Positions 1-64,000 of a stretch of DNA of 64,000 nucleotides are shown here, one piece after another (the first letter of the stretch is position 1; each line of letters starts with the position of its first letter). The position numbers were made by a program, and so were the translations under genes. The stretch comes from Escherichia coli (GTDB lineage: Bacteria > Pseudomonadota > Gammaproteobacteria > Enterobacterales > Enterobacteriaceae). Location of the stretch: assembly GCF_001677475.2 (NCBI RefSeq), contig NZ_CP015229.1. One strand, written 5' to 3'. The notes under the pieces were generated by a model. That model saw only the letters and a program-made list of their open reading frames with translations, had not been told where the DNA came from and did not search any database.

Positions 1-560
1 TGAACAGCCTGTGCCTGAGCCGGAGTTGCAGATTTGCCAGTACCGATTGCCCATACAGGTTCGTAAGCGATAACCGCACCTTCGAATGCCGCAGCACCCT
101 GAGTTTTCAGTACCGCGTCGATCTGACGTGCGCAAACTTCTTCAGTTTTTCCCGCTTCGTTTTCAGCTTCGGTTTCACCGATGCACAGAACCGGAGTCAG
201 ACCCTGCTCTTTCAGCACCGCGAATTTTTTCGCGATCAGTTCGTCAGACTCGTTGTGGTAAGTACGACGTTCAGAGTGGCCGATGATGATGTACTGTGCG
301 CCGATGTCTTTCAGCATAGCAGCAGAGGTTTCACCGGTGAATGCGCCGGACAGGTTCAGGTCCACGTTTTGCGCACCCAGCATGATGTGGCTGCCTTCAG
401 CTTCGCGCTTCGCCATATCGATGTACATTTCCGGTGGTGCGATTGCAACCGCACAGCCAGCAACACCTGCCAGCTCTTTACGCAGGTTAGAAACCAGCTC
501 GTGAACCATGTGGCGGCTGCCGTTCAGTTTCCAGTTACCCATCACTAAAGGATGTCGCAT
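1..560 (-). CDS. tpiA: Triosephosphate isomerase, N-terminal 186 codons; 3' end lies beyond window start
   Basis: Minus-strand ATG at 558-560 opens a frame translating [15 protein letters not shown]...IIGHSERR, recognised as E. coli TpiA; frame runs off the window edge. Confidence 0.9.
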
Positions 561-667
561 TTTAATTCTCCACGCTTATAAGCGAATAAAGGAAGATGGC
601 CGCCCCGCAGGGCAGCAGGTCTGTGAAACAGTATAGAGATTCATCGGCACAAAGGCTTTGCTTTTTG

Positions 668-1267
668 TCATTTATTCAAACCTTCAAGCGATTCAGATAG
701 CGCCAGCTTAATCGGTTCAACAGCGAAGGTCAGCCCCTTTTCGCCGTTGTCCGCGACAACATAACGCAGTGCACCTTCTGTCTCGGTGTAATAACGTTTG
801 TTTTTCCCCGCCGTTAGTAGCGACTGCAGTTTTTTCTGGCTTTGTGTTTTGGTCATTAATGGGGTGAGTGTGCGGATCACTGCTGCCATGTATTCCTGAG
901 CTTTCGCTTTCGCTGCTTTTTGCTCTGGCCCCTGGATGGGTAGCCAGGTCATTTGAATGCTTTTGATTTTTAAGGTACCGCGCTCCAGCGCAGTAGACGC
1001 ATACAAATTCTCGTTAATTTTACTTGCAGCACGAGTGAGATTGGCTTTGTCGGGACTGCTGTCGATGGCACGAAATTCGTTCAGTGGCAGGCTGGGATTC
1101 TGGCTGTTAAAGTCTTCTCGAAACTGGCTGATGGAGAGATCGAAAGTAGGGGCTCCAGCCAGCAGATAAGGCGCGGTCGTTGCCGTATCTGGTGTTTGTG
1201 CATGCGCCGTTGTTGTAACGGTTAATGCAGAACATAAGAGAAAAAACAGCGTACACCCTGGCTTCAT
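668..1267 (-). CDS. yiiQ: DUF1454 periplasmic protein YiiQ (199 aa) with signal peptide
   Basis: ORF track 199 aa; N-terminal hydrophobic signal (MKPGCTLFFLLCSALTVTTTAHA); position between tpiA and yiiR as in K-12. Confidence 0.85.
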   Translation of the reverse strand: MKPGCTLFFLLCSALTVTTTAHAQTPDTATTAPYLLAGAPTFDLSISQFREDFNSQNPSLPLNEFRAIDSSPDKANLTRAASKINENLYASTALERGTLKIKSIQMTWLPIQGPEQKAAKAKAQEYMAAVIRTLTPLMTKTQSQKKLQSLLTAGKNKRYYTETEGALRYVVADNGEKGLTFAVEPIKLALSESLEGLNK

Positions 1268-1367
1268 TGACAGTACCTTTTGTTATGACTGGCTCCGATT
1301 AAAACGATATCTGTCGCCCTTGTCAAAAGGGTAGAATCCTGGAAAAGACAACCATCAAGGAACTTAC

Positions 1368-1808
1368 ATGACCATACAGCAATGGTTATTCTCATTTAAA
1401 GGGCGTATTGGACGCCGTGATTTCTGGATTTGGATAGGCCTGTGGTTCGCAGGCATGCTGGTGCTTTTCTCACTGGCGGGTAAAAATTTACTCGATATTC
1501 AGACCGCGGCGTTTTGCCTTGTGTGCTTGCTTTGGCCAACAGCGGCAGTAACCGTTAAGCGCTTGCATGATCGCGGGCGTTCCGGCGCATGGGCATTTCT
1601 GATGATTGTGGCGTGGATGCTGCTGGCGGGTAACTGGGCGATTTTACCGGGTGTCTGGCAATGGGCGGTGGGGCGTTTTGTCCCGACGTTGATTCTGGTG
1701 ATGATGCTTATCGATCTTGGTGCGTTTGTTGGCACACAAGGCGAAAATAAATATGGTAAAGATACCCAGGATGTGAAGTATAAAGCCGACAATAAATCAA
1801 GTAATTAA
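1368..1808 (+). CDS. yiiR: DUF805 inner-membrane protein YiiR (146 aa)
   Basis: ORF 146 aa, hydrophobic segments, conserved synteny. Confidence 0.85.
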   Translation: MTIQQWLFSFKGRIGRRDFWIWIGLWFAGMLVLFSLAGKNLLDIQTAAFCLVCLLWPTAAVTVKRLHDRGRSGAWAFLMIVAWMLLAGNWAILPGVWQWAVGRFVPTLILVMMLIDLGAFVGTQGENKYGKDTQDVKYKADNKSSN

Positions 1809-2019
1809 CCTTTAATATATCTCTTACTGCTATTTTTTTCCGGGATTGTTATTTCCACGATGCAAATGACAATGCCCGGAAAATCCTTCTGAACTCTTCA
1901 CCTTAAGCAATATCAAAAAAAATGGTAATCCATAAGATCATTACTTGTTTGTTCTTCCCTTAACGGCGCATTATTCTTAAGTCGTAATCGACAGAGAGGC
2001 GAATATACAGAGGTGCCCT

Positions 2020-2319
2020 ATGAAAGATGTCGTAGATAAATGCAGTACTAAAGGATGTGCGATTGATATCGGTACGGTGATTGATAACGACAACTGTACC
2101 AGTAAGTTTTCGCGCTTTTTTGCCACCCGCGAAGAAGCAGAGTCCTTTATGACCAAACTGAAAGAGCTTGCCGCCGCTGCATCCTCTGCAGATGAAGGGG
2201 CCAGCGTGGCCTATAAGATTAAGGATCTGGAGGGGCAAGTTGAGCTTGATGCGGCCTTCACCTTCTCATGCCAGGCCGAGATGATTATTTTTGAGTTATC
2301 ACTGCGTTCGTTAGCTTGA
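2020..2319 (+). CDS. yiiS: UPF0381/DUF406 protein YiiS (99 aa)
   Basis: ORF 99 aa immediately upstream of uspD, matching K-12 synteny. Confidence 0.8.
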
Positions 2320-2345
2320 TGGAGTTGCTTTAGAAGGAGTTAAAC

Positions 2346-2774
2346 ATGGCTTATAAACACATTGGCGTGGCAATTTCCGGGAATGAAGAAGATGCCTTAC
2401 TGGTGAATAAAGCCCTGGAGCTCGCCAGACATAATGACGCTCACCTGACGTTAATTCATATTGATGATGGCTTAAGCGAGTTGTATCCGGGTATCTACTT
2501 CCCTGCAACAGAAGATATTCTTCAATTGTTGAAGAATAAGTCGGATAACAAGCTGTATAAACTGACGAAAAATATTCAATGGCCGAAGACAAAACTGCGT
2601 ATTGAACGCGGAGAAATGCCGGAAACACTGCTGGAAATTATGCAAAAAGAGCAGTGCGACCTCCTTGTCTGTGGTCATCATCACTCATTTATCAACCGTT
2701 TGATGCCGGCATATCGCGGGATGATCAATAAGTTGAGTGCGGATTTGCTCATCGTGCCGTTTATCGATAAGTAA
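2346..2774 (+). CDS. uspD: Universal stress protein D (142 aa)
   Basis: ORF 142 aa with UspA-like fold sequence; RBS GGAG upstream. Confidence 0.9.
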
Positions 2775-2778
2775 CCGC

Positions 2779-3525
2779 TTACCAGTAATGCTCCGCTGTC
2801 ATATGGCCCGGTCGGCGACGTAAATGTTTCGTCATCTGCCGGGTCTCTTTTAGCAACTGTTGTGTATCGCGCACCATCTGTGGATTGCCGCACAGCATCA
2901 CATGGCTGGTTTCTTTATTCATCGGCAGGCCAATCGCGCTTTCCAGTTCACCACTTTCAATTAACGCCGGTATCCGCCCGGTGAGTGATCCCGCCGCCGT
3001 TTCCCGACTGACCACCGTCTGAATGCGCAGTTTCCCTTCGTAGCGTTTTTCCAGTTCTTGCATCAGTGGCAAATAGCTTAAGTCGGCGGCATAACGTGCG
3101 GCGTGAACCAGGACCAGATTTTTGAAGCGATCTAAATCTTTGCCTAGTTGCAGAATCGATAAATAAGGGCCAATCGCTGTACCGGTTGCCAGCATCCATA
3201 GCGTTTCGCAATCTGGTACTTCCTCCAGAACAAAGAAACCAGCTGCTTCGCTAACTACCTGCACTTCATCGCCCGGTTTCAGTGCCGCCAGTCGTGGGCT
3301 TAATTTGCCATCGGGGACGGTGACCAGGTAAAACTCCAGATCGGGATTATCGGGCGAGTTAACATAGGAGTAGGCGCGCTGGACGCGTTCGCCGTCGATT
3401 TCAAGGCCAAGCTTGGTGAATTGCCCGGCGGTAAACGGAAGCACGGGGGCGTGAACGGTGAGACTAAACAGGGCGTCGGTCCAGTTCTGCACTTTAGTGA
3501 CTTTGCCTGTTACCCAATCAGCCAT
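2779..3525 (-). CDS. fpr: Ferredoxin/flavodoxin-NADP+ reductase (248 aa)
   Basis: ORF 248 aa, recognised as E. coli Fpr (MADWVTGKVTKVQNWTDALFSL...). Confidence 0.92.
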   Translation of the reverse strand: MADWVTGKVTKVQNWTDALFSLTVHAPVLPFTAGQFTKLGLEIDGERVQRAYSYVNSPDNPDLEFYLVTVPDGKLSPRLAALKPGDEVQVVSEAAGFFVLEEVPDCETLWMLATGTAIGPYLSILQLGKDLDRFKNLVLVHAARYAADLSYLPLMQELEKRYEGKLRIQTVVSRETAAGSLTGRIPALIESGELESAIGLPMNKETSHVMLCGNPQMVRDTQQLLKETRQMTKHLRRRPGHMTAEHYW

Positions 3526-3574
3526 GTTTTTCTCCTATTTTGATTGACTTGCCTTATCTTCGTTCTCCGAACAA

Positions 3575-3605
3575 AAAAATTCCAGTCCCGAAGGACTGGA
3601 AGGCT
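3575..3605 (-). terminator. Rho-independent terminator downstream of glpX
   Basis: Hairpin ccagtcc-ttcg-ggactgg followed on the minus strand by a U-run (plus strand aaaaaaatt). Confidence 0.6.
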
Positions 3606-3621
3606 CAATCGATCAAATCAA

Positions 3622-4632
3622 TCAGAGGATGTGCACCTGCATTTCCGGGTCTTTGCGATCCAGATAGTGGATAGACTGAATGCGGCGAATGGTGCGTGAC
3701 TTGCCGCGGATCAGCAGAGTTTCGGTAGTCGCGATATTGCCTTTGCGGCTAATGCCTTCCAGCAGATCGCCTTTGGTAATACCGGTGGCAGAGAAGATGA
3801 CGTTATCGCTGCGCGCCATATCGCCCAGACGCAATACTTTACCGGCTTCGATGCCCATCGCTTTGCAGCGTGCCAGCTCCTGCTCGCCAATGCGACGATT
3901 CTCTTCGTTGTCGCCTTTGACGTCATGACGCGCCAGCAGACGACCATTCATGTCGCCATCTAATGCGCGGATCACCGCCGCAGAAACTACGCCTTCCGGC
4001 GCGCCACCAATACCGTACAGCACGTCAACTTCGCTGTCTGGCATACAGGTGAGAATTGAGGCCGCAACGTCGCCATCCGGAATAGCAAATACGCGTACGC
4101 CGAGTTGCTGCATTTCAGCGATAACGGCATCGTGGCGTGGTTTAGCCAGAATCGTTACCGTCAGTTCGCTCAACGGTTTGCCGAGCGCCGCCGCAACATT
4201 GCGCAGGTTATCCGCCAGCGGCAGGTTCAGATCAATGGTGCCTTTGGCTCCCGGCCCGACAATCAGCTTCTCCATATACATATCCGGCGCATTGAGGAAG
4301 CAGCCTTTATCGCCTACTGCCAGCACCGCCAGCGCGTTAGCCTGGCCCATCGCCGTCATGCGCGTGCCTTCAATCGGATCAACAGCAATATCTACCGCGT
4401 CGCCGCGACCAGTACCGACTTTTTCACCAATGTAGAGCATCGGTGCTTCGTCGATTTCACCTTCACCAATGACGATGGTGCCGTCAATGTTGACCTGGTT
4501 GAGCATAATACGCATGGCGTTTACCGCCGCGCCGTCCGCGGTGTTTTTATCGCCGCGTCCTAACCATTTGTAGCCAGCCAGCGCCGCTGATTCGGTGACG
4601 CGGGAAAATTCGATGGCAAGTTCTCGTCTCAT
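3622..4632 (-). CDS. glpX: Fructose-1,6-bisphosphatase class II (336 aa)
   Basis: ORF 336 aa recognised as GlpX; last gene of glpFKX operon. Confidence 0.92.
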   Translation of the reverse strand: MRRELAIEFSRVTESAALAGYKWLGRGDKNTADGAAVNAMRIMLNQVNIDGTIVIGEGEIDEAPMLYIGEKVGTGRGDAVDIAVDPIEGTRMTAMGQANALAVLAVGDKGCFLNAPDMYMEKLIVGPGAKGTIDLNLPLADNLRNVAAALGKPLSELTVTILAKPRHDAVIAEMQQLGVRVFAIPDGDVAASILTCMPDSEVDVLYGIGGAPEGVVSAAVIRALDGDMNGRLLARHDVKGDNEENRRIGEQELARCKAMGIEAGKVLRLGDMARSDNVIFSATGITKGDLLEGISRKGNIATTETLLIRGKSRTIRRIQSIHYLDRKDPEMQVHIL

Positions 4633-4696
4633 AGCAAACTCTAAGCAGTAAGGAATGGCGCGAAGTGTAGCACAGGGGAAGGGAGGGATTATTGAT

Positions 4697-4762
4697 GTGT
4701 GCGGGGTTGCCCCCGCACGGTTTCAGGACTACCGGATGCGGCATAAACGCTTCATCCGGCAT
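4697..4762. repeat. REP-like palindromic elements in glpK-glpX intergenic region
   Basis: Palindrome gtgcggggttgcccccgcac plus ccggatgcggcataaacgcttcatccgg resembling the REP consensus GCCGGATGCGGCG. Confidence 0.6.
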
Positions 4763-4767
4763 TTACA

Positions 4768-7144
<2,377 letters not shown>

Positions 7145-7400
7145 AATCGGATCCTGAAGAGTTAATGTTTGTTGTATGCGTGAAAGTCACGGACCTCCAC
7201 GATGCTTGTAGGCATGCTGTAAACTTATCGTTAACGAGCAAAAACGAGAAATATCGAACTTAAAATGTGTGTGCTTCGTCATAAAATGAGCGTTATCGCG
7301 CCATTTATTCCATCTGATTGTACATGATGCATGTTTGTTAGATCATTCGCGCAACAAATTTATTAACATTTTCGATTGGTGTGGATTATGTCACCAGGAG
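7145..7400 (-). promoter_or_regulatory. glpFKX promoter/operator region (GlpR and CRP control expected)
   Basis: AT-rich 5' region upstream of glpF; specific operator positions not resolved by eye. Confidence 0.4.
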
Positions 7401-7506
7401 AAGGATGAAAAGTGTGGCAAACCGTAATCTGCAAGGCGTGCCGCTGGACAGCGATGGCGCGGCTTCATACAATCGGAGCTAACTAAAGTGCGCTCGTATT
7501 TATTAA

Positions 7507-7815
<309 letters not shown>

Positions 7816-7867
7816 TTACGCTTCATCTTTCGCGTAATTTCTTTACTGTGTAGGCCAACAGGTAACG

Positions 7868-7900
7868 CAAAAAAAAGGCACCTTGCGGTGCCTTTCTTAT
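7868..7900. terminator. Bidirectional rho-independent terminator between zapB and rraA
   Basis: A-run, hairpin ggcacc-ttgc-ggtgcc, then T-rich tract. Confidence 0.65.
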
Positions 7901-8385
7901 CATTCAATATCCAGCGGATCTTCTGAAAGAATAATCCCAGTATTGTCGGCATAAAGATGGTCGCCGGAGAAGAAGGTGACACCGCCAAAATTGACGCGGA
8001 CATCGCTTTCGCCAATGCCTTCGCCAGCGGCACCAACCGGAATTGCGGCCATTGCCTGGATGCCGATATCCAGCTCTTCCAGGTCATCTACCTGACGCAC
8101 CGCGCCGTAAATGACCAGACCTTCCCATTCATTTTGTACTGCCAGACGCGCCAGTTCAGCATCGACCAGTGCGCGACGAACAGAACCACCGCCATCGACG
8201 ACAAGAACACGACCACGGCCATTCTGTTCGAGCAGATCGTACAGCAACCCGTTGTCCTCGAAACATTTTACCGTGATTATTTGTCCGCCAAACGACGCCC
8301 GTCCGCCAAAGTTGGAGAACAGCGGTTCCACGACGTTAACATCTTCTTGATAGATGTCACAAAGCTCGGAAGTATCGTATTTCAT
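7900..8385 (-). CDS. rraA: RNase E inhibitor RraA (161 aa)
   Basis: ORF 161 aa recognised as RraA ([23 protein letters not shown]...). Confidence 0.9.
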
Positions 8386-8477
8386 AGGCTTAACATTCAG
8401 TTGCTGCGAGAATTTTCAGTATATCGCGCTATGTGGGCTGTTGGCAAAATCATCAATTGTTAATTGATATTTGTCAG

Positions 8478-9404
8478 TTATGCTGCCCACTGGCTTAGGA
8501 ATATCCCTAAAACAAACAGCAGGTTAGTCAGTAACGCTCCCTTGACAGTGCGTTCCAGCATCGGTCGCATCGCCACCGGGTCCATTTCCCGCATCACATA
8601 ACGGGCTTGCTTCACCAGTAATGGTGCCGCCAGCAGGAACAGCCAGCCCCACAGGCTATGCAGCGAAAAGAGATTAAACAGCGCCAGGCACACCAGAGAG
8701 CCCATCAGCAGGCAGGCATGATAACGACGCGCGTTCACTTCACCTAAGCGCACCACCAGCGTGTTTTTGCCATTTTCGCGGTCGCTATTGATATCACGCA
8801 GGTTATTAATGTTCAGTACTGCCGTTGCCAGCAGGCCGCATGCGGTCGCCGGAAGGATCAGTGCCGGAATCAATGTATGAGCCTGTAAATACCAGCTCCC
8901 CATGACGCTTAACCAGCCAAAGAAAACCAGTACGGAAATATCACCCAGACCGATATAACCATAAGGACGATTGCCCACGGTGTAGGTGATAGCGGCAATG
9001 ATCGACAACCCGCCAAGAATCAGGAAGCCGACAAAATCGGCCAGCGTATGGCACGCCACTGCAACCAGTGCCAGCCCGGAGAGACAGATGAGCACGACGG
9101 TAATAATGAGCGCCCGTTTCATCTCTTGCTGGGTAATGACCCCTTTTTGCATGCCGCGTAGCGGTCCGATCCGGTCAGGTTTATCGCTGCCTTTTACCGC
9201 ATCGCCGTAATCATTGGCGAGGTTAGAAAGGATCTGTAATAGCCCGGCGGTAATCAGAGCCAGCAGGGCGACCAGCGGATCAAAATGACCTTGCCACCAT
9301 GCCAGCGCCGTCCCGACGATAATTGCAGCAAAGGCGAGGGGGAGGGTTTTAGGTCGTAAACTTTCCAGCCACGCCTGAGTTCGGCTAATTTGTTGTTCAG
9401 TCAT
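8478..9404 (-). CDS. menA: 1,4-dihydroxy-2-naphthoate octaprenyltransferase (308 aa)
   Basis: ORF frame 312 aa; canonical start MTEQQISRTQAW 4 codons in; UbiA-family membrane prenyltransferase. Confidence 0.88.
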   Translation of the reverse strand: MTEQQISRTQAWLESLRPKTLPLAFAAIIVGTALAWWQGHFDPLVALLALITAGLLQILSNLANDYGDAVKGSDKPDRIGPLRGMQKGVITQQEMKRALIITVVLICLSGLALVAVACHTLADFVGFLILGGLSIIAAITYTVGNRPYGYIGLGDISVLVFFGWLSVMGSWYLQAHTLIPALILPATACGLLATAVLNINNLRDINSDRENGKNTLVVRLGEVNARRYHACLLMGSLVCLALFNLFSLHSLWGWLFLLAAPLLVKQARYVMREMDPVAMRPMLERTVKGALLTNLLFVLGIFLSQWAA

Positions 9405-9470
9405 AATACGCGCCAATAAAAATGGGGCCTTTCAGCCCCATCAAACAATGATGAAAATGATTGAACGCGA

Positions 9471-10802
9471 TTATAGGATAAAACGGCTCAGATCTTCATC
9501 TGCCACCAACGCATCCAGATGTTTGCTCACATAATCTGCGTCAATAGTGATATTTTGACCGCTTAAATCGCTGGCGTCGTAGGAAATCTCTTCCATTAAA
9601 CGCTCCAGAACAGTGTGTAAACGACGAGCACCGATGTTTTCGGTAGATTCGTTCACCTGCCATGCCGCTTCCGCGATGCGCTTAATACCGGAGTCGGTAA
9701 ACTCGATATTTACGCCCTCAGTCGCCATCAGTGCTTTGTACTGCACGGTGATAGAGGCATTCGGCTCGGTCAGAATACGCTCGAAGTCGCTGGTGGTCAG
9801 TGCCTGCAGTTCAACGCGGATTGGCAGACGACCTTGCAGTTCCGGGATCAGGTCAGACGGTTTCGCAATCTGGAACGCGCCAGAAGCGATAAACAGAATG
9901 TGGTCAGTTTTGACCATCCCGTGTTTGGTGGAAACGGTGCAACCTTCTACCAGCGGCAGCAGGTCACGCTGAACACCTTCACGAGAAACATCCGGACCGG
10001 AAGACTCGCCGCGCTTACAGATTTTGTCGATTTCGTCGATAAACACGATCCCGTGCTGCTCAACAGCGTCGATAGCGTCTTGCTTCAGCTCTTCCGGATT
10101 CACCAGTTTCGCCGCTTCTTCTTCAATCAGCAGCTTCATGGCGTCTTTGATTTTCAGCTTACGTGCTTTTTGCTTCTGGCCGCCCAGGTTCTGGAACATG
10201 GACTGCAGCTGGCTGGTCATCTCTTCCATTCCCGGAGGAGCCATAATTTCAACGCCCATCGGTGCTGCGGCAAGATCGATCTCGATTTCTTTGTCATCAA
10301 GCTGGCCTTCACGCAGTTTCTTGCGGAATGCCTGACGAGCAGCGGACGGTTCCTGCTGCTGTTCGGTCTGTCCCCAGTTGTTTTTAGCAGGTGGGATCAG
10401 CACGTCGAGAATACGTTCTTCTGCCAGTTCTTCAGCGCGATAACGGTTTTTCTCGATAGCCTGGACGCGTACCATTTTCACGGCGGCATCGGTCAGATCG
10501 CGAATAATAGAATCCACTTCCTTACCGACATAGCCCACTTCGGTGAATTTGGTCGCTTCAACTTTGATGAACGGCGCATTCGCCAGCTTAGCCAGACGAC
10601 GGGCGATTTCAGTTTTACCGACACCGGTCGGGCCGATCATCAGGATATTTTTCGGGGTCACTTCATGGCGCAGCTCTTCGTTGAGCTGCATGCGACGCCA
10701 GCGGTTACGCAGAGCAATCGCCACGGAACGCTTGGCGTTGTCCTGGCCGATGATGTGCTTATCCAGTTCGCTGACGATTTCGCGTGGGGTCATTTCAGAC
10801 AT
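9471..10802 (-). CDS. hslU: ATP-dependent protease ATPase subunit HslU (443 aa)
   Basis: ORF 443 aa with Walker A GPTGVGKT; recognised as HslU. Confidence 0.95.
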
Positions 10803-10811
10803 GGGAGATCC

Positions 10812-11342
10812 TTACGCTTTGTAGCTTAATTCTTCGATGGTGTGGAAATGGTTGGTATAGATGCAAATGTCGCCTGCAATATCCAACGCCTTTTCAGCAA
10901 TTTCACGGGCGCTAAGTTCAGTGTTTTCTAACAGCGCGCGCGCCGCAGCCTGGGCGTAAGGGCCGCCGGAGCCGATAGCAATAAGATCGTTTTCTGGCTG
11001 CACCACGTCACCGTTACCGGTGATGATAAGCGATGCAGTTTCATCCGCGACTGCCAGCAGTGCTTCAAGTTTGCGCAACATGCGATCGGTACGCCAGTCT
11101 TTTGCCAGCTCAACGGCGGCTTTGACCAGATGGCCCTGATGCATTTCCAGTTTGCGTTCAAACAGTTCGAACAGCGTAAAAGCATCCGCAGTACCGCCCG
11201 CAAAGCCCGCGATGACTTTGTCGTTGTACAGACGGCGGACCTTTTTCACGTTGCCTTTCATTACGGTATTGCCCAACGTGGCCTGACCATCACCAGCGAT
11301 GACCACATGGCCGTTACGGCGTACGCTTACTATAGTTGTCAC
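10812..11342 (-). CDS. hslV: ATP-dependent protease subunit HslV (176 aa)
   Basis: ORF 176 aa, N-terminal [11 protein letters not shown] with catalytic Thr2; directly upstream of hslU. Confidence 0.95.
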
Positions 11343-11434
11343 GAGCTGACCCCTTGGTTACGAATACAGAGTACAAACCCCGTACAAAAGTACGGGGCAT
11401 AATGCAATTATAGATGGGGGGGATTTTGAGGGTT

Positions 11435-12394
11435 TCAACCCCCGGCGGCGAGCCGAATGCAGTTTGTATGACCCGCCATCTTCAACCGATTGAGAGTGCT
11501 GTCTGCGTTCTCTTTGCCTTTCACCGGGCCAATCACCACTCGATTCCAGCCATTGTTGGTGGTGATTTTCGAGTCAAATCCTTCGAACGCCAGCTGAGCA
11601 CGTACCGTCTCTGCCTGTTCCGCGCCTCTGAACGAACCGCACTGCACCATCCAGCGGCGTTCGTCTTTTTTCTCCGCCGTCGGTTTTGGCGCGTCAGCGG
11701 CACGAGTAACCGGCGCAGCTTGCTGCGGCTTCGACTGCGCGGTCGTGTGCGCAGGGGTTTGCAGCAGATCCTGGTACGGCTGCTGAGTAGACGCCGGTTT
11801 AGACTGGCGCGGTTGCGCCTGTACCGGCGCGGCTTGCGACGTACGCGTCTGCTGCTGCCAGCTTTGTTCAGTCGTACGCGACTGCTGAGCCAGGCGTTGC
11901 TGTTCCGCTAATTGCTGCGCCTGACGTTGGCGCTGTAGCGTTTGCTGACGCTGTTCCGGCGTCTGTTCATTCCACGGAACCTCAACCAGCTGCGTTGGCT
12001 GCTGGCGCATATCAGCCTGCATTTGTTCAAGAAGCTGACGTTGTTCTGGTGTCAGTTGCTCCGGCGTTTTCACTTCACCACCAGCAGAAGGTTCTGTGGG
12101 CGCACGCACACCCGGCTGGCGACTTTCCAGCTCTTTGATGTAGCGCCAGCGTTCTTCTGGTTTTGGTGGTAGTCCGTTTCCGGTCACTTTCTGGCTTTGC
12201 AGCGTCTCGGACTCTTCTTTCTTGTGATGCGTAATGAAGTACAGACCACCGATAAAGGTCACAAGAACGGCGGCAGCAATAGCGACCATAGCGGGAGAAA
12301 CCGCAGGCAGATTTCGTTGCTTTTTCCGTGAGGTGCTCTTTTTTCGCCGCGAAGGTGCCGGTTGGCTGCGGCGTACATAATCTCGTTGTGCCAC
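11435..12394 (-). CDS. ftsN: Cell division protein FtsN (319 aa)
   Basis: ORF 319 aa; Gln/Pro-rich linker and C-terminal SPOR-like region. Confidence 0.92.
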   Translation of the reverse strand: MAQRDYVRRSQPAPSRRKKSTSRKKQRNLPAVSPAMVAIAAAVLVTFIGGLYFITHHKKEESETLQSQKVTGNGLPPKPEERWRYIKELESRQPGVRAPTEPSAGGEVKTPEQLTPEQRQLLEQMQADMRQQPTQLVEVPWNEQTPEQRQQTLQRQRQAQQLAEQQRLAQQSRTTEQSWQQQTRTSQAAPVQAQPRQSKPASTQQPYQDLLQTPAHTTAQSKPQQAAPVTRAADAPKPTAEKKDERRWMVQCGSFRGAEQAETVRAQLAFEGFDSKITTNNGWNRVVIGPVKGKENADSTLNRLKMAGHTNCIRLAAGG

Positions 12395-12485
12395 TATCGT
12401 TTCGCTGTATTTATTCGTTCGTCAGCCCGCCATGTTACTTAAGCGGCGGGCCTTTGACCAGTCACGGCAGTCTTAAAGGTTTACT

Positions 12486-13511
12486 TTAAGGTAACGCGCG
12501 TGTTGATCCCCGGATGATAAGTTCGCAGTCCATTAAACGAGAGCCACTGCCAACGTGTTGCCCCTGCATTTGATCAAGCAATAACAGCATAGCTTCCCGA
12601 CCGATTTCGTAACGCGGCTGCGCGATGGTTGTCAGCGGCGGATCACAAAATTGCGTCAGGTCGATGTTATCAAAACCGATTATGGAAAGGTCTTCCGGTA
12701 CTTTTAGCCCCTGGCGTTTTGCCTGCGAAAGTGCGCCGAGCGCCATCACATCACTATGGCAGAAGACAGCAGTAGGCGGTTGTGGAAGATCAAGCAGCTG
12801 TTGCATTGCTTTGCTTCCGGCTTCGAAGGTGAAGTCGCCACGGGCGATGTATTGCGGATCAATCATAATGCCGCAGCGACGCAGCGCCTGAATGTAGCCT
12901 TGCAGGCGGTAGTGACACAGCGGCATCTCTTCGGGACCGGCTATACAGCCAATCCGTTTATGCCCTTGCTCATATAAATAATTTACTGCATCAAATGCGG
13001 CGGTCAGATTGTCGATATGAACTGTAGGCAGCTCCAGTTCCGGTGCAAATTCGTTCGCCATCACCATCGGCGGCAGATTACGCTGTTCCTCAATGCTGGC
13101 ATCAAACGGCAGCCTTGAACCCAGCAGCAACATGCCATCAATTTGCTTGGTGATGATCAAATCGATAAAGGTTTTTTCCTGCTGATTTTGATGCGCACAG
13201 TCGCCAATCAGCACCAGATATCCGTGATTTGCCGCCGTAACTTCGATACCGCGAATAATTTCGCTAAAGAAGGGATCGCAGATATCCGGGACAATCACCA
13301 GAATGGTACGGGATTCATTACGCTTGACGTTGCGCCCCATAGGCTGAGGTAAATAACCCACTTCCCGGGCCGCTTTTTCAACCCGATTACGGGTGGCCTG
13401 GGAGACTTTATCGGGATTCATTAATGCTCGGGAGACGGTCGCTGTAGAGACTTTTGCCTTGAGGGCAACGTCTTTCATGGTCGCGGCAGTTTCCTGCTTC
13501 TTCGCTTTCAC
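12486..13511 (-). CDS. cytR: LacI-family transcriptional repressor CytR (341 aa, GTG start)
   Basis: Frame contains VKAKKQETAATMKDVA...; 341 aa from GTG at 13509-13511; HTH plus periplasmic-binding-like domain. Confidence 0.88.
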   Translation of the reverse strand: MKAKKQETAATMKDVALKAKVSTATVSRALMNPDKVSQATRNRVEKAAREVGYLPQPMGRNVKRNESRTILVIVPDICDPFFSEIIRGIEVTAANHGYLVLIGDCAHQNQQEKTFIDLIITKQIDGMLLLGSRLPFDASIEEQRNLPPMVMANEFAPELELPTVHIDNLTAAFDAVNYLYEQGHKRIGCIAGPEEMPLCHYRLQGYIQALRRCGIMIDPQYIARGDFTFEAGSKAMQQLLDLPQPPTAVFCHSDVMALGALSQAKRQGLKVPEDLSIIGFDNIDLTQFCDPPLTTIAQPRYEIGREAMLLLLDQMQGQHVGSGSRLMDCELIIRGSTRALP

Positions 13512-13666
13512 ACTCACTCCTCGCCTGGCACGGCAGGCGTACTACTTCCATGTTTACTTCACATCGGCAACATTTTTAGCAGATAGCGCGTGAAAACGGT
13601 TACAGAATTTTCATGAAAAGTGTGATGAATATTGAATTTTTCGATCCGCCTCGCATCGTTTGCGCA

Positions 13667-16024
<2,358 letters not shown>

Positions 16025-16028
16025 TTAG

Positions 16029-16280
<252 letters not shown>

Positions 16281-16293
16281 GACCGGATTTCCG

Positions 16294-16320
16294 AAAAAAG
16301 CGCCGCACGGCGCTTTTTTT
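16294..16320. terminator. Bidirectional rho-independent terminator between rpmE and yiiX
   Basis: aaaaagcgccgcacggcgcttttttt: perfect hairpin flanked by A-run and T-run. Confidence 0.8.
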
Positions 16321-16340
16321 GTGCCTGAATTTTGGTCGTA

Positions 16341-16949
16341 TTACCAGGAAAACAGCGGCCATTCTTTGGCGACCGTGGTGAGTTGTGGCGCGTCGAAAAC
16401 GGCTTGTGGTGAAACTACCGTTTCCTCAAGCGGAATATTTTTGCCGTAGCGTTCTTTGAGCTTTGCCTGAACTAGCGGGTTACTCAGATCGAACTCTTTC
16501 AGCTTCTGCTGTTTGCCCACACGCATTCCCAGCGCATTCTGGTAAACCTTCCACACCACTTCCGAACAGTACTGGTGATCGTCGCTCCACGAGAAGCTGG
16601 AGTCATACGGTTTACCGAGATAACGTTTTGCCGTTTGCGCCAGTTTTTGCTGTTGTTCAACACTCAGTCCGCCTTCAACGCGGCGAACAACGTATTTGCC
16701 CTTTTCACCATGCGCGATCCACTGCTTGAGTGGGGTGTATTTTACCGGGCCGACCGCTTCAAAAACGTAGGGCTTTTTGTTGCGTATCACCAGCATACCG
16801 GTGTGGCTGTAATCGGAATGGGTCGCCAGTTGGATCGCTTTACTTTGCGATGAGCGAGAGATCTGAAAGATGATGTCGCCGGTTTGTGGTTGCCAGGCAA
16901 ATGCAGGCACAGAAACCAGCAGGCTGAGGATCAGTAGCCTGATTTTCAT
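16341..16949 (-). CDS. yiiX: Putative lipid-binding hydrolase / peptidoglycan peptidase YiiX (202 aa), secreted
   Basis: ORF 202 aa with signal peptide MKIRLLILSLLVSVPAFA; K-12 synteny. Confidence 0.85.
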   Translation of the reverse strand: MKIRLLILSLLVSVPAFAWQPQTGDIIFQISRSSQSKAIQLATHSDYSHTGMLVIRNKKPYVFEAVGPVKYTPLKQWIAHGEKGKYVVRRVEGGLSVEQQQKLAQTAKRYLGKPYDSSFSWSDDHQYCSEVVWKVYQNALGMRVGKQQKLKEFDLSNPLVQAKLKERYGKNIPLEETVVSPQAVFDAPQLTTVAKEWPLFSW

Positions 16950-17008
16950 CGTTAAACGTCCATGTATGAAAAAAGCGGCTGGTTAACTCCGCGCCGCTCT
17001 TTTCCGCT

Positions 17009-17326
17009 TTAGTATTCCCACGTCTCCGGGTTAATCCCCATCTCACGCATGATCTCTTTTGCCGCCTCCGGGATTTCGTCGCTGCGCTCTTTACGCAGGT
17101 CGGCATCATCCGGCAAAGGTTGCCCGGTAAAGGCATGCAGAAACGCTTCGCACAGCAGCTCGCTGTTGGTAGCGTGACGCAGGTTGTTCACCTGACGACG
17201 CGTGCGTTCATCGGTGAGGATTTTTAACACCTTAAGAGGAATGGAAACCGTAATCTTTTTGACTTGTTCACTCTTCTTGCCGTGCTCAGCGTATGGGCTG
17301 ATATATTCGCCGCTCCATTCAGCCAT
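17009..17326 (-). CDS. metJ: Methionine repressor MetJ (105 aa)
   Basis: [37 protein letters not shown]...; canonical start at codon 16 of the ORF-track frame. Confidence 0.95.
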
Positions 17327-17514
17327 GAGATACTTAATCCTCTTCGTCAATAAATTGAGACCAGACCACACAATTTATGTGGGTACTGACCGTAAACCCG
17401 CATAGTTTACCGTACAGGCGTTACCGTGACATCGTGTAATGCACCTGTCGGCGTGATAATGCATATAATTTTAACGGCTATTTGAGATTTGCTCAATCTA
17501 TACGCAAAGAAGTT

Positions 17515-17543
17515 TAGATGTCCAGGTGTATTGACGTCCATTA
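17515..17543. promoter_or_regulatory. Tandem MetJ boxes in metJ-metB divergent control region
   Basis: agatgtcc / aggtgtat / tgacgtcc tandem 8-mers resembling AGACGTCT met-box consensus upstream of metB. Confidence 0.55.
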
Positions 17544-17602
17544 ACACAATGTTTACTCTGGTGCCTGACATTTCACCGACCAAGCCCAGGGAACTTCATC
17601 AC

Positions 17603-18763
17603 ATGACGCGTAAACAGGCCACCATCGCAGTGCGTAGCGGGTTAAATGACGACGAACAGTATGGTTGCGTTGTCCCGCCTATTCATCTTTCCAGCACCTA
17701 TAACTTTACCGGATTTAATGAACCACGCGCGCATGATTACTCGCGTCGCGGCAACCCAACGCGCGATGTGGTTCAGCGTGCGCTGGCAGAACTGGAAGGC
17801 GGTGCAGGTGCGGTGCTAACCAATACCGGCATGTCAGCTATTCACCTGGTCACGACTGTCTTTTTGAAACCCGGCGATCTGCTGGTTGCGCCGCACGACT
17901 GCTACGGCGGCAGCTATCGCCTGTTCGACAGCCTGGCGAAACGCGGTTGCTATCGCGTGTTGTTTGTTGATCAGGGCGATGAGCAGGCATTACGGGCGGC
18001 ACTGGCAGAAAAACCTAAACTGGTGCTGGTAGAAAGCCCAAGTAATCCATTGTTACGCGTCGTGGATATTGCGAAAATCTGCCATCTGGCAAGGGAAGTC
18101 GGGGCGGTGAGCGTGGTGGATAACACCTTCTTAAGCCCGGCATTACAAAATCCACTGGCATTAGGTGCCGATCTGGTGTTGCATTCATGTACGAAATATC
18201 TGAACGGTCACTCAGACGTGGTGGCGGGCGTGGTGATTGCTAAAGATCCAGATGTTGTCACCGAACTGGCCTGGTGGGCAAACAATATTGGCGTAACGGG
18301 CGGCGCGTTTGACAGCTATCTGCTGCTACGTGGGTTGCGAACGCTGGTGCCGCGTATGGAGCTGGCGCAGCGCAACGCGCAGGCGATTGTGAAATATCTG
18401 CAAACCCAGCCGTTGGTGAAAAAACTTTATCACCCATCGCTGCCGGAAAATCAGGGGCATGAAATTGCCGTGCGCCAGCAAAAAGGCTTTGGCGCAATGT
18501 TGAGTTTTGAGCTGGATGGCGATGAGCAAACGCTGCGTCGTTTCCTGGGAGGGCTGTCGTTGTTTACGCTGGCGGAATCGTTAGGGGGAGTGGAAAGTTT
18601 AATCTCTCACGCCGCAACCATGACACATGCAGGCATGGCGCCAGAAGCGCGTGCTGCCGCCGGGATCTCCGAGACGCTGTTGCGTATCTCCACCGGTATA
18701 GAAGATGGCGAAGATTTAATTGCCGACCTGGAAAATGGCTTCCGGGCTGCAAACAAGGGGTAA
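17603..18763 (+). CDS. metB: Cystathionine gamma-synthase (386 aa)
   Basis: MTRKQATIAVRSGLNDDEQYGCVVPPIHLSSTY; ATG at 17603; PLP-dependent fold. Confidence 0.95.
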   Translation: MTRKQATIAVRSGLNDDEQYGCVVPPIHLSSTYNFTGFNEPRAHDYSRRGNPTRDVVQRALAELEGGAGAVLTNTGMSAIHLVTTVFLKPGDLLVAPHDCYGGSYRLFDSLAKRGCYRVLFVDQGDEQALRAALAEKPKLVLVESPSNPLLRVVDIAKICHLAREVGAVSVVDNTFLSPALQNPLALGADLVLHSCTKYLNGHSDVVAGVVIAKDPDVVTELAWWANNIGVTGGAFDSYLLLRGLRTLVPRMELAQRNAQAIVKYLQTQPLVKKLYHPSLPENQGHEIAVRQQKGFGAMLSFELDGDEQTLRRFLGGLSLFTLAESLGGVESLISHAATMTHAGMAPEARAAAGISETLLRISTGIEDGEDLIADLENGFRAANKG

Positions 18764-18765
18764 AA

Positions 18766-21198
18766 ATGAGTGTGATTGCGCAGGCAGGGGCGAAAGGTCG
18801 TCAACTGCATAAATTTGGTGGCAGTAGTCTGGCTGATGTGAAGTGTTATTTGCGTGTCGCGGGCATTATGGCGGAGTACTCTCAGCCCGACGATATGATG
18901 GTGGTTTCCGCCGCCGGTAGCACCACTAACCAGTTGATTAACTGGTTGAAACTAAGCCAGACCGATCGTCTCTCTGCGCATCAGGTTCAACAAACGCTAC
19001 GTCGTTATCAATGCGATCTGATTAGCGGCCTGTTACCCGCTGAAGAAGCCGATAGCCTTATTAGCGCCTTTGTCAGCGATCTTGAACGCCTGGCGGCGCT
19101 ACTCGACAGCGGTATTAACGACGCGGTGTATGCGGAAGTGGTGGGCCACGGTGAAGTGTGGTCGGCGCGCCTGATGTCTGCGGTGCTTAACCAACAAGGG
19201 CTGTCAGCGGCCTGGCTTGATGCCCGCGAGTTTTTACGCGCTGAACGCGCTGCGCAACCGCAGGTTGATGAAGGGCTTTCTTACCCGTTGCTGCAACAGC
19301 TACTGGTACAACATCCGGGCAAACGTCTGGTGGTGACCGGGTTTATCAGCCGTAACAACGCCGGTGAAACGGTGCTGCTGGGGCGTAACGGTTCCGACTA
19401 TTCCGCGACACAAATCGGTGCGCTGGCGGGTGTTTCTCGTGTAACCATCTGGAGCGACGTCGCCGGGGTATACAGTGCCGACCCGCGTAAAGTGAAAGAT
19501 GCCTGTCTGCTGCCATTGCTGCGTCTGGATGAGGCCAGCGAACTGGCGCGTCTGGCGGCTCCCGTTCTTCACGCCCGTACTTTACAGCCGGTTTCTGGCA
19601 GCGAAATTGACCTGCAGCTGCGCTGTAGCTACACGCCGGATCAAGGTTCCACGCGCATTGAACGCGTGCTGGCCTCCGGTACTGGTGCGCGTATTGTCAC
19701 CAGCCACGATGATGTCTGTTTGATTGAGTTCCAGGTGCCCGCCAGTCAGGATTTCAAACTGGCGCATAAAGAGATCGACCAAATCCTGAAACGTGCCCAG
19801 GTGCGTCCACTGGCGGTTGGCGTGCATAACGATCGCCAGTTGCTGCAATTTTGCTACACCTCCGAAGTGGCCGACAGTGCGCTGAAAATCCTCGACGAAG
19901 CTGGATTACCTGGCGAACTGCGCCTGCGTCAGGGGCTGGCGCTGGTGGCGATGGTTGGGGCGGGCGTAACCCGTAACCCGCTGCATTGCCACCGCTTCTG
20001 GCAGCAACTGAAAGGCCAGCCGGTCGAATTTACCTGGCAGTCGGATGACGGCATCAGCCTGGTGGCAGTACTGCGCACCGGACCGACCGAAAGCCTGATT
20101 CAGGGGCTGCATCAGTCCGTCTTCCGCGCAGAAAAACGCATCGGCCTGGTATTGTTCGGCAAGGGCAATATCGGTTCCCGCTGGCTGGAACTGTTCGCCC
20201 GTGAGCAGAGCACGCTCTCGGCGCGTACCGGCTTTGAATTTGTGCTGGCAGGCGTGGTGGACAGCCGCCGCAGCCTGTTGAGCTATGACGGGCTGGACGC
20301 CAGCCGCGCGTTAGCCTTCTTCAACGATGAAGCGGTCGAGCAGGATGAAGAGTCGCTGTTCCTGTGGATGCGCGCCCATCCGTATGATGATTTAGTGGTG
20401 TTGGACGTTACCGCCAGCCAGCAGCTTGCTGATCAGTATCTCGATTTTGCCAGCCACGGTTTCCACGTCATCAGCGCCAACAAACTAGCAGGAGCCAGCG
20501 ACAGCAATAAATATCGCCAGATCCACGACGCCTTCGAAAAAACCGGGCGTCACTGGCTGTACAACGCCACCGTCGGTGTGGGCTTGCCGATCAACCATAC
20601 CGTGCGCGATCTGATCGACAGCGGCGATACTATTTTGTCGATCAGTGGGATCTTCTCCGGCACGCTCTCCTGGCTGTTCCTGCAATTCGACGGTAGCGTG
20701 CCGTTTACCGAGCTGGTGGATCAGGCGTGGCAGCAGGGCTTAACCGAGCCTGATCCGCGTGATGACCTTTCCGGCAAAGACGTGATGCGCAAGCTGGTGA
20801 TTCTGGCGCGTGAAGCGGGTTACGACATCGAACCAGATCAGGTGCGCGTGGAATCGCTGGTGCCTGCCCATTGCGAAGGCGGTAGCATCGACCATTTCTT
20901 TGAAAACGGCGATGAACTCAACGAGCAGATGTTGCAACGGCTGGAAGCGGCCCGCGAAATGGGGCTGGTGCTGCGCTACGTGGCGCGTTTCGATGCCAAT
21001 GGCAAAGCGCGTGTGGGCGTGGAAGCGGTGCGTGAAGACCATCCGCTGGCATCACTGCTGCCGTGCGATAACGTCTTTGCCATCGAAAGCCGCTGGTATC
21101 GCGATAACCCGCTGGTGATCCGTGGGCCAGGCGCAGGGCGGGATGTCACCGCCGGGGCGATTCAGTCGGATATTAATCGTCTGGCGCAGTTGTTGTAA
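18766..21198 (+). CDS. metL: Bifunctional aspartokinase II / homoserine dehydrogenase II (810 aa)
   Basis: ORF 810 aa starting 3 nt after metB stop; recognised as MetL. Confidence 0.95.
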   Translation: MSVIAQAGAKGRQLHKFGGSSLADVKCYLRVAGIMAEYSQPDDMMVVSAAGSTTNQLINWLKLSQTDRLSAHQVQQTLRRYQCDLISGLLPAEEADSLISAFVSDLERLAALLDSGINDAVYAEVVGHGEVWSARLMSAVLNQQGLSAAWLDAREFLRAERAAQPQVDEGLSYPLLQQLLVQHPGKRLVVTGFISRNNAGETVLLGRNGSDYSATQIGALAGVSRVTIWSDVAGVYSADPRKVKDACLLPLLRLDEASELARLAAPVLHARTLQPVSGSEIDLQLRCSYTPDQGSTRIERVLASGTGARIVTSHDDVCLIEFQVPASQDFKLAHKEIDQILKRAQVRPLAVGVHNDRQLLQFCYTSEVADSALKILDEAGLPGELRLRQGLALVAMVGAGVTRNPLHCHRFWQQLKGQPVEFTWQSDDGISLVAVLRTGPTESLIQGLHQSVFRAEKRIGLVLFGKGNIGSRWLELFAREQSTLSARTGFEFVLAGVVDSRRSLLSYDGLDASRALAFFNDEAVEQDEESLFLWMRAHPYDDLVVLDVTASQQLADQYLDFASHGFHVISANKLAGASDSNKYRQIHDAFEKTGRHWLYNATVGVGLPINHTVRDLIDSGDTILSISGIFSGTLSWLFLQFDGSVPFTELVDQAWQQGLTEPDPRDDLSGKDVMRKLVILAREAGYDIEPDQVRVESLVPAHCEGGSIDHFFENGDELNEQMLQRLEAAREMGLVLRYVARFDANGKARVGVEAVREDHPLASLLPCDNVFAIESRWYRDNPLVIRGPGAGRDVTAGAIQSDINRLAQLL

Positions 21199-21284
21199 GT
21201 TCAGGAGCCCAATTAGGCATGATGCACATGCTTGTTGGGCTTATGGCCTTTAACACAATTTACCTAATTATCATTGAGTTGTAA

Positions 21285-21314
21285 GCCGGATAAGGTGTTC
21301 ACGCTGCATCCGGC
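21285..21314. repeat. REP element downstream of metL
   Basis: gccggataaggtgttcacgctgcatccggc matches REP consensus in inverted orientation. Confidence 0.6.
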
Positions 21315-21443
21315 AAGAAACAATAAATCCGTCTGCCAGGTTTCTTGTAATTCCCATCCTGAATCTTTTTCATCTTCCCTGATTTTTCCTCACCATCATT
21401 GGTCATTTTTCGGTTGACGCCCTTTAGCTTTTCCTTCATCTTT

Positions 21444-21480
21444 ACATCTGGACGTCTAAATGGATAGATGTTCACAACAC
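21444..21480 (+). promoter_or_regulatory. metF operator with MetJ boxes
   Basis: acatctggacgtctaaatggatagatg contains GGACGTCT-type met boxes just upstream of metF. Confidence 0.6.
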
Positions 21481-21511
21481 AACATATAACTACAAGCGAT
21501 TGATGAGGTAA

Positions 21512-22405
<894 letters not shown>

Positions 22406-22679
22406 GTATTGTGGCTCTTGTAAAAATCACACAGTGATCACAAATTTTAAACAGAGCACAAAATGCTGCCTCGAAATGAGGGCGGGAAAATAAGGTTATC
22501 AACCTTGTTTTCTCCCTCATTACTTGAAGGGTACCAAGCTAAAACCTTTTTTTATAAAGCACTTGTCCGAAATCGGACATAATCAAAAAGGCTTAATTAC
22601 GATCAATTTGATCTACATCTCTTTAACCAACAATATGTAAGATCTCAACTATCGCATCCGTGGATTAATTCAATTATAA

Positions 22680-24914
<2,235 letters not shown>

Positions 24915-25007
24915 TCTGACCTTCTTCAGCGACTGCCTTTCATGCAGTCGCTGAAGTTTCTTTACCGGCGTATAGTGTCCACAGGAAAACTACACACTGG
25001 ATCTCAC

Positions 25008-25446
25008 ATGTCTGCCGCAGGAAAGAGCAACCCACTGGCAATCAGTGGCCTGGTTGTGCTCACACTTATCTGGAGTTATAGCTGGATTTTCATGAAGCAA
25101 GTCACCAGCTACATCGGTGCCTTCGACTTCACCGCCTTACGCTGCATTTTCGGCGCTCTCGTTTTATTCATCGTCCTTTTATTACGTGGTCGCGGAATGC
25201 GCCCGACGCCGTTTAAATACACCTTAGCCATCGCCCTGTTACAAACCTGTGGGATGGTTGGCCTGGCGCAGTGGGCGCTGGTCAGCGGCGGAGCGGGGAA
25301 GGTGGCGATCCTGAGCTATACCATGCCGTTCTGGGTGGTGATTTTCGCCGCGTTGTTTCTCGGTGAACGCCTGCGACGTGGGCAATATTTCGCGATAATG
25401 ATTGCCGCTTTCGGCTTATTTTTGGTGTTGCAGCCGTGGCAACTCG
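25008..25446 (+). pseudogene. yijE: yijE 5' fragment (codons 1-146 of a 301-aa EamA/DMT transporter), truncated by IS insertion
   Basis: [22 protein letters not shown]...LVLQPWQL then frame enters the IS and stops after 1 codon; 146 + 155 native codons = 301, the K-12 YijE length. Confidence 0.85.
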
Positions 25447-25539
25447 TATGAGACGACAATAACTCAGTCCGCCTGGCGCCGATTATTCTGGCCGGTTTTG
25501 TAACCTGAGTGTCATTTACATGATCCAACAGGAAATGGC

Positions 25540-27039
25540 GTGACGCTCAATACTTCTCAGGTCAGTTACTATATGACTCAGCGTAAGAAAGGTATAACTC
25601 AGCATATCTCGGCCATGAAGGCTGGTATCTCAGTCCGTTCTGGTCGTCGGATCGAAAAAGGAGAGTGGGCAAAAAACAGTGTTCGGCACTGGCGCACACG
25701 CAAAGATCCTCTGGAAGCTGTGTGGGACAGCATGCTTGTTCCTCTGTTGAAAGAGAGGCCGGCTCTGACACCAACAACTCTACTGGAGATGCTACAGGAT
25801 AAATATCCCGGCCAGTACCCCAACAGCCTTCGAAGAACAATGCAACGGCGGGTTCGCGAATGGAAACTACAGTATGGTACAGAGCAGGAGGTCATGTTCC
25901 GCCAGCAACATCAGCCCGGCCTGCGAGGCCTGTCGGACTTTACTGAACTGAAAGGTGTAGTTGTCACCATCGCCGGTAAGTTGTTGGCGCATAAGTTGTA
26001 TCACTTCCGTCTGGAATGGAGCCACTGGAGCTGGATGCGGGTTGTTCTGGGTGGTGAGAGCTTCTCTGCTCTGGCTGAAGGCCTGCAGGAAGCCCTCGGA
26101 CAACTGGGCGGAGTGCCGGTAGAACATAAAACGGACAGCCTGAGGGCAGCATGGAAACAACAGGGCGAAGATGGACGCCGCGAGCTGACTGAGCGTTATG
26201 CTACTCTCTGTCAGCACTACGGAATGCAGGGCGTACACAATAATGCCGGTCGGGGCCACGAAAATGGCTCGGTTGAAAGTGCCCACGGACATCTGAAAAG
26301 GCGTATCTGTCAGGCGCTGATACTGCGGGGCAGTAACGACTTCAGCACCATAGAAGAATATCAGGCCTTCATCACTCAGCAGGTTATGCGGCACAACCGT
26401 AACAATCAGGATCTGGTCAAGGAAGAACGTCTTCATCTGAAACCGCTGCCGCTTCGTCGCAGTGCTGACTATGATGAGCTGACTGTGAGGGTTAGTCGCA
26501 GCAGTACCATCAATGTGAAGCACGTCGTCTACAGCGTACCTTCCCGGCTTGTAGGTCAACTGTTACGGGTCAGGTTATGGGACGATCGTCTGAGCTGTTA
26601 CGTTGGCAGCAGCGAGGTCATGAGCTGCCCTCGCGTCAGACCAGAAAAAGGGAAGACGCGGGCCCGTCGTATCGACTTCCGACATGTGATCGACAGTCTG
26701 GCAAAAAAGCCCGGTGCGTTCTGCCATGCAACGCTGAGAAATGACATCCTGCCGGACGATGAATGGCGGAGGCTGTGGCGTCGCTTATGTAATCATCTGG
26801 AGCCCGATATGGCAGGAAGGCTGATGGTACATGCCCTGAAACTGGCTGCAGGATACGACGATATCTCAGTCGTGGCAAAAGGTATGGAGCAGATGCTGAA
26901 TACCCCGGGAAACGTGGATCTGCACCGGCTGATGCGCTTCCTGGGTATAAAAGAAAAGGCGTTGCCGGTAGTCAATGTGATACAGCATAACCTGAGCAGT
27001 TATGAGCAACTACTGCGTGGCAAGGGAGGTTCGCAGTGA
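25540..27039 (+). CDS. istA: IS21-family transposase IstA (up to 499 aa; start uncertain, GTG at 25540 or ATG at 25573)
   Basis: N-terminal HTH-like region, central DDE-type integrase-like region, C-terminal extension; followed by overlapping istB. Confidence 0.8.
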   Translation: MTLNTSQVSYYMTQRKKGITQHISAMKAGISVRSGRRIEKGEWAKNSVRHWRTRKDPLEAVWDSMLVPLLKERPALTPTTLLEMLQDKYPGQYPNSLRRTMQRRVREWKLQYGTEQEVMFRQQHQPGLRGLSDFTELKGVVVTIAGKLLAHKLYHFRLEWSHWSWMRVVLGGESFSALAEGLQEALGQLGGVPVEHKTDSLRAAWKQQGEDGRRELTERYATLCQHYGMQGVHNNAGRGHENGSVESAHGHLKRRICQALILRGSNDFSTIEEYQAFITQQVMRHNRNNQDLVKEERLHLKPLPLRRSADYDELTVRVSRSSTINVKHVVYSVPSRLVGQLLRVRLWDDRLSCYVGSSEVMSCPRVRPEKGKTRARRIDFRHVIDSLAKKPGAFCHATLRNDILPDDEWRRLWRRLCNHLEPDMAGRLMVHALKLAAGYDDISVVAKGMEQMLNTPGNVDLHRLMRFLGIKEKALPVVNVIQHNLSSYEQLLRGKGGSQ

Positions 27040-27791
27040 GCAATATCCATCACCTTGAACATAGCCTGCGTAAACTACGCCTGACACGAGTTGGAGCTGA
27101 ATGGCACGCTCTGGAAAAACGAGCGCTGGCAGAAGGCTGGACACCATCGCGCTATCTTCTGACGCTATGCAATGAAGAACTCCTGTGGCGCGAGAGTGAA
27201 AAACTGCGTCGTTATAAAAAGGAGGCCCGGTTGCCAGTTGCCAAAACGCTGAGCGAATACGACTTCAGTCAGGTGCCGGAACTGAATGGAGCTCAGTTCC
27301 GGCAACTCTGTGAAACGACAGACTGGGTTGATGCAGGAGAAAACGTTCTGCTGTTCGGAGCCAGCGGGTTGGGGAAAAGCCATCTGGCGGCAGCGATCGT
27401 GGATGGCGTAGTAGGTCAGGGCTACCGGGCCCGGTTCTACAGCGCAGGAGAGCTGTTGCAGGAACTACGTAAAGCCAGAGCTCAGTTGAAACTGAATGAG
27501 CTGCTACTGAAACTGGATCGCTACCGGGTGATAGTGGTGGATGATCTTGGCTATGTAAAACGCGATAGTGCCGAAACGGGTGTGCTGTTCGAGTTAATAG
27601 CGCATCGCTATGAACGTGGGAGCCTGGTGATAACCAGTAACCATCCGTTCAGCATGTGGGGCAGCATCTTCGTGGATGAGACTATGGCGGTGGCTGCGGC
27701 AGACAGGCTGATCCATCACGGATATATGTTCGAACTGAAAGGGGAAAGCTACAGGAAAAAGACAGCGAAGGCAGTAACAAGCGCGACTTGA
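27036..27791 (+). CDS. istB: IS21-family helper ATPase IstB (251 aa, GTG start overlapping istA stop)
   Basis: Walker A GASGLGKSH and Walker B VIVVDDLGY (AAA+/DnaC-like); GGAGG RBS at 27025-27029; GTG at 27036 overlaps TGA of istA. Confidence 0.85.
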   Translation: MSNIHHLEHSLRKLRLTRVGAEWHALEKRALAEGWTPSRYLLTLCNEELLWRESEKLRRYKKEARLPVAKTLSEYDFSQVPELNGAQFRQLCETTDWVDAGENVLLFGASGLGKSHLAAAIVDGVVGQGYRARFYSAGELLQELRKARAQLKLNELLLKLDRYRVIVVDDLGYVKRDSAETGVLFELIAHRYERGSLVITSNHPFSMWGSIFVDETMAVAAADRLIHHGYMFELKGESYRKKTAKAVTSAT

Positions 27792-27856
27792 TGTCGCCCT
27801 GAAGGGTGCGGCCAGTATAGTTGGCGCGAGTCGGCAAAACTAGTTGACGTCTAATA

Positions 27857-28329
27857 AACTCGATTTTTCTTCGATGAAAAGTGCCATGCTGGCAATCCTC
27901 TCCGGTGTTAGTTGGGGGGCGAGCGCGATTGTTGCTAAACGTCTGTATGCCCGTCATCCGCGCGTGGATTTATTGTCGTTAACATCCTGGCAGATGCTCT
28001 ATGCGGCGCTGGTGATGAGTGTGGTCGCTTTACTGGTGCCGCAACGTGAAATTGACTGGCAGCCCACCGTGTTCTGGGCGCTGGCCTACAGTGCGATTCT
28101 GGCGACGGCGCTGGCGTGGAGCTTATGGCTGTTTGTGCTGAAAAACTTGCCTGCCAGTATTGCCAGCTTAAGCACACTGGCCGTTCCCGTTTGCGGCGTA
28201 CTCTTTTCCTGGTGGCTGCTCGGTGAGAATCCGGGGGCCGTTGAAGGTAGCGGTATTGTGCTGATTGTGCTGGCACTGGCGCTGGTGAGCCGTAAGAAAA
28301 AAGAAGCCGTCAGTGTAAAAAGGATCTGA
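27857..28329 (+). pseudogene. yijE: yijE 3' fragment (codons 147-301), separated from the 5' fragment by the IS
   Basis: Frame [20 protein letters not shown]...[10 protein letters not shown] continues the EamA-domain transporter; first two codons derive from the target-site duplication. Confidence 0.85.
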
Positions 28330-28355
28330 ATTTTTTCTTCATGTGGGGCGATCTC

Positions 28356-28973
28356 TTATTTAACAAAATAACGATAATGCCCCACCATCCGCCAGCTAAA
28401 CAGCACATCTTCTTCCTGCGCGCCTGCGCCAATGTTATGTATCACCAGCGGCGTACCGTCGCGGGCGAAGCCATCTGACACCACCCCAATATGTGCCAGC
28501 CCGTTATCTAATCGCCAGGAGACAATATCGCCCGCTTGATAGTCACTGGGGTTCTTGCTGGTGGGGCGTGTTTTATCGTGGCGGGTAAACCAGGTTTCCA
28601 GATTAGGCACCCGACGGTGATCGATGTTGCTGTCCGGGCGCTTTAACTTCCACTTTTGCGGATAATCGGCAAAATTCTTCGCCATATCTTCGTGAACCAG
28701 TTTCTGCAAATCGACCTTCTGGCTGCGCAATGCACGGATCACCACATCGGAACATACACCGCGTTCTTGCGGGACATCACCGCCAGGATAGGTAAGCTGC
28801 ATATACGCCGGATCGTAAAATAGCGTGCTGCCGATTTGCTGTCTGGCACCGTCTGCGATGGCAAGGTTGGTATTGGCCTGGATTTGTACCACGGTTGGTG
28901 GAACGGCGGGAGATTTTAAGGAGTTGCTGGTAAATGCCGTTAGCAGGCTGAGCAGCGCCAGTGAAGCTTTCAT
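28356..28973 (-). CDS. yijF: DUF1287 secreted protein YijF (205 aa)
   Basis: ORF 205 aa with signal peptide MKASLALLSLLTAFTS; K-12 synteny. Confidence 0.85.
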   Translation of the reverse strand: MKASLALLSLLTAFTSNSLKSPAVPPTVVQIQANTNLAIADGARQQIGSTLFYDPAYMQLTYPGGDVPQERGVCSDVVIRALRSQKVDLQKLVHEDMAKNFADYPQKWKLKRPDSNIDHRRVPNLETWFTRHDKTRPTSKNPSDYQAGDIVSWRLDNGLAHIGVVSDGFARDGTPLVIHNIGAGAQEEDVLFSWRMVGHYRYFVK

Positions 28974-29098
28974 CTGGTTCGTCCGTGAAAATAAGAGTCA
29001 CAGATTCGACCTTCTGGGCTAACGATTGTTCTGTAGAGAAAATGTCCAGAAGCGGATAAAAAACTCCTGAACAACGTGGGAGTTTCAGATTACTGGCA

Positions 29099-29245
29099 CA
29101 GAGTGCCGGATGCGGCGTGAACGCCTTATCTGGCCTAAAAAGAAAGCAAATTCAATATATTGCAGAGATTGCGTAGGCCTGATAAGCGTAGCGCATCAGG
29201 CAATTTTGCGTTCAAACTCCCGGACAAGCCGGGAGTTTGGAGTAG
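29099..29245. repeat. BIME-like cluster of REP palindromes between yijF and gldA
   Basis: tgccggatgcggcgtgaacgccttatctggcc and gtaggcctgataagcgtagcgcatcaggc (REP consensus), plus hairpin aaactcccggacaagccgggagttt. Confidence 0.7.
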
Positions 29246-29246
29246 G

Positions 29247-30350
29247 TTATTCGTACTCTTGCAGGAAACGCTGACCGTACTGGTCGGCTACCAGCAGTGC
29301 GGCGTAAACCTGATCTGGCGTCGCGCCGCCAGGCATGTTGTGAATGGTTTCACCTTCTGCACATGCCGCTTCTGCCACAATTCGCATTTTCGCCGGGACA
29401 TCTTCTTTAATATCCAGTTGAGCGAGAGTTATTGGCAAACCTACCGCATGGCTAAGTGCAGCTACGGTTTCGATTTCCTCAACCGGCGCGTTTTCCAGTA
29501 CCAGCTGCGTCAGCGTACCAAATGCCACTTTTTCACCGTGGTAATAGTGATGCGCGTCCGGGATAGCGGTCAGGCCGTTATGCACCGCGTGAGCCGCCGC
29601 CAGCCCGCCGCTTTCAAAACCAACGCCGCTCAAATAGGTGTTCGCTTCAATCACGCGCTCCAGCGCCGGAGTCACTACATGCTGTTCGGCGGCAAGCATC
29701 GCTTTTTCGCCTTCTTCCAGTAGGGTGTTGTAGCACAGTTCAGCCAGTGCCAGCGCCGCTTGGGTGCACTTGCCGCCCGCCATGGTGGTCGCGCCGCTAC
29801 GAGAGCAGGCACGCGCTTCAAACCAGGTTGCCAGCGCATCGCCGATACCCGCCGCTAACAGACGTGCAGGTGCGCCAGCGACGATTTTGGTGTCGACAAT
29901 GACCATATTCGGGTTATTTGGCAGCATCAGATAGCGGTCAAATTCACCATCATCGGTGTAGATAACAGACAATGCGCTGCACGGTGCGTCGGTAGAGGCG
30001 ATAGTCGGTGCGATCGCTACCGGAACACCCATGAAATGTGCCAGTGCTTTGGCAGTATCGAGAGTTTTTCCGCCACCGATACCGAGAATTGCGCCACACT
30101 GCGCAGTCTCCGCGATGCCACGCAGACGGTCGATCTCATTTTGCGAACATTCACCGCCAAACGGCGCAATTTCTACTACCAGTCCAGCATCTTTAAAGCT
30201 TTTCTCGACAGTGGATTGAGCAAAACCTAAAACAAATTTGTCACCCACCACTAACCAGCGTTCTGCCAGCGGCTTCAGGTATTCGCCCAGACGATTAATC
30301 ACATCAGCGCCCTGGATGTATTTACCCGGTGATTGAATAATGCGGTCCAT
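29247..30350 (-). CDS. gldA: Glycerol dehydrogenase (367 aa)
   Basis: [24 protein letters not shown]...; iron-type alcohol dehydrogenase family; canonical start at codon 14 of ORF-track frame. Confidence 0.93.
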
Positions 30351-30360
30351 AATTGCTCCT

Positions 30361-31023
30361 TTAGAGATGAGTAGTGCCAAATGCGGCATTCCAGTCGTGT
30401 TCGAACTTCTCTATAGCTGACTCTACCGCAGGGGTGTTGAGCATTTGTTGCGCTACATCTAAGGGCAGGGTGATGGATTCACATCCTGCCAGTAAACAGT
30501 CCAGCGCCTGACGCGGCGTTTTAAAGCTGGCCGCCAGCACCATGCTTTCTGGTGCGTGCATTTCCAACAGCGCTTGCAGCTCATGAACCGTACGAATGCC
30601 GTCTCCGCCCTGGGCGTCTACGCGGTTAACATACGGAGCAACGTATTTTGCCCCTGCCAGTGCGGCTAATAACCCTTGTGCGGCGCTATATACAGCGGTG
30701 CCAAGTGTAGTAATACCCTCTTTTTTCAGCATCTTAATGGCGGCCAGACCTTCGGAAGTCACCGGGATTTTCACCACAATACCCGGAATGGCGTCGCGCA
30801 GGCGCTTCGCTTCTTCCACCATCCCCTGCGCGTCGCGGCTCATGGTCTGAGCAAACAGAATGCCCTCATCACCAATCGCTTTTTGCAGACGCGGCAGCAC
30901 TTCCCAGATGGACTCCTTGCTGGCAGCGATAATGCTCGGGTTAGTTGTCACCCCGGCAATGGGGAATATGCGTGCCAGACGTTCGACTTCTGCGACGTTA
31001 GCGGTGTCCAGATACAGTTCCAT
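30361..31023 (-). CDS. fsaB: Fructose-6-phosphate aldolase 2 (220 aa)
   Basis: [32 protein letters not shown]; transaldolase-like fold. Confidence 0.93.
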
Positions 31024-31034
31024 GATGTTTCCTT

Positions 31035-33536
31035 TTACAGTTCCAGTTCATGTTGCAGCAGGCTGGCGATAGCGTCGGCAGAGGCGGCGTTAACCAGCGC
31101 GTTACGGAATTCTTCGTGCATAATGCGACGAGCGAGGCGCGAGAAAATGCGCATATGCTGATCGCCCGCAGCGTGTTTGTTCAGGGTTAACATGATGATG
31201 AATTGCGCTTCATCATCGCCCCAGCGCACCGGCGCTTGCAGACGCGCCACGCTGATGGTGGATTGCTCAATATGTTCTGATTTGCTGTGTGGAATGGCAA
31301 AACTAAAGCCCAGACCGGTAGAGAAAACGGCCTCGCGCGCCCACAAGTCGGCTTCCAGTTTACGCGGATAGCGGCAGCGCCCTGCCAGCAGCAGGTTATC
31401 GGTCATGCCTTTGAGCACTTCTTCTTTGCTGCGCCAGTCGCTTTCCAGCGTGATGCACTCGGCGGTGACCAGTGGTGCGTCCTGTTGGGTCATGCGGAAT
31501 TGCGCCAGCAGATGTTCCACTTCCAGCGAAGTACGGCAGGCCATTGCCTGGTTGAGCAACTGGCGGCACTCACGGCTATCAAGTTGCGCCATTCGCGCTT
31601 TCGCCGCCGGAATTGACGGTGCGCTCATGCTGAGTTCATCCAGCCCTAAACCGACCAGTAACGGCAGCACGGAACCTTTCGCTCCCAGTTCACCGCACAG
31701 ACCAATCCATTTCCCCTGGCGATGCACCGCCTGCACGGCGTAATCGAGCGCCCGCAAGAAGGCCGGATTCAGGCTGTTGTAGTGACGAGTAACCTTAGCG
31801 TTATCGCGATCCACTGCCAGCAGATATTGCGTCAGGTCATTACTACCAATACTAAAGAAATCAATCTCTTCGCAGCATTGATCGATGATGAACATCACCG
31901 ACGGCACTTCCAGCATAATGCCGAGCTGGATCTTCTCATCAAACGGAATGTGTTCGTTACGTAGTTGCTGTTTGGCTTCTGCCAGTTTTTCTTTCACCCA
32001 TAAGATCTCTTCCATTGAGGAGATCATCGGGATCATGATTTTCAGGCTGCCGTGAGCGGAGGCGCGCAGGATCGAGCGTAGTTGTGTGGTAAATAACGAC
32101 GCGTATTCTTCATAAATACGCACCGCGCGATAACCGAGGAACGGGTTAGCTTCTGCCGGAATGTTCAGATAATCAACGGGTTTGTCACCGCCAATGTCCA
32201 TAGTGCGCACAATAATGCTGCGTCCGTTGGCGGACTCCAGCGCCTGACAAAAAATGTTGTACAGCTCGCTTTCGCCCGGTGCGCTGGTGCGATCCATATA
32301 GAGCATTTCAGTGCGGAACAAACCAACGCCTTCCGCACCATTGCCGAATGCGGCCTGCGCTTCCACGGAGTGAGCGATGTTAGCGGCAATTTCAATGCGG
32401 ATACCGTCAGCGGTACGGGCTTGTTGGGTCAGCCAGACACGCTGTTGCTCACGCAGGGCGTCCTGTACGCGGGCTTCCTGCTGATAATAACGAGCTACGG
32501 CTTCCCCTGGCTCAACCACAATCGCCCCAGCGTTGCCGTCGATATAAATCGTTTGATGCTGCCACGGAGTGAGGGCATCAATATCCACACCAACCAGCGT
32601 CGGAATGTTGAACGAACGGGCAAGGATCACCGTATGTGAGGTGGTGCCGCCGCTTTTGAGCAACAATCCTTTGAGGTGATTTTTATCCAATTCGAGGAAC
32701 TGGCTGGGGGTCAGTTCATCAGCCATACAAATGGCGGGCTGCGTCAGTTTGCCCGGTGCCGGGAAGCGTTGCTCACCGTAGATTTGCTGGAGTAACTGGA
32801 AGCAGACGTCGCGTACGTCCAGGGCGCGTTCTTGCAGGTAGCTGCTGCTGGAACGGGCGAACTCTTCGCAGAAGTGGTGTGCACTGGCGACAATCGCTTC
32901 GGCACAGCTTAATCCCTCGCTGACGCCTGCCAGTAAGTGCTGACGTAAAGAAGTATCGCCAGCCAGGGATCGGTGAGCTTCCAGTATCGCGCTGGTAGCA
33001 CCGTCGCTATCCAGCAGACGAAATTCAATGTTTTTCATCACCAGTGTCAGGCCGTTTTCCAGCGCGGATTGCTCGGCGTCAACGTCTTTGGCTGCGGGAA
33101 GATTACCCAGCGCATTGAGATCTAAAGAAGAGATCGGCGTCAGAATGCCGCCTGCGCTACCGCTGCACACGGTGCGGGCGCGGATAATTTGCGGATTCAG
33201 ATTGGTCAGTGAAACCGGCAGTGGTTCCAGTTCGTCAGATTTTACTTCCGCCAGCGGTGCGTCGCAGTGGGGGAATTCATCGCGCAGCCATTGGCTTAAA
33301 CGCTGGTGCGCTTCCTGTTCGTCGGCCCCGGAAATCAGTAACTGGCAGTTATCGCCCACCAGCGTATCGGTGCCAATCAGCGCAAGGGCGCTTTTGGCGT
33401 TGCCCTTGCGGTCAGTGCGCAGGTTATGCCACTCAATTTGTGATGAAAAAGTATTACACAGCGTTTCAACGTGGCTTGCCGGACGCGCATGTACGCCGTT
33501 AGGTAGCTCACAAATAAATTCCACAATCAGGGCCAT
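31035..33536 (-). CDS. ptsA: Multidomain PTS protein (HPr-like / Enzyme I-like / EIIA-Fru-like), 833 aa
   Basis: ORF 833 aa; N-terminal HPr-like GVHARPAS, central PEP-utilising enzyme region, C-terminal EIIA-like region. Confidence 0.9.
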
Positions 33537-33844
33537 TGCCTCTCTCCCGGTACGGTTTTCTGTTTACAGGATAAGAGCGCATGGCAACGACCTGCCATGT
33601 GACAAATCTGCCAAAAGCTGGACAAATGTAATGTAACCGCCAATTTGCGACGCGTCTCACAAGACGCCGTTTTGCGGCATGCTTCCGGATTATCGCAAGT
33701 TATGAGGCGGATCGCATTTTTGTACTGATATTACAAAAGTCCAGTAAATGGCCTTTTTATCCACTGTTTGCTCCGCCTGCGATTGCCTATTGTTTCCTCC
33801 ATCAAAAATATGGACATGGGCTTTCGCAAGCCCGGGAGCAGCTT

Positions 33845-34924
33845 ATGAATGAGTTGGTGCAGATCCTGAAAAATACCCGTCAGCATTTAATGACGGGCGT
33901 TTCACACATGATTCCCTTCGTGGTATCGGGCGGTATTTTGCTGGCGGTTTCCGTCATGTTGTATGGCAAAGGCGCAGTGCCGGATGCCGTAGCCGATCCG
34001 AATCTGAAAAAACTGTTTGATATCGGCGTTGCGGGTTTGACGCTGATGGTGCCTTTCCTCGCCGCTTACATTGGTTACTCCATTGCAGAGCGTTCTGCGC
34101 TGGCTCCGTGCGCTATCGGTGCCTGGGTCGGCAACAGCTTTGGTGCGGGTTTCTTTGGTGCGCTGATCGCCGGGATTATCGGCGGCATCGTGGTGCATTA
34201 TCTGAAGAAAATTCCGGTGCATAAAGTTCTGCGCTCGGTGATGCCCATCTTCATCATTCCTATCGTCGGCACACTGATTACCGCAGGCATCATGATGTGG
34301 GGCTTGGGCGAGCCTGTAGGGGCGTTGACCAACAGCCTGACTCAGTGGCTACAGGGGATGCAGCAGGGCAGCATTGTTATGCTGGCGGTGATCATGGGGC
34401 TGATGCTGGCGTTCGATATGGGCGGTCCGGTTAACAAAGTGGCCTATGCCTTCATGCTGATTTGCGTTGCTCAGGGTGTTTATACCGTGGTGGCTATTGC
34501 CGCTGTTGGGATTTGTGTTCCACCGCTGGGCATGGGGCTGGCGACGCTGATTGGTCGTAGAAATTTCTCCGCAGAAGAGCGCGAAACCGGTAAAGCAGCG
34601 CTAGTGATGGGGTGCGTTGGGGTTACTGAAGGGGCGATTCCTTTCGCCGCTGCCGATCCGCTGCGTGTTATTCCTTCCATCATGGTCGGTTCAGTTTGTG
34701 GTGCAGTAACTGCGGCGCTGGTCGGTGCGCAGTGCTATGCAGGCTGGGGTGGTCTGATTGTGCTGCCGGTGGTTGAAGGTAAGTTGGGTTATATCGCGGC
34801 AGTGGCTGTCGGGGCGGTTGTGACGGCAGTCTGCGTGAACGTGCTGAAAAGTCTGGCGCGTAAAAATGGGTCTTCGACTGATGAAAAAGAAGACGACCTG
34901 GATTTGGATTTTGAAATTAATTAA
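33845..34924 (+). CDS. frwC: PTS fructose-like EIIC permease (359 aa)
   Basis: ORF 359 aa polytopic membrane protein; K-12 synteny. Confidence 0.9.
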   Translation: MNELVQILKNTRQHLMTGVSHMIPFVVSGGILLAVSVMLYGKGAVPDAVADPNLKKLFDIGVAGLTLMVPFLAAYIGYSIAERSALAPCAIGAWVGNSFGAGFFGALIAGIIGGIVVHYLKKIPVHKVLRSVMPIFIIPIVGTLITAGIMMWGLGEPVGALTNSLTQWLQGMQQGSIVMLAVIMGLMLAFDMGGPVNKVAYAFMLICVAQGVYTVVAIAAVGICVPPLGMGLATLIGRRNFSAEERETGKAALVMGCVGVTEGAIPFAAADPLRVIPSIMVGSVCGAVTAALVGAQCYAGWGGLIVLPVVEGKLGYIAAVAVGAVVTAVCVNVLKSLARKNGSSTDEKEDDLDLDFEIN

Positions 34925-34938
34925 TTGAGGAACGAGCC

Positions 34939-35259
34939 ATGACGAAAATTATTGCAGTAACCGCGTGTCCATCTGGTGTTGCCCATACCTATATGGCGGC
35001 AGAGGCGCTGGAAAGTGCCGCGAAAGCGAAAGGCTGGGAAGTGAAAGTAGAAACCCAGGGCTCGATTGGTCTGGAAAATGAACTGACTGCGGAAGACGTG
35101 GCGAGCGCCGATATGGTGATTCTGACCAAAGATATCGGCATCAAGTTTGAAGAGCGTTTTGCTGGCAAGACCATCGTGCGCGTCAACATCAGCGACGCGG
35201 TAAAACGCGCTGATGCCATTATGAGCAAAATTGAAGCTCACCTGGCACAAACCGCTTAA
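34939..35259 (+). CDS. frwB: PTS fructose-like EIIB component (106 aa)
   Basis: MTKIIAVTACPSGVAHTYMAAEAL; active-site Cys motif of EIIB-Fru type. Confidence 0.9.
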   Translation: MTKIIAVTACPSGVAHTYMAAEALESAAKAKGWEVKVETQGSIGLENELTAEDVASADMVILTKDIGIKFEERFAGKTIVRVNISDAVKRADAIMSKIEAHLAQTA

Positions 35260-35267
35260 GTTCTTAT

Positions 35268-35292
35268 CCCGCCCGTAAGGGCGGGTTCGCTT
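35268..35292 (+). terminator. Possible hairpin/attenuator between frwB and pflD
   Basis: cccgcccgtaagggcggg hairpin followed by a T-containing tract; weak U-run. Confidence 0.35.
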
Positions 35293-35309
35293 TCCCACAG
35301 GAGTTCCTC

Positions 35310-37607
35310 ATGACGAATCGTATCTCTCGCCTCAAAACTGCACTGTTTGCCAATACCCGTGAAATCTCGCTGGAGCGGGCGCTGCTTTATACCGCCAGCC
35401 ATAAGCAAACCGAAGGCGAACCGGTGATTATTCGTCGGGCAAAAGCCACGGCGTATATCCTTGAACATGTTGAAATTTCGATTCGTGATGAAGAACTGAT
35501 TGCTGGTAACCGCACCGTAAAACCTCGCGCCGGGATTATGTCGCCGGAAATGGATCCTTACTGGTTGCTGAAAGAGCTGGAGCAATTCCCGACGCGACCG
35601 CAGGATCGCTTTGCTATCAGTGAAGAAGATAAACGTATCTACCGCGAAGAGTTGTTCCCGTACTGGGAAAAACGTTCGATGAAAGATTTCATCAACGGGC
35701 AGATGACGGATGAAGTAAAAGCCGCAACCAGCACGCAGATTTTCAGCATCAACCAGACGGATAAAGGCCAGGGGCACATTATTATTGATTACCCACGCCT
35801 GTTGAATCACGGGCTGGGGGAGCTGGTGGCACAGATGCAGCAACATTGTCAGCAACAGCCGGAGAATCACTTTTATCAGGCCGCGCTGTTACTGCTGGAA
35901 GCTTCACAAAAACACATTTTGCGTTACGCCGAACTGGCAGAAACGATGGCGGCAAACTGCACCGATGCCCAGCGTCGCGACGAATTGCTGACTATTGCGG
36001 AGATCTCCCGCCATAACGCGCAACATAAGCCGCAGACGTTCTGGCAGGCGTGCCAGTTATTCTGGTACATGAACATCATTCTGCAATACGAATCCAACGC
36101 CAGTTCGCTGTCGTTAGGGCGCTTCGACCAGTATATGTTGCCGTTCTATCAGACATCATTAACCCAGGGCGAAGACCCGGCGTTCCTGAAAGAACTGCTC
36201 GAATCTTTATGGGTGAAGTGCAACGACATCGTGCTGTTACGCTCCACCAGCAGCGCGCGCTATTTCGCAGGTTTCCCGACCGGCTATACCGCGCTGCTCG
36301 GCGGTTTAACGGAAAACGGACGTAGTGCGGTGAACGTGCTTTCGTTCCTCTGCCTCGACGCCTATCAAAGCGTGCAATTACCGCAACCGAACCTGGGCGT
36401 GCGCACTAACGCCTTGATCGACACGCCGTTCCTGATGAAAACCGCAGAAACCATTCGCCTCGGCACCGGTATTCCGCAAATCTTTAACGATGAAGTGGTG
36501 GTGCCAGCGTTCCTCAACCGTGGCGTTTCGCTGGAAGATGCGCGCGACTATTCAGTAGTGGGCTGTGTGGAATTATCTATTCCCGGCAGAACCTACGGCT
36601 TGCATGACATCGCGATGTTTAACCTGCTGAAAGTGATGGAAATCTGCCTGCATGAAAATGAAGGCAATGCTGCGCTGACTTATGAAGGTTTACTGGAGCA
36701 GATCCGCGCCAAGATCAGCCACTACATCACCCTGATGGTTGAGGGCAGCAATATTTGCGATATCGGTCACCGTGACTGGGCACCTGTACCGCTGCTCTCA
36801 TCGTTTATCAGCGATTGTCTGGAAAAAGGCCGCGATATTACCGATGGCGGTGCGCGTTATAACTTCTCCGGCGTACAGGGGATCGGTATCGCCAACCTGA
36901 GCGATTCTCTCCATGCGTTGAAAGGTATGGTTTTTGAGCAACAGCGTTTAAGTTTTGACGAATTGCTGTCGGTATTAAAAGCCAACTTTGCAACGCCAGA
37001 AGGCGAAAAAGTCCGCGCTCGCTTAATTAACCGCTTTGAGAAATACGGTAACGATATCGACGAGGTGGATAACATTAGCGCCGAACTGTTGCGCCACTAC
37101 TGCAAAGAAGTGGAAAAATACCAGAACCCGCGCGGCGGCTACTTCACGCCGGGATCGTATACCGTTTCTGCTCACGTCCCGTTGGGATCGGTGGTTGGCG
37201 CGACGCCAGACGGTCGTTTTGCCGGGGAACAACTGGCAGACGGCGGCTTGTCACCTATGCTGGGTCAGGACGCACAAGGGCCAACGGCGGTACTGAAGTC
37301 AGTCAGTAAGCTCGATAATACGCTGCTGTCTAACGGTACGTTGCTGAACGTGAAATTCACTCCGGCGACCCTGGAAGGTGAAGCGGGATTACGCAAACTG
37401 GCCGACTTCTTACGGGCGTTTACCCAGCTTAAGTTGCAGCATATTCAGTTTAACGTGGTGAACGCCGACACGTTGCGGGAAGCGCAACAGCGCCCACAAG
37501 ATTATGCCGGGCTGGTGGTGCGCGTTGCCGGATACAGCGCCTTCTTTGTCGAATTGTCGAAGGAGATCCAGGATGACATCATCCGCCGGACAGCGCATCA
37601 GCTGTAA
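35310..37607 (+). CDS. pflD: Glycyl-radical enzyme, pyruvate formate-lyase paralogue (765 aa)
   Basis: ORF 765 aa; C-terminal glycyl radical motif VRVAGYSAFF. Confidence 0.93.
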   Translation: MTNRISRLKTALFANTREISLERALLYTASHKQTEGEPVIIRRAKATAYILEHVEISIRDEELIAGNRTVKPRAGIMSPEMDPYWLLKELEQFPTRPQDRFAISEEDKRIYREELFPYWEKRSMKDFINGQMTDEVKAATSTQIFSINQTDKGQGHIIIDYPRLLNHGLGELVAQMQQHCQQQPENHFYQAALLLLEASQKHILRYAELAETMAANCTDAQRRDELLTIAEISRHNAQHKPQTFWQACQLFWYMNIILQYESNASSLSLGRFDQYMLPFYQTSLTQGEDPAFLKELLESLWVKCNDIVLLRSTSSARYFAGFPTGYTALLGGLTENGRSAVNVLSFLCLDAYQSVQLPQPNLGVRTNALIDTPFLMKTAETIRLGTGIPQIFNDEVVVPAFLNRGVSLEDARDYSVVGCVELSIPGRTYGLHDIAMFNLLKVMEICLHENEGNAALTYEGLLEQIRAKISHYITLMVEGSNICDIGHRDWAPVPLLSSFISDCLEKGRDITDGGARYNFSGVQGIGIANLSDSLHALKGMVFEQQRLSFDELLSVLKANFATPEGEKVRARLINRFEKYGNDIDEVDNISAELLRHYCKEVEKYQNPRGGYFTPGSYTVSAHVPLGSVVGATPDGRFAGEQLADGGLSPMLGQDAQGPTAVLKSVSKLDNTLLSNGTLLNVKFTPATLEGEAGLRKLADFLRAFTQLKLQHIQFNVVNADTLREAQQRPQDYAGLVVRVAGYSAFFVELSKEIQDDIIRRTAHQL

Positions 37608-38451
37608 CGTTGTGGAAACGCGCCGCAATGATGTGGCGCGCATTTTCAACATTCAGCGTTATTCACTGAATGACGGCGAGGGCATTCGTACGGTGGTCTT
37701 TTTTAAAGGCTGTCCGCATCTTTGCCCATGGTGTGCTAATCCGGAGTCGATCTCCGGCAAAATCCAGACGGTACGCAGAGAGGCGAAATGTCTGCACTGT
37801 GCGAAATGTTTGCGTGATGCGGATGAATGCCCGTCCGGGGCGTTTGAACGGATTGGTCGCGATATCAGCCTTGACGCGCTGGAGCGGGAAGTGATGAAAG
37901 ATGACATTTTCTTTCGCACGTCCGGCGGCGGCGTCACGCTTTCTGGCGGCGAAGTGTTAATGCAGGCGGAGTTTGCGACCCGTTTTTTACAGCGACTTCG
38001 GCTGTGGGGGGTGTCATGCGCCATTGAAACTGCCGGAGACGCGCCAACCAGCAAGTTGTTACCGCTGGCGAAATTGTGCGATGAAGTGTTGTTCGATTTA
38101 AAAATTATGGACGTAACTCAGGCGCGGGATGTGGTGAAGATGAACCTGCCACGCGTGCTGGAGAATTTGCGTTTGCTGGTGAGTGAGGGTGTCAACGTGA
38201 TCCCGCGTTTACCGCTGATCCCTGGTTTCACGCTCAGCCGGGAGAATATGCAGCAGGCGCTGGACGTGCTGATCCCGCTGAATATCAGGCAGATCCATCT
38301 GTTACCGTTTCATCAGTACGGCGAACCAAAATACCGCCTGCTGGGGAAAACATGGTCGATGAAAGAGGTTGCTGCGCCGTCGTCAGCCGATGTGGCAACG
38401 ATGCGCGAAATGGCAGAACGGGCCGGATTTCAGGTTACCGTGGGAGGTTAA
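37573..38451 (+). CDS. pflC: Glycyl-radical enzyme activating protein, radical SAM (292 aa)
   Basis: CPHLCPWCANPE radical-SAM Cys cluster; start ATG 37573 overlaps pflD 3' end by 35 nt. Confidence 0.9.
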   Translation: MTSSAGQRISCNVVETRRNDVARIFNIQRYSLNDGEGIRTVVFFKGCPHLCPWCANPESISGKIQTVRREAKCLHCAKCLRDADECPSGAFERIGRDISLDALEREVMKDDIFFRTSGGGVTLSGGEVLMQAEFATRFLQRLRLWGVSCAIETAGDAPTSKLLPLAKLCDEVLFDLKIMDVTQARDVVKMNLPRVLENLRLLVSEGVNVIPRLPLIPGFTLSRENMQQALDVLIPLNIRQIHLLPFHQYGEPKYRLLGKTWSMKEVAAPSSADVATMREMAERAGFQVTVGG

Positions 38452-38452
38452 A

Positions 38453-38794
38453 ATGGCATATCTGGTGGCAGTAACCGCCTGCGTAAGCGGCGTGGCGCAT
38501 ACTTATATGGCGGCGGAACGGCTGGAAAAGTTGTGCCAGTTAGAGAAGTGGGGCGTCAGCATTGAAACTCAGGGCGCGCTGGGAACGGAGAATCGTTTAG
38601 CGGACGAGGATATCCGCCGGGCGGATGTTGCGCTGCTGATTACGGATATCGAGCTTGCCGGTGCCGAGCGATTTGAACATTGCCGCTACGTGCAATGCAG
38701 CATCTACGCTTTCCTGCGTGAGCCGCAGCGGGTGATGAGCGCGGTACGCAAAGTGCTTTCTGCGCCGCAGCAAACCCATCTTATTCTGGAGTAG
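38453..38794 (+). CDS. frwD: PTS fructose-like EIIB component 2 (113 aa)
   Basis: MAYLVAVTACVSGVAHTYMAAERL; ATG 38453 two nt after pflC stop. Confidence 0.88.
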   Translation: MAYLVAVTACVSGVAHTYMAAERLEKLCQLEKWGVSIETQGALGTENRLADEDIRRADVALLITDIELAGAERFEHCRYVQCSIYAFLREPQRVMSAVRKVLSAPQQTHLILE

Positions 38795-39632
38795 TCGGTT
38801 TTTCTGTCAGTTGGCTGTGGTACTGCCGACGATATTCCGACGGTGAGCGTTCGGTATTTTTACGAAACAGACGGCAGAAGTAGTTGCTGTCGACAAAGCC
38901 GCAGGCGTGCGCCACTTCTTTTACCTTCAGGTCATAGCCTTTCAATAACGTCTTAGCGTGCTCCAGTCGCGTGTGATTCAGGTATTCGTTAAAACCAATG
39001 GCCCCCGTTTTTTGAAACAGGTGCGAGAGGTAATTTGGCGAAATATAGAATGCCTGTGCGACAGATTCGCGGGTAAGCGCGGAGGCATAGCGTTCGTCGA
39101 TATAATCACGAATAGCTTCGAACAGTGCCTGGCTGCGTGAGGCGGTCTGGATTTGGCTGCCAAGCAAATCGCGGCAGTGGCTAAGCAGGCTGGCGACGAT
39201 AAGCCTTGCCGTTTGCTGCTCTTGCGACTGCATTTGCATTTCATTGAGCGTTTGTAGCAGAAAAGAACCAATGCGCGGGCCGCGTCGGGCGACGTGTTGC
39301 TTCGCCAGATTTTGATATTGTTTGCCATCCCATTGCACGACGCTGAAGCCGAGTTGCTGTTTGCCAAACAGCACGCTAAAGGTAGTGGCGGGGGCTTGCC
39401 ATTGTGGAAAATTCCAGCCACCAGCGGGAACGTACAGCACATCGCCGGGAACTAACGTTGCTCCAGCGCCGGTATCAACAAACTCACCTTCCAGCACAAT
39501 TTCCAGCCGTGGAAAATCGACCTGATACGCGAGATCGGGGACCGGACCGTTGCTGCTGGCAAAGTAAATCTGGCGCAGGGACAGCGGGCCGTTGATCAGG
39601 CGGGAGAGCAGATAGCTGACGTCGTGATACAT
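38781..39632 (-). CDS. yijO: AraC/XylS-family transcriptional regulator (283 aa)
   Basis: ORF 283 aa with C-terminal AraC-type HTH; K-12 synteny. Confidence 0.85.
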   Translation of the reverse strand: MYHDVSYLLSRLINGPLSLRQIYFASSNGPVPDLAYQVDFPRLEIVLEGEFVDTGAGATLVPGDVLYVPAGGWNFPQWQAPATTFSVLFGKQQLGFSVVQWDGKQYQNLAKQHVARRGPRIGSFLLQTLNEMQMQSQEQQTARLIVASLLSHCRDLLGSQIQTASRSQALFEAIRDYIDERYASALTRESVAQAFYISPNYLSHLFQKTGAIGFNEYLNHTRLEHAKTLLKGYDLKVKEVAHACGFVDSNYFCRLFRKNTERSPSEYRRQYHSQLTEKPTTPE

Positions 39633-39780
39633 GTTATTCCCTTAGGTATGTAGACGGGAAAACAGTAACTGGCATTATTAAAAAAGGCCACCTGAAAAGT
39701 GTGGCCTGAGGGGAGTTCGATGTAAACATTGCGACAGTATCGCATCCGGCAAATAGCGCCAGACGCGATACAAAGGTCAT

Positions 39781-41514
39781 TTACTGATTACCTACCTGGT
39801 CGCCATACGGCAGCGTGTCGTAATCGATCAGCGCGTTTTTCTTGTACGGGTTACCAATCCAGCGGGTAGTTTCTTTGAACTGCGGATTCACCACTGAACG
39901 GGTTGGGTCGTAACCGTCGTAAGATAAGCCCGCCAAATCTGACCAGGTGTGGATCAGTTCCGCCAGGCTGTATTTACGATCAACATCCTGTGAGAAATCA
40001 CGCGGATGAGTCGCTTGCCATTTTTCCGACGTCCACAGCAGGAACGGAATGGTGTACATATGACGCGTCGGGTTGTCCTCATTACGCCCCTGAGTTTTGT
40101 GCGGCGGCGTGTCGTAAACCTCTTCACCGTGGTCAGAGAAGTAAACCAGGAAACCGTTCGGGTCTGCTGCTTTAAAGTCTTTAATCAGGCTGGCAACCAC
40201 ATGATCGTTATACAAGTTAGCGTTGTCATAATCGTTATATGACTCCAGTTCTTCTGCGCTTAATCCCGGCGGAACATGATCGGTATTGCCATCAAACTTG
40301 CCCTGATTTTCCGGGTAGCGGTATTTGTATTTGATATGCGTACCCAGCAGATGAACGATGATCAGTTTCTTCGGCGCAGGGTCATTCAGCACTTCCTGGA
40401 ACGGCTTCAGCACGTTGGTGTCGTATTCACGCGCACTCTGCGTACGTTGCTGGTTCATGTAGTACTGCTTGTCGGTCTGGCGCGAAAATACCGTCAGCAT
40501 GGTATTGCGGGCGGTCATCGTCTGCTGGTTGGTGATCCAGAAGGTTTTATAACCTGCCTGTTTCATCATGTTCATCAGCGACGGCTGTGTCAGATACAGG
40601 TCCGGGTTCTTTTCATTGGCAAAAGTCAGCGCCTGTTGCAGGATTTCAATGGTGTACGGACGAGACGTCACCACGTTATTAAACACGGTCAGATTCGGAT
40701 CGGTTTTATGCAGCGCATCCAGCTCCGGCGTGGTTTCACGCGGATAACCGTACAGACTCATGCGGCCACGCTGGGTCGACTCGCCAATCACCAGCACTAA
40801 AGTGCGCGGTTCGTTACCCGATTCATCTTTGAAATTCGCCAACGGCGGCAAGGCATTATTTTCATTCAGTAGCTTTGTTAGCGAGTTTAGTTGCTGACGA
40901 TACTGATAATAGCCGGTCAGGAATTGCCACGGTGCGGCAGGCTCCATACGCGATGCCAGGTTATCCAACGTTTTCTCAAACGGCTTGTTTTTGATAAACG
41001 TATTCATGGCGATCGGATGCAGAATCAAGCCATAAAGCAGGGCAAAAGAGACAACATAACGCCACGGCTTTGGAATATAGACCGGGCGCAGGCGTGTCCA
41101 CAGCAGAACTGCCACCGCCGTATAGGCCAGCGCGATAAGCACAATTTTCAGGCTGAAATACTGGCTTAAATACTCGCTGGCTTCGTTGGTGTTGGTTTCG
41201 AACATCACAAACAGAACGCTCTGCGAGAACTCCTGACCGTAGATGACGTAGTAGCACAGCGCCGCCAGAGAGGCCGCCCATAGCACCACGCCGATTACTG
41301 CGGCAATAATTTTAATCCGCTTCGGAAAGAGGAATACCGGGATCAACCACAGCGAACTGAATAACAGCGAGTCGCGAATGCCGTTAGTGCCACTATAACC
41401 ACTGATGTAAATAATGGCCTGTAGCAGAGTAGAGAAAAACCAAAAGTAGAGCAGTGCCCAACCCAGGGCTTTCCAGCTAAAAAGAGGTTTAGCCTGGACT
41501 TCTGTGGAATGCAT
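39781..41514 (-). CDS. eptC: Phosphoethanolamine transferase EptC (577 aa)
   Basis: MHSTEVQAKPLFSWKALGWALLYF...; N-terminal TM helices plus sulfatase-like domain; canonical start at codon 16 of ORF-track frame. Confidence 0.9.
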   Translation of the reverse strand: MHSTEVQAKPLFSWKALGWALLYFWFFSTLLQAIIYISGYSGTNGIRDSLLFSSLWLIPVFLFPKRIKIIAAVIGVVLWAASLAALCYYVIYGQEFSQSVLFVMFETNTNEASEYLSQYFSLKIVLIALAYTAVAVLLWTRLRPVYIPKPWRYVVSFALLYGLILHPIAMNTFIKNKPFEKTLDNLASRMEPAAPWQFLTGYYQYRQQLNSLTKLLNENNALPPLANFKDESGNEPRTLVLVIGESTQRGRMSLYGYPRETTPELDALHKTDPNLTVFNNVVTSRPYTIEILQQALTFANEKNPDLYLTQPSLMNMMKQAGYKTFWITNQQTMTARNTMLTVFSRQTDKQYYMNQQRTQSAREYDTNVLKPFQEVLNDPAPKKLIIVHLLGTHIKYKYRYPENQGKFDGNTDHVPPGLSAEELESYNDYDNANLYNDHVVASLIKDFKAADPNGFLVYFSDHGEEVYDTPPHKTQGRNEDNPTRHMYTIPFLLWTSEKWQATHPRDFSQDVDRKYSLAELIHTWSDLAGLSYDGYDPTRSVVNPQFKETTRWIGNPYKKNALIDYDTLPYGDQVGNQ

Positions 41515-41653
41515 AGTAAGAACCTGTCTTGAAAAAAATATCGCCGAATGTACCGACAATTCCTTAAGGATATCTGAAGGGATATCCAGAATTTGAATAA
41601 AATGCAGACAGAAATATATTGAAAACGAGGGTGTTAGAACAGAAGTATTTCAG

Positions 41654-41682
41654 AAAACCCTCGCGCAAAAGCGCGAGGGTTT
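41654..41682 (-). terminator. Rho-independent terminator downstream of ppc
   Basis: aaaaccctcgcgcaaaagcgcgagggttt perfect hairpin; minus-strand RNA followed by U-rich tract. Confidence 0.75.
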
Positions 41683-41696
41683 GCAGGAGAGGAAGA

Positions 41697-44348
41697 TTAG
41701 CCGGTATTACGCATACCTGCCGCAATCCCGGCAATAGTGACCATTAACGCCTGCTCGACGCGAGGATCCGGCTCATGGCCTTCTTTTTCTGCCTGGCGGG
41801 AGCGGTGCAGCAACTCGGCCTGCAATACGTTCAGCGGGTCGGTGTAAATATTCCGTAGCTGAATAGACTCTGCAATCCACGGCAGATCGGCCATCAGATG
41901 GGAATCGTTGGCAATCGCCAGCACCACTTTGATGTCTTCTTCTTGCAGATTGCGTAACTCTTTACCTAACGGCCACAGTGCTTTGTCTACCAGACGTTGA
42001 TCATAGTATTCCGCCAGCCACAGGTCTGCTTTGGCGAATACCATTTCCAGCATACCCAGACGCGTCGAGAAGAACGGCCAATCGCGGCACATAGCCTCCA
42101 GCTCGCTCTGTTTGCCGTCTTCGACCACTTTTTGCAGCGCCGTACCTGCACCCAGCCAGGCGGGGAGCATCAGGCGGTTTTGCGTCCAGGCGAAAATCCA
42201 CGGAATGGCGCGTAGTGACTCGACGCCGCCGGTTGGGCGACGTTTCGCCGGACGTGAACCCAACGGCAGTTTGCCCAGTTCTTGTTCCGGCGTAGCGGAG
42301 CGGAAGTAAGGCACAAAATCTTTGTTTTCACGTACGTAGCCACGGTAGAGATCGCAGGAGATGACTGACAGTTCATCCATAATGCGACGCCAGCTCTCTT
42401 TCGGCTCAGGTGGTGGCAGCAGGTTGGCTTCCAGAATCGCCCCGGTGTACAGCGACAGGCTGCTGACGGTGATTTCTGGCAGACCATATTTAAAGCGGAT
42501 CATCTCGCCCTGTTCAGTCACGCGCAGGCCACCTTTCAGGCTTCCTGGCGGTTGTGACAGCAGCGCCGCATGAGCAGGTGCGCCGCCACGACCAATGGAA
42601 CCGCCGCGACCGTGGAACAACGTCAGCTCAATACCCGCTTTTTCGCAGGTTTTGATTAATGCATCCTGTGCCTGATATTGCGCCCAGGAAGCTGCCATCA
42701 CGCCCGCATCTTTTGCTGAGTCGGAATAGCCAATCATCACCATCTGTTTGCCCTGAATCAGGCCGCGATACCAGTCGATATTGAGCAGCTGGGTCATGAC
42801 ATCGTTGGCGTTGTTCAGGTCATCGAGAGTTTCAAACAGCGGAGCAACCGGCATTGCAAACCCGATACCCGCTTCTTTCAGCAGCAGGTGGACAGCCAGC
42901 ACGTCGGACGGCGTTTTCGCCATCGAGATCACGTAGGCGGCAATGGAGCCTTGCGGCGCTTCGGCAATCACCTGGCAGGTATCGAGCACTTCGCGCGTTT
43001 CGGCGCTTGGTTGCCAGTTGCGCGGCAGAAGCGGACGTTTGGAGTTCAGTTCGCGGATCAGGAACGCCTGTTTGTCGGCCTCTGACCAGCTTTCGTAGTC
43101 GCCGATACCGAGGTAGCGGGTCAGCTCGCCCAGCGCTTCGGTATGGCGGGTGCTCTCCTGACGGATATCAATACGGACCAGCGGTACGCCGAAACATTTC
43201 ACGCGGCGCAGGGTGTCGAGCAGATCGCCGTTGGCGATAATACCCATGCCACACGCCTGAAGTGACTGGTAGCAAGCGTAGAGCGGTTCCCACAGTTCTT
43301 CGTTTTGTGTCAGCAGGCCTTCTGGTTTTGGCAGTTCTTCGCCTTTCAGGCGCGCTTCCAGCCATGCCTGTGTCGCCATCAGGCGAGAACGCAGGTTTTT
43401 CATCAGATAGCGATACGGTTCTGCGGCACCTTCTTCGCCAACCAGCGCCAGCAGTTCAGGGGTCGCTTCAACCATCGACAGTTCAGAAACCAGCACCTGA
43501 ATATCTTTCAGGAACAGATCGGTGGCTTTCCAGCGACTGAGCAGCAGGACGTGGCGGGTGATATCGGCAGTGACGTTCGGGTTGCCGTCGCGGTCACCGC
43601 CCATCCACGAGGTAAAACGGACCGGAACAAATTCGACGGGCAGTTTGTAGCCGAGATTCTCTTCCAGTTGTTCGTTCAGTTCGCGCAGGTAATTTGGTAC
43701 GCCTTGCCACAGGCTGTTTTCTACTACGGCAAAGCCCCATTTGGCTTCATCTACCGGGCTTGGACGCAGCTTACGGATTTCATCGGTATGCCATGACTGG
43801 GCGATCAACTGGCGCAGGCGGCGCATCAGCTGGTTGTGTTCGTAGTCAGCGATATCTTTGTTATCGAGCTGTTTTAAACAGGCGTTCACTTCCACCATTT
43901 TGTGGATCAGCGTACGACGGGTAATTTCGGTTGGGTGAGCCGTGAGGACCAGTTCCAGCGACAGCGATTCCACTGCTTTTTTGATGGTGTCTTCGCTCAG
44001 TTCCGGCTGGTTTTTCAGTTTACGCAGGGTGCGGGCGATCACTTCCGGGTTGCTGGCAGCTTCGCCTTTCGGCGAAATGCTGTGGTATTGCTCGGCGGTG
44101 TTGGCCAGGTTCAGGAACTGACTAAACGCACGCGCAACGGGCAGCAGCTCGTCGTTCGACAAATTTTGTAAGGTGGTGAGCAACTCCTGGCGGTTAGCAT
44201 CATTGCCAGCGCGTGAAGATTTGGACAACTTACGGATAGTTTCTACGCGTTCAAGAATGTGTTCTCCCAACGCATCCTTGATGGTTTCTCCCAGCACTTT
44301 GCCGAGCATACTGACATTACTACGCAATGCGGAATATTGTTCGTTCAT
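41697..44348 (-). CDS. ppc: Phosphoenolpyruvate carboxylase (883 aa)
   Basis: ORF 883 aa recognised as Ppc ([29 protein letters not shown]). Confidence 0.96.
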
Positions 44349-44676
44349 ATTACCCCAGACACCCCATCTTATCGTTTGATAGCCCTGTATCCTTCACGTC
44401 GCATTGGCGCGAATATGCTCGGGCTTTGCTTTTCGTCGTCTTTTATAAAGCCACGTAAAAGCGGTGACGTCAAATGCTGCGAAATCGCTTCAGCAAACGA
44501 ATAAATAGCAGGAATTTACGTCATTAAATTCACGACGCTTTAAATAAGCGTAACTTATGGGAATGTTAAAAAATCGCCTCAAGTAACACCAAAGAGTTAT
44601 GAGTTGTAGTTACCATTTGGGCAATCATCTGAGATTGCTGACAAACTCGTTTACGGGTCAGTATGGGCACGGTTTT

Positions 44677-44716
44677 CCCCTCACCCTAACCCTCTCCCCG
44701 AAGGGGCGAGGGGACT
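44677..44716. repeat. GC-rich imperfect palindromic element in ppc-argE intergenic region
   Basis: cccctcaccctaaccctctcccc-gaa-ggggcgaggggac; stem cctctcccc / ggggcgagg; resembles a dispersed E. coli intergenic repeat family, exact family not assigned. Confidence 0.45.
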
Positions 44717-44760
44717 GTCCGTGCGCTTGCATGGCTTTGTCATCAGCCTGATTTGCTTTT

Positions 44761-45912
44761 TTAATGCCAGCAAAAATGATGAATTACCTGGGTTATCAGT
44801 TCGCGGGTGGGCTTGATAAACCGTGTTTCCAGATATTCATCAGGCTGATGAGCCTGATTAATTGAGCCAGGGCCCAGAACCAGCGTCGGGCATAACGTTT
44901 GAATAAACGGCGCTTCGGTACAGTAATTCACCACTTCGGTCTTTGCTCCGAGCAATTTCTCAACTACTTCAACCAGTTGATGATTTGGCGGGCATTCATA
45001 GCCAGGGATCGGCGGATGCAGCTCGTCGACCGTCAGACGACCCGGCCAGCGTTCGCTCACCGGAGCCAGCGCATCGTTGAGTAGGCCATTAAGTTCATTG
45101 AGTGTCATGCCCGGCAGCGGACGAATATCCATATGCAACTCACAGCAAGCGCAGATACGGTTAGCCGCGTCGCCGCCGTGAATATGACCGAGGTTAAGCG
45201 TGGGGTAAGGCACGGTAAATGCCTCATAGTGATAGCGTTCTTTAAGATTGTCACGCAGTTGCAGGATATGACCGATGGCGTCGTGCATCAGTTCGATAGC
45301 GTTAACTCCGCGTGCTGGATCGCTGGAGTGGCCCGACTGGCCCTGAATACGGATGGCGTTAGAGATATGACCTTTATGTGCGCGTACCGGTTGTAGTGAC
45401 GTCGGTTCGCCAATGATGGCGCAATCCGGGCGCAGGGCGGTAGTTTCGGCAAAATAACGCGCTCCGGCCATACTGGTTTCTTCATCGGCAGTCGCCAGAA
45501 TGTAGAGCGGTTTTTTCAGTTTCGTGACGTCGACATCGCGTAGCGCATCAAGGATAAACGCAAAAAAGCCTTTCATGTCGGCGGTGCCTAAGCCGTAAAG
45601 CTTGCCGTCATGCTCCGTCAGTGTAAACGGATCGCGCGTCCAGCGTCCGTCATCAAATGGCACCGTATCGGTATGCCCCGCCAGCAACAAGCCGCCAGCC
45701 CCCTGTCCGGTACTTGCCAGCATATTAAATTTGTTGCGAGTTCCTGGCACAGGCTGCACTTCCACATTGAAGCCTAAATCTTTAAACCAGTCCGCCAGCA
45801 GAGTGATTAAATCTGCATTGCTTTGATCGAGTGCCTCTTCCGTGGCGCTTATTGAAGGTGTGGCAATCAGAGCACGGTAAATCTCGATAAATGGCGGTAA
45901 TTTGTTTTTCAT
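44761..45912 (-). CDS. argE: Acetylornithine deacetylase (383 aa)
   Basis: [23 protein letters not shown]...; M20 peptidase family; canonical start at codon 14 of ORF-track frame. Confidence 0.93.
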
Positions 45913-46065
45913 TGTTGACACACCTCTGGTCATGATAGTATCAATATTCATGCAGTATTTATGAATAAAAATACACTAACGTTGAGCGTAATAAAACCCA
46001 CCAGCCGTAAGGTGAATGTTTTACGTTTAACCTGGCAACCAGACATAAGAAGGTGAATAGCCCCG
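45913..46065. promoter_or_regulatory. argE / argCBH divergent promoter region with ARG boxes
   Basis: AT-rich block aatattcatgcagtatttatgaataaaaatacact containing TGAAT...ATTCA-type ArgR operator half-sites. Confidence 0.6.
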
Positions 46066-47070
46066 ATGTTGAATACGCTGATTGTGGGTGCCAGCGGCTA
46101 CGCTGGCGCAGAGCTAGTGACCTATGTAAATCGCCATCCGCATATGAACATAACCGCTTTGACTGTTTCAGCGCAAAGCAATGATGCGGGAAAGTTAATC
46201 TCCGATTTGCATCCGCAGCTAAAAGGCATCGTTGATCTGCCGTTGCAGCCGATGTCGGATATCAGCGAGTTTAGCCCAGGGGTGGACGTGGTGTTTCTCG
46301 CCACCGCCCATGACGTTAGCCACGATTTAGCGCCGCAATTTCTTGAAGCCGGCTGCGTGGTGTTCGACCTTTCCGGCGCGTTTCGTGTTAACGACGCCAC
46401 CTTCTATGAAAAATATTACGGCTTTACCCATCAGTATCCGGAACTGCTGGAACAGGCAGCCTACGGTCTGGCCGAGTGGTGCGGTAATAAATTAAAAGAA
46501 GCGAACTTGATTGCGGTGCCAGGCTGTTATCCGACGGCGGCACAGCTGGCGCTGAAACCGTTGATAGATGCCGATCTTCTTGACCTCAATCAGTGGCCGG
46601 TGATCAACGCCACCAGCGGCGTGAGCGGTGCAGGACGTAAGGCAGCGATTTCAAATAGTTTTTGTGAAGTTAGCCTGCAACCGTATGGCATCTTTACCCA
46701 TCGCCATCAACCAGAGATCGCCACACACCTCGGTGCTGACGTTATCTTCACCCCGCATCTGGGCAATTTCCCGCGCGGCATTCTCGAAACCATTACCTGC
46801 CGCCTGAAATCGGGTGTGACCCAGGCGCAAGTCGCGCAAGTGTTACAGCAGGCGTATGCCCATAAACCGCTGGTGCGGCTGTATGACAAAGGCGTTCCGG
46901 CGCTGAAAAATGTCGTTGGGCTGCCATTTTGCGATATCGGGTTTGCCGTTCAGGGCGAGCATCTGATTATTGTGGCGACCGAAGACAACTTACTGAAAGG
47001 CGCGGCGGCACAAGCGGTACAGTGCGCCAATATTCGTTTCGGCTATGCGGAAACGCAGTCTCTTATTTAA
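46066..47070 (+). CDS. argC: N-acetyl-gamma-glutamyl-phosphate reductase (334 aa)
   Basis: ORF 334 aa, [20 protein letters not shown]-binding N-terminus. Confidence 0.95.
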
Positions 47071-47077
47071 GGGTGCA

Positions 47078-47854
47078 ATGATGAATCCATTAATTATCAA
47101 ACTGGGCGGCGTACTGCTGGATAGTGAAGAGGCGCTGGAACGTCTGTTTAGCGCACTGGTGAATTATCGTGAGTCACATCAGCGTCCGCTGGTGATTGTG
47201 CACGGCGGCGGTTGCGTGGTGGATGAGCTGATGAAAGGGCTGAATCTGCCGGTGAAAAAGAAAAATGGCCTGCGGGTGACGCCTGCTGATCAGATAGACA
47301 TTATCACCGGAGCACTGGCGGGAACGGCAAATAAAACCCTGCTGGCATGGGCGAAGAAACATCAGATTGCGTCCGTAGGTTTGTTTCTCGGTGACGGCGA
47401 CAGCGTCAAAGTGATCCAGCTTGATGAAGAGTTAGGCCATGTTGGACTGGCGCAGCCAGGTTCGCCTAAGCTTATCAACTCCTTGCTGGAGAACGGCTAT
47501 CTGCCGGTGGTCAGCTCCATTGGCGTAACAGACGAAGGGCAACTGATGAACGTCAATGCTGACCAGGCAGCGACGGCGCTGGCGGCAACGCTGGGCGCGG
47601 ATCTGATTTTGCTCTCCGACGTCAGTGGCATTCTCGACGGCAAAGGGCAACGCATTGCCGAAATGACCGCCGCGAAAGCAGAACAACTGATTGAGCAGGG
47701 CATTATTACTGACGGCATGATAGTGAAAGTGAACGCGGCGCTGGATGCTGCGCGCACGTTGGGCCGTCCGGTAGATATCGCCTCCTGGCGTCATGCGGAA
47801 CAGCTTCCGGCACTGTTTAACGGTATGCCGATGGGTACGCGGATTTTAGCTTAA
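47078..47854 (+). CDS. argB: Acetylglutamate kinase (258 aa)
   Basis: [20 protein letters not shown]; canonical ATG 47078 eight nt after argC stop. Confidence 0.93.
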
Positions 47855-47914
47855 GTTTTGTTAGCCGGAGGCGCAGCTTTCCGGCATTGAATTTCAAAAT
47901 AAGGAAACAGAGTT

Positions 47915-49288
47915 ATGGCACTTTGGGGCGGGCGTTTTACCCAGGCAGCAGATCAACGGTTCAAACAATTCAACGACTCACTGCGTTTTGATTACCGTCT
48001 GGCGGAGCAGGATATTGTTGGCTCTGTGGCCTGGTCCAAAGCCCTGGTAACGGTCGGTGTGCTGACCGCAGAAGAACAGGCGCAACTGGAAGAGGCGCTG
48101 AACGTGCTGCTGGAAGATGTTCGCGCCAGGCCACAACAAATCCTTGAAAGCGACGCCGAAGATATCCATAGCTGGGTGGAAGGCAAACTGATCGACAAAG
48201 TGGGTCAGTTAGGCAAAAAACTGCACACCGGGCGTAGCCGTAATGATCAGGTAGCGACTGACCTGAAACTGTGGTGCAAAGATACCGTTAGCGAGTTGCT
48301 GACGGCTAACCGGCAGCTGCAATCGGCGCTGGTGGAAACCGCACAAAACAATCAGGACGCGGTAATGCCAGGTTACACTCACCTGCAACGCGCCCAGCCG
48401 GTGACGTTCGCTCACTGGTGTCTGGCGTATGTTGAGATGCTGGCGCGCGATGAAAGCCGTTTGCAGGATGCGCTTAAGCGTCTGGATGTCAGCCCGCTAG
48501 GCTGTGGCGCGCTGGCGGGAACAGCCTATGAAATCGACCGTGAACAGTTAGCAGGCTGGCTGGGCTTTGCTTCGGCGACCCGTAACAGTCTCGACAGCGT
48601 TTCTGACCGTGACCACGTGCTGGAACTGCTTTCTGCTGCCGCTATCGGCATGGTGCATCTGTCGCGTTTTGCTGAAGACCTGATCTTCTTTAACACCGGC
48701 GAGGCGGGGTTTGTGGAGCTTTCTGACCGCGTGACTTCCGGTTCATCATTAATGCCGCAGAAGAAAAATCCGGATGCGCTGGAGCTGATTCGCGGTAAAT
48801 GCGGTCGGGTGCAGGGTGCGTTAACCGGCATGATGATGACGCTGAAAGGTTTGCCGCTGGCTTACAACAAAGATATGCAGGAAGACAAAGAAGGTCTGTT
48901 CGACGCGCTCGATACCTGGCTGGACTGCCTGCATATGGCGGCGCTGGTGCTGGACGGCATTCAGGTGAAACGTCCGCGTTGCCAGGAAGCGGCTCAGCAG
49001 GGTTACGCCAACGCCACTGAACTGGCGGATTACCTGGTGGCGAAAGGCGTACCGTTCCGCGAGGCGCACCATATTGTTGGTGAAGCGGTGGTGGAAGCCA
49101 TTCGTCAGGGCAAACCGCTGGAAGATCTGCCACTCAGTGAGTTGCAGAAATTCAGTCAGGTGATTGACGAAGATGTCTATCCGATTCTGTCGCTGCAATC
49201 GTGCCTCGACAAGCGTGCGGCAAAAGGCGGCGTCTCACCGCAGCAGGTGGCGCAGGCGATTGCTTTTGCGCAGGCGCGGTTGGGGTAA
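47915..49288 (+). CDS. argH: Argininosuccinate lyase (457 aa)
   Basis: [26 protein letters not shown]; fumarase/aspartase family signature [12 protein letters not shown]. Confidence 0.96.
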
Positions 49289-49312
49289 GAACATTTATAT
49301 GTACAAATTTGA

Positions 49313-49338
49313 GCCTGGCTTATCGCCGGGCTTTTTTA
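49313..49338 (+). terminator. Rho-independent terminator of argCBH
   Basis: gcctggc-ttatc-gccgggc hairpin followed by ttttttat. Confidence 0.7.
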
Positions 49339-49339
49339 T

Positions 49340-49459
49340 GGCAAAAAAAAGCGGATCCTGGAGATCCGCAAAAGTTCACGTTGGCTTTAGTTATTCGAGT
49401 TGAGAAACTCTCGAAACGGGCAGTGACTTCAAGGGTTAAAAGAGGTGCCGCTCCGTTTC
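49340..49459 (-). ncRNA. oxyS: OxyS small regulatory RNA (oxidative-stress sRNA)
   Basis: Minus-strand sequence GAAACGGAGCGGCACCUCUUUUAACCCUUGAAGUCACUGCCCGUUUCGAGAG...GCGGAUCUCCAGGAUCCGCUUUUUUUUGCC matches OxyS as recalled; terminal hairpin plus U8; divergent from oxyR. Confidence 0.9.
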
Positions 49460-49554
49460 TGTGAGCAATTATCAGTCAGAATGCTTGATAGGGATAATCG
49501 TTCGTTGCTATGCTACCTATCGCCGCGAACTATCGTGGCAATGGAGGATGGATA
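49460..49554. promoter_or_regulatory. oxyR-oxyS divergent promoter / OxyR binding region
   Basis: Intergenic region between oxyS 5' end and oxyR ATG; established OxyR autoregulatory site location; individual ATAG-type repeats not mapped here. Confidence 0.55.
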
Positions 49555-50472
49555 ATGAATATTCGTGATCTTGAGTACCTGGTGGCATTGGCCGAACACC
49601 GCCATTTTCGGCGTGCGGCAGATTCCTGCCACGTTAGCCAGCCGACGCTTAGCGGCCAAATTCGTAAGCTGGAAGATGAGCTGGGCGTGATGTTGCTGGA
49701 GCGGACCAGCCGTAAAGTGTTGTTCACCCAGGCGGGAATGCTGCTGGTGGATCAGGCGCGTACCGTGCTGCGTGAGGTGAAAGTCCTTAAAGAGATGGCA
49801 AGCCAGCAGGGCGAGACGATGTCCGGACCGCTGCATATTGGTTTGATTCCTACGGTTGGACCGTACCTGCTACCGCATATTATCCCGATGCTGCACCAGA
49901 CATTTCCAAAGCTGGAAATGTATCTGCATGAAGCACAGACCCACCAGTTACTGGCGCAACTGGACAGCGGCAAACTCGATTGCGTGATCCTCGCGCTGGT
50001 GAAAGAGAGCGAAGCATTCATTGAAGTGCCGTTGTTTGATGAGCCAATGTTGCTGGCTATCTATGAAGATCACCCGTGGGCGAACCGCGAATGCGTACCG
50101 ATGGCCGATCTGGCAGGGGAAAAACTGCTGATGCTGGAAGATGGTCACTGTTTGCGCGATCAGGCAATGGGTTTCTGTTTTGAAGCCGGGGCGGATGAAG
50201 ATACACACTTCCGCGCGACCAGCCTGGAGACGCTGCGCAACATGGTGGCGGCAGGTAGCGGGATCACTTTACTGCCAGCGCTGGCTGTGCCGCCGGAGCG
50301 CAAACGCGATGGGGTTGTTTATCTGCCGTGCATTAAGCCGGAACCACGCCGCACTATTGGCCTGGTTTATCGTCCTGGCTCACCGCTGCGCAGCCGCTAT
50401 GAGCAGCTGGCAGAGGCCATCCGCGCAAGAATGGATGGCCATTTCGATAAAGTGTTAAAACAGGCGGTTTAA
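49555..50472 (+). CDS. oxyR: LysR-family hydrogen-peroxide sensor/regulator OxyR (305 aa)
   Basis: [44 protein letters not shown]; Cys199/Cys208 region present (DGHCLRD ... FCFEAG). Confidence 0.96.
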
Positions 50473-51855
50473 ACCGTTTAACGCAGCTACCCGATAGGCT
50501 TCCGCCATGGTCGGGTAGTTAAAGGTGGTGTTGACGAAGTACTCAATAGTGTTGCCGCCACCTTTCTGTTCCATAATCGCCTGACCGATATGAATAATTT
50601 CGGCAGCGCGCTCGCCAAAGCAGTGAATACCCAGAATCTCTTTTGTTTCCCGATGGAACAAAATTTTCAGCGTGCCCACGTTCATGCCGACGATTTGTGC
50701 ACGTGCCAGATGTTTAAACTGGGCGCGGCCCACTTCATATGGCACTTTCATCGCGGTCAGCTGCTGTTCGGTTTTGCCCACAGAGCTGATTTCCGGGATG
50801 GTGTAAATGCCGGTAGGGATATCTTCAATCAGATGCGCGGTGGCTTCGCCTTTTACCAGCGCCTGCGCGGCAATGCGCCCCTGGTCATAGGCCGCTGATG
50901 CCAGGCTCGGATAACCAATCACGTCGCCCACCGCGTAAACGTGCGGCTGTGCGGTCTGATACATGCTGTTGACCTTCAGCTGTCCGCGACTGTCAGTTTC
51001 CAGCCCAATGTTCTGTAACGCCAGCGAATCGGTATTACCGGTACGACCGTTGGCATAGAGCAGGCAGTCAGCTTTCAGTTTTTTACCCGACTTCAGATGC
51101 ATGATCACACCGTCGTCACAGCCTTCGATCTTCTCGTACTCTTCGTTGTGACGAATCACTACGCCACTGTTCCAGAAGTGATAGGAGAGAGAATCTGACA
51201 TCTCTTGATCGAGAAATGCCAGCAGGCGATCGCGGGTGTTGATCAGATCCACTTTTACATCCATACCGCGGAAGATCGACGCATATTCACAGCCGATCAC
51301 TCCAGCACCATAGATAAGTACATGGCGCGGTTCGTGGTGCATGCTGAGAATTGAGTCGCTGTCGTAAATGCGTGGATGGGTGAAATCAACATCTGTTGGA
51401 TGATATGGACGAGAGCCGCAGGCAATAACAAATTTTTCAGCGGTTAGCGTTTCAACGCTGCCGTCCGGGCAATCCAGCGCCAACGTATGCTCGTCAACAA
51501 AGCGAGCGTTCCCCTGCAATATTTCACAGTGATTACGTTCGTAAAATCCCTGACGCATGCGCGTTTGTTGATTAATCACGTTATCGGCATGGTTAAGGAT
51601 ATCGGCAAAAGAAGAGCGGAGCAGTCGGGAATGGTCGCTGTATAGTGGGTTTTGATTGAATTCTATAATGCGGCTGACGGCGTGACGGAGAGCTTTCGAC
51701 GGGATGGTGCCCCAGTGGGTGCAACCGCCGCCAACATTTTGATAACGCTCGATAACTGCGACGCGCGCACCTTGCTTAACCAGGCCCATTGCAGCGCCTT
51801 CGCCGCCGGGGCCGGAACCTATTACTATGGCATCGTAATCGTAGGAATGTGGCAT
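50455..51855 (-). CDS. sthA: Soluble pyridine nucleotide transhydrogenase (466 aa)
   Basis: [28 protein letters not shown]-binding N-terminus; 3' end overlaps oxyR 3' end convergently by 18 nt. Confidence 0.95.
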
Positions 51856-52184
51856 GGTAGGGCTTACCTGTTCTTATACATAAAAGCAACAGAATGGTAA
51901 CATTTTATCGCGGGTAAGCCAATTGATCCCCGTCATTAATCTGGCTATAGCGTGAGCGGCCTTTGCTTTGTCTGCCCCCTTCTTAACCCATTTATTTACT
52001 ATTAATCGCTTTTTCTTATGGCTGATAGTTTTATCTTGCCGAAGCGTGCTTTTTTGTTATTGTCTTTATGAAATATTCTTATAAAACAAACATATAAATA
52101 TTTTATATTGATGAGTTATTTGTATTTATACCATCAATAAAATCCGTTAATTAGCCTGTTTATAAGTGAATAAAGGAATAGCCG

Positions 52185-53351
52185 ATGATCGAACACTATA
52201 TTCGAGGGTTTGAGGAAGAACTGCGTGAGATCCGCCATCAGATCCACGAAAACCCGGAGCTGGGATTACAAGAATTTAAAACCAGTGCTTTGGTGGCGGA
52301 AAAGCTGCGTCAGTGGGGCTATGAAGTAGAGCAAGGACTGGCGACGACGGGGATAGTGGCCACGTTAAAAGTGGGCGACGGAGAGAAAAGTATTGGCCTG
52401 CGGGCGGATATGGATGCGCTGCCAATTTATGAAAATAGTGGCAAGCCCTGGGCCAGTAAACATCCTGGTTTAATGCACGCCTGCGGGCATGACGGGCATA
52501 CCACCATACTGCTGGGGGCCGCGCGTTATTTTGCCGAAACCCGCCGTTTTAACGGCACGTTACGTCTTATCTTCCAGCCTGCGGAAGAGATGATTAACGG
52601 CGGTGAGATCATGGTTAAAGAGGGGCTTTTTGATCATTTCCCCTGCGATGTCATTTTCGGCATGCATAACATGCCCGGTCTGCCGGTGGGTAAGTTTTAT
52701 TTCCAGCCAGGGGAACTGATGGCGTCAATGGATCAGTTCCATATTACAGTTCGTGGTTGTGGCGGACACGGTGCGATCCCGCACAAAGCCATCGATCCGG
52801 TGCTGGTTGCCGCACATATCACCACCGCATTACAAAGCATTGTGTCGCGCAATGTCGATCCGCTGGAAGCGGCGGTAATTACCGTCGGCAGCATTGTTGC
52901 GGGTGAGGCGGCTAACGTCATTCCTGACAGTGCTGAGATGAAAATCAGCGTCCGCTCTCTTAGCCGCGATACCCGACAACTTCTTCTGACCCGTATTCCT
53001 GCTCTGGCACAAACCCAGGCTGCCAGCTTTGGTGCTACGGCTGAGGTTACGCATGTTAACGGTACACCGGTATTAGTGAATGACGAGGAGATGGCGCGCT
53101 TCGCCTGGCAGGTGGCGTGTAAAACGTTTGGTGAAGATCGGGCCGAGTTTGGCATCAAGCCCCTGATGGGCAGTGAGGATTTCTCTTTCATGCTGGAAGC
53201 CCAGCCGAAAGGCGCTTTTTTGCTGTTCGGTAATGGCGATGTCGGGGAAGGTTCCTGCATGGTGCATAACCCGGGTTACGACTTCAACGATGCAAGTCTG
53301 GTCCCGGCATGCAGCTACTGGGGCGCACTGGTAGAAGCTTGGCTGCAATAA
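52185..53351 (+). CDS. M20D-family amidohydrolase (hippurate hydrolase / N-acyl-amino-acid amidohydrolase-like), 388 aa; accessory gene not in K-12
   Basis: Metal-binding motifs typical of M20D enzymes (HACGHDGH, ...GEE...); GGAA RBS-like upstream; no paralogue recalled at this locus in K-12. Confidence 0.8.
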   Translation: MIEHYIRGFEEELREIRHQIHENPELGLQEFKTSALVAEKLRQWGYEVEQGLATTGIVATLKVGDGEKSIGLRADMDALPIYENSGKPWASKHPGLMHACGHDGHTTILLGAARYFAETRRFNGTLRLIFQPAEEMINGGEIMVKEGLFDHFPCDVIFGMHNMPGLPVGKFYFQPGELMASMDQFHITVRGCGGHGAIPHKAIDPVLVAAHITTALQSIVSRNVDPLEAAVITVGSIVAGEAANVIPDSAEMKISVRSLSRDTRQLLLTRIPALAQTQAASFGATAEVTHVNGTPVLVNDEEMARFAWQVACKTFGEDRAEFGIKPLMGSEDFSFMLEAQPKGAFLLFGNGDVGEGSCMVHNPGYDFNDASLVPACSYWGALVEAWLQ

Positions 53352-53393
53352 ATAAAACAACACACAACAACACTTTTTGGCAAGGAACATGGA

Positions 53394-54710
53394 ATGACGG
53401 CGATCGTAAATGAAACCGTGAGTGTGAAGAAAAAGCCCAGCGGTAAGCGGGTGATTTTTGCTTCGGCGTTTGGCAATGCGCTCGAATTTTTTGATTTTGG
53501 CGTTTACAACTTTTTTGTGGTCTATATCAGTACGCTTTTCTTCCCACCCAGCGCTGATCACAATGTCGCGCTGTTACTGGCATTTGCAACATTTGGCGTG
53601 AGTTTTTTTATGCGCCCGCTTGGTGGAATTATCGTCGGGGCCTGGGCCGATCGCTTCGGACGCAAACCCGCGATGGTGTTCACCATTGCCCTGATGAGCC
53701 TCGGTACACTGATGATCGGCATCGCACCGACGTATGAAACGGCGGGCTATTGGGGAACCGCGACGCTGGTGCTGGCGCGTCTAATTCAGGGCGTTGCGGC
53801 AGGAGGCGAAGTCGGTGCCTCAATGTCTTTGTTGGTTGAATCAGCTCCGGCAAATCGTCGCGGCTTTTACAGCAGTTGGTCACTGGCGACTCAAGGCCTG
53901 GCAACAACCTTTGGTGGTGTTGTCGCTTTAGGTTTAAGCGCATGGCTGCCCTTTGCGACAGGTTCAGAAACCGTAATGGCTGAATGGGGCTGGCGTGTGC
54001 CATTTTTTATTGGCGTGTTATTAGCACCTATCGGTTGCTGGTTGCGTCTGAGCCTGGAAAATGACGTACCTGAGCTAGTGCGCAATAAAAAAGCTGCTAC
54101 CAGCGAAAGCGCGTTCTCTCTGCTCCTGCAACATAAGGCGACTATCGTTAACGGCGTTTTACTCGCTATTGGTAGCACGGTCGCAACCTATATCTCCCTC
54201 TTTTATTACGGCACCTGGGCGGCGAAGTATCTGGCGATGCCTCAACATTATTCTCATGCAGCGATGTTACTGGCGGGCGTTATTACGTTTGTGGGTGCGC
54301 TGCTTGTGGGGATGTTGTGCGATTCGGTCGGGCGTAAAAAGCTGATTTTAATCTCCCGTGTGATGGTGCTGATCTGTAGCTGGCCGTCATTCTGGCTGTT
54401 GGTGAATTACCCAAGCCCTGGCATGTTGCTGACGGTGGTTTTCGTGATGGTCAGCTTTACCACGCTTGGCGGTGTGCCGGTAATGTTGCTGATCTCTGAA
54501 CTGTTGCCGAAACGGATTCGGGCATTGGGTTTTGCGCTGGTTTATAGCATTGGTGTGGCAATCTTTGGCGGTTTTGCTCAATATTTCGCTACGCAATCCA
54601 TCGTGTTGCTGGATAGTTTGACAGCTCCGGCGTGGTATTTGGGTGGAGGCACGTTGCTGTCGATGCTGGCGTTGTTGTACGTAAAAGAACCGGCCAAAGA
54701 ATTGCAGTAA
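53394..54710 (+). CDS. MFS transporter, metabolite:H+ symporter (MHS) family-like (438 aa); accessory gene not in K-12
   Basis: ~12 predicted hydrophobic helices; MFS loop motif [10 protein letters not shown]; MHS-like signatures [26 protein letters not shown] (compare ProP/KgtP/ShiA). Confidence 0.8.
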
Positions 54711-54759
54711 ATATGTTTTATTGCGTTACCGTTCATTCACAATACTGGAGCAATCCAGT

Positions 54760-55464
54760 ATGTTCATTCTCTGGTATAGTGCCAGCAGTACTTTTGGCAA
54801 GGATTCAGACATCGTGATGGGCGTAAGAGCGCAACAAAAAGAAAAAACCCGCCGTTCGCTGGTGGAAGCCGCATTTAGCCAATTAAGTGCTGAACGCAGC
54901 TTCGCCAGCCTGAGTTTGCGTGAAGTGGCGCGTGAAGCGGGCATTGCTCCCACCTCTTTTTACCGGCATTTCCGCGACGTAGACGAACTTGGTCTGACCA
55001 TGGTTGATGAGAGCGGTTTGATGCTGCGCCAACTCATGCGCCAGGCGCGTCAGCGTATTGCCAAAGGCGGGAGTGTGATCCGTACCTCGGTCTCCACATT
55101 TATGGAGTTCATCGGTAATAATCCGAACGCCTTCCGGTTATTATTGCGGGAACGCTCCGGCACTTCCGCTGCGTTTCGTGCCGCCGTTGCGCGTGAAATT
55201 CAGCACTTCATTGCGGAACTTGCGGACTATCTGGAACTCGAAAACCACATGCCTCGTGCGTTTACTGAAGCGCAAGCCGAAGCCATGGTGACGATTGTCT
55301 TCAGTGCGGGTGCCGAGGCGTTGGACGTCGGCGTCGAACAACGTCGGCAATTAGAAGAGCGACTGGTACTGCAACTGCGAATGATTTCGAAAGGGGCTTA
55401 TTACTGGTATCGCCGTGAACAAGAGAAAACCGCAACTATTCCGGGAAATGTGAAGGACGAGTAA
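54760..55464 (+). CDS. fabR: TetR-family repressor of unsaturated fatty acid synthesis FabR (234 aa by K-12 annotation; alternative ATG at 54817 gives 215 aa)
   Basis: ...[52 protein letters not shown] TetR HTH; GGAG RBS 9 nt upstream of ATG 54760. Confidence 0.88.
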
Positions 55465-55823
55465 TGAAACAAGCAAATCAAGATAGAGGTACGCTGCTGC
55501 TGGCGTTGGTTGCTGGCTTATCGATTAATGGTACTTTCGCAGCTCTGTTTAGCTCCATAGTGCCATTTTCTGTATTCCCGATTATTTCCCTGGTGCTGAC
55601 GGTTTACTGCCTGCATCAACGTTATCTTAATCGCACTATGCCGGTAGGCTTGCCGGGTCTGGCAGCTGCCTGTTTTATTCTCGGCGTACTGCTGTACAGC
55701 ACGGTAGTTCGTGCGGAATATCCGGATATCGGCTCTAACTTCTTCCCGGCAGTACTCTCCGTCATTATGGTGTTCTGGATTGGCGCGAAGATGCGTAACC
55801 GTAAGCAGGAAGTTGCTGAGTAA
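55464..55823 (+). CDS. yijD: DUF1422 inner-membrane protein YijD (119 aa)
   Basis: ORF 119 aa; ATG overlaps fabR stop (TAATG). Confidence 0.88.
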
Positions 55824-55831
55824 TCGGTATC

Positions 55832-55857
55832 ATGCCGGATGCTGGCGCATCCGGCAT
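55832..55857. terminator. Bidirectional hairpin terminator between yijD and trmA
   Basis: atgccggatgc-tggc-gcatccggcat palindrome (REP-like) between convergent genes. Confidence 0.6.
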
Positions 55858-55862
55858 GGGTT

Positions 55863-56963
55863 TTACTTCGCGGTCAGTAATACGCCGCACTCCATATGGT
55901 GCGTGTAGGGGAACTGATCAAACAGAGCCAGACGTTCGACCTTGTGCGTCTGGCTTAATGTTTCCAGATTCTTGCATAACGTTTCCGGATTGCAGGAGAT
56001 ATACAGAATACGTGGATACGCCTGCACCATTTTCTCGGTTTCACTGTCCAGACCGCTGCGCGGTGGGTCGACAAAAATGGTTTCGCACTGATAACTCTTT
56101 AAGTCGATCCCTTGCAGGCGGTTAAACTCGCGCACACCATTCATCGCCTGAGTAAATTCTTCTGCCGCCATACGAATAATTTGTACGTTATCAATATGGT
56201 TAGCGGCAATGTTGTATTGCGCAGCAGCAACCGACGGCTTAGCGATTTCGGTGGCTAATACCCGATCAAAATTGCGCGCCAGTGCTAATGAAAAGTTACC
56301 GTTGCCGCAGTACAGCTCCAGTAAATCGCCTTTTGAGCCTTTGGTTACGTCCAGCGCCCATTCCAGCATCTGAATATTCATCGCCGCGTTCGGCTGGGTA
56401 AAGCTGTTTTCTACCTGACGGTAGATCATCTCTTTCCCTGCGACCGGCAGACGTTCATCGATGTAATCTTGATCCAGCTCGATTTTGGTTTTCGTTGCCC
56501 GACCAATCAGATGCACATTCAGATTCTGCGCTCGCAGTGCATCGCGCAGGGCTTCCGCTTCCTGACGCCACTCATCATCCAGCTTTTTATGGTACAGCAG
56601 GGAAACCACCGCCTGATTACTCAACGTAGTGAGGTAATCAATCTGGAACAACTTGTGGCGCAGAACGGGATTATTACGCACACCCGCAATCATCGCCGTC
56701 ATCAACTGGTTGATGAGTTCACTGGCAGCGGGGAAGCTATCCACGCGGATGCGGCTTTTGGTTTGTTGATCGAAAATGATGTGGTACAGGTCATCGCCAT
56801 CGTGCCAGATGCGGAACTCCGCGCGCATCCGGTAATGACTGACCGGCGAGCGAAACACTTCCGGAACCAGGTCAGAAAACGGTGCCATCATACTTTGCAA
56901 ACGTACCACTTTTTCGGCTAACTGCGCTTCATACTGTTCTGTTGGAAGGTGTTCGGGGGTCAT
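55863..56963 (-). CDS. trmA: tRNA (uracil54-C5)-methyltransferase (366 aa)
   Basis: ORF 366 aa recognised as TrmA ([29 protein letters not shown]). Confidence 0.94.
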
Positions 56964-57090
56964 GATGTATCCTGAAAAATTAAAGTACGCGGCGATTGTA
57001 GGGATTGCTCATCAGATGTCCAGATCTTGATGAATTCCTATTTGTGAGCTACGTCTGGACAGTAACTTGTTACAACCTGTAGCATCCACT

Positions 57091-57331
57091 TGCCGGTCCT
57101 GTGAGTTAATAGGGAATCCAGTGCGAATCTGGAGCTGACGCGCAGCGGTAAGGAAAGGTGCGATGATCGCGTTATGCGGACACTGCCATTCGGTGGGAAG
57201 TCATCATCTCTTAGTATCTTAGATACCCCTCCAAGCCCGAAGACCTGCCGGCCAACGTCGCATCTGGTTCTCATCATCGCGTAATATTGATGAAACCTGC
57301 GGCATCCTTCTTCTATTGTGGATGCTTTACA
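57091..57331 (+). promoter_or_regulatory. btuB 5' leader containing adenosylcobalamin riboswitch
   Basis: Leader matches the btuB riboswitch as recalled (gccggtcctgtgagttaatagggaatccagtgcgaatctggagctgacgcgcagcggtaaggaaaggtgcg...gaagacctgccggcc B12-box region). Confidence 0.85.
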
Positions 57332-59176
57332 ATGATTAAAAAAGCTTCGCTGCTGACGGCGTGTTCTGTCACAGCCTTTTCCGCTTGGGCACAGGATACC
57401 AGCCCGGATACTCTCGTTGTTACTGCTAACCGTTTTGAACAGCCGCGCAGCACTGTGCTTGCACCAACCACCGTTGTGACGCGTCAGGATATCGACCGCT
57501 GGCAGTCGACCTCGGTCAATGATGTGCTGCGCCGTCTCCCTGGTGTGGATATCACCCAAAACGGCGGTTCAGGTCAGCTCTCATCTATTTTTATTCGCGG
57601 TACAAATGCCAGTCATGTGTTGGTGTTAATTGATGGCGTCCGCCTGAATCTGGCGGGGGTGAGTGGTTCTGCTGACCTTAGTCAGTTCCCTATTGCGCTT
57701 GTCCAGCGTGTTGAATATATCCGTGGGCCGCGCTCCGCTGTTTATGGTTCAGATGCAATAGGCGGGGTCGTGAATATCATCACGACGCGCGATCACCCCG
57801 GAACGGAAATTTCAGCAGGGTGGGGAAGCAATAGCTATCAGAACTATGATGTCTCTACACAGCAACAACTGGGGGATAAGACACGGGTAACGCTGTTGGG
57901 CGATTATGCCCATACTCATGGTTATGATGTTGTCGCCTATGGTAATACCGGAACGCAAGCGCAGCCAGATAACGATGGTTTTTTAAGTAAAACGCTTTAT
58001 GGCGCGCTGGAGCATAATTTTACTGATGTCTGGAGCGGCTTTGTGCGCGGCTATGGCTATGATAATCGTACTAATTATGACGCATATTATTCTCCCGGCT
58101 CGCCGCTGGTCGATACACGTAAACTCTATAGCCAAAGTTGGGATGCCGGACTGCGCTATAACGGCGAACTGATTAAATCACAACTCATTACCAGCTACAG
58201 CCATAGCAAAGATTACAACTACGATCCGCATTATGGTCGTTATGATTCGTCCGCGACGCTCGATGAGATGAAACAGTACACCGTCCAGTGGGCAAACAAT
58301 GTCATCGTTGGTCACGGTAGTATTGGTGCGGGTGTCGACTGGCAGAAACAGACTACGACGCCGGGTACAGGTTATGTTGAGGATGGATATGATCAACGTA
58401 ATACCGGCATCTATCTGACCGGGCTGCAACAAGTCGGCGATTTTACCTTTGAAGGCGCAGCACGCAGCGACGATAACTCACAGTTTGGTCGTCATGGAAC
58501 CTGGCAAACCAGCGTCGGTTGGGAATTCATCGAAGGTTATCGGTTTATCGCTTCTTATGGTACGTCGTACAAGGCACCTAATCTTGGGCAACTCTACGGC
58601 TTCTACGGTAATCCGGATCTGAACCCTGAGAAAAGCAAACAGTGGGAAGGGGCGTTTGAAGGCTTAACCGCTGGAGTGAACTGGCGTATTTCCGGATACC
58701 GTAACGATGTTAGTGACTTGATCGATTACGATGATCACACCCTCAAATACTACAATGAAGGGAAAGCGCGAATTAAGGGCGTCGAGGCGACCGCCAATTT
58801 TGATACCGGACCGCTGACGCATACGGTGAGTTATGATTATGTCGATGCGCGTAACGCGATTACCGACACGCCGTTGCTACGTCGCGCTAAACAGCAGGTG
58901 AAATATCAGCTCGACTGGCAACTGTATGACTTCGACTGGGGTATTACTTATCAGTATTTAGGCACTCGCTATGATAAGGATTACTCATCTTATCCTTATC
59001 AAACCGTTAAAATGGGCGGTGTGAGCTTGTGGGATCTTGCGGTTGCGTATCCGGTCACCTCTCACCTGACAGTTCGTGGTAAAATAGCCAACCTGTTCGA
59101 CAAAGATTATGAGACAGTCTATGGCTACCAAACTGCAGGACGGGAATACACCTTGTCTGGCAGCTACACCTTCTGA
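57332..59176 (+). CDS. btuB: TonB-dependent vitamin B12 outer-membrane transporter (614 aa)
   Basis: [38 protein letters not shown] (signal peptide plus TonB box DTLVVTA); C-terminal ...SGSYTF. Confidence 0.96.
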
Positions 59177-59978
59177 ACCACGTCCCACCGTGCTGGTGTT
59201 TGACTCCGGCGTCGGTGGGTTGTCGGTCTATGACGAGATCCGGCATCTCTTACCGGATCTCCATTACATTTATGCTTTCGATAACGTCGCTTTCCCGTAT
59301 GGCGAAAAAAGCGAAGAGTTTATTGTTGAGCGAGTGGTGGCAATTGTCACCGCGGTGCAAGAACGTTATCCCCTTGCGCTGGCTGTGGTCGCTTGCAACA
59401 CTGCCAGTACCGTTTCACTTCCTGCATTACGCGAAAAGTTCGACTTCCCGGTTGTTGGTGTCGTGCCGGCGATTAAACCTGCTGCACGTCTGACGGCAAA
59501 TGGCATTGTCGGATTACTGGCAACCCGCGGAACAGTTAAACGTTCTTATACTCATGAGCTGATCGCGCGTTTCGCTAATGAATGCCAGATAGAAATGCTG
59601 GGCTCGGCAGAGATGGTTGAGTTGGCTGAAGCGAAGCTGCATGGCGAAGATGTTTCTCTGGATGCACTAAAACGTATCCTACGCCCGTGGTTAAGAATGA
59701 AAGAGCCGCCAGATACCGTTGTATTGGGTTGCACCCATTTCCCTCTACTACAAGAAGAACTGTTACAAGTGCTGCCAGAGGGAACCCGGCTGGTGGATTC
59801 TGGCGCAGCGATTGCTCGCCGAACGGCTTGGTTGTTAGAACATGAAGCCCCGGATGCAAAATCTGCCGATGCGAATATTGCCTTTTGTATGGCAATGACG
59901 CCAGAAGCTGAACAATTATTGCCCGTTTTACAGCGTTACGGCTTCGAAACGCTCGAAAAACTGGCAGTTTTAGGCTGA
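59121..59978 (+). CDS. murI: Glutamate racemase (285 aa)
   Basis: [40 protein letters not shown]; 5' end overlaps btuB 3' end by 56 nt in a different frame. Confidence 0.94.
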
Positions 59979-60000
59979 TTTGGTTGAATGTTGCGCGGTC

Positions 60001-60060
60001 AGAAAATTATTTTAAATTTCCTCTTGTCAGGCCGGAATAACTCCCTATAATGCGCCACCA
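60001..60060 (+). promoter_or_regulatory. rrnB P1 promoter with AT-rich UP element
   Basis: -35 TTGTCA (60024-60029), 16-bp spacer, -10 TATAAT (60046-60051), GC-rich discriminator GCGCCACC; AT-rich UP element 60001-60020. Confidence 0.9.
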
Positions 60061-60142
60061 CTGACACGGAACAACGGCAAACACGCCGCCGGGTCAGCGG
60101 GGTTCTCCTGAGAATTCCGGCAGAGAAAGCAAAAATAAATGC

Positions 60143-60180
60143 TTGACTCTGTAGCGGGAAAGCGTATTATGCACACCCCG
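60143..60180 (+). promoter_or_regulatory. rrnB P2 promoter
   Basis: -35 TTGACT (60143-60148) and -10 TATTAT (60166-60171). Confidence 0.85.
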
Positions 60181-60351
60181 CGCCGCTGAGAAAAAGCGAA
60201 GCGGCACTGCTCTTTAACAATTTATCAGACAATCTGTGTGGGCACTCGAAGATACGGATTCTTAACGTCGCAAGACGAAAAATGAATACCAAGTCTCAAG
60301 AGTGAACACGTAATTCATTACGAAGTTTAATTCTTTGAGCATCAAACTTTT

Positions 60352-61893
<1,542 letters not shown>

Positions 61894-61978
61894 CCTTAAA
61901 GAACTGTGCTTTGCAGTGCTCACACAGATTGTCTGATAGAAAGTGAAAAGCAAGGCGTCTTGCGAAGCAGACTGATAC

Positions 61979-62054
61979 GTCCCCTTCGTCTAGAGGCCCA
62001 GGACACCGCCCTTTCACGGCGGTAACAGGGGTTCGAATCCCCTAGGGGACGCCA
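61979..62054 (+). tRNA. gltT: tRNA-Glu (anticodon UUC) in 16S-23S spacer
   Basis: GTCCCCTTCGTCTAGAGGCCCAGGACACCGCCCTTTCACGGCGGTAACAGGGGTTCGAATCCCCTAGGGGACGCCA; cloverleaf with TTC anticodon. Confidence 0.97.
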
Positions 62055-62247
62055 CTTGCTGGTTTGTGAGTGAAAGTCACCTGCCTTAATATCTCAAAAC
62101 TCATCTTCGGGTGACGTTTGAGATATTTGCTCTTTAAAAATCTGGATCAAGCTGAAAATTGAAACACTGAACAACGAAAGTTGTTCGTGAGTCTCTCAAA
62201 TTTTCGCAACACGATGATGAATCGAAAGAAACATCTTCGGGTTGTGA

Positions 62248-64000
<1,753 letters not shown>

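Follow-up and report, generated by a model that had tools for sequence, protein, structure and literature searches.

Gene content of the sthA-fabR interval

The window, which is the whole stretch of 64,000 nucleotides of Escherichia coli DNA that was analysed, holds two co-oriented open reading frames between the core genes sthA and fabR. They encode proteins of 388 and 438 residues and lie 42 nt apart (Table 1), in agreement with the layout given in an earlier note on this DNA. In K-12 MG1655, sthA (b3962) and fabR (b3963) are neighbours with only a short spacer and no gene between them, and the pair, whose absence from K-12 the earlier note had relied on, was not found there. The segment end at 54759 proposed by the same note abuts the fabR start of the MG1655 annotation, an ATG, whereas the RefSeq PGAP start of fabR is a GTG further downstream. 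The flanking SthA shows 100% amino acid identity to K-12-type SthA. Because RefSeq annotates both coding sequences in other strains and their dN/dS ratios are 0.016-0.085, the two frames are real genes and not chance open reading frames. The ratios of 0.035-0.085 for the enzyme and 0.016-0.057 for the transporter also demonstrate strong purifying selection on both.

Table 1. Features of the sthA-fabR locus (positions in the window)
Feature	Position	Strand	Basis or remark
sthA, flanking core gene	50455..51855	-	466-aa ORF; RefSeq annotation in homologous loci
Left end of Escherichia-specific segment, kept in the K-12 'empty' site	51906..51974	.	boundary approximate (51906-51925)
Segment-specific upstream region, presumed promoter/operator	51975..52184	+	72% A+T; missing from K-12
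AT-rich motif in imperfect inverted repeat (52067-52107)	52078..52106	+	candidate regulator or nucleoid-protein binding site
M20D-type metal-dependent amidohydrolase, 388 aa, predicted cytoplasmic	52185..53351	+	Pfam, TIGR01891, motifs
Spacer of 42 nt, enzyme to transporter	53352..53393	+	carries transporter ribosome-binding site AAGGAA
MFS transporter, metabolite:H+ symporter (MHS) type (best guess), 438 aa	53394..54710	+	Pfam, NCBIfam, motifs
Right end of segment, kept in K-12 (deletion scar)	54676..54732	.	last 33 coding nt and stop codon of transporter
Sigma-70-like promoter match TTCACA-17-TATGTT	54736..54764	+	upstream of fabR; consensus match only
fabR, flanking core gene	54814..55464	+	PGAP start; MG1655 annotation start 54760

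Assignment of the first protein to the M20D amidohydrolases, originally made from the motif HACGHDGH (residues 98-105), is borne out by domain searches. Pfam places Peptidase_M20 (PF01546, 2.9e-44) at residues 72-384 and M20_dimer (PF07687, 1.7e-12), the inserted dimerisation or lid domain, at residues 184-279, and the TIGR01891 score of 358.9 bits lies above the curated family cut-off of 153.75. In M20 enzymes the metal ligands are the Cys and His of HACGHD, the Glu of QPAEE, the His of GMHN and a C-terminal His. The motifs HACGHD, QPAEE, GMHN and VHNP occur at residues 98, 131, 159 and 360, in register at every column with their counterparts in YxeP and ILL2. Neither a hydrophobic segment nor a signal peptide was found in the 388-residue enzyme, and the substrate would therefore have to be imported.

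The two-domain architecture of the enzyme is shared with YxeP from B. subtilis (1ysj), ILL2 from Arabidopsis (1xmb), AgaA from Corynebacterium (6slf) and the S. aureus protein 4ewt. Matches to these M20D relatives in the PDB extend over nearly the full length, with E-values of 1e-65 to 1e-70 (YxeP, 1.4e-70), and the HACGHD, QPAEE, GMHN-type and HxP motifs stand at the same positions in them. The specificities for which the relatives are named differ, AgaA being an N-alpha-acyl-glutamine aminoacylase and ILL2 an IAA-amino acid hydrolase homologue, and because the enzyme is about equally distant from all four, no specificity can be transferred from any of them. It also scores below every equivalog cut-off (for example 335 against 500 for CpsA and 325 against 550 for DoeB2), and a database search with its sequence found nothing but automatically named variants from E. 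coli and Shigella.

The second protein matches MFS_1 (PF07690, 3e-27) and Sugar_tr (PF00083) in Pfam. It contains the MFS motif A (consensus G-x3-D-R/K-x-G-R-R/K) at residues 82-91 and the repeat DSVGRK at residue 310. Its hydropathy profile rises above threshold in 11 peaks, consistent with an MFS fold of about 12 transmembrane segments. Its MHS-like character, also proposed in the earlier note, agrees with the best NCBIfam model, TIGR00883 (TC 2.A.1.6), although the score of 323.2 bits is under the curated cut-off of 443.45. The second-best model, NF011656 for the citrate/tricarballylate:H+ symporter TcuC, has a cut-off of 445 and gives 287.3 bits. The best-scoring models all come from the MHS family (TcuC/CitA, KgtP, ProP and ShiA among them), with 323, 287, 211, 205 and 185 bits, yet all remain under their curated cut-offs, so that the transporter is an orthologue of none of the characterised members. 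Because both the MHS and the TcuC cut-offs are missed, an MHS-like subfamily is only a best guess.

Public names and recurrent pairing of the two genes

The pair has existing annotations and appears in published lists: its genes are c4924 ("putative hippuricase") and c4925 ("putative citrate permease") in CFT073 and ECs4892/ECs4893 in O157 Sakai. It is an ordinary, catalogued accessory locus. The RefSeq record of Sakai names the enzyme abgA; elsewhere it is labelled 'hippurate hydrolase', hipO (KEGG K01451) or 'AbgB' (COG), and RefSeq calls the transporter 'citrate-proton symporter'. The labels "hippuricase", "abgA" and "citrate symporter" are not backed by the curated thresholds and are unsupported transfers; the practical use of the present analysis lies in correcting them.

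The labels abgA and AbgB raise the idea of a second system for the utilisation of p-aminobenzoyl-glutamate, a folate breakdown product. In K-12, the Abg system consists of the M20 pair AbgA/AbgB and the importer AbgT and cleaves this N-aroyl amino acid. The logic of a dedicated importer and a cytoplasmic M20-family amidohydrolase is the same at both loci. However, the present locus has one enzyme gene instead of two, an MFS transporter instead of an AbgT-family protein and no adjoining LysR regulator, and the only Abg-named PDB chain matches the enzyme far more weakly (3.7e-35) than do YxeP and ILL2 (1e-70). A second Abg system is therefore considered highly improbable.

The order of an M20 gene followed by an MHS gene on the same strand recurs in at least nine distant loci (L007, L010, L012, L015, L019, L022, L029, L048 and L056) from Burkholderia, Paraburkholderia and Pseudomonas, and in the metagenomic contig L095. 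The comparison covers 78 loci among the matches listed, of which a minority show the pairing. Identities between these clusters and the E. coli pair are 50-57% for the enzyme and 36-54% for the transporter. Among the matches listed, the nearest homologue that the transporter has outside Escherichia (P0241) is 54% identical and is preceded by an M20 gene with 52% identity, whereas the closest M20 homologue, from Silvimonas (63%, among the matches listed), has no adjoining transporter. Four of the distant clusters (L007, L022, L029 and L048) carry a divergent upstream gene of LysR type, recognised by its N-terminal sequence only. Unlike these, the E. coli pair lacks a regulator gene and is placed between two core-gene promoters. 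Literature and database searches found no demonstrated substrate for any close relative or distant M20-MHS cluster.

These data bear on the question whether the two neighbours function together. Were they independent, the transporter could import di- or tricarboxylates and the enzyme could serve as a housekeeping-type peptidase or deacylase for substrates made by the cell itself. The second rank of the TcuC model, the RefSeq name of the transporter and the lack of an adjoining MHS gene in the majority of the distant M20 homologues listed are in line with such independence. On the other hand, the TcuC score is far under its cut-off, and the pairing turns up in unrelated genera, at identities of only 36-57%, as well as beside the nearest transporter homologue. 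Without functional coupling, this recurrence would be difficult to account for. A terminator scan of the 42-nt spacer found none, and since this spacer lacks a terminator the two genes, each with its own ribosome-binding site, are likely to form an operon. Independence of the neighbours is thus unlikely, and the uptake-plus-hydrolysis module suggested in the earlier note gains support from the recurring gene order.

Insertion in Escherichia and loss from K-12

Of 5426 complete E. coli genomes, 1505 (about 28%) have the pair exactly at the sthA-fabR site. B2 and E strains are among its carriers, and it is present in CFT073, JJ1887, other urine isolates and O157:H7, and at the same site in E. 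albertii, where dS is 0.31 and 0.58 compared with 0.25-0.57 in the flanks. In Salmonella, P. vulneris and two further enterobacterial loci, sthA and fabR are adjacent with no insert. Because Salmonella and the other enterobacteria lack the pair, the segment appears to be an old insertion in the Escherichia lineage. Sampling of the site within the genus covered E. coli and E. albertii; searches with YijD relatives, aimed at E. fergusonii and the cryptic Escherichia clades, yielded E. coli or more distant genera only. The alleles of both genes are unusually divergent and strongly mosaic along their length, and a reading by vertical inheritance only was dropped on account of this mosaic divergence.

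The boundaries of the segment can be compared with the K-12 spacer. Homology to the outgroups ends at 51905-51924 and restarts only at 54733-54768, whereas K-12 matches the window as far as 51974 and again over its intergenic nucleotides 193-330, which are 100% identical to 54676-54813. K-12 therefore keeps insert sequence on both sides. The right-hand part includes the final 33 coding nucleotides of the transporter gene, and the transporter C terminus encoded there aligns with the C termini of Burkholderia orthologues. Because both ends are retained, the K-12 spacer is a deletion scar and not an empty attachment site. The same scar is found in SMS-3-5. The 73 nt that are unique to the K-12 spacer gave no significant match to the islet upstream region, any islet allele, the outgroup loci or the whole window (local score 14 versus 10.5±1.7 for shuffles, with 27 of 500 shuffles as good), and Rfam gave no match to them. 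Studies of the sthA and fabR promoters in K-12 are affected, as the spacer there is scar instead of native intergenic DNA.

The earlier note had presented the genes as an accessory islet, and acquisition by the strain or its lineage as a recent, mobile element would account for their absence from K-12 and from other enterobacterial genera and for the betaproteobacterial M20-plus-transporter pairs that are the nearest non-Escherichia relatives among the matches listed. However, the marks of a mobile genomic island (mobility genes, att or tRNA sites, repeats, deviant composition) were not observed. The locus yielded no gene for an integrase or transposase, no tRNA and no direct repeats at its flanks, the GC content of 0.52-0.54 and the GC3 of 0.57 are the same as in the flanks, and the pair is on none of the PLSDB plasmids. 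Together with the shared site and flank-like divergence in E. albertii and the deletion scar in K-12, this leaves recent horizontal acquisition with hardly any probability. The strain-specific islet is accordingly replaced by an old segment of the Escherichia lineage that was deleted from K-12.

Proposed function and expression

Taken as a whole, a two-gene catabolic or scavenging operon that entered as an old insertion and was lost by a single deletion is considered the probable explanation of the locus. In this scheme, the MHS-type proton symporter would import a small amide with a negative charge, for which an N-acyl-L-amino acid or a comparable conjugate with a carboxylate group is the most plausible candidate. 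The cytoplasmic M20D metallo-amidohydrolase would cleave this compound and so release an amino acid and a carboxylic acid, and both products would pass into central metabolism. The segment would be of betaproteobacterial type and would have entered between the divergent sthA and fabR promoters; the pair-free genomes among those sampled, K-12 and SMS-3-5 included, would descend from one ancient deletion that left both insert ends behind.

A specific version of this function is a HipO-type hippuricase (EC 3.5.1.32) with an importer of hippurate (N-benzoylglycine). Hippurate is plentiful in urine, and the usefulness of such a system there would explain an enrichment in uropathogenic B2 strains. 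The M20D family includes the hippuricase of C. jejuni, several public labels name this activity, and the pair occurs in CFT073, JJ1887 and other urine isolates. Yet the labels are automatic transfers with no NCBIfam equivalog behind them, and the enzyme is about equally far (1e-65 to 1e-70) from its M20D relatives in the PDB, AgaA and ILL2 among them. Moreover, O157:H7, which lives in the bovine gut, and E. albertii have the pair just as firmly fixed, and literature searches found no hippurate experiment. The hippurate assignment is thus quite improbable.

Within the favoured scavenging scheme, a broader and rather speculative suggestion, which is considered improbable, is that the pair provides a route to a host- or diet-made conjugate abundant in urine or gut, gives B2 and E strains a niche advantage and persists with the deleted allele as an ancient polymorphism under selection. 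Candidate conjugates could be hippurate, another N-acylglycine, phenylacetylglutamine or an N-acyl-aspartate or -glutamate. If true, a polymorphism kept by selection would also account for the deep, mosaic divergence of the alleles. Many small accessory operons for metabolism, this one included, divide pathogenic or basal E. coli lineages from K-12. Were its substrate identified, strain-specific metabolic models would gain a nutrient, and the finding could be relevant to growth in urine or the gut.

With no regulator of its own, the operon would be driven from the AT-rich upstream region, which is probably silenced by nucleoid proteins and may be released from silencing in stationary phase or by regulators that bind AT-rich DNA. 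This region is 94.8% identical to that of E. albertii, compared with 88-93% for the two islet genes, and a Shine-Dalgarno sequence AAGGA lies 8 nt ahead of the amidohydrolase ATG. In this AT-rich stretch ahead of the enzyme gene, a simple sigma-70 scan gave no promoter match. The sole promoter-like match of that scan between 51700 and 55000 is the one on the fabR side, which lies within sequence common to K-12 and partly to the outgroups and is undamaged by the insert. Scanning of the upstream region for CRP sites gave nothing at three or fewer mismatches, and Rfam gave a single sub-threshold chance match on the islet. The CFT073 counterpart of the AT-rich motif, CTTATAAAACAAATATATAAATATTTTAT, located 78 nt upstream of c4924, is listed among the matches to an AT-rich motif that is over-represented ahead of TosR-responsive genes (PMC5956150 Table S2), and overexpression of tosR increased c4924 by a log2 of 6.6 (PMC5956150). 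The transporter gene ECs4893 was up 4.3-fold at the transition to stationary phase (PMC2241611).

Gene layout and protein families

The islet between sthA and fabR is a real and already catalogued accessory operon of a known kind. A 2010 synteny study placed c4924 ("putative hippuricase", the enzyme), c4925 ("putative citrate permease", the transporter) and c4926 (yijC, now fabR) in a set absent from K-12, and scored the first two as present in 7 of the 18 genomes compared (PMC2831201). The gene name "hipO" (K01451) appears among the markers of one NEC-risk E. coli clade in a metagenomic study (PMC4819403). Both islet genes are annotated everywhere in RefSeq, and a literature search for experimental work on the islet substrate found none. 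Added here are the polarity of the insertion and a K-12 deletion scar with a remnant of the transporter gene, strong purifying selection and deep mosaic alleles, and an enzyme-transporter pairing that the E. coli islet has in common with conserved pairs in Betaproteobacteria and Pseudomonas.

The earlier note had proposed two ORFs of 388 and 438 aa, in the same orientation and 42 nt apart, between sthA and fabR, and the ORF listing bears this out; fabR, yijD and trmA follow. It had also held that sthA and fabR are neighbours in K-12 and that the pair is missing there, which is correct, as sthA (b3962) adjoins fabR (b3963) in MG1655. Its end coordinate for the islet, 54759, agrees with the MG1655 fabR start. 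An AAGGA-type ribosome-binding site precedes each islet ORF, and the GC and GC3 of both genes equal those of the neighbouring genes. The start of fabR is ambiguous. The 126 nt past the transporter stop contain several hairpins (MFE -34.6 kcal/mol, z = -2.9), among them an 8-bp stem whose sequence is wholly common to K-12 and partly to the outgroups.

Positions of features in the window
Feature	Position	Strand	Remark
sthA	50455-51855	-	ORF listing
AT-rich region	51975-52184		72% A+T, directly upstream of the enzyme gene
Imperfect inverted repeat	52067-52107		within the AT-rich region
Amidohydrolase, 388-aa ORF	52185-53351	+	ORF listing
Transporter, 438-aa ORF	53394-54710	+	ORF listing
fabR start range	54721-54817		frame opens at TTG 54721; MG1655 ATG 54760 (234 aa); PGAP GTG 54814 (216 aa)
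Promoter-like site for fabR	54736-54764		
8-bp stem	54742-54761		past the transporter stop
Other Rfam-scan features	49350-49459, 57077-57266, 60352-64000, 11340-11397, 16009-16061	-, +, +, -, +	

The assignment of the proteins to the M20D and MHS-like MFS families was confirmed by Pfam and curated-model searches. The enzyme matches Peptidase_M20 and M20_dimer and passes the curated threshold of the TIGR01891 "amidohydrolase" model (359 bits vs 153.75), but no equivalog model was passed (CpsA, 335 vs 500; DoeB2, 325 vs 550). Its best relatives among solved structures, each at roughly 1e-65 to 1e-70, are YxeP, ILL2, S. aureus 4ewt and a Corynebacterium N-acyl-glutamine aminoacylase; an Abg-named chain reaches only 3.7e-35. 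The motifs HACGHDGH (residue 98), QPAEE (131), GMHN (159) and VHNP (360) align with YxeP and ILL2. Because the enzyme has neither a signal peptide nor a hydrophobic segment, it is cytoplasmic. The transporter belongs to the MFS according to Pfam and contains the ten-residue MFS motif A and its second-half repeat; its top models, the metabolite:H+ symporter family (323 bits, cut-off 443) and TcuC (287 bits, cut-off 445), both score under the cut-off. Judged from the sequences, the specific public names of the two proteins are not supported. They are also inconsistent: for the enzyme, the O157 Sakai record (ECs_4892, L094 7885-9051) has "abgA", CFT073 has "putative hippuricase" and KEGG-based work uses "hipO". 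RefSeq homologues of the transporter are named "citrate-proton symporter" by PGAP, despite the score of 287 bits against the TcuC/citrate-type cut-off of 445. In E. albertii NBRC 107761 a TGA (L004 7156-7158) stands at E. coli Trp386, and the enzyme is three residues shorter, otherwise intact.

Insertion, K-12 junction and distribution

In Salmonella, Pseudescherichia vulneris and two other enterobacterial loci, the insert is missing and only some 200-230 nt of spacer separate sthA from fabR. Outgroup homology to the window ends at 51905-51924 and restarts at 54733-54768, and hence about 2.8 kb is Escherichia-specific. The K-12 spacer, which is the same in MG1655 and DTU-1 and runs for 330 nt up to the fabR start given by PGAP, is unlike this outgroup-type spacer. 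Its nucleotides 1-119 correspond to 51856-51974 of the window and its nucleotides 193-330 match 54676-54813 at 100%; some 50-70 nt from the left end of the insert are kept, and 57 nt from the right end. The right end contains the last 33 coding nucleotides of the transporter gene and its stop codon. Since these C-terminal codons (ten residues compared) align with the C-termini of Burkholderia orthologues, such as FMKETAGRAID and LKEYAGRALD, they are genuine transporter sequence and not recruited spacer. The K-12 site is a deletion scar, and the order of events is an old insertion in the Escherichia lineage followed by deletion in K-12.

SMS-3-5 has the same junctions as K-12, with a scar differing at a few positions, and all sampled islet-negative genomes give the same two-piece match. 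The comparison points to one old deletion, the deleted allele persisting beside the intact one. In place of the 2701-nt islet core stand 73 nt (nucleotides 120-192 of the K-12-type spacer, L002 3120-3192) that have no counterpart in the window; no match was found among islet alleles, outgroups, the window or Rfam. They may be filler DNA from the deletion event or what is left of some other sequence. SMS-3-5 carries this replacement too, with a few differences.

The whole sthA-to-fabR stretch is present in 1505 of 5,426 complete E. coli genomes, at the same site in the rows inspected, and all places but two are chromosomal. Carriers include O157:H7 strains, one O145 strain, CFT073 and JJ1887, and non-carriers such as the K-12-like DTU-1, MG1655 and SMS-3-5 match the ends only. 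The two remaining places lie on records classed as plasmids, yet the islet pair was not found on PLSDB plasmids; the records are probably mis-assigned or partial. Among the matches listed from one-genome-per-species bacterial and archaeal contigs, only E. albertii is close, with 96% aa identity and the order sthA-M20-MFS-fabR at the same site; Silvimonas follows at 63%, and Bordetella and Paraburkholderia at 57%. In one islet-negative genome (NZ_CM130001.1, strain IAL7254), the sthA-fabR spacer is interrupted by an IS481-family transposase.

Selection and allele structure

All nine alleles examined have intact copies of both genes. Their low dN/dS relative to the window (0.035-0.085 for the enzyme, 0.016-0.057 for the transporter) shows that they are functional and under strong purifying selection. 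Between E. albertii and the window, dS is 0.31 for the enzyme and 0.58 for the transporter, within the flanking-gene range of 0.25-0.57, which fits a presence of the islet at this site since before the split of E. coli and E. albertii. Within E. coli the flanks diverge far less than the islet genes do: between the window and O157, sthA has a dS of 0.012 and the transporter one of 0.27. Divergence over 52185-54710 is strongly mosaic when the window is compared with seven other E. coli loci and E. albertii. Between E. coli strains, blocks of the transporter gene diverge by as much as 17% per 150 nt. In the enzyme gene, a stretch of some 225 nt (nucleotides ~525-750) is 0.7-1.3% from E. albertii vs 12-13% in adjoining blocks. 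The pattern suggests old allele classes reshuffled by recombination, partly between species. The closest alleles to that of the window among complete E. coli genomes reach 97.2-97.5% identity at most.

Pairing, substrate and expression

Directly downstream of 9 of the 78 distant enzyme homologues listed, on the same strand, lies an MHS-type transporter homologue with 36-45% identity to that of E. coli. These pairs come from Paraburkholderia, Burkholderia, Pseudomonas and others, several with a divergent LysR-like gene upstream. In a separate search from the transporter, the closest full-length non-Escherichia relative is 54% identical and lies behind an M20D gene that shares 52% identity with the query. 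Recurrence of the gene order at such divergence argues that both proteins act on the same compound. Because a cytoplasmic amidohydrolase is paired with a carrier of the proton-symporter type, import followed by hydrolysis is the most economical reading. The transporter is nearest to di- and tricarboxylate carriers, and for the characterised enzyme relatives with names in the PDB the substrates are amino acid conjugates; together these weakly hint at an anionic N-acyl amino acid as the substrate.

No regulator, mobility gene, repeat or Rfam element was found in the islet by ORF listing, repeat and Rfam scans. It is flanked by outgroup-shared sequence on the sthA side and by the promoter-like site for fabR on the other, and both core promoters appear preserved despite the insert. 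The AT-rich upstream region is 94.8% identical between E. coli and E. albertii, compared with 88-93% for the two genes. Overproduction of TosR, an AT-binding PapB-family regulator, raised c4924 by log2 6.6 in CFT073, and the AT-rich motif hits of that study include sequence corresponding to 52078-52106 of the window (PMC5956150). In O157 Sakai, ECs4893, which the Sakai record confirms as the islet transporter, rose about 4.3-fold at stationary-phase entry and clustered with RpoS-dependent and scavenging genes (PMC2241611). These published data fit a putative silenced but inducible islet promoter.

Elsewhere in the window, the Rfam scan showed features that are standard for this part of the chromosome, in the order of the table: OxyS sRNA beside oxyR, a btuB cobalamin riboswitch, an rrn operon with one tRNA (where the Sakai record has the tRNA-Glu gene gltT), a ClpQY (hslVU) promoter element and an L31 leader.

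Follow-up and report, generated by a model that had tools for sequence, protein, structure and literature searches.

In the 64-kb stretch of E. coli DNA analysed here (the window), an M20 amidohydrolase gene and an MFS symporter gene lie between sthA and fabR (gene order tpiA ... argH-oxyR-sthA-[M20 amidohydrolase, MFS symporter]-fabR-yijD-trmA-btuB), and this locus raises the question of how the two genes are controlled and what the 329 bp in front of them contribute to that control. The segment 51856-52184 is the exact spacer from the ATG of sthA (51855, minus strand) to the ATG of the M20 gene (52185). In the initial annotation it was taken for a markedly AT-rich leader of the kind found with horizontally acquired genes, curved and H-NS-bound, which may be silenced in the laboratory until a specific regulator induces the genes, and which also contains the divergent sthA promoter. 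The features of the spacer and of the gene pair, in the following called the islet, are collected in Table 1.

Table 1. Features of the sthA-M20 spacer and of the adjoining islet, in window coordinates.
Feature	Position	Strand	Basis and remarks
Ancestral sthA 5'UTR and candidate promoter	51856..51925	-	shared with the outgroups Salmonella, Atlantibacter and L091 (a third enterobacterial genome) up to ~51925
sthA candidate promoter: -35 TTGGCT, 17 bp, -10 TGtTACCAT	-35 51922..51917; -10 51899..51894	-	weight matrix (PWM)
Left end of the Escherichia-specific insertion	51926..51999		47% GC; no outgroup counterpart; most variable block
K-12 deletion breakpoint, left	51974/51975		K-12 alignment
AT-rich tract: proposed promoter-operator of the M20-MFS operon, possibly also its leader	52000..52184	+	composition, conservation
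Candidate promoter P1: -35 TTGCCG, 16-bp spacer, extended -10 TGtTATTGT	52036..52063	+	PWM 9.9, 99.996th percentile
Putative TosR (PapB-family) site	52078..52106		published c4924 motif, 1 mismatch in window
Imperfect inverted repeat ATTTTATATTGATG / CATCAATAAAAT	52100..52143		18-bp spacer, 12-14-bp arms, centred around 52122
Second candidate promoter: TTGATG, 15 bp, TACCAT	52108-52134	+	PWM 8.0
Candidate proximal -10 TAAAAT, weak -35	52138..52143	+	PWM 6.1; presumably activator-dependent type
Shine-Dalgarno AAAGGAA of the M20 gene	52172..52178	+	read from sequence; invariant
M20 amidohydrolase / aminoacylase gene (c4924 / ECs4892 / C_RS23275)	52185..53351	+	Pfam Peptidase_M20 and M20_dimer; TIGR01891 amidohydrolase; RefSeq 'M20 aminoacylase family protein'
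MFS metabolite/H+ symporter gene (ECs4893)	53394..54710	+	Pfam MFS_1 and Sugar_tr; TIGR00883 below cut-off
Right end of the ancient insertion	54711..54725		outgroup alignment; ancestral fabR upstream DNA back at ~54726

Composition and layout of the spacer

The AT-richness of the segment was borne out by calculation, as its GC content is 0.337 and thus far below the mean of 0.527 (sd 0.042) of all 329-bp windows, only 0.085% of which are as low, and the lowest 329-bp value of the entire 64 kb (0.322, start at 51874) overlaps the segment. Of the 29 intergenic regions with 60 bp or more, it ranks first in AT content, followed by regions with GC contents of 0.372 and 0.374 (median about 0.43), and it also has the highest TpA density of these regions (0.122, runner-up 0.098); its poorest 100 bp have 17% GC, and the next lowest region has 29%. 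The genes that flank the segment have 52-54% GC. The AT-richness is uneven and confined to positions 52000-52184 with 26% GC (20% at 52060-52160), and the string that had been quoted as its example, tattttatattgatgagttatttgtatttataccatcaataaaatcc, maps to 52099-52145, while positions 51856-51999 have 44% GC, which is ordinary for an intergenic region. The supposed curvature is not predicted: a wedge model gives a mean of 19 degrees per 31 bp, compared to 17 +/- 9 window-wide, with a peak at the 92nd percentile.

The divergent sthA promoter is indeed expected within the segment, where the best candidate on either strand was found by weight matrix (score 10.9, 99.998th percentile of the window), but this candidate is located in the ancestral 70 bp that are not AT-rich, and hence outside the AT-rich tract. 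These 70 bp are 100% identical to those of E. albertii, with one variable column in nine aligned sequences. The edge of an ancient insertion (51922-51926) lies directly upstream of the predicted -35, and as the insertion abuts this element, the DNA upstream of the sthA promoter in Escherichia differs from that of Salmonella and other enterobacteria.

In the AT-rich tract, a simple consensus scan for promoters and terminators gave no match, and the promoter candidates of Table 1 were found only with the weight matrix, by which the promoter-like elements of the tract reach at least the 99.9th percentile of the window. P1 has the top score of the plus strand and is near-invariant in the nine sequences, apart from one -35 variant in an E. 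coli strain (L082). No conserved small ORF was found in the tract; a 17-codon ORF at 52018-52071 was considered and rejected, having no Shine-Dalgarno sequence and an ATA in E. albertii in place of its ATG. In strain ZJ3920 (L088), an IS1 element is inserted inside the AT-rich tract at the equivalent of 52135/52136, where it has duplicated the 9-bp target TATACCATC (window 52127-52135); by this insertion the M20 gene is cut off from the putative TosR site and from the promoter candidates further upstream.

Origin of the islet and its loss from K-12

The islet, which extends over about 2.8 kb (~51926-54725), is missing from Salmonella, Atlantibacter and the third enterobacterial genome. In all three outgroups sthA and fabR are adjacent, with a spacer of about 195-200 bp to the annotated start of the 211-residue FabR, and as the alignment of these outgroups to E. 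coli reaches only up to ~51925 and begins again from ~54726, the original insertion comprised these 2.8 kb. The short spacer of K-12 is of a different nature. Its alignment to the window stops at 51974 and is resumed at 54676, and 73 unrelated bp replace 2701 bp in between; on neither strand is this filler (window 51975-54675 equivalent; positions 2911-2983 of the K-12 locus, L001) significantly similar to the islet. What K-12 has retained of the islet is about 49 bp on the left side and about 50 bp on the right; the right-hand remnant comprises the final 35 bp of the MFS ORF, which encode a KE motif that can be aligned to the conserved C-terminal end of homologues. As both ends of the islet are retained, the short spacer between sthA and fabR in K-12 is the scar of a deletion, and the islet is missing there by loss and not because O157 gained it.

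Complete E. coli genomes have essentially two alleles at this locus, the short form (3912) and the islet (1507), and the AT-rich tract was seen only at the sthA-M20 locus when 5426 E. coli genomes were compared, 1507 of which have it; c4924/ECs4892 is accordingly carried by about 28% of the complete genomes, including O157:H7, O55:H7, ST131 and CFT073. Among the complete E. coli assemblies, two matches of the tract come from records that are labelled as plasmids. There are further differences from K-12 in the window, namely in the yiiX-metJ spacer (16950-17008; 59 bp vs 183 bp in K-12) and in the ppc-argE spacer (44349-44760; 412 bp vs 597 bp). The gene of the EamA-family exporter YijE is split by an IS21-family element (~25450-27856, with an IstA-like ORF at 25540-27039 and IstB at 27036-27791) into a 5' part (24942-25451) and a 3' part (27857-28329).

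E. albertii (L003) has the islet in the same synteny. The four-fold divergence between E. coli and E. albertii is 0.22 for the M20 gene and 0.345 for the MFS gene, and since the flanking core genes span values of 0.14-0.385, which include both, the cassette predates the split of the two species. The claim of a horizontal acquisition therefore holds with regard to the foreign origin of the islet, which is absent from the three outgroups and has its best M20 homologues beyond Escherichia in Betaproteobacteria (up to 63% identity), but not with regard to a recent arrival, as the divergence is core-like and the coding GC of 52-54% (GC3 0.57) is like that of the host. The MFS gene of the window (53394-54710) is 91.9% identical to that of DSM 103246, where the neighbouring M20 gene has 98.4%, and relative to O157 the values are 94.3% and 97.9%; this lower identity of the MFS gene indicates a mosaic and suggests recombination inside the islet. 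The 42-bp spacer between the two genes (53352-53393) is 100% identical in all four loci compared (E. albertii L003 and E. coli L087, L002 and L082).

The M20-MFS pair is found also in nine of the homologue loci that were compared (Burkholderia, Paraburkholderia, Pseudomonas and others), and in four of these nine a divergent LysR regulator gene is encoded upstream of the pair. Such cassettes of the Burkholderiales and relatives have the same two genes in the same order, with 44-36% identity for the MFS protein and about 50-57% for the M20 protein, and the spacer next to their divergent LysR gene has 53-117 bp at 41-59% GC; the LysR / M20 / MFS cassettes are comparable to abgR-abgABT of E. coli K-12. 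In Escherichia, by contrast, sthA holds the position of the LysR gene and a tract of 26% GC lies in the spacer; the islet contains no regulator gene, and no remnant of a LysR gene was found when it was sought in the sthA-M20 spacer. As Escherichia is without the divergent LysR that homologous cassettes have, host factors must control the operon.

Induction by TosR and the question of H-NS binding

Information on this control comes from the UPEC strain CFT073, in which overproduction of TosR raised c4924 transcripts with a log2FC of 6.6 (about 100-fold; FDR 6.1e-19) in an RNA-seq experiment, placing it fifth in a list of the 25 genes most upregulated, beside several fimbrial operons (PMC5956150). 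TosR is an AT-tract binder of the PapB family and a predicted antagonist of H-NS and Lrp, and a putative TosR motif of c4924, CTTATAAAACAAATATATAAATATTTTAT, is given 78 bp upstream of the ATG (Table S2 of PMC5956150). This motif is little beyond an AT-rich pattern. In the 64-kb window its three best matches and 9 of the 13 matches with up to 6 mismatches start within 52072-52100. The putative TosR site precedes the proximal TAAAAT -10 by 32-60 bp, and because of this arrangement the weak proximal promoter would be the likeliest regulated start. The response to TosR shows that expression of the operon is low at the basal level and high when induced, but being an effect of overexpression it may be indirect; in the case of the auf operon, the authors themselves left it undecided whether TosR acts directly or indirectly (PMC5956150). 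TosR is present in a minority of strains only and therefore cannot be the conserved regulator. In O157 Sakai, ECs4893 was up by 2.09 (units not checked) at the transition to stationary phase, so that the operon is not fully silent. The expectation of a leader that is silenced in the laboratory and induced by a regulator is thus in line with the TosR response, but the silence is not complete. A literature search by the locus tags of the islet gave nothing relevant beyond these TosR and growth-phase data.

As to H-NS, a binding of the tract is plausible by analogy with its neighbours. The only other 329-bp stretches of the window with up to 37% GC are in the yiiR-yiiS and metF-katG spacers, and both were found to be H-NS-bound by ChAP-seq in three E. 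coli strains; five other spacers of the window, which are less rich in AT, were scored as unbound (Higashi 2016; PMC4720273). The supplements of that study cover conserved genes and spacers only, hence not the islet spacer, but that comparably AT-rich spacers of the same window are bound supports H-NS binding of the tract. The two spacers (GC 0.374 for yiiR-yiiS and 0.372 for metF-katG) are the next most AT-rich ones after the tract and likewise lie upstream of genes, but they are spacers of the core genome whose lowest 100 bp have 29-32% GC as compared to 17%, and their H-NS binding is measured, that of the tract taken from analogy.

A coating of the whole islet is another matter. In CFT073, the portion of the published ChIP-seq list of H-NS-bound genes that surrounds this locus has c4920/c4921 followed by coaA, and sthA and both islet genes are not among the genes of that portion (PMC9765446). 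By the procedure described there, the list scores gene bodies only and deliberately ignores promoters (PMC9765446); it counts against an H-NS filament over the islet. The genes c4920 and c4921, both listed as H-NS-bound in that portion (PMC9765446), form a small islet of manD and an MFS transporter gene between argH and oxyR in B2 strains (L085, L086, L093); the argH-oxyR spacer of the window (49289-49554) has 266 bp with oxyS and without the manD-MFS islet.

Taken as a whole, the tract resembles the H-NS-silenced and counter-silenced promoters of the type of pap/PapB, tos/TosR, LEE1/Ler, bgl and proU, as it is likewise short, has high AT and TpA contents, lies upstream of lineage-specific genes, and combines low basal expression with a strong induction by an AT-tract binder of the PapB family. 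It differs from them in that the islet gene bodies have a host-like GC content and, in the portion of the CFT073 list just mentioned, are not given as H-NS-bound, that no curvature is predicted, and that the tract is near-invariant instead of fast-evolving.

Conservation of the tract and the readings it allows

All nine aligned spacer sequences have 329 bp, with zero indels. Most of the polymorphism of the spacer is found in 51926-51999, where 13 of 74 columns are variable and the identity to E. albertii is 83.8%, whereas 52000-52092 (28% GC) is 93.5% identical and 52093-52184 (24% GC) is 100% identical, with one A/G polymorphism among the nine sequences. In this last block of 92 bp, about 27 substitutions relative to E. 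albertii would be expected at the neutral rate (pooled four-fold divergence 0.294), and 0 are observed (binomial P ~1e-14). Due to the near-zero number of substitutions and the constant length, the AT-rich tract must be under strong purifying selection and is no passive foreign relic; judged by sequence comparison, it is far too conserved for mere foreign AT-rich DNA. The AT-richness can thus hardly be a functionless leftover, be it of a foreign origin or of a bias in mutation, although the islet is foreign and AT-rich DNA attracts insertion elements such as the IS1 of ZJ3920. The coding parts of the islet match the GC content of the host, and a spacer without selection would be expected to have drifted as well.

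H-NS-bound upstream spacers are said to evolve faster than unbound ones (PMC4720273), so that nucleoid-protein binding alone does not explain the extreme conservation of the tract, and this keeps two further explanations alive. It is possible, although doubtful, that the tract is chiefly the operator of a sequence-specific host regulator that has been kept across Escherichia and replaces the lost LysR, in which case the operon would be off for lack of the inducer, and AT-richness and nucleoid proteins would be secondary. This would agree with the near-absolute conservation of the 92 bp across the split of E. coli and E. albertii, where an H-NS-bound spacer would normally have diverged faster, with the LysR control of homologous cassettes, and with an enrichment of inverted repeats: there are 8 perfect 7-bp repeats (spacer up to 30) in the tract as compared to 1.7 +/- 1.8 in dinucleotide shuffles, 0.8% of which reach 8, and the long imperfect dyad is invariant in the nine sequences apart from the A/G at 52114. 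However, the spacing of 18 bp in this dyad is atypical of known dimeric regulators, neither a regulator gene nor a LysR remnant is left in the islet and its spacer, and the sole documented inducer, TosR, is a generic AT-tract binder. Moreover, none of 20 consensus sequences (CRP, FNR, Lrp, IHF, ArcA, Fur, ArgR, Nac, PhoB, OmpR, sigma-54, Fis, LysR box, TyrR, Cra, GcvA, MetR, H-NS motif, Zur, DnaA) matched the tract better than dinucleotide shuffles; the best match to the LysR-type T-N11-A dyad, with 1 mismatch, was equalled by shuffles, and the high-affinity motif of H-NS itself is not enriched either. A start at P1 (predicted at ~52070) would yield an AU-rich leader of about 115 nt, and the invariant sequence could then be conserved because it acts as RNA, by binding small RNAs or Hfq, in ribosome loading or in the control by RNase E. 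P1 is the best-scoring and a conserved plus-strand promoter, and the invariant block continues unbroken up to the Shine-Dalgarno sequence and the ATG, but such a leader is quite improbable, as the fold of 52070-52200 is no better than that of shuffles (z = -0.23), Rfam at E <= 1 has no RNA family in the spacer (its matches in 49000-58000 are OxyS and the cobalamin riboswitch alone), and P1 would have the putative TosR site on its downstream side, a poor arrangement for an activation; a test for covariation would need sequence variation, of which there is none. Both thoughts meet in the view that an Escherichia-wide regulator recognises the invariant block 52093-52184 and its long imperfect dyad, either as a specific operator or in the form of an RNA-level leader, the cassette having been rewired to this host factor after the loss of its LysR. 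This view is unlikely, but it would explain why a tract that looks like an H-NS target has been frozen over the divergence of E. coli and E. albertii.

The explanation that probably applies is a promoter-operator of the M20-MFS operon at which AT-tract nucleoid proteins keep expression off, until a counter-silencer or an activator opens it. The 329-bp interval would then be a composite divergent control region, the first 70 bp of which are the ancestral promoter and 5'UTR of sthA. The M20-MFS cassette of about 2.8 kb came into the spacer between sthA and fabR in an ancestor that E. coli and E. albertii share, just upstream of the predicted sthA -35, and the tract 52000-52184 would serve as promoter-operator of the operon, with weak or activator-dependent sigma-70 elements embedded in DNA of the type that is bound by H-NS, StpA and Lrp. 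In ordinary culture the operon would be kept low, on entry into stationary phase it would rise modestly, and counter-silencers or activators that bind AT tracts would switch it on strongly.

The tract is thus an ordinary and well-known kind of regulatory element, a promoter region that is silenced or depends on an activator. Its conservation is higher than would be expected, and unusually so for DNA that resembles an H-NS target. Three points of annotation can be corrected: the sthA-fabR spacer of K-12 is a deletion scar and not the ancestral state, the DNA upstream of sthA in Escherichia is unlike that of other enterobacteria, and c4924/ECs4892 is a strongly inducible gene. For Escherichia, the locus would be a small and clean example of how an old foreign cassette without a regulator of its own has come under the control of the host by way of a single short AT-rich tract.

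Follow-up and report, generated by a model that had tools for sequence, protein, structure and literature searches.

The region that concerns us within the window, the 64,000-nucleotide stretch of Escherichia coli DNA that was analyzed, begins with sthA (50455-51855, minus strand), encoding the soluble pyridine nucleotide transhydrogenase. This gene was taken from the list of open reading frames (ORFs), has RefSeq equivalents in K-12 and PE164, and is 98.9% identical to its K-12 counterpart at the nucleotide level. It is divergent from a two-gene cassette and from fabR, which both lie on the plus strand. Next to sthA, sequence alignment delimits an ancestral, sthA-proximal remainder of the old sthA-fabR intergenic region (51856-51924), of which positions 1-69 align with Citrobacter amalonaticus at 85.5% identity and which is visible in 10 genera. 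Then follow approximately 2.8 kb of acquired cassette DNA (51925-54721, boundaries approximate, plus strand), made up of an AT-rich upstream region, a gene for an M20-family N-acyl-amino-acid amidohydrolase of 388 aa (52185-53351, plus strand; ORF list and profile matches), and a gene for an MFS transporter of the metabolite/H+ symporter type, 438 aa long (53394-54710, plus strand). Downstream of the cassette lie fabR (54814-55464, plus strand, 651 nt), given here in its 216-aa form with the GTG start assigned by PGAP (alternative ATG at 54817), and yijD (55464-55823, plus strand; ORF list and profile matches), which overlaps the fabR stop codon and therefore belongs to the same operon. A strong intrinsic terminator comes after yijD (55830-55859, plus strand; 13 pairs, 8 of them G-C, tail GTTTTACTTC), and trmA (55863-56963, ORF list) is encoded beyond it on the minus strand. 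FabR determines the balance between unsaturated and saturated fatty acids. Between 51700 and 56100 no Rfam family was matched beyond one chance hit (E = 0.57).

The M20 protein scores 358.9 bits against TIGR01891 (cutoff 153.75), and 152.4 and 48.7 bits against Pfam Peptidase_M20 and M20_dimer, respectively. Its nearest solved structures are Bacillus subtilis YxeP, Arabidopsis ILL2 and a Corynebacterium N-acyl-glutamine aminoacylase; structures of this YxeP/ILL2/aminoacylase/M20 family are matched at E = 1e-64 to 1e-70, versus a distant match to an abg-type structure (E = 4e-35). The MFS protein matches Pfam Sugar_tr and MFS_1 above their cutoffs as well as NCBIfam metabolite/H+ symporter models, and is on this basis predicted to be a transporter of the general metabolite/H+ symporter type. 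The more specific name 'citrate-proton symporter' that PGAP gives to this gene is not established, as the score against TIGR00883 (323.2 bits) stays under the cutoff of 443.45. The pairing of an M20 hydrolase with a secondary transporter is the same as in known M20 catabolic cassettes such as E. coli abgABT, yet the transporter in the window is of the MFS metabolite/H+ symporter type rather than AbgT, and the cassette carries no regulator gene. It holds only the two metabolic genes, with no mobility gene, integrase or tRNA site. The same M20 and MFS gene pair is also found adjacent in Limnobaculum, in a different genomic context.

The initial annotation had placed the start of fabR at an ATG at 54760, only 49 nt (54711-54759) from the MFS stop codon at 54710. 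This distance is correct by ORF coordinates and the ATG is indeed in frame, but the real fabR start is almost certainly the GTG at 54814 or the ATG at 54817. RefSeq/PGAP sets the start at the equivalent of GTG 54814, both in K-12 and in one cassette-bearing strain, and the NCBIfam FabR model (NF008402; 414.7 bits, cutoff 151) begins to align at residue 1 of the GTG form, residues 1-206 of which correspond to model positions 1-206. For a broader comparison, 80 loci were collected by a FabR-based scan with one genome per species and scored by tblastn, E. fergusonii not being among them. The hexamer GTGATG stands at the fabR start in 75 of these 80 species loci; an ATG at -54 from the GTG occurs in Escherichia only, and half of the species (40/80) have an in-frame stop codon at most 48 nt upstream of the GTG. 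A Shine-Dalgarno sequence AAGGA (54800-54804, plus strand) precedes the GTG by 9 nt, in a block (GGAAGGATTCAG) that is invariant in our alignment of the region (alignment A2). The ATG of the long, 234-aa fabR annotation (54760-54762, plus strand) lies within the -10 hexamer of the promoter P1 described below, upstream of both mapped start sites, and is probably a wrong start. With translation starting at GTG 54814, the functional gap between the MFS gene and fabR is therefore 103 nt long (54711-54813).

Two promoters of the sigma-70 class, both mapped in K-12, can be assigned to this gap. P1 is a sigma-70 promoter (54736-54764, plus strand) with a -35 element TTCACA (54736-54741) situated 25 nt from the MFS stop codon, a 17-nt spacer, and a -10 element TATGTT (54759-54764); it reached 9 of 12 matches in the promoter scan with a spacing within 16-18 nt, and its -35 block is recognizable by a loose pattern, GTAAAC(N2-3)..TT[CA]AC, in 59 of the 75 other species. 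In K-12, directed 5'-RACE on fabR (b3963; DMTSS) located a transcription start site 45 nt before the ATG, the transcript beginning with 'Tggtatagtgccagcagtact' (Mendoza-Vargas et al., 2009; PMC2760140). This start site ('Tggtatagtgcc...', 'Tggtatag...') corresponds to position 54772 of the window, 8 nt past the P1 -10 element, in a place where the K-12 sequence is identical. P2 is defined by an extended -10 element, TGGTATAGT (54772-54780, plus strand), with a start site at approximately 54787-54792. It corresponds to a second K-12 start site reported from 454 sequencing at +32 from the then-annotated long start, for which the -10 is printed as 'ctctGGTATAGTgcca' and the extended -10 as 'yes' (PMC2760140, Table S1); transferred to the window, this site falls at about 54792, and its -10 is GGTATAGT with the TG extension. 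Alignment A2 shows no variation in the element TGGTATAGT, which recurs 40-42 nt ahead of the GTG in 71 of the 80 species. The distance between the start sites reported for K-12 is exactly 20 nt, i.e., the printed tag length minus one, and the two might represent one event reported twice. Within the literature consulted, only the study of Mendoza-Vargas and colleagues gave start-site or operon data for fabR; Kim (2012) yielded no match.

We mapped the junction between cassette and fabR by an exact-match walk from the fabR GTG into the K-12 locus, complemented by BLAST. K-12 and the window are 100% identical over the 138 nt upstream of the GTG (54676-54813, plus strand), a segment that comprises the whole fabR promoter region and leader and extends over the MFS stop codon and 32 nt of MFS coding sequence. 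On the sthA side, 119 nt counted from the sthA start codon match between both sequences with 3 mismatches. Between these two matching stretches lie 73 nt in K-12 versus 2701 nt in the window. Of the cassette, K-12 keeps 50 nt at the left end and, at the right, the final 35 nt of the MFS ORF unchanged (54676-54710, plus strand). For the 73-nt filler itself, no convincing homology was found, either by blastn-short against six cassette alleles or in a MAFFT alignment. K-12 and the window differ in the DNA beyond approximately -96 from the P1 start site, but the start site(s) and all promoter elements are contained in the 138-nt identical segment, downstream of the long-form ATG. Among 5425 complete E. 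coli genomes, cassette-bearing and cassette-less alike, 5399 also match the 131-nt stretch 54700-54830 with an identity of 99% or more. The suggestion of the initial annotation that the native fabR promoter context may differ from that of K-12 does not survive this comparison: both mapped start sites and their -35 and -10 elements are within identical DNA, and the alignment with K-12, which it had named as the check, finds the full K-12 fabR promoter retained downstream of the cassette. As judged from sequence, the fabR promoter is the same in cassette-bearing and K-12-type strains. The window resembles the K-12 fabR-yijD operon, for which the start sites were published (Mendoza-Vargas et al., 2009; PMC2760140), in the segment 54676-54813, the -35/-10 elements, the extended -10 and the Shine-Dalgarno sequence, as well as in the start codon and the yijD terminator downstream. 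The two differ upstream of -96, where in K-12 the 73-nt filler and the 35-nt remnant replace the intact M20-MFS cassette. Since the intact cassette exists only in the form represented by the window, transcripts derived from upstream are possible only in cassette-bearing strains.

The initial annotation had also treated the cassette as an islet inserted relative to K-12, and here the direction has to be reversed, because what K-12 holds is the scar of a deletion, with 35 nt of the MFS ORF left in it. That this remnant is genuine MFS coding sequence follows from the C-terminal tail of the protein (VKEPAKELQ*), whose length and K[ED]P motif match those of Limnobaculum and Pragia homologs encoded in an unrelated genomic context. 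As K-12 retains both the MFS remnant and the left end of the cassette, it is a deletion derivative and not an empty site. The 35-nt remnant is also present, with its own substitutions, in the divergent and cassette-less lineage SCPM-O-B-8794, and is not found in the other genera of alignment A2. Of 5426 complete E. coli genomes, 1505 carry the cassette, including LF82, O157:H7 and an ST131 strain. The K-12 scar is found in 3882, including K-12, BLR(DE3) and O104:H4. Beyond E. coli sensu stricto, the cassette occupies the same site in E. coli E69, Escherichia sp. E1V33, Escherichia sp. MOD1-EC7003 and E. albertii. A Logan contig from a more distant enterobacterium likewise carries it at this site, with an MFS gene of 81% identity and sthA- and fabR-type flanks. 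It was absent from all 75 non-Escherichia species loci of our scan (Salmonella, Citrobacter, Klebsiella, Enterobacter and Kluyvera among them), where sthA and fabR adjoin each other, and the intergenic region measures 191-198 bp in the ten non-Escherichia genera that were read. On the left, the window loses its ancestral homology with these other genera at about position 51924; on the right, the homology begins again at about 54722, 11 nt past the MFS stop codon, where CGTTACCGTTCATTCACAA in the window aligns with CGTAAACAATCATTCACAA in other genera.

We conclude that the cassette was gained before the Escherichia lineages split and that K-12-type strains lost it later. Among the hallmarks of a horizontally acquired islet, it displays variable presence and absence from related genera, and lacks atypical composition, mobility functions and repeat boundaries. 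Its coding sequences have a GC content of approximately 0.52, and no target-site duplication was found at its ends, the longest word common to both boundaries being 6 nt. Together with the lack of mobility genes, these traits fit an old and ameliorated acquisition. Across Escherichia lineages, the encoded proteins are highly conserved by tblastn (96-97% identity for M20, 95-97% for MFS), in contrast to a lower nucleotide identity, which goes down to 89.5% for the M20 gene and 88.1% for the MFS gene. Such a difference points to purifying selection, and hence to expression of the cassette under some condition.

According to the initial annotation, no hairpin terminator is visible in the gap between the MFS gene and fabR. 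This holds insofar as there is no canonical terminator, but a hairpin with a folding energy of -10.7 kcal/mol is visible at 54742-54761. Cassette-specific DNA extends only 11 nt past the MFS stop codon, and there is therefore no room for a terminator within the cassette. In the homologous Limnobaculum MFS gene, a canonical terminator directly follows the stop codon (GAACCGACCGGA...TCCGGTCGGTTC, then AGTTTTTTGG), consisting of a 12-bp G+C-rich stem and a run of six T (TTTTTT). Folding of the RNA 54700-54790 revealed a weak AU-rich hairpin across the MFS stop codon (54704-54725, plus strand), which is probably not a functional terminator since no U tract follows it. The terminator scan flagged two sites in the gap, 54742-54761 and 54771-54785, the second of which is no more stable than its shuffles (z = -0.32). 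Matches of this kind occur in the region at chance frequency (6 observed versus 5.7 +/- 2.4 expected). With the same scan and folding, the yijD terminator, used as positive control, reached -25.1 kcal/mol and z = -5.38; no canonical terminator occurs between the cassette and this one. Rho-dependent termination was also considered and is unlikely, with only 103 untranslated nt and, judged by eye and not by count, no excess of C over G.

The element at 54742-54761 (plus strand) is a perfect palindrome, ATACTGGA-GCAA-TCCAGTAT, which sits exactly within the P1 spacer. Its 8-bp stem is perfect and closed by a GCAA loop, its energy corresponds to z = -2.67, and 4 of 200 shuffles fold as well. By a rough estimate that was not computed, a perfect repeat with 8-bp arms would arise by chance in 103 nt in about 1% of cases. 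Like intrinsic terminators, the hairpin has a stem capped by a tetraloop and followed by a 3' tail that is U-rich in part. It is unlike them in its G+C-poor stem (only 3 G-C pairs), its interrupted U tract, its occurrence at a rate not above chance and its overlap with a promoter spacer. No run of more than 2 U is found in the tail GUUCAUUCUCU, and the stretch GUUCAUUC has 4 U in 8, again interrupted. The palindrome is specific to Escherichia; one arm carries a mismatch in E69, E1V33, MOD1-EC7003, SCPM-O-B-8794 and E. albertii, and no compensatory changes in the stem were seen in alignment A2. It could be a weak terminator, an insulator, an operator or other protein-binding palindrome, or a product of chance. 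As it is more stable than 98% of its shuffles and combines a GNRA loop with a tail partly rich in U, an appreciable share of transcripts could end there.

Taking these observations together, we give somewhat better than an even chance to a joint reading in which a native fabR promoter and leader stand behind an ancestral cassette that was lost in K-12, and in which transcription of the cassette reads through into fabR. Positions 54711-54813 would then be no altered junction but the native promoter and leader of fabR, which are deeply conserved, and both P1 (start site 54772) and P2 (54787-54792) would serve a fabR gene beginning at GTG 54814 or ATG 54817. In the ancestor of Escherichia, the 2.8-kb cassette would have been inserted, in the orientation of fabR, into a divergent sthA-fabR intergenic region of approximately 197 bp, and would have come without, or later lost, the strong terminator seen after its Limnobaculum homolog. 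K-12-type strains would subsequently have deleted it, keeping the last 35 nt and a 73-nt filler. During transcription of the cassette, a considerable part of the polymerases would pass the weak hairpin at 54742-54761 and continue through fabR and yijD to the yijD terminator, adding to the transcripts initiated at fabR's own promoters. As the cassette ends at fabR and no canonical terminator intervenes, read-through is a reasonable default expectation. The specific proposal of the initial annotation, read-through from the cassette into fabR-yijD, is thus plausible and the best-supported mechanism, at a likelihood that we would set at even or slightly above.

The amount of transcription that reaches the junction bears on this reading. 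It is possible, although on balance doubtful, that the coupling is real in principle and negligible in physiology, with a cassette that is silent or very weakly expressed and fabR driven by P1 and P2 as in K-12. The promoter-like sites upstream of the M20 gene are indeed all weak, the best one (TTGCCG-16-TGtTATTGT) having 8 of 12 matches, and the GC content of this upstream region drops to 26.5% (52000-52199). Such low-GC upstream regions are typical of H-NS-bound regulatory DNA, so that this one may be silenced and little transcription may reach the junction. The cassette has no regulator gene of its own, and its loss from 3882 of 5426 genomes left the fabR promoter unchanged. A literature search for hippuricase in O157 returned only papers on Campylobacter and no expression evidence for the cassette in O157/UPEC. 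Yet both genes are intact here and in 1505 genomes, and the conservation of the M20 and MFS proteins implies purifying selection and, with it, expression under some condition.

A different objection comes from the palindrome. If it worked as an effective intrinsic terminator or insulator, transcripts of the cassette would end at about 54765-54772 and fabR would be uncoupled from it. We consider this unlikely. The stability of the perfect stem with its GCAA tetraloop (-10.7 kcal/mol, z = -2.67) and the fact that it passes the minimal criteria of the terminator scan speak for it; so does its position, as 10 nt separate its end from the P1 start site and it could insulate without disturbing the promoter. 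Being Escherichia-specific, it also arose in the lineage that holds the cassette. However, with its 3 G-C pairs and the interrupted tail GUUCAUUC it falls far short of the terminators after yijD and in Limnobaculum, similar matches are found as often as expected by chance (6 versus 5.7), its stem shows no covariation and is mismatched in one arm in the further Escherichia lineages that were aligned, and it is fully kept in K-12-type strains, where an insulator is no longer needed. A variant that we regard as improbable would have the palindrome evolve after the arrival of the cassette as a dual element, an RNA hairpin pausing or terminating read-through shortly ahead of the fabR start sites and at the same time a DNA operator through which a regulator gates P1. 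If this were true, cassette-bearing and cassette-less E. coli would differ in how fabR output is set, although their promoter DNA is identical. A related, minor possibility is that the ATG at -54, carried by read-through transcripts only, would allow an N-terminally extended FabR exclusively in cassette-bearing strains.

Read-through could also act in the negative direction, polymerases coming from the cassette occluding P1 and P2 and so lowering or reshaping fabR expression. That transcription from upstream can occlude a promoter is well established, and the MFS stop codon precedes the P1 -35 element by only 25 nt with no terminator between them. But read-through transcripts would contain the intact fabR ribosome-binding site and ORF, which makes a positive or neutral net effect on FabR the expected outcome, and a dominant role of occlusion seems quite improbable to us. 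Finally, that an islet inserted relative to K-12 displaced or altered the native fabR promoter is scarcely credible, since, despite cassette-specific DNA coming as close as 11 nt to the upstream side of the conserved promoter block and the divergence from K-12 beyond about -96, the 138 identical nt include both mapped start sites with their elements, the MFS remnant makes K-12 the derived state, and the promoter stretch is nearly invariant in 5399 genomes of both types.

The junction as such is an ordinary arrangement of well-known parts. With terminator-less accessory islets that read into core operons, the cassette shares its variable presence, its absence from other genera, its co-orientation with the downstream genes, the lack of a canonical terminator and the scar left in the strains that lost it. 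It differs from them in being old and ameliorated, devoid of mobility genes, tRNA site and direct repeats, and in leaving the core promoter intact rather than replacing it.

For the interpretation of the locus in E. coli, our analysis implies that those K-12 annotations which begin fabR at the long-form start codon are probably in error, and that the region between sthA and fabR in K-12 is a deletion scar and not the ancestral empty site. Because the fabR promoter is equal in both types of strains, promoter data obtained in K-12 should transfer directly to pathogenic lineages. If read-through from the cassette does occur, about a quarter of E. coli strains, including ST131, LF82 and O157:H7, would tie the regulation of their membrane lipids to the use of an N-acyl-amino-acid nutrient.

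The cassette of M20 amidohydrolase and MFS transporter genes lying between sthA and fabR is unusually polymorphic within E. coli, as judged from a comparison of window positions 51975-54675 with complete E. coli genomes. Among 5426 such genomes, the top match of the 3.3-kb query was only 97.6% identical, and further matches extended down to 95.2% identity. The 131-nt fabR promoter stretch beside the cassette reaches 99% identity or more in almost every E. coli genome. We also found an M20-MFS cassette in an enterobacterium (L083, positions 1-3160 of a Logan contig from run SRR22520363), flanked by sthA-type DNA on one side and fabR-type DNA on the other, and encoding an MFS protein of 447 aa (81% identical). 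The presence of the same cassette at this locus shows that the insertion has an earlier origin or a wider distribution than is apparent from the named Escherichia species.

The deletion scar of the cassette-less K-12 locus contains a 73-nt filler (positions 1776-1848 of L001, between window-equivalents 51974 and 54676), and this filler shows detectable similarity neither to the cassette nor to intergenic DNA from other genera. The same filler, with a few substitutions, is present in SCPM-O-B-8794, a divergent cassette-less lineage, and the scar allele is therefore old, or else was transferred between lineages. In the cassette carrier Escherichia sp. MOD1-EC7003, the M20 upstream region carries an insertion of ~125 bp (L007, ~2223-2340), which looks like an ERIC/IRU repeat, judging by the motif GTGAATCCCCAGGAGCTTACATAAGTAAGTG.

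On the fabR side, the 234-aa form of FabR appears to be an annotation artefact: the first codon of its 18-codon N-terminal extension (54760-54813) falls within the -10 hexamer of the fabR promoter P1, upstream of both mapped start sites. A natural case of fabR loss is found in the cattle isolate E. coli RM13322, where homology to the window breaks off just 3' of the fabR -10 element (equivalent 54787) and ~808 bp of unrelated, unannotated DNA (L085, ~3586-4392) stands in place of fabR and of the 5' part of yijD, so that yijD carries the annotation of a pseudogene truncated at the N-terminus.

In the non-Escherichia loci (L008-L082), a palindrome, TGTGCT-N15-AGCACA, with conserved arms and a variable centre, lies ~117-124 nt before the fabR GTG, and was matched by the strict pattern in 36 of the 75. 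It is located in the ancestral sthA-fabR intergenic region, exactly in the segment that the cassette replaced in Escherichia, and may represent a regulator site that was lost in this genus.

Follow-up and report, generated by a model that had tools for sequence, protein, structure and literature searches.

A cobalamin riboswitch, btuB and a conserved 56-nucleotide overlap with murI, with candidate murI expression signals inside btuB

The locus described here lies in a window of 64,000 nucleotides, by which we mean the whole stretch of DNA that was analysed. A cobalamin riboswitch, btuB and murI are all found on the plus strand at 56.9-60.0 kb, and the gene order (trmA, then btuB-murI, then rrn) is that of an Escherichia coli-type chromosome. 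The window aligns here without gaps to positions 4161692..4167499 of E. coli K-12 at 98.0% identity, and the K-12 annotation at the matching positions reads b3966 for btuB and b3967 for murI. The btuB start codon and the end of its stop codon agree base for base with that annotation. Our main reading is that the locus as a whole consists of a B12 riboswitch, btuB and a 56-nt murI overlap, with putative internal signals for murI, and we give it a probability of roughly 0.9. The btuB/murI junction was sampled from 80 Enterobacteriaceae species, and codon counts use 79, 80 or 81 sequences. The coordinates of all features are collected in Table 1.

Table 1. Genes, RNA elements and candidate signals at the btuB-murI locus (window coordinates).
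Feature	Position	Strand	Remarks
trmA	55863..56963	-	upstream of the btuB leader
btuB sigma-70 promoter	57056..57085	+	-35 TGGACA 57056..57061, 18-nt spacer, -10 TAGCAT 57080..57085
Adenosylcobalamin riboswitch aptamer	57077..57266	+	match to Rfam RF00174 (Cobalamin)
btuB 5' leader, 240 nt	57092..57331	+	start inferred as ATG 57332 minus the published leader length
B12 box AGCCCGAAGACCTGCC	57234..57249	+	exact match to AGYCMGNAGACCKGCC
RBS hairpin, 7 bp, GGCAUCC / GGAUGCU	57301..57326 (57301..57307 with 57320..57326)	+	lies over the ribosome-binding region of btuB, just 5' of the AUG
btuB CDS, TonB-dependent vitamin B12 outer-membrane receptor	57332..59176	+	614 aa; NCBIfam NF007926; collinear with K-12 b3966
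Terminator-like hairpin, btuB codons 6-10	57348..57361	+	from a scan; falls within the attenuator published at +18..+48
Block of frozen synonymous sites inside btuB	59069..59120 (~52 nt)	+	candidate murI promoter, 5' UTR and translation-initiation region
Extended -10-like motif TGGTAAAAT (TGn + TAAAAT)	59077..59085	+	btuB codons cgT GGT AAA AT
Upstream in-frame ATG of the murI ORF	59109..59111	+	not the conserved start
Weak Shine-Dalgarno-like GAG	59111..59113	+	7 nt before the murI ATG; putative function
murI CDS, glutamate racemase	59121..59978	+	285 aa; NCBIfam NF002034
btuB/murI overlap	59121..59176	+	BtuB 597-614 plus stop; MurI 1-18 plus part of codon 19, +1 frame
Ribosomal RNA operon	16S start 60352		downstream of murI

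The predicted BtuB protein scores 1110.5 bits against NF007926 (cutoff 836) and 905 bits against TIGR01779 (cutoff 599.7), with residues 1-614 covered. Its C-terminus, ...SGSYTF, ends in an aromatic Phe whose codon is TTC in 79/79 sequences. The murI gene is an essential gene for the cell wall, and the MurI product matches NF002034 with 515.6 bits (cutoff 408) and TIGR00067 with 325.2 bits (cutoff 146.65) over residues 24-283. It differs at 2 residues over 285 amino acids from chain A of PDB 2JFN, a chain of 285 amino acids that begins with MATKLQ but represents a recombinant construct. The two catalytic cysteines, C92 and C204, are invariant in an alignment of 50 sequences that reaches down to 34% identity.

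The btuB leader was the first riboswitch to be described, and the adenosylcobalamin riboswitch of E. coli btuB was reportedly characterized by Nahvi et al. in 2002. An Rfam scan of the leader returned a complete match to RF00174 (model positions 1-189 of 189) with a score of 86.0 bits and E = 1.3e-20, far above the gathering score of 31.5. RefSeq places a cobalamin riboswitch at the equivalent site in E. coli records. The B12-box pattern AGYCMGNAGACCKGCC, a consensus said to go back to Vitreschak et al. in 2003, has a single match in the 64-kb window, where 0.04 matches would be expected by chance. The full Rfam match and the exact B12 box bear out the original prediction that a leader of about 240 nt carries an adenosylcobalamin riboswitch with a B12-box region. 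The predicted length of the leader stands, whereas its start had been given as 57091, one base away from the position listed in the table. The conserved CCGG strand of P1 begins at 57093. The btuB promoter, which matches 9 of the 12 consensus positions in a consensus scan, is placed consistently with a 240-nt leader, and published btuB fusions span -240 to +99 (PMC11162775).

Alignment of 80 orthologous leaders supports the same architecture. Little or no variation is seen in the B12-box region, a ACGUCGCA block, a UCGCG block and the -10 hexamer; positions 57232..57251 are conserved in 80/80 leaders with 57233 as the sole varying position, and TAGCAT is almost unchanged. When the structure derived from the Rfam model is laid over these leaders, 76.7% of the cells are paired, compared with 31-54% in slid controls. 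The core helices are paired in 97-99% of cases, and the peripheral helices align poorly. Fifteen pairs carry compensatory changes in which both sides are altered, although the support from covariation is modest, as the sequences are close and most pairs are invariant or vary on one side only. The minimum free energy (MFE) fold of the leader is as stable as those of shuffled sequences (z = 0.0), and folding of the single sequence is uninformative in this respect.

The match to the aptamer ends 65 nt 5' of the btuB ATG, and the ribosome-binding region is covered by a separate hairpin that appears in both the MFE and the centroid folds of the leader. All 7 of its base pairs are identical in 80/80 species, so that the hairpin is conserved without covariation. 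Adenosylcobalamin (AdoCbl) is known to inhibit ribosome binding at btuB (Nou and Kadner 2000, cited in PMC11162775), and the block of btuB translation by the riboswitch leads to Rho-dependent termination at +81..+210 of btuB (PMC11162775). Additional control of btuB is exerted by an attenuator at +18..+48 and by the sRNA OmrA (PMC11162775). For the K-12 leader, which is nearly identical, binding of AdoCbl and repression have been described (PMC11162775). The terminator-like hairpin in codons 6-10 and a reduced synonymous diversity in btuB codons 1-24 agree with these published signals in the coding region.

At the other end of btuB, the murI coding region begins before the btuB coding region has ended. 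The two share 56 nt (59176 - 59121 + 1) and are read in different frames, since (59121 - 57332) mod 3 = 1 and position 1 of each murI codon coincides with position 2 of a btuB codon. RefSeq annotates an overlap of 56 nt in K-12, HH97, strain 200177 and EC42405. An ATG is present at the homologous position in 80/80 species loci, and the overlap is exactly 56 nt in every one of them, with TGA as the btuB stop codon in 69/80 species and TAA in the remaining 11/80. The coordinates, the RefSeq records and the 80 species loci all confirm the proposal that the murI ATG at 59121 is located 56 nt inside btuB in another frame. The same length of overlap is found in a distant relative (L083/L084; 67% MurI identity, 40% GC) that keeps the order trmA, receptor and murI, and also in two E. 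coli strains with highly divergent btuB alleles.

Codon alignments provide strong evidence that the shared segment is constrained by both proteins. Within the overlap, synonymous diversity falls to 0.043 when the btuB frame is read and to 0.032 when the murI frame is read; averaged over each gene, the values are 0.48 and 0.46. No other 18-codon window is as low among the 597 in btuB or among the 268 in murI. The constraint in the two frames is about ten-fold, with a geometry that is fixed in Enterobacteriaceae and in at least one more distant relative. Invariant columns make up 38/56 of the segment. Wherever a btuB third position varies among the sequences, MurI is changed as well, as for CGG>CGA in btuB, which produces MurI G8E in 19 species, and the variation seen at murI third positions likewise always changes BtuB. 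With the two frames related by +1, hardly any base change is silent in both proteins, and the segment is nearly frozen as a consequence. The codon-level comparison across the 80 Enterobacteriaceae species yields a very strong dual-frame constraint and an invariant murI ATG, and it supports btuB and murI as a genuine overlapping gene pair. No conserved antisense ORF spans the overlap; on the minus strand, the stop-free stretch varies in length between 7 and 139 codons and shows no conservation.

Synonymous diversity is already reduced upstream of the murI ATG. The drop sets in abruptly near btuB codon 580 (59069), and codons 579-596 have a synonymous diversity of 0.138, which is below that of all 561 upstream 18-codon windows (minimum 0.23). 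At codons 129-146, where the BtuB amino acids are conserved to a similar degree, synonymous diversity is normal (0.54), and thus conservation of the protein is not the cause of the frozen block. As judged from codon-level comparison, this block is also unexplained by dual coding. Even E. coli strains with only 55-75% identity in the btuB body have the block at 100% identity, and the 60 nt that precede the murI ATG (59061..59120, which include the block) are 83% identical in the distant relative. The most invariant bases of the block read GTT CGT GGT AAA AT, with GTT in 79/79, CGT in 78/79, GGT in 79/79 and AAA in 78/79 sequences. These bases contain the extended -10-like motif TGGTAAAAT, at whose position the distant relative carries TGGTAGAAT; one or the other form is kept in this relative and in those species loci whose btuB frame is intact. 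The GAG that precedes the murI ATG is invariant in 79/79 sequences. Another promoter-like sequence inside btuB (58948..58975) was rejected as a murI promoter because its synonymous sites vary normally (0.45-0.60).

The simplest reading of these data is that murI probably has its own candidate promoter, TGGTAAAAT, and its own initiation region inside btuB. Three considerations lead us to this proposal: the shut-off of btuB by the riboswitch and Rho, the essential nature of murI, and the viability of a strain from which ~1000 bp at the 5' end of btuB, with the ATG, have been deleted and in which a resistance cassette may supply transcription (bioRxiv 10.1101/2025.12.01.691526). Expression signals for murI that are buried in btuB would explain why ~52 nt of synonymous sites are frozen upstream of the overlap. 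A full-text literature search for murI together with btuB found no report of a murI transcription start, and the SMRT-Cappable-seq supplements mention neither gene.

The most serious competing explanation is that murI is expressed only as part of an operon with btuB and has no promoter of its own, in which case the frozen 52 nt would act at the RNA level, as a standby site for ribosomes, as a region of translation initiation or in some other way. The pair has been treated as a single operon, and its transcripts are reported to rise ~300-fold in strains that have -35 and RBS mutations upstream of btuB (PMC10802341). In a scan, neither a terminator-like site nor a strong consensus promoter was found between the genes; moreover, TGGTAAAAT lacks a -35 hexamer and was not listed by a simple promoter scan. 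The murI start region (59088..59200) is predicted by MFE folding to be unstructured (z = +0.66), as would be expected for an initiation region, although this folding of a single sequence is uninformative. However, the early Rho termination within btuB that AdoCbl causes (PMC11162775) would cut off the essential murI gene, and the viable deletion of the 5' part of btuB likewise speaks against this explanation, with the reservation made above about the cassette. In addition, the frozen stretch is longer than a usual initiation region, and its most invariant bases read TGnTAAAAT. We consider that expression solely from the operon has a real but minority chance of being correct.

If murI does have its own promoter, the last ~110 nt of btuB would be compound in nature. 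Here 56 nt would be dual-coding, and ~52 nt would hold an extended -10 promoter and a leader that make murI independent of the riboswitch and of Rho. The frozen 3' end might also serve as the fixed right-hand boundary for the wholesale replacement of btuB barrel alleles that is observed among E. coli strains. We would give this composite model in its entirety an even chance.

The position of the murI start codon is clearer. ATG 59121 is invariant in 81/81 sequences and in the distant relative L083/L084, and the Tyr codon of btuB that supplies its AT is TAT in 79/79 sequences whereas TAC predominates at adjacent Tyr codons. Further downstream, none of the possible start codons is conserved across 80 sequences: GTG at codons 24 and 26 is found in 58-59/80 and TTG at codon 34 in 39/80. 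Because the first site is invariant and the downstream candidates are not conserved, we conclude on comparative grounds that the conserved murI start is 59121.

The overlap could nevertheless be an annotation artefact if MurI were to initiate past the btuB stop codon, near residue 24, so that the 56 nt would be btuB coding sequence and murI leader. Family models and distant homologues do begin near residue 24, residues 1-16 are predicted to be disordered, and viable Tn5 insertions in the overlap have led the authors of that work to propose an alternative start (bioRxiv 10.1101/2025.12.01.691526). We regard this possibility as very improbable. Conservation of the ATG demands a fixed TAT codon in btuB and extends beyond the Enterobacteriaceae sample, the downstream GTG and TTG codons are not kept, and btuB wobble positions are frozen over the entire 56 nt. 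The orientation bias of the Tn5 insertions fits expression driven by the transposon rather than a native alternative start. The alternative put forward with the original prediction, a murI start downstream and outside btuB, is consequently unsupported. Hardly credible at all is a start at the first ATG of the ORF (59109), which would give 289 aa and a 68-nt overlap and where the ORF list begins with an in-frame ATG in this window, given that the T it needs at 59110 occurs in 2/81 sequences (C in 79), that the btuB Tyr593 codon is TAC in 77/79, and that RefSeq annotates 285 aa.

With the start at 59121, the overlap encodes a lineage-restricted and probably disordered N-terminal tail of MurI that is located outside the racemase core. 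Racemase family models match MurI from residue 24 only. In a search of 1.84 billion representatives at 50% clustering, the alignments of more distant MurI relatives begin only at residues ~19-24, and these relatives have short and unrelated N-termini. An AlphaFold2 model of MurI has a mean pLDDT of 92.5, with values below 50 for residues 1-16. The MurI N-terminus is reportedly needed for activation by UDP-MurNAc-L-Ala, a result said to come from Doublet in 1996. When the window is compared with the distant relative, 12/18 residues are shared in the BtuB tail and 9/18 in the MurI tail. This pattern of conservation fits a history in which murI extended into a pre-existing and strongly constrained btuB 3' end. 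A TraDIS study found viable Tn5 insertions inside the overlap, with a 10-fold bias in their orientation (bioRxiv 10.1101/2025.12.01.691526), and if such insertions are tolerated, then the first 18 residues of MurI may be dispensable.

Taken together with published work, these features suggest the following mechanism. A sigma-70 promoter would produce a btuB transcript whose 240-nt leader folds into the adenosylcobalamin riboswitch. When ligand is bound, the ribosome-binding site would be held in the conserved hairpin and translation of btuB would be blocked, whereupon Rho would end transcription early inside btuB, as has been published (PMC11162775). murI would start at ATG 59121 in the +1 frame, with 56 nt of btuB still to come, and the shared nucleotides would encode the last beta-strand of the BtuB barrel with its C-terminal Phe as well as an 18-residue, probably disordered, MurI tail. 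Since the riboswitch and Rho would otherwise starve the essential murI gene, we infer that the final ~100 nt of btuB hold separate signals for murI. The putative set comprises the extended -10-like TGGTAAAAT (59077..59085), followed by a short leader and a weak GAG Shine-Dalgarno sequence.

Both the riboswitch and the overlap are already known and annotated, as had been recognized at the outset: RefSeq carries the features in E. coli, and the overlap is discussed in the literature with regard to the Keio collection, from which btuB is missing due to the overlap with murI (bioRxiv 10.1101/2025.12.01.691526). The general understanding is unchanged, and what is added is quantitative in nature, namely a fixed 56-nt geometry, a constraint of about ten-fold and a conserved start at 59121. 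Something new might come only from the frozen block 5' of the overlap, which hints at how an essential gene might escape the riboswitch of its neighbour. This would be useful when btuB is engineered, be it for resistance to phages or colicins or for the uptake of B12, and murI must stay unharmed. Because murI is essential, the overlap complicates btuB knockouts.

The closest known system is the K-12 locus. Its btuB leader has the same location, the 240-nt length, the B12 box, the RBS hairpin and the published mechanism, and it differs from the leader described here by 1 mismatch, at 57168 in a variable loop, and in nothing else of substance. The K-12 b3966/b3967 pair is read in the same frames, and its overlap has 0/56 mismatches to the window. 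MurI differs from K-12 MurI by 2 residues (A66E and G262E). The btuB body in the window, in contrast, is 4.2% diverged from that of K-12 and has no match above 96.5% among 5,425 complete E. coli genomes.

Long overlaps between genes on the same strand, as discussed for prokaryotic overlaps of more than 30 nt, can arise by N-terminal extension of the downstream gene, a process called overprinting. The btuB/murI pair resembles such overlaps in that murI has a lineage-restricted, predicted disordered N-terminal extension inside the conserved 3' end of btuB, and likewise in that the BtuB frame is better conserved than the MurI frame over the longer distance. Many long annotated overlaps are mispredictions of the start codon. 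Unlike those, the btuB/murI overlap has an invariant start and a measurable constraint in both frames.

The btuB alleles, which encode the B12 receptor, are strongly divergent between E. coli strains across the body of the gene (57432..59031). Relative to the window, the barrel-coding region of strain 200177 retains about 75% identity, and that of strain EC42405 only about 55%. The first 100 nucleotides of btuB and its last ~145 nucleotides (59032..59176) are 96-100% identical to the window in both strains. The barrel between these fixed ends looks like the product of a cassette-type replacement. The allele carried by the window has no match above 96.5% among 5,425 complete E. coli genomes.

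The searches of the complete E. coli genome collection each matched 5,425 of its 5,426 members in all three cases, and none of these genomes reaches at least 99% identity to the window in the two regions checked (40000..48000 and 57000..60000). The best E. coli identities among complete genomes are 98.8% for the ppc-arg region and 97.7% for btuB-murI. The window is closest to E. coli, at about 98% identity versus 91-96% for the other Escherichia species and clade representatives fetched, which include E. albertii and E. whittamii.

Two of the fetched loci carry an interrupted btuB frame, with just 222 codons open ahead of the btuB stop in Intestinirhabdus alba and 55 in Citrobacter amalonaticus AUH_CA_2023_1. 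The 56-nucleotide btuB/murI junction and murI itself are intact in both. Either btuB has become a pseudogene there, or the assemblies contain errors. The window carries an extra in-frame ATG upstream of the conserved murI start. This triplet arises from a TAC-to-TAT change in the Tyr593 codon of btuB and is present in only 2 of 81 sequences. It could lead gene callers astray by yielding a MurI protein of 289 amino acids. Directly downstream of murI, a ribosomal RNA operon occupies 60352..64000 of the window.

Features near murI and in the adjoining rRNA operon (window positions)
Feature	Position	Comment
Extra in-frame ATG	59109..59111	12 nt upstream of conserved murI start
Strong promoter-like site	60024..60051	
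Strong promoter-like site	60143..60170	
16S	60352..61893	
tRNA	61979..62051	
StyR-44	62132..62240	Rfam match, in rRNA operon spacer
23S	from 62248	

In the btuB leaders of five fetched loci (L027, L076, L029, L075 and L031), the cobalamin riboswitch has repeat insertions in its variable loop, which corresponds to ~57190..57200 in the window. Compared with 190 nucleotides in the window, the Rfam cobalamin match extends over 300-306 nucleotides in L027 and L076, and over 222-234 nucleotides in the other three. The insert-bearing leaders still give a full-length match to the Rfam model, with scores of 76-88 bits. Judged against the ERIC2 primer, the longer inserts look similar to ERIC elements; L076 includes AAGTAAGTGACTGGGATGAGCG.

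Follow-up and report, generated by a model that had tools for sequence, protein, structure and literature searches.

The rrnB P1 promoter is the reference system for UP elements, for activation by Fis and for control by ppGpp/DksA and the initiating NTP, so that a further copy of it raises no new question. [quoted passage not shown] In single-molecule assays, removal of the UP element lowered initiation 11-fold by slowing the initial binding of polymerase (bioRxiv 10.1101/2020.02.17.953182). Ahead of the UP element, every rrn P1 has between three and five Fis sites; Fis bound there adds activation through contacts with the alpha C-terminal domains, and in stationary phase rrnB is silenced by H-NS (PMC4696680). 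Because of its short spacer, its G+C-rich discriminator and its unusual start site, P1 forms an open complex that lasts about 1 s (PMC4496709), which makes P1 sensitive to the concentration of initiating ATP and to ppGpp/DksA (PMC7822876). The second promoter, P2, lies 117 nt downstream of P1 (bioRxiv 10.1101/2020.02.17.953182); the rrn P2 promoters have also been described as lying ~120 bp downstream of P1 and as the source of basal rRNA synthesis during slow growth and stationary phase (PMC4696680).

We analysed a stretch of 64,000 nucleotides of Escherichia coli DNA (hereafter the window), near the end of which an initial annotation had placed the tandem promoters of rrnB immediately after murI. 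Positions 59979-60351 were found to be exactly the murI-16S intergenic region, i.e. the 373 nt between the stop codon of murI and the 5' end of the 16S rRNA gene. On its left, murI (glutamate racemase; 59121-59978, + strand, as are the promoter elements, the leader and the RNA genes described below) encodes a protein of 285 aa, of which 283 are identical to K-12 MurI, and murI is also annotated at the corresponding gene in the matching E. coli genomes. On its right follow the 16S rRNA gene (rrsB; 60352-61893; full-length match to Rfam SSU_rRNA_bacteria, 1577 bits), a tRNA-Glu with anticodon UUC, equivalent to gltT (61979-62054 by ARAGORN; Rfam tRNA match at 61979-62051), and a 23S rRNA gene that is truncated by the window edge (62248-64000; Rfam LSU_rRNA_bacteria, model positions 1-1790 of 2925). 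The downstream end of an rrnB operon, 5S rRNA and then murB, would lie past this edge. The part of the 23S gene that lies in the window is 99.2% identical to K-12 by BLAST; a lower value of 93.3% was discarded as an artefact of unequal sequence ends in a global alignment. A match to Rfam StyR-44 (124.9 bits) was noted at 62132-62240, in the spacer just upstream of the 23S rRNA, and is probably part of the 23S precursor leader rather than an independent gene. On neither strand does an ORF of 50 aa or more overlap 59979-60351, and a local scan around this interval found no terminator-like site.

The corresponding region of K-12 MG1655 (rrnB, NC_000913.3 4166286-4166658, between murI and rrsB) has the same length of 373 nt and the same flanking genes. 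The two sequences are identical at 370 of 373 positions, with no indel, and this alignment bore out the naming of the operon as rrnB. The three substitutions are T for C at 60115 (P1 +56), A for G at 60161, in the P2 spacer, and A for G at 60341, 11 nt before the mature 16S; none of them falls in a P1 element or in any hexamer of P1 or P2. No difference from K-12 occurs between 59906 and 60114, a stretch that runs from the Fis region through the UP element and the P1 core to base 55 of the transcript. From this identity and from the gene order, we are highly confident that the region is the transcription control region of the rrnB rRNA operon of an Escherichia coli-type genome, and none of the results spoke against this reading.

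The elements of P1 could be located individually. The -35 hexamer TTGTCA (60024-60029) and the -10 hexamer TATAAT (60046-60051), picked up in a consensus scan, match the sigma-70 consensus at 11/12 positions and are separated by a spacer of 16 bp (GGCCGGAATAACTCCC). The -35 hexamer is identical to that of K-12, and CCCTATAATGCGCC, which includes the -10 hexamer, is invariant in the seven K-12 rrn operons. P1 was numbered from the A that follows the -10 hexamer at a distance of nine bases, as the rule for rrnB P1 prescribes (PMC7822876); this rule and the identity to K-12 put the presumed transcription start at the A at 60060. The G+C-rich discriminator, as defined in PMC7822876, is then GCGCCACC at -8 to -1 (60052-60059), so that hexamers and discriminator all lie where they had been announced. 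The A+T-rich UP element announced ahead of P1 corresponds to 60000-60020 (-60 to -40), with 86% A+T, and is identical in K-12 rrnB, rrnA and rrnC. More generally, all seven rrn paralogs of K-12 have a conserved P1 core.

P2 had been described as TTGACT/TATTAT about 120 bp downstream, and the measured offset between the hexamers of the two promoters is 119 bp. Its -35 hexamer (60143-60148), found in the consensus scan, belongs to the sequence TTGACTCTG, invariant in the seven K-12 rrn operons, and its -10 hexamer (60165-60170) follows after 16 bp; together they match the consensus at 10/12 positions. The spacing of the hexamers is thus 16 bp in P1 and 16 bp in P2, as in K-12, with no mismatch. 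The start of P2 is presumably the C at 60177, 117 nt after the P1 start (bioRxiv 10.1101/2020.02.17.953182). The substitution at 60161 leaves the length of the P2 spacer unchanged. That its A allele changes the strength of P2 relative to K-12 is a minor variant of a reading to which we attach a low probability.

Upstream of P1, the initial annotation had expected Fis sites to extend into the 3' coding end of murI. Fis sites I-III of rrnB P1 are reportedly centred at -71, -102 and -143, a placement said to be that of Ross et al. in the EMBO J in 1990. At these positions the window carries GGTTGAATGTTGCGC (59982-59996, centre -71), GCTCGAAAAACTGGC (59951-59965, centre -102) and GAACAATTATTGCCC (59910-59924, centre -143), which we take, from their positions, to be candidate sites I, II and III, respectively. 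All three are identical to K-12. The stop codon of murI (TGA, 59976-59978) occupies -84 to -82 from the P1 start; candidate sites II and III lie inside murI and site I begins 4 nt after the stop, so that the expectation was borne out at the level of sequence. Over its last ~70 nt, murI also forms the distal portion of the upstream activator region of rrnB P1, and the end of a protein-coding gene would in this way serve the strongest promoter in the cell. An A for G substitution relative to K-12 at 59905, which changes residue 262 of MurI from Gly to Glu, was also noted; it lies 5 nt upstream of Fis site III and outside it.

The suggested motif scan for Fis sites upstream of 60000 gave a mixed outcome. 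Sites I and III match the degenerate Fis motif GNNYRNNWNNYRNNC and site II departs from it at a single position (T at position 12), but the motif shows no enrichment over shuffled sequence: 107 matches were counted in the 64-kb window, against 145 in shuffles, so that it is rarer than expected. The scan was therefore dropped as standalone proof of Fis sites and served solely to demonstrate the motif at the K-12 positions.

Downstream of P2, the region has the features of an rrn leader. A boxB-like hairpin with the stem GCCGCU/AGCGGC is found at 60182-60205 (predicted fold of the RNA 60178-60210, -12.3 kcal/mol) and is identical to K-12 rrnB. It is followed by boxA, the rrn antitermination signal to which NusB/NusE bind, read directly from the sequence as an exact match (TGCTCTTTAACAA, 60208-60220). 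P2 precedes boxA, which begins 38 nt after the P2 -10 hexamer. The block that contains boxA does not vary among the seven K-12 operons, and between boxA and the start of the 16S these operons differ at only two single-base positions. Positions 60222-60264, which include boxC (TGTGTGGG, 60235-60242, read from the sequence), are predicted to pair with 61898-61940, just past the 3' end of the 16S. The duplex has a computed energy of -58.0 kcal/mol, against -29.9 ± 4.4 for shuffled partners. By this prediction, the two segments are the 5' and 3' arms of the long stem that encloses the 16S in the precursor, a predicted substrate of RNase III.

We considered the possibility that the locus is rrnB by position only, its content being a gene-conversion mosaic of the seven rrn operons, so that downstream of P1 'rrnB' would designate an address more than a sequence. 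All three bases that differ from K-12 rrnB are alleles found in paralogous K-12 operons: the T at 60115 is the state in rrnG, the A at 60161 that in rrnC/D/E/H and the A at 60341 that in rrnC/D/E/G/H. This pattern fits concerted evolution among rrn copies, as judged from the alleles. The spacer between 16S and tRNA-Glu (61894-61978) points in the same direction, since it measures 85 nt in the window and 171 nt in K-12 MG1655 rrnB, i.e. 86 nt less, and the closest E. coli strains also have the short form. Yet the same alleles are the common rrnB state in many E. coli strains, and K-12 may therefore be the odd one out; moreover, a mosaic origin refines the main explanation rather than competing with it. 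We hold it to be possible, with the odds somewhat against it. As to the spacer itself, the additional block of K-12 rrnB is missing from the window and from strains 14EC033 and 19KM1831, and the title of Harvey et al. 1988, as it appears in the reference list of PMC4696680, refers to an rrnB 'spacer loop sequence' that can be lost.

The control region was also set against the divergence of its surroundings. For the 25-kb stretches 1-25000 and 35000-59978, identity to any of the 5426 complete E. coli RefSeq genomes did not exceed 97.9%, and the divergence from the best match is spread fairly evenly, at 96-99% identity per kb. These figures suggest that the source is an Escherichia lineage separated by about 2% from every complete E. 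coli genome sampled. By comparison, many complete E. coli genomes match the 452 nt from 59900 to 60351 at 100% identity, with murI under the match in 12/12 among the matches listed. Purifying selection need not be the only cause of this identity: the rrnB control region could have been imported recently from mainstream E. coli, through recombination or gene conversion, an idea that we consider improbable.

Several other features of the neighbourhood were noted. A cobalamin riboswitch precedes btuB at 57077-57266 (Rfam RF00174, 86 bits), in a trmA-btuB intergenic region that is 99.7% identical to K-12. btuB itself (57332-59176) is only 95.9% identical to K-12, against 99.5% for its neighbour murI and 98.2% for trmA, and in the bin at 58-59 kb, identity to the best-matching strain drops to 93.5%; btuB is a local hot spot of divergence, as might be expected of an outer-membrane receptor used by phages and colicins. 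From hslU to rrlB, the window is collinear with K-12 except for two insertions. About 2.4 kb in the yijE region (~25446-27857) are missing from K-12 there and hold two ORFs that match a Mu-transposase C-terminal domain and IstB_IS21 (E = 9e-62), which identifies this segment as an insertion sequence of the IS21 family. Between sthA and fabR (~51974-54676), about 2.7 kb missing from K-12 encode an M20 family peptidase/aminoacylase (52185-53351) and an MFS transporter (53394-54710). Other E. coli strains have the same two genes at sthA-fabR, with the transporter annotated as a citrate-proton symporter.

Another explanation would attribute the promoters to rrnA, rrnC or rrnG instead of rrnB. P1 by itself does not distinguish between these operons: its core and the UP element are identical in K-12 rrnA, rrnB and rrnC, which agree from about -63 across P1 and over most of the interval up to P2, and the core recurs in rrnG. 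P1 sequence alone can therefore not name rrnB, and the three bases that differ from K-12 rrnB, being states of other operons, would also suit this explanation. To separate the operons, the window was aligned with 500 nt of sequence preceding each of the seven 16S genes of K-12. Upstream of about -63, it aligned to rrnB and to none of the other six. Furthermore, murI ends 82 nt before the P1 start, with trmA, btuB and murI preceding the promoters as in K-12, and the order trmA, cobalamin riboswitch, btuB, murI, 16S, tRNA-Glu, 23S is that of the K-12 annotation. The 16S-23S spacer contributed as well. It contains a single tRNA, tRNA-Glu, at the place of gltT in K-12 rrnB, which excludes rrnA, whose spacer is of the Ile/Ala type. 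The initial annotation had taken this tRNA, which is indeed present, to identify the operon type; it narrows the type, yet is common to several rrn operons. The identical copies adjoin murI in 12/12 E. coli genomes among the matches listed, and a mis-assembly joining murI to another operon is unlikely, since the same murI-promoter-16S junction is present in 5403 of 5426 complete E. coli genomes. It is extremely unlikely, then, that the promoters are those of another operon. We assign the locus to rrnB, an assignment settled by the murI/btuB/trmA flank together with the single tRNA-Glu.

The hexamers taken by themselves were compared with composition-preserving shuffles. Over both strands of the 64-kb window, pairs matching at 10/12 positions or more numbered 9, against 10.4 ± 3.0 in shuffles, i.e. 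they were not enriched; pairs matching at 11/12 or more numbered 2, against 0.5 ± 0.7. A local scan of 59500-60700 found 2 sigma-70-like sites, both on the + strand, against 1.0 ± 1.0 in shuffles. Given this absence of enrichment, the hexamer scan was rejected as independent evidence. That the hexamers are a chance likeness and that transcription of the operon starts elsewhere, e.g. inside murI or btuB, is hardly credible. Equally good hexamer pairs do turn up as often in shuffled sequence, but in vitro transcription, single-molecule and cryo-EM work was done on K-12 promoters identical in sequence to these, the core is invariant across paralogs and diverged lineages, and both sites lie on the + strand, the correct one, within the 373 bases just upstream of the 16S gene. 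The lesson is a methodological one: motif matches alone carry little weight, and the call of an rrnB control region, which is correct, rests not on hexamer or Fis motifs but on identity to a characterised sequence, on synteny and on conservation.

The mechanism that we propose for the rrnB control region is taken from published work on the identical K-12 sequence and assumes that RNA polymerase, Fis and DksA of the source behave as in K-12. Sigma-70 RNA polymerase would be recruited to P1 very fast, because the alpha C-terminal domains would bind the UP element and contact Fis at site I. By analogy with K-12, the output of P1 should track the concentration of initiating ATP and cease under the action of ppGpp and DksA, which amounts to stringent and growth-rate control, and P2 would keep up a basal level of rRNA synthesis when growth is slow and in stationary phase. 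P1 and P2 transcripts alike would carry boxA, allowing a Nus-factor antitermination complex to assemble, and pairing of the leader with the sequence that follows the 16S would generate the substrate of RNase III.

Conservation was also examined beyond E. coli. A scan with one genome per species for a module composed of the Fis I motif, the UP element and the -35 hexamer yielded only 5 loci in 3 assemblies, with no other genera represented except by a contaminant contig. This contig (NZ_JAHZMP010000136.1, 504 bp, low coverage) comes from a Terrisporobacter mayombei assembly and is 98% identical to the Escherichia murI-rrnB P1 region; it is almost certainly an assembly contamination. The scan returned the rrnB loci of two divergent genomes, Escherichia sp. 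MOD1-EC7003 and 'E. coli' SCPM-O-B-8794, whose flanking genes are only 91-95% identical to the window. For the latter (NZ_JAATUR010000040.1), labelled 'Escherichia coli', this range was observed over sthA-murI, and the strain may belong to another Escherichia species or cryptic clade.

In both divergent lineages, the murI flank, the Fis sites, the UP element and the P1 core are conserved. P1 agrees base for base from about -63 to +55, save for position -59, where MOD1-EC7003 shows an A/G difference. All five aligned sequences have the same Fis site II; site I of MOD1-EC7003 differs only at two unconstrained positions of the motif, and site III of a divergent Escherichia has a G to A change at motif position 12 that keeps the required purine. 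The interval between P1 and P2 resembles that of K-12 rrnG (GAATCTCAAC) and is 2 nt shorter before P2. This conservation amounts to a small phylogenetic footprint and, as a pattern of sequence change, is consistent with function.

The rrnB control region is already known in full detail and the copy in the window presents no anomaly; its value is that of an annotation anchor only, which fixes the window as the trmA-btuB-murI-rrnB segment of an Escherichia coli-type chromosome. Among the other K-12 operons, rrnA and rrnC show at most single-base differences in the UP element, the P1 core, the P1-P2 interval and P2, whereas upstream of about -63 these two operons are unrelated to the window, being flanked by hemG and yieP rather than by murI. 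The arrangement of their Fis sites differs for this reason, and the spacer of K-12 rrnA encodes tRNA-Ile and tRNA-Ala. K-12 rrnB, in contrast, shares with the window the sequences of the Fis sites, the UP element, the hexamers, spacer and discriminator of P1, the hexamers and spacing of P2, boxB, boxA, boxC and the arm of the processing stem.
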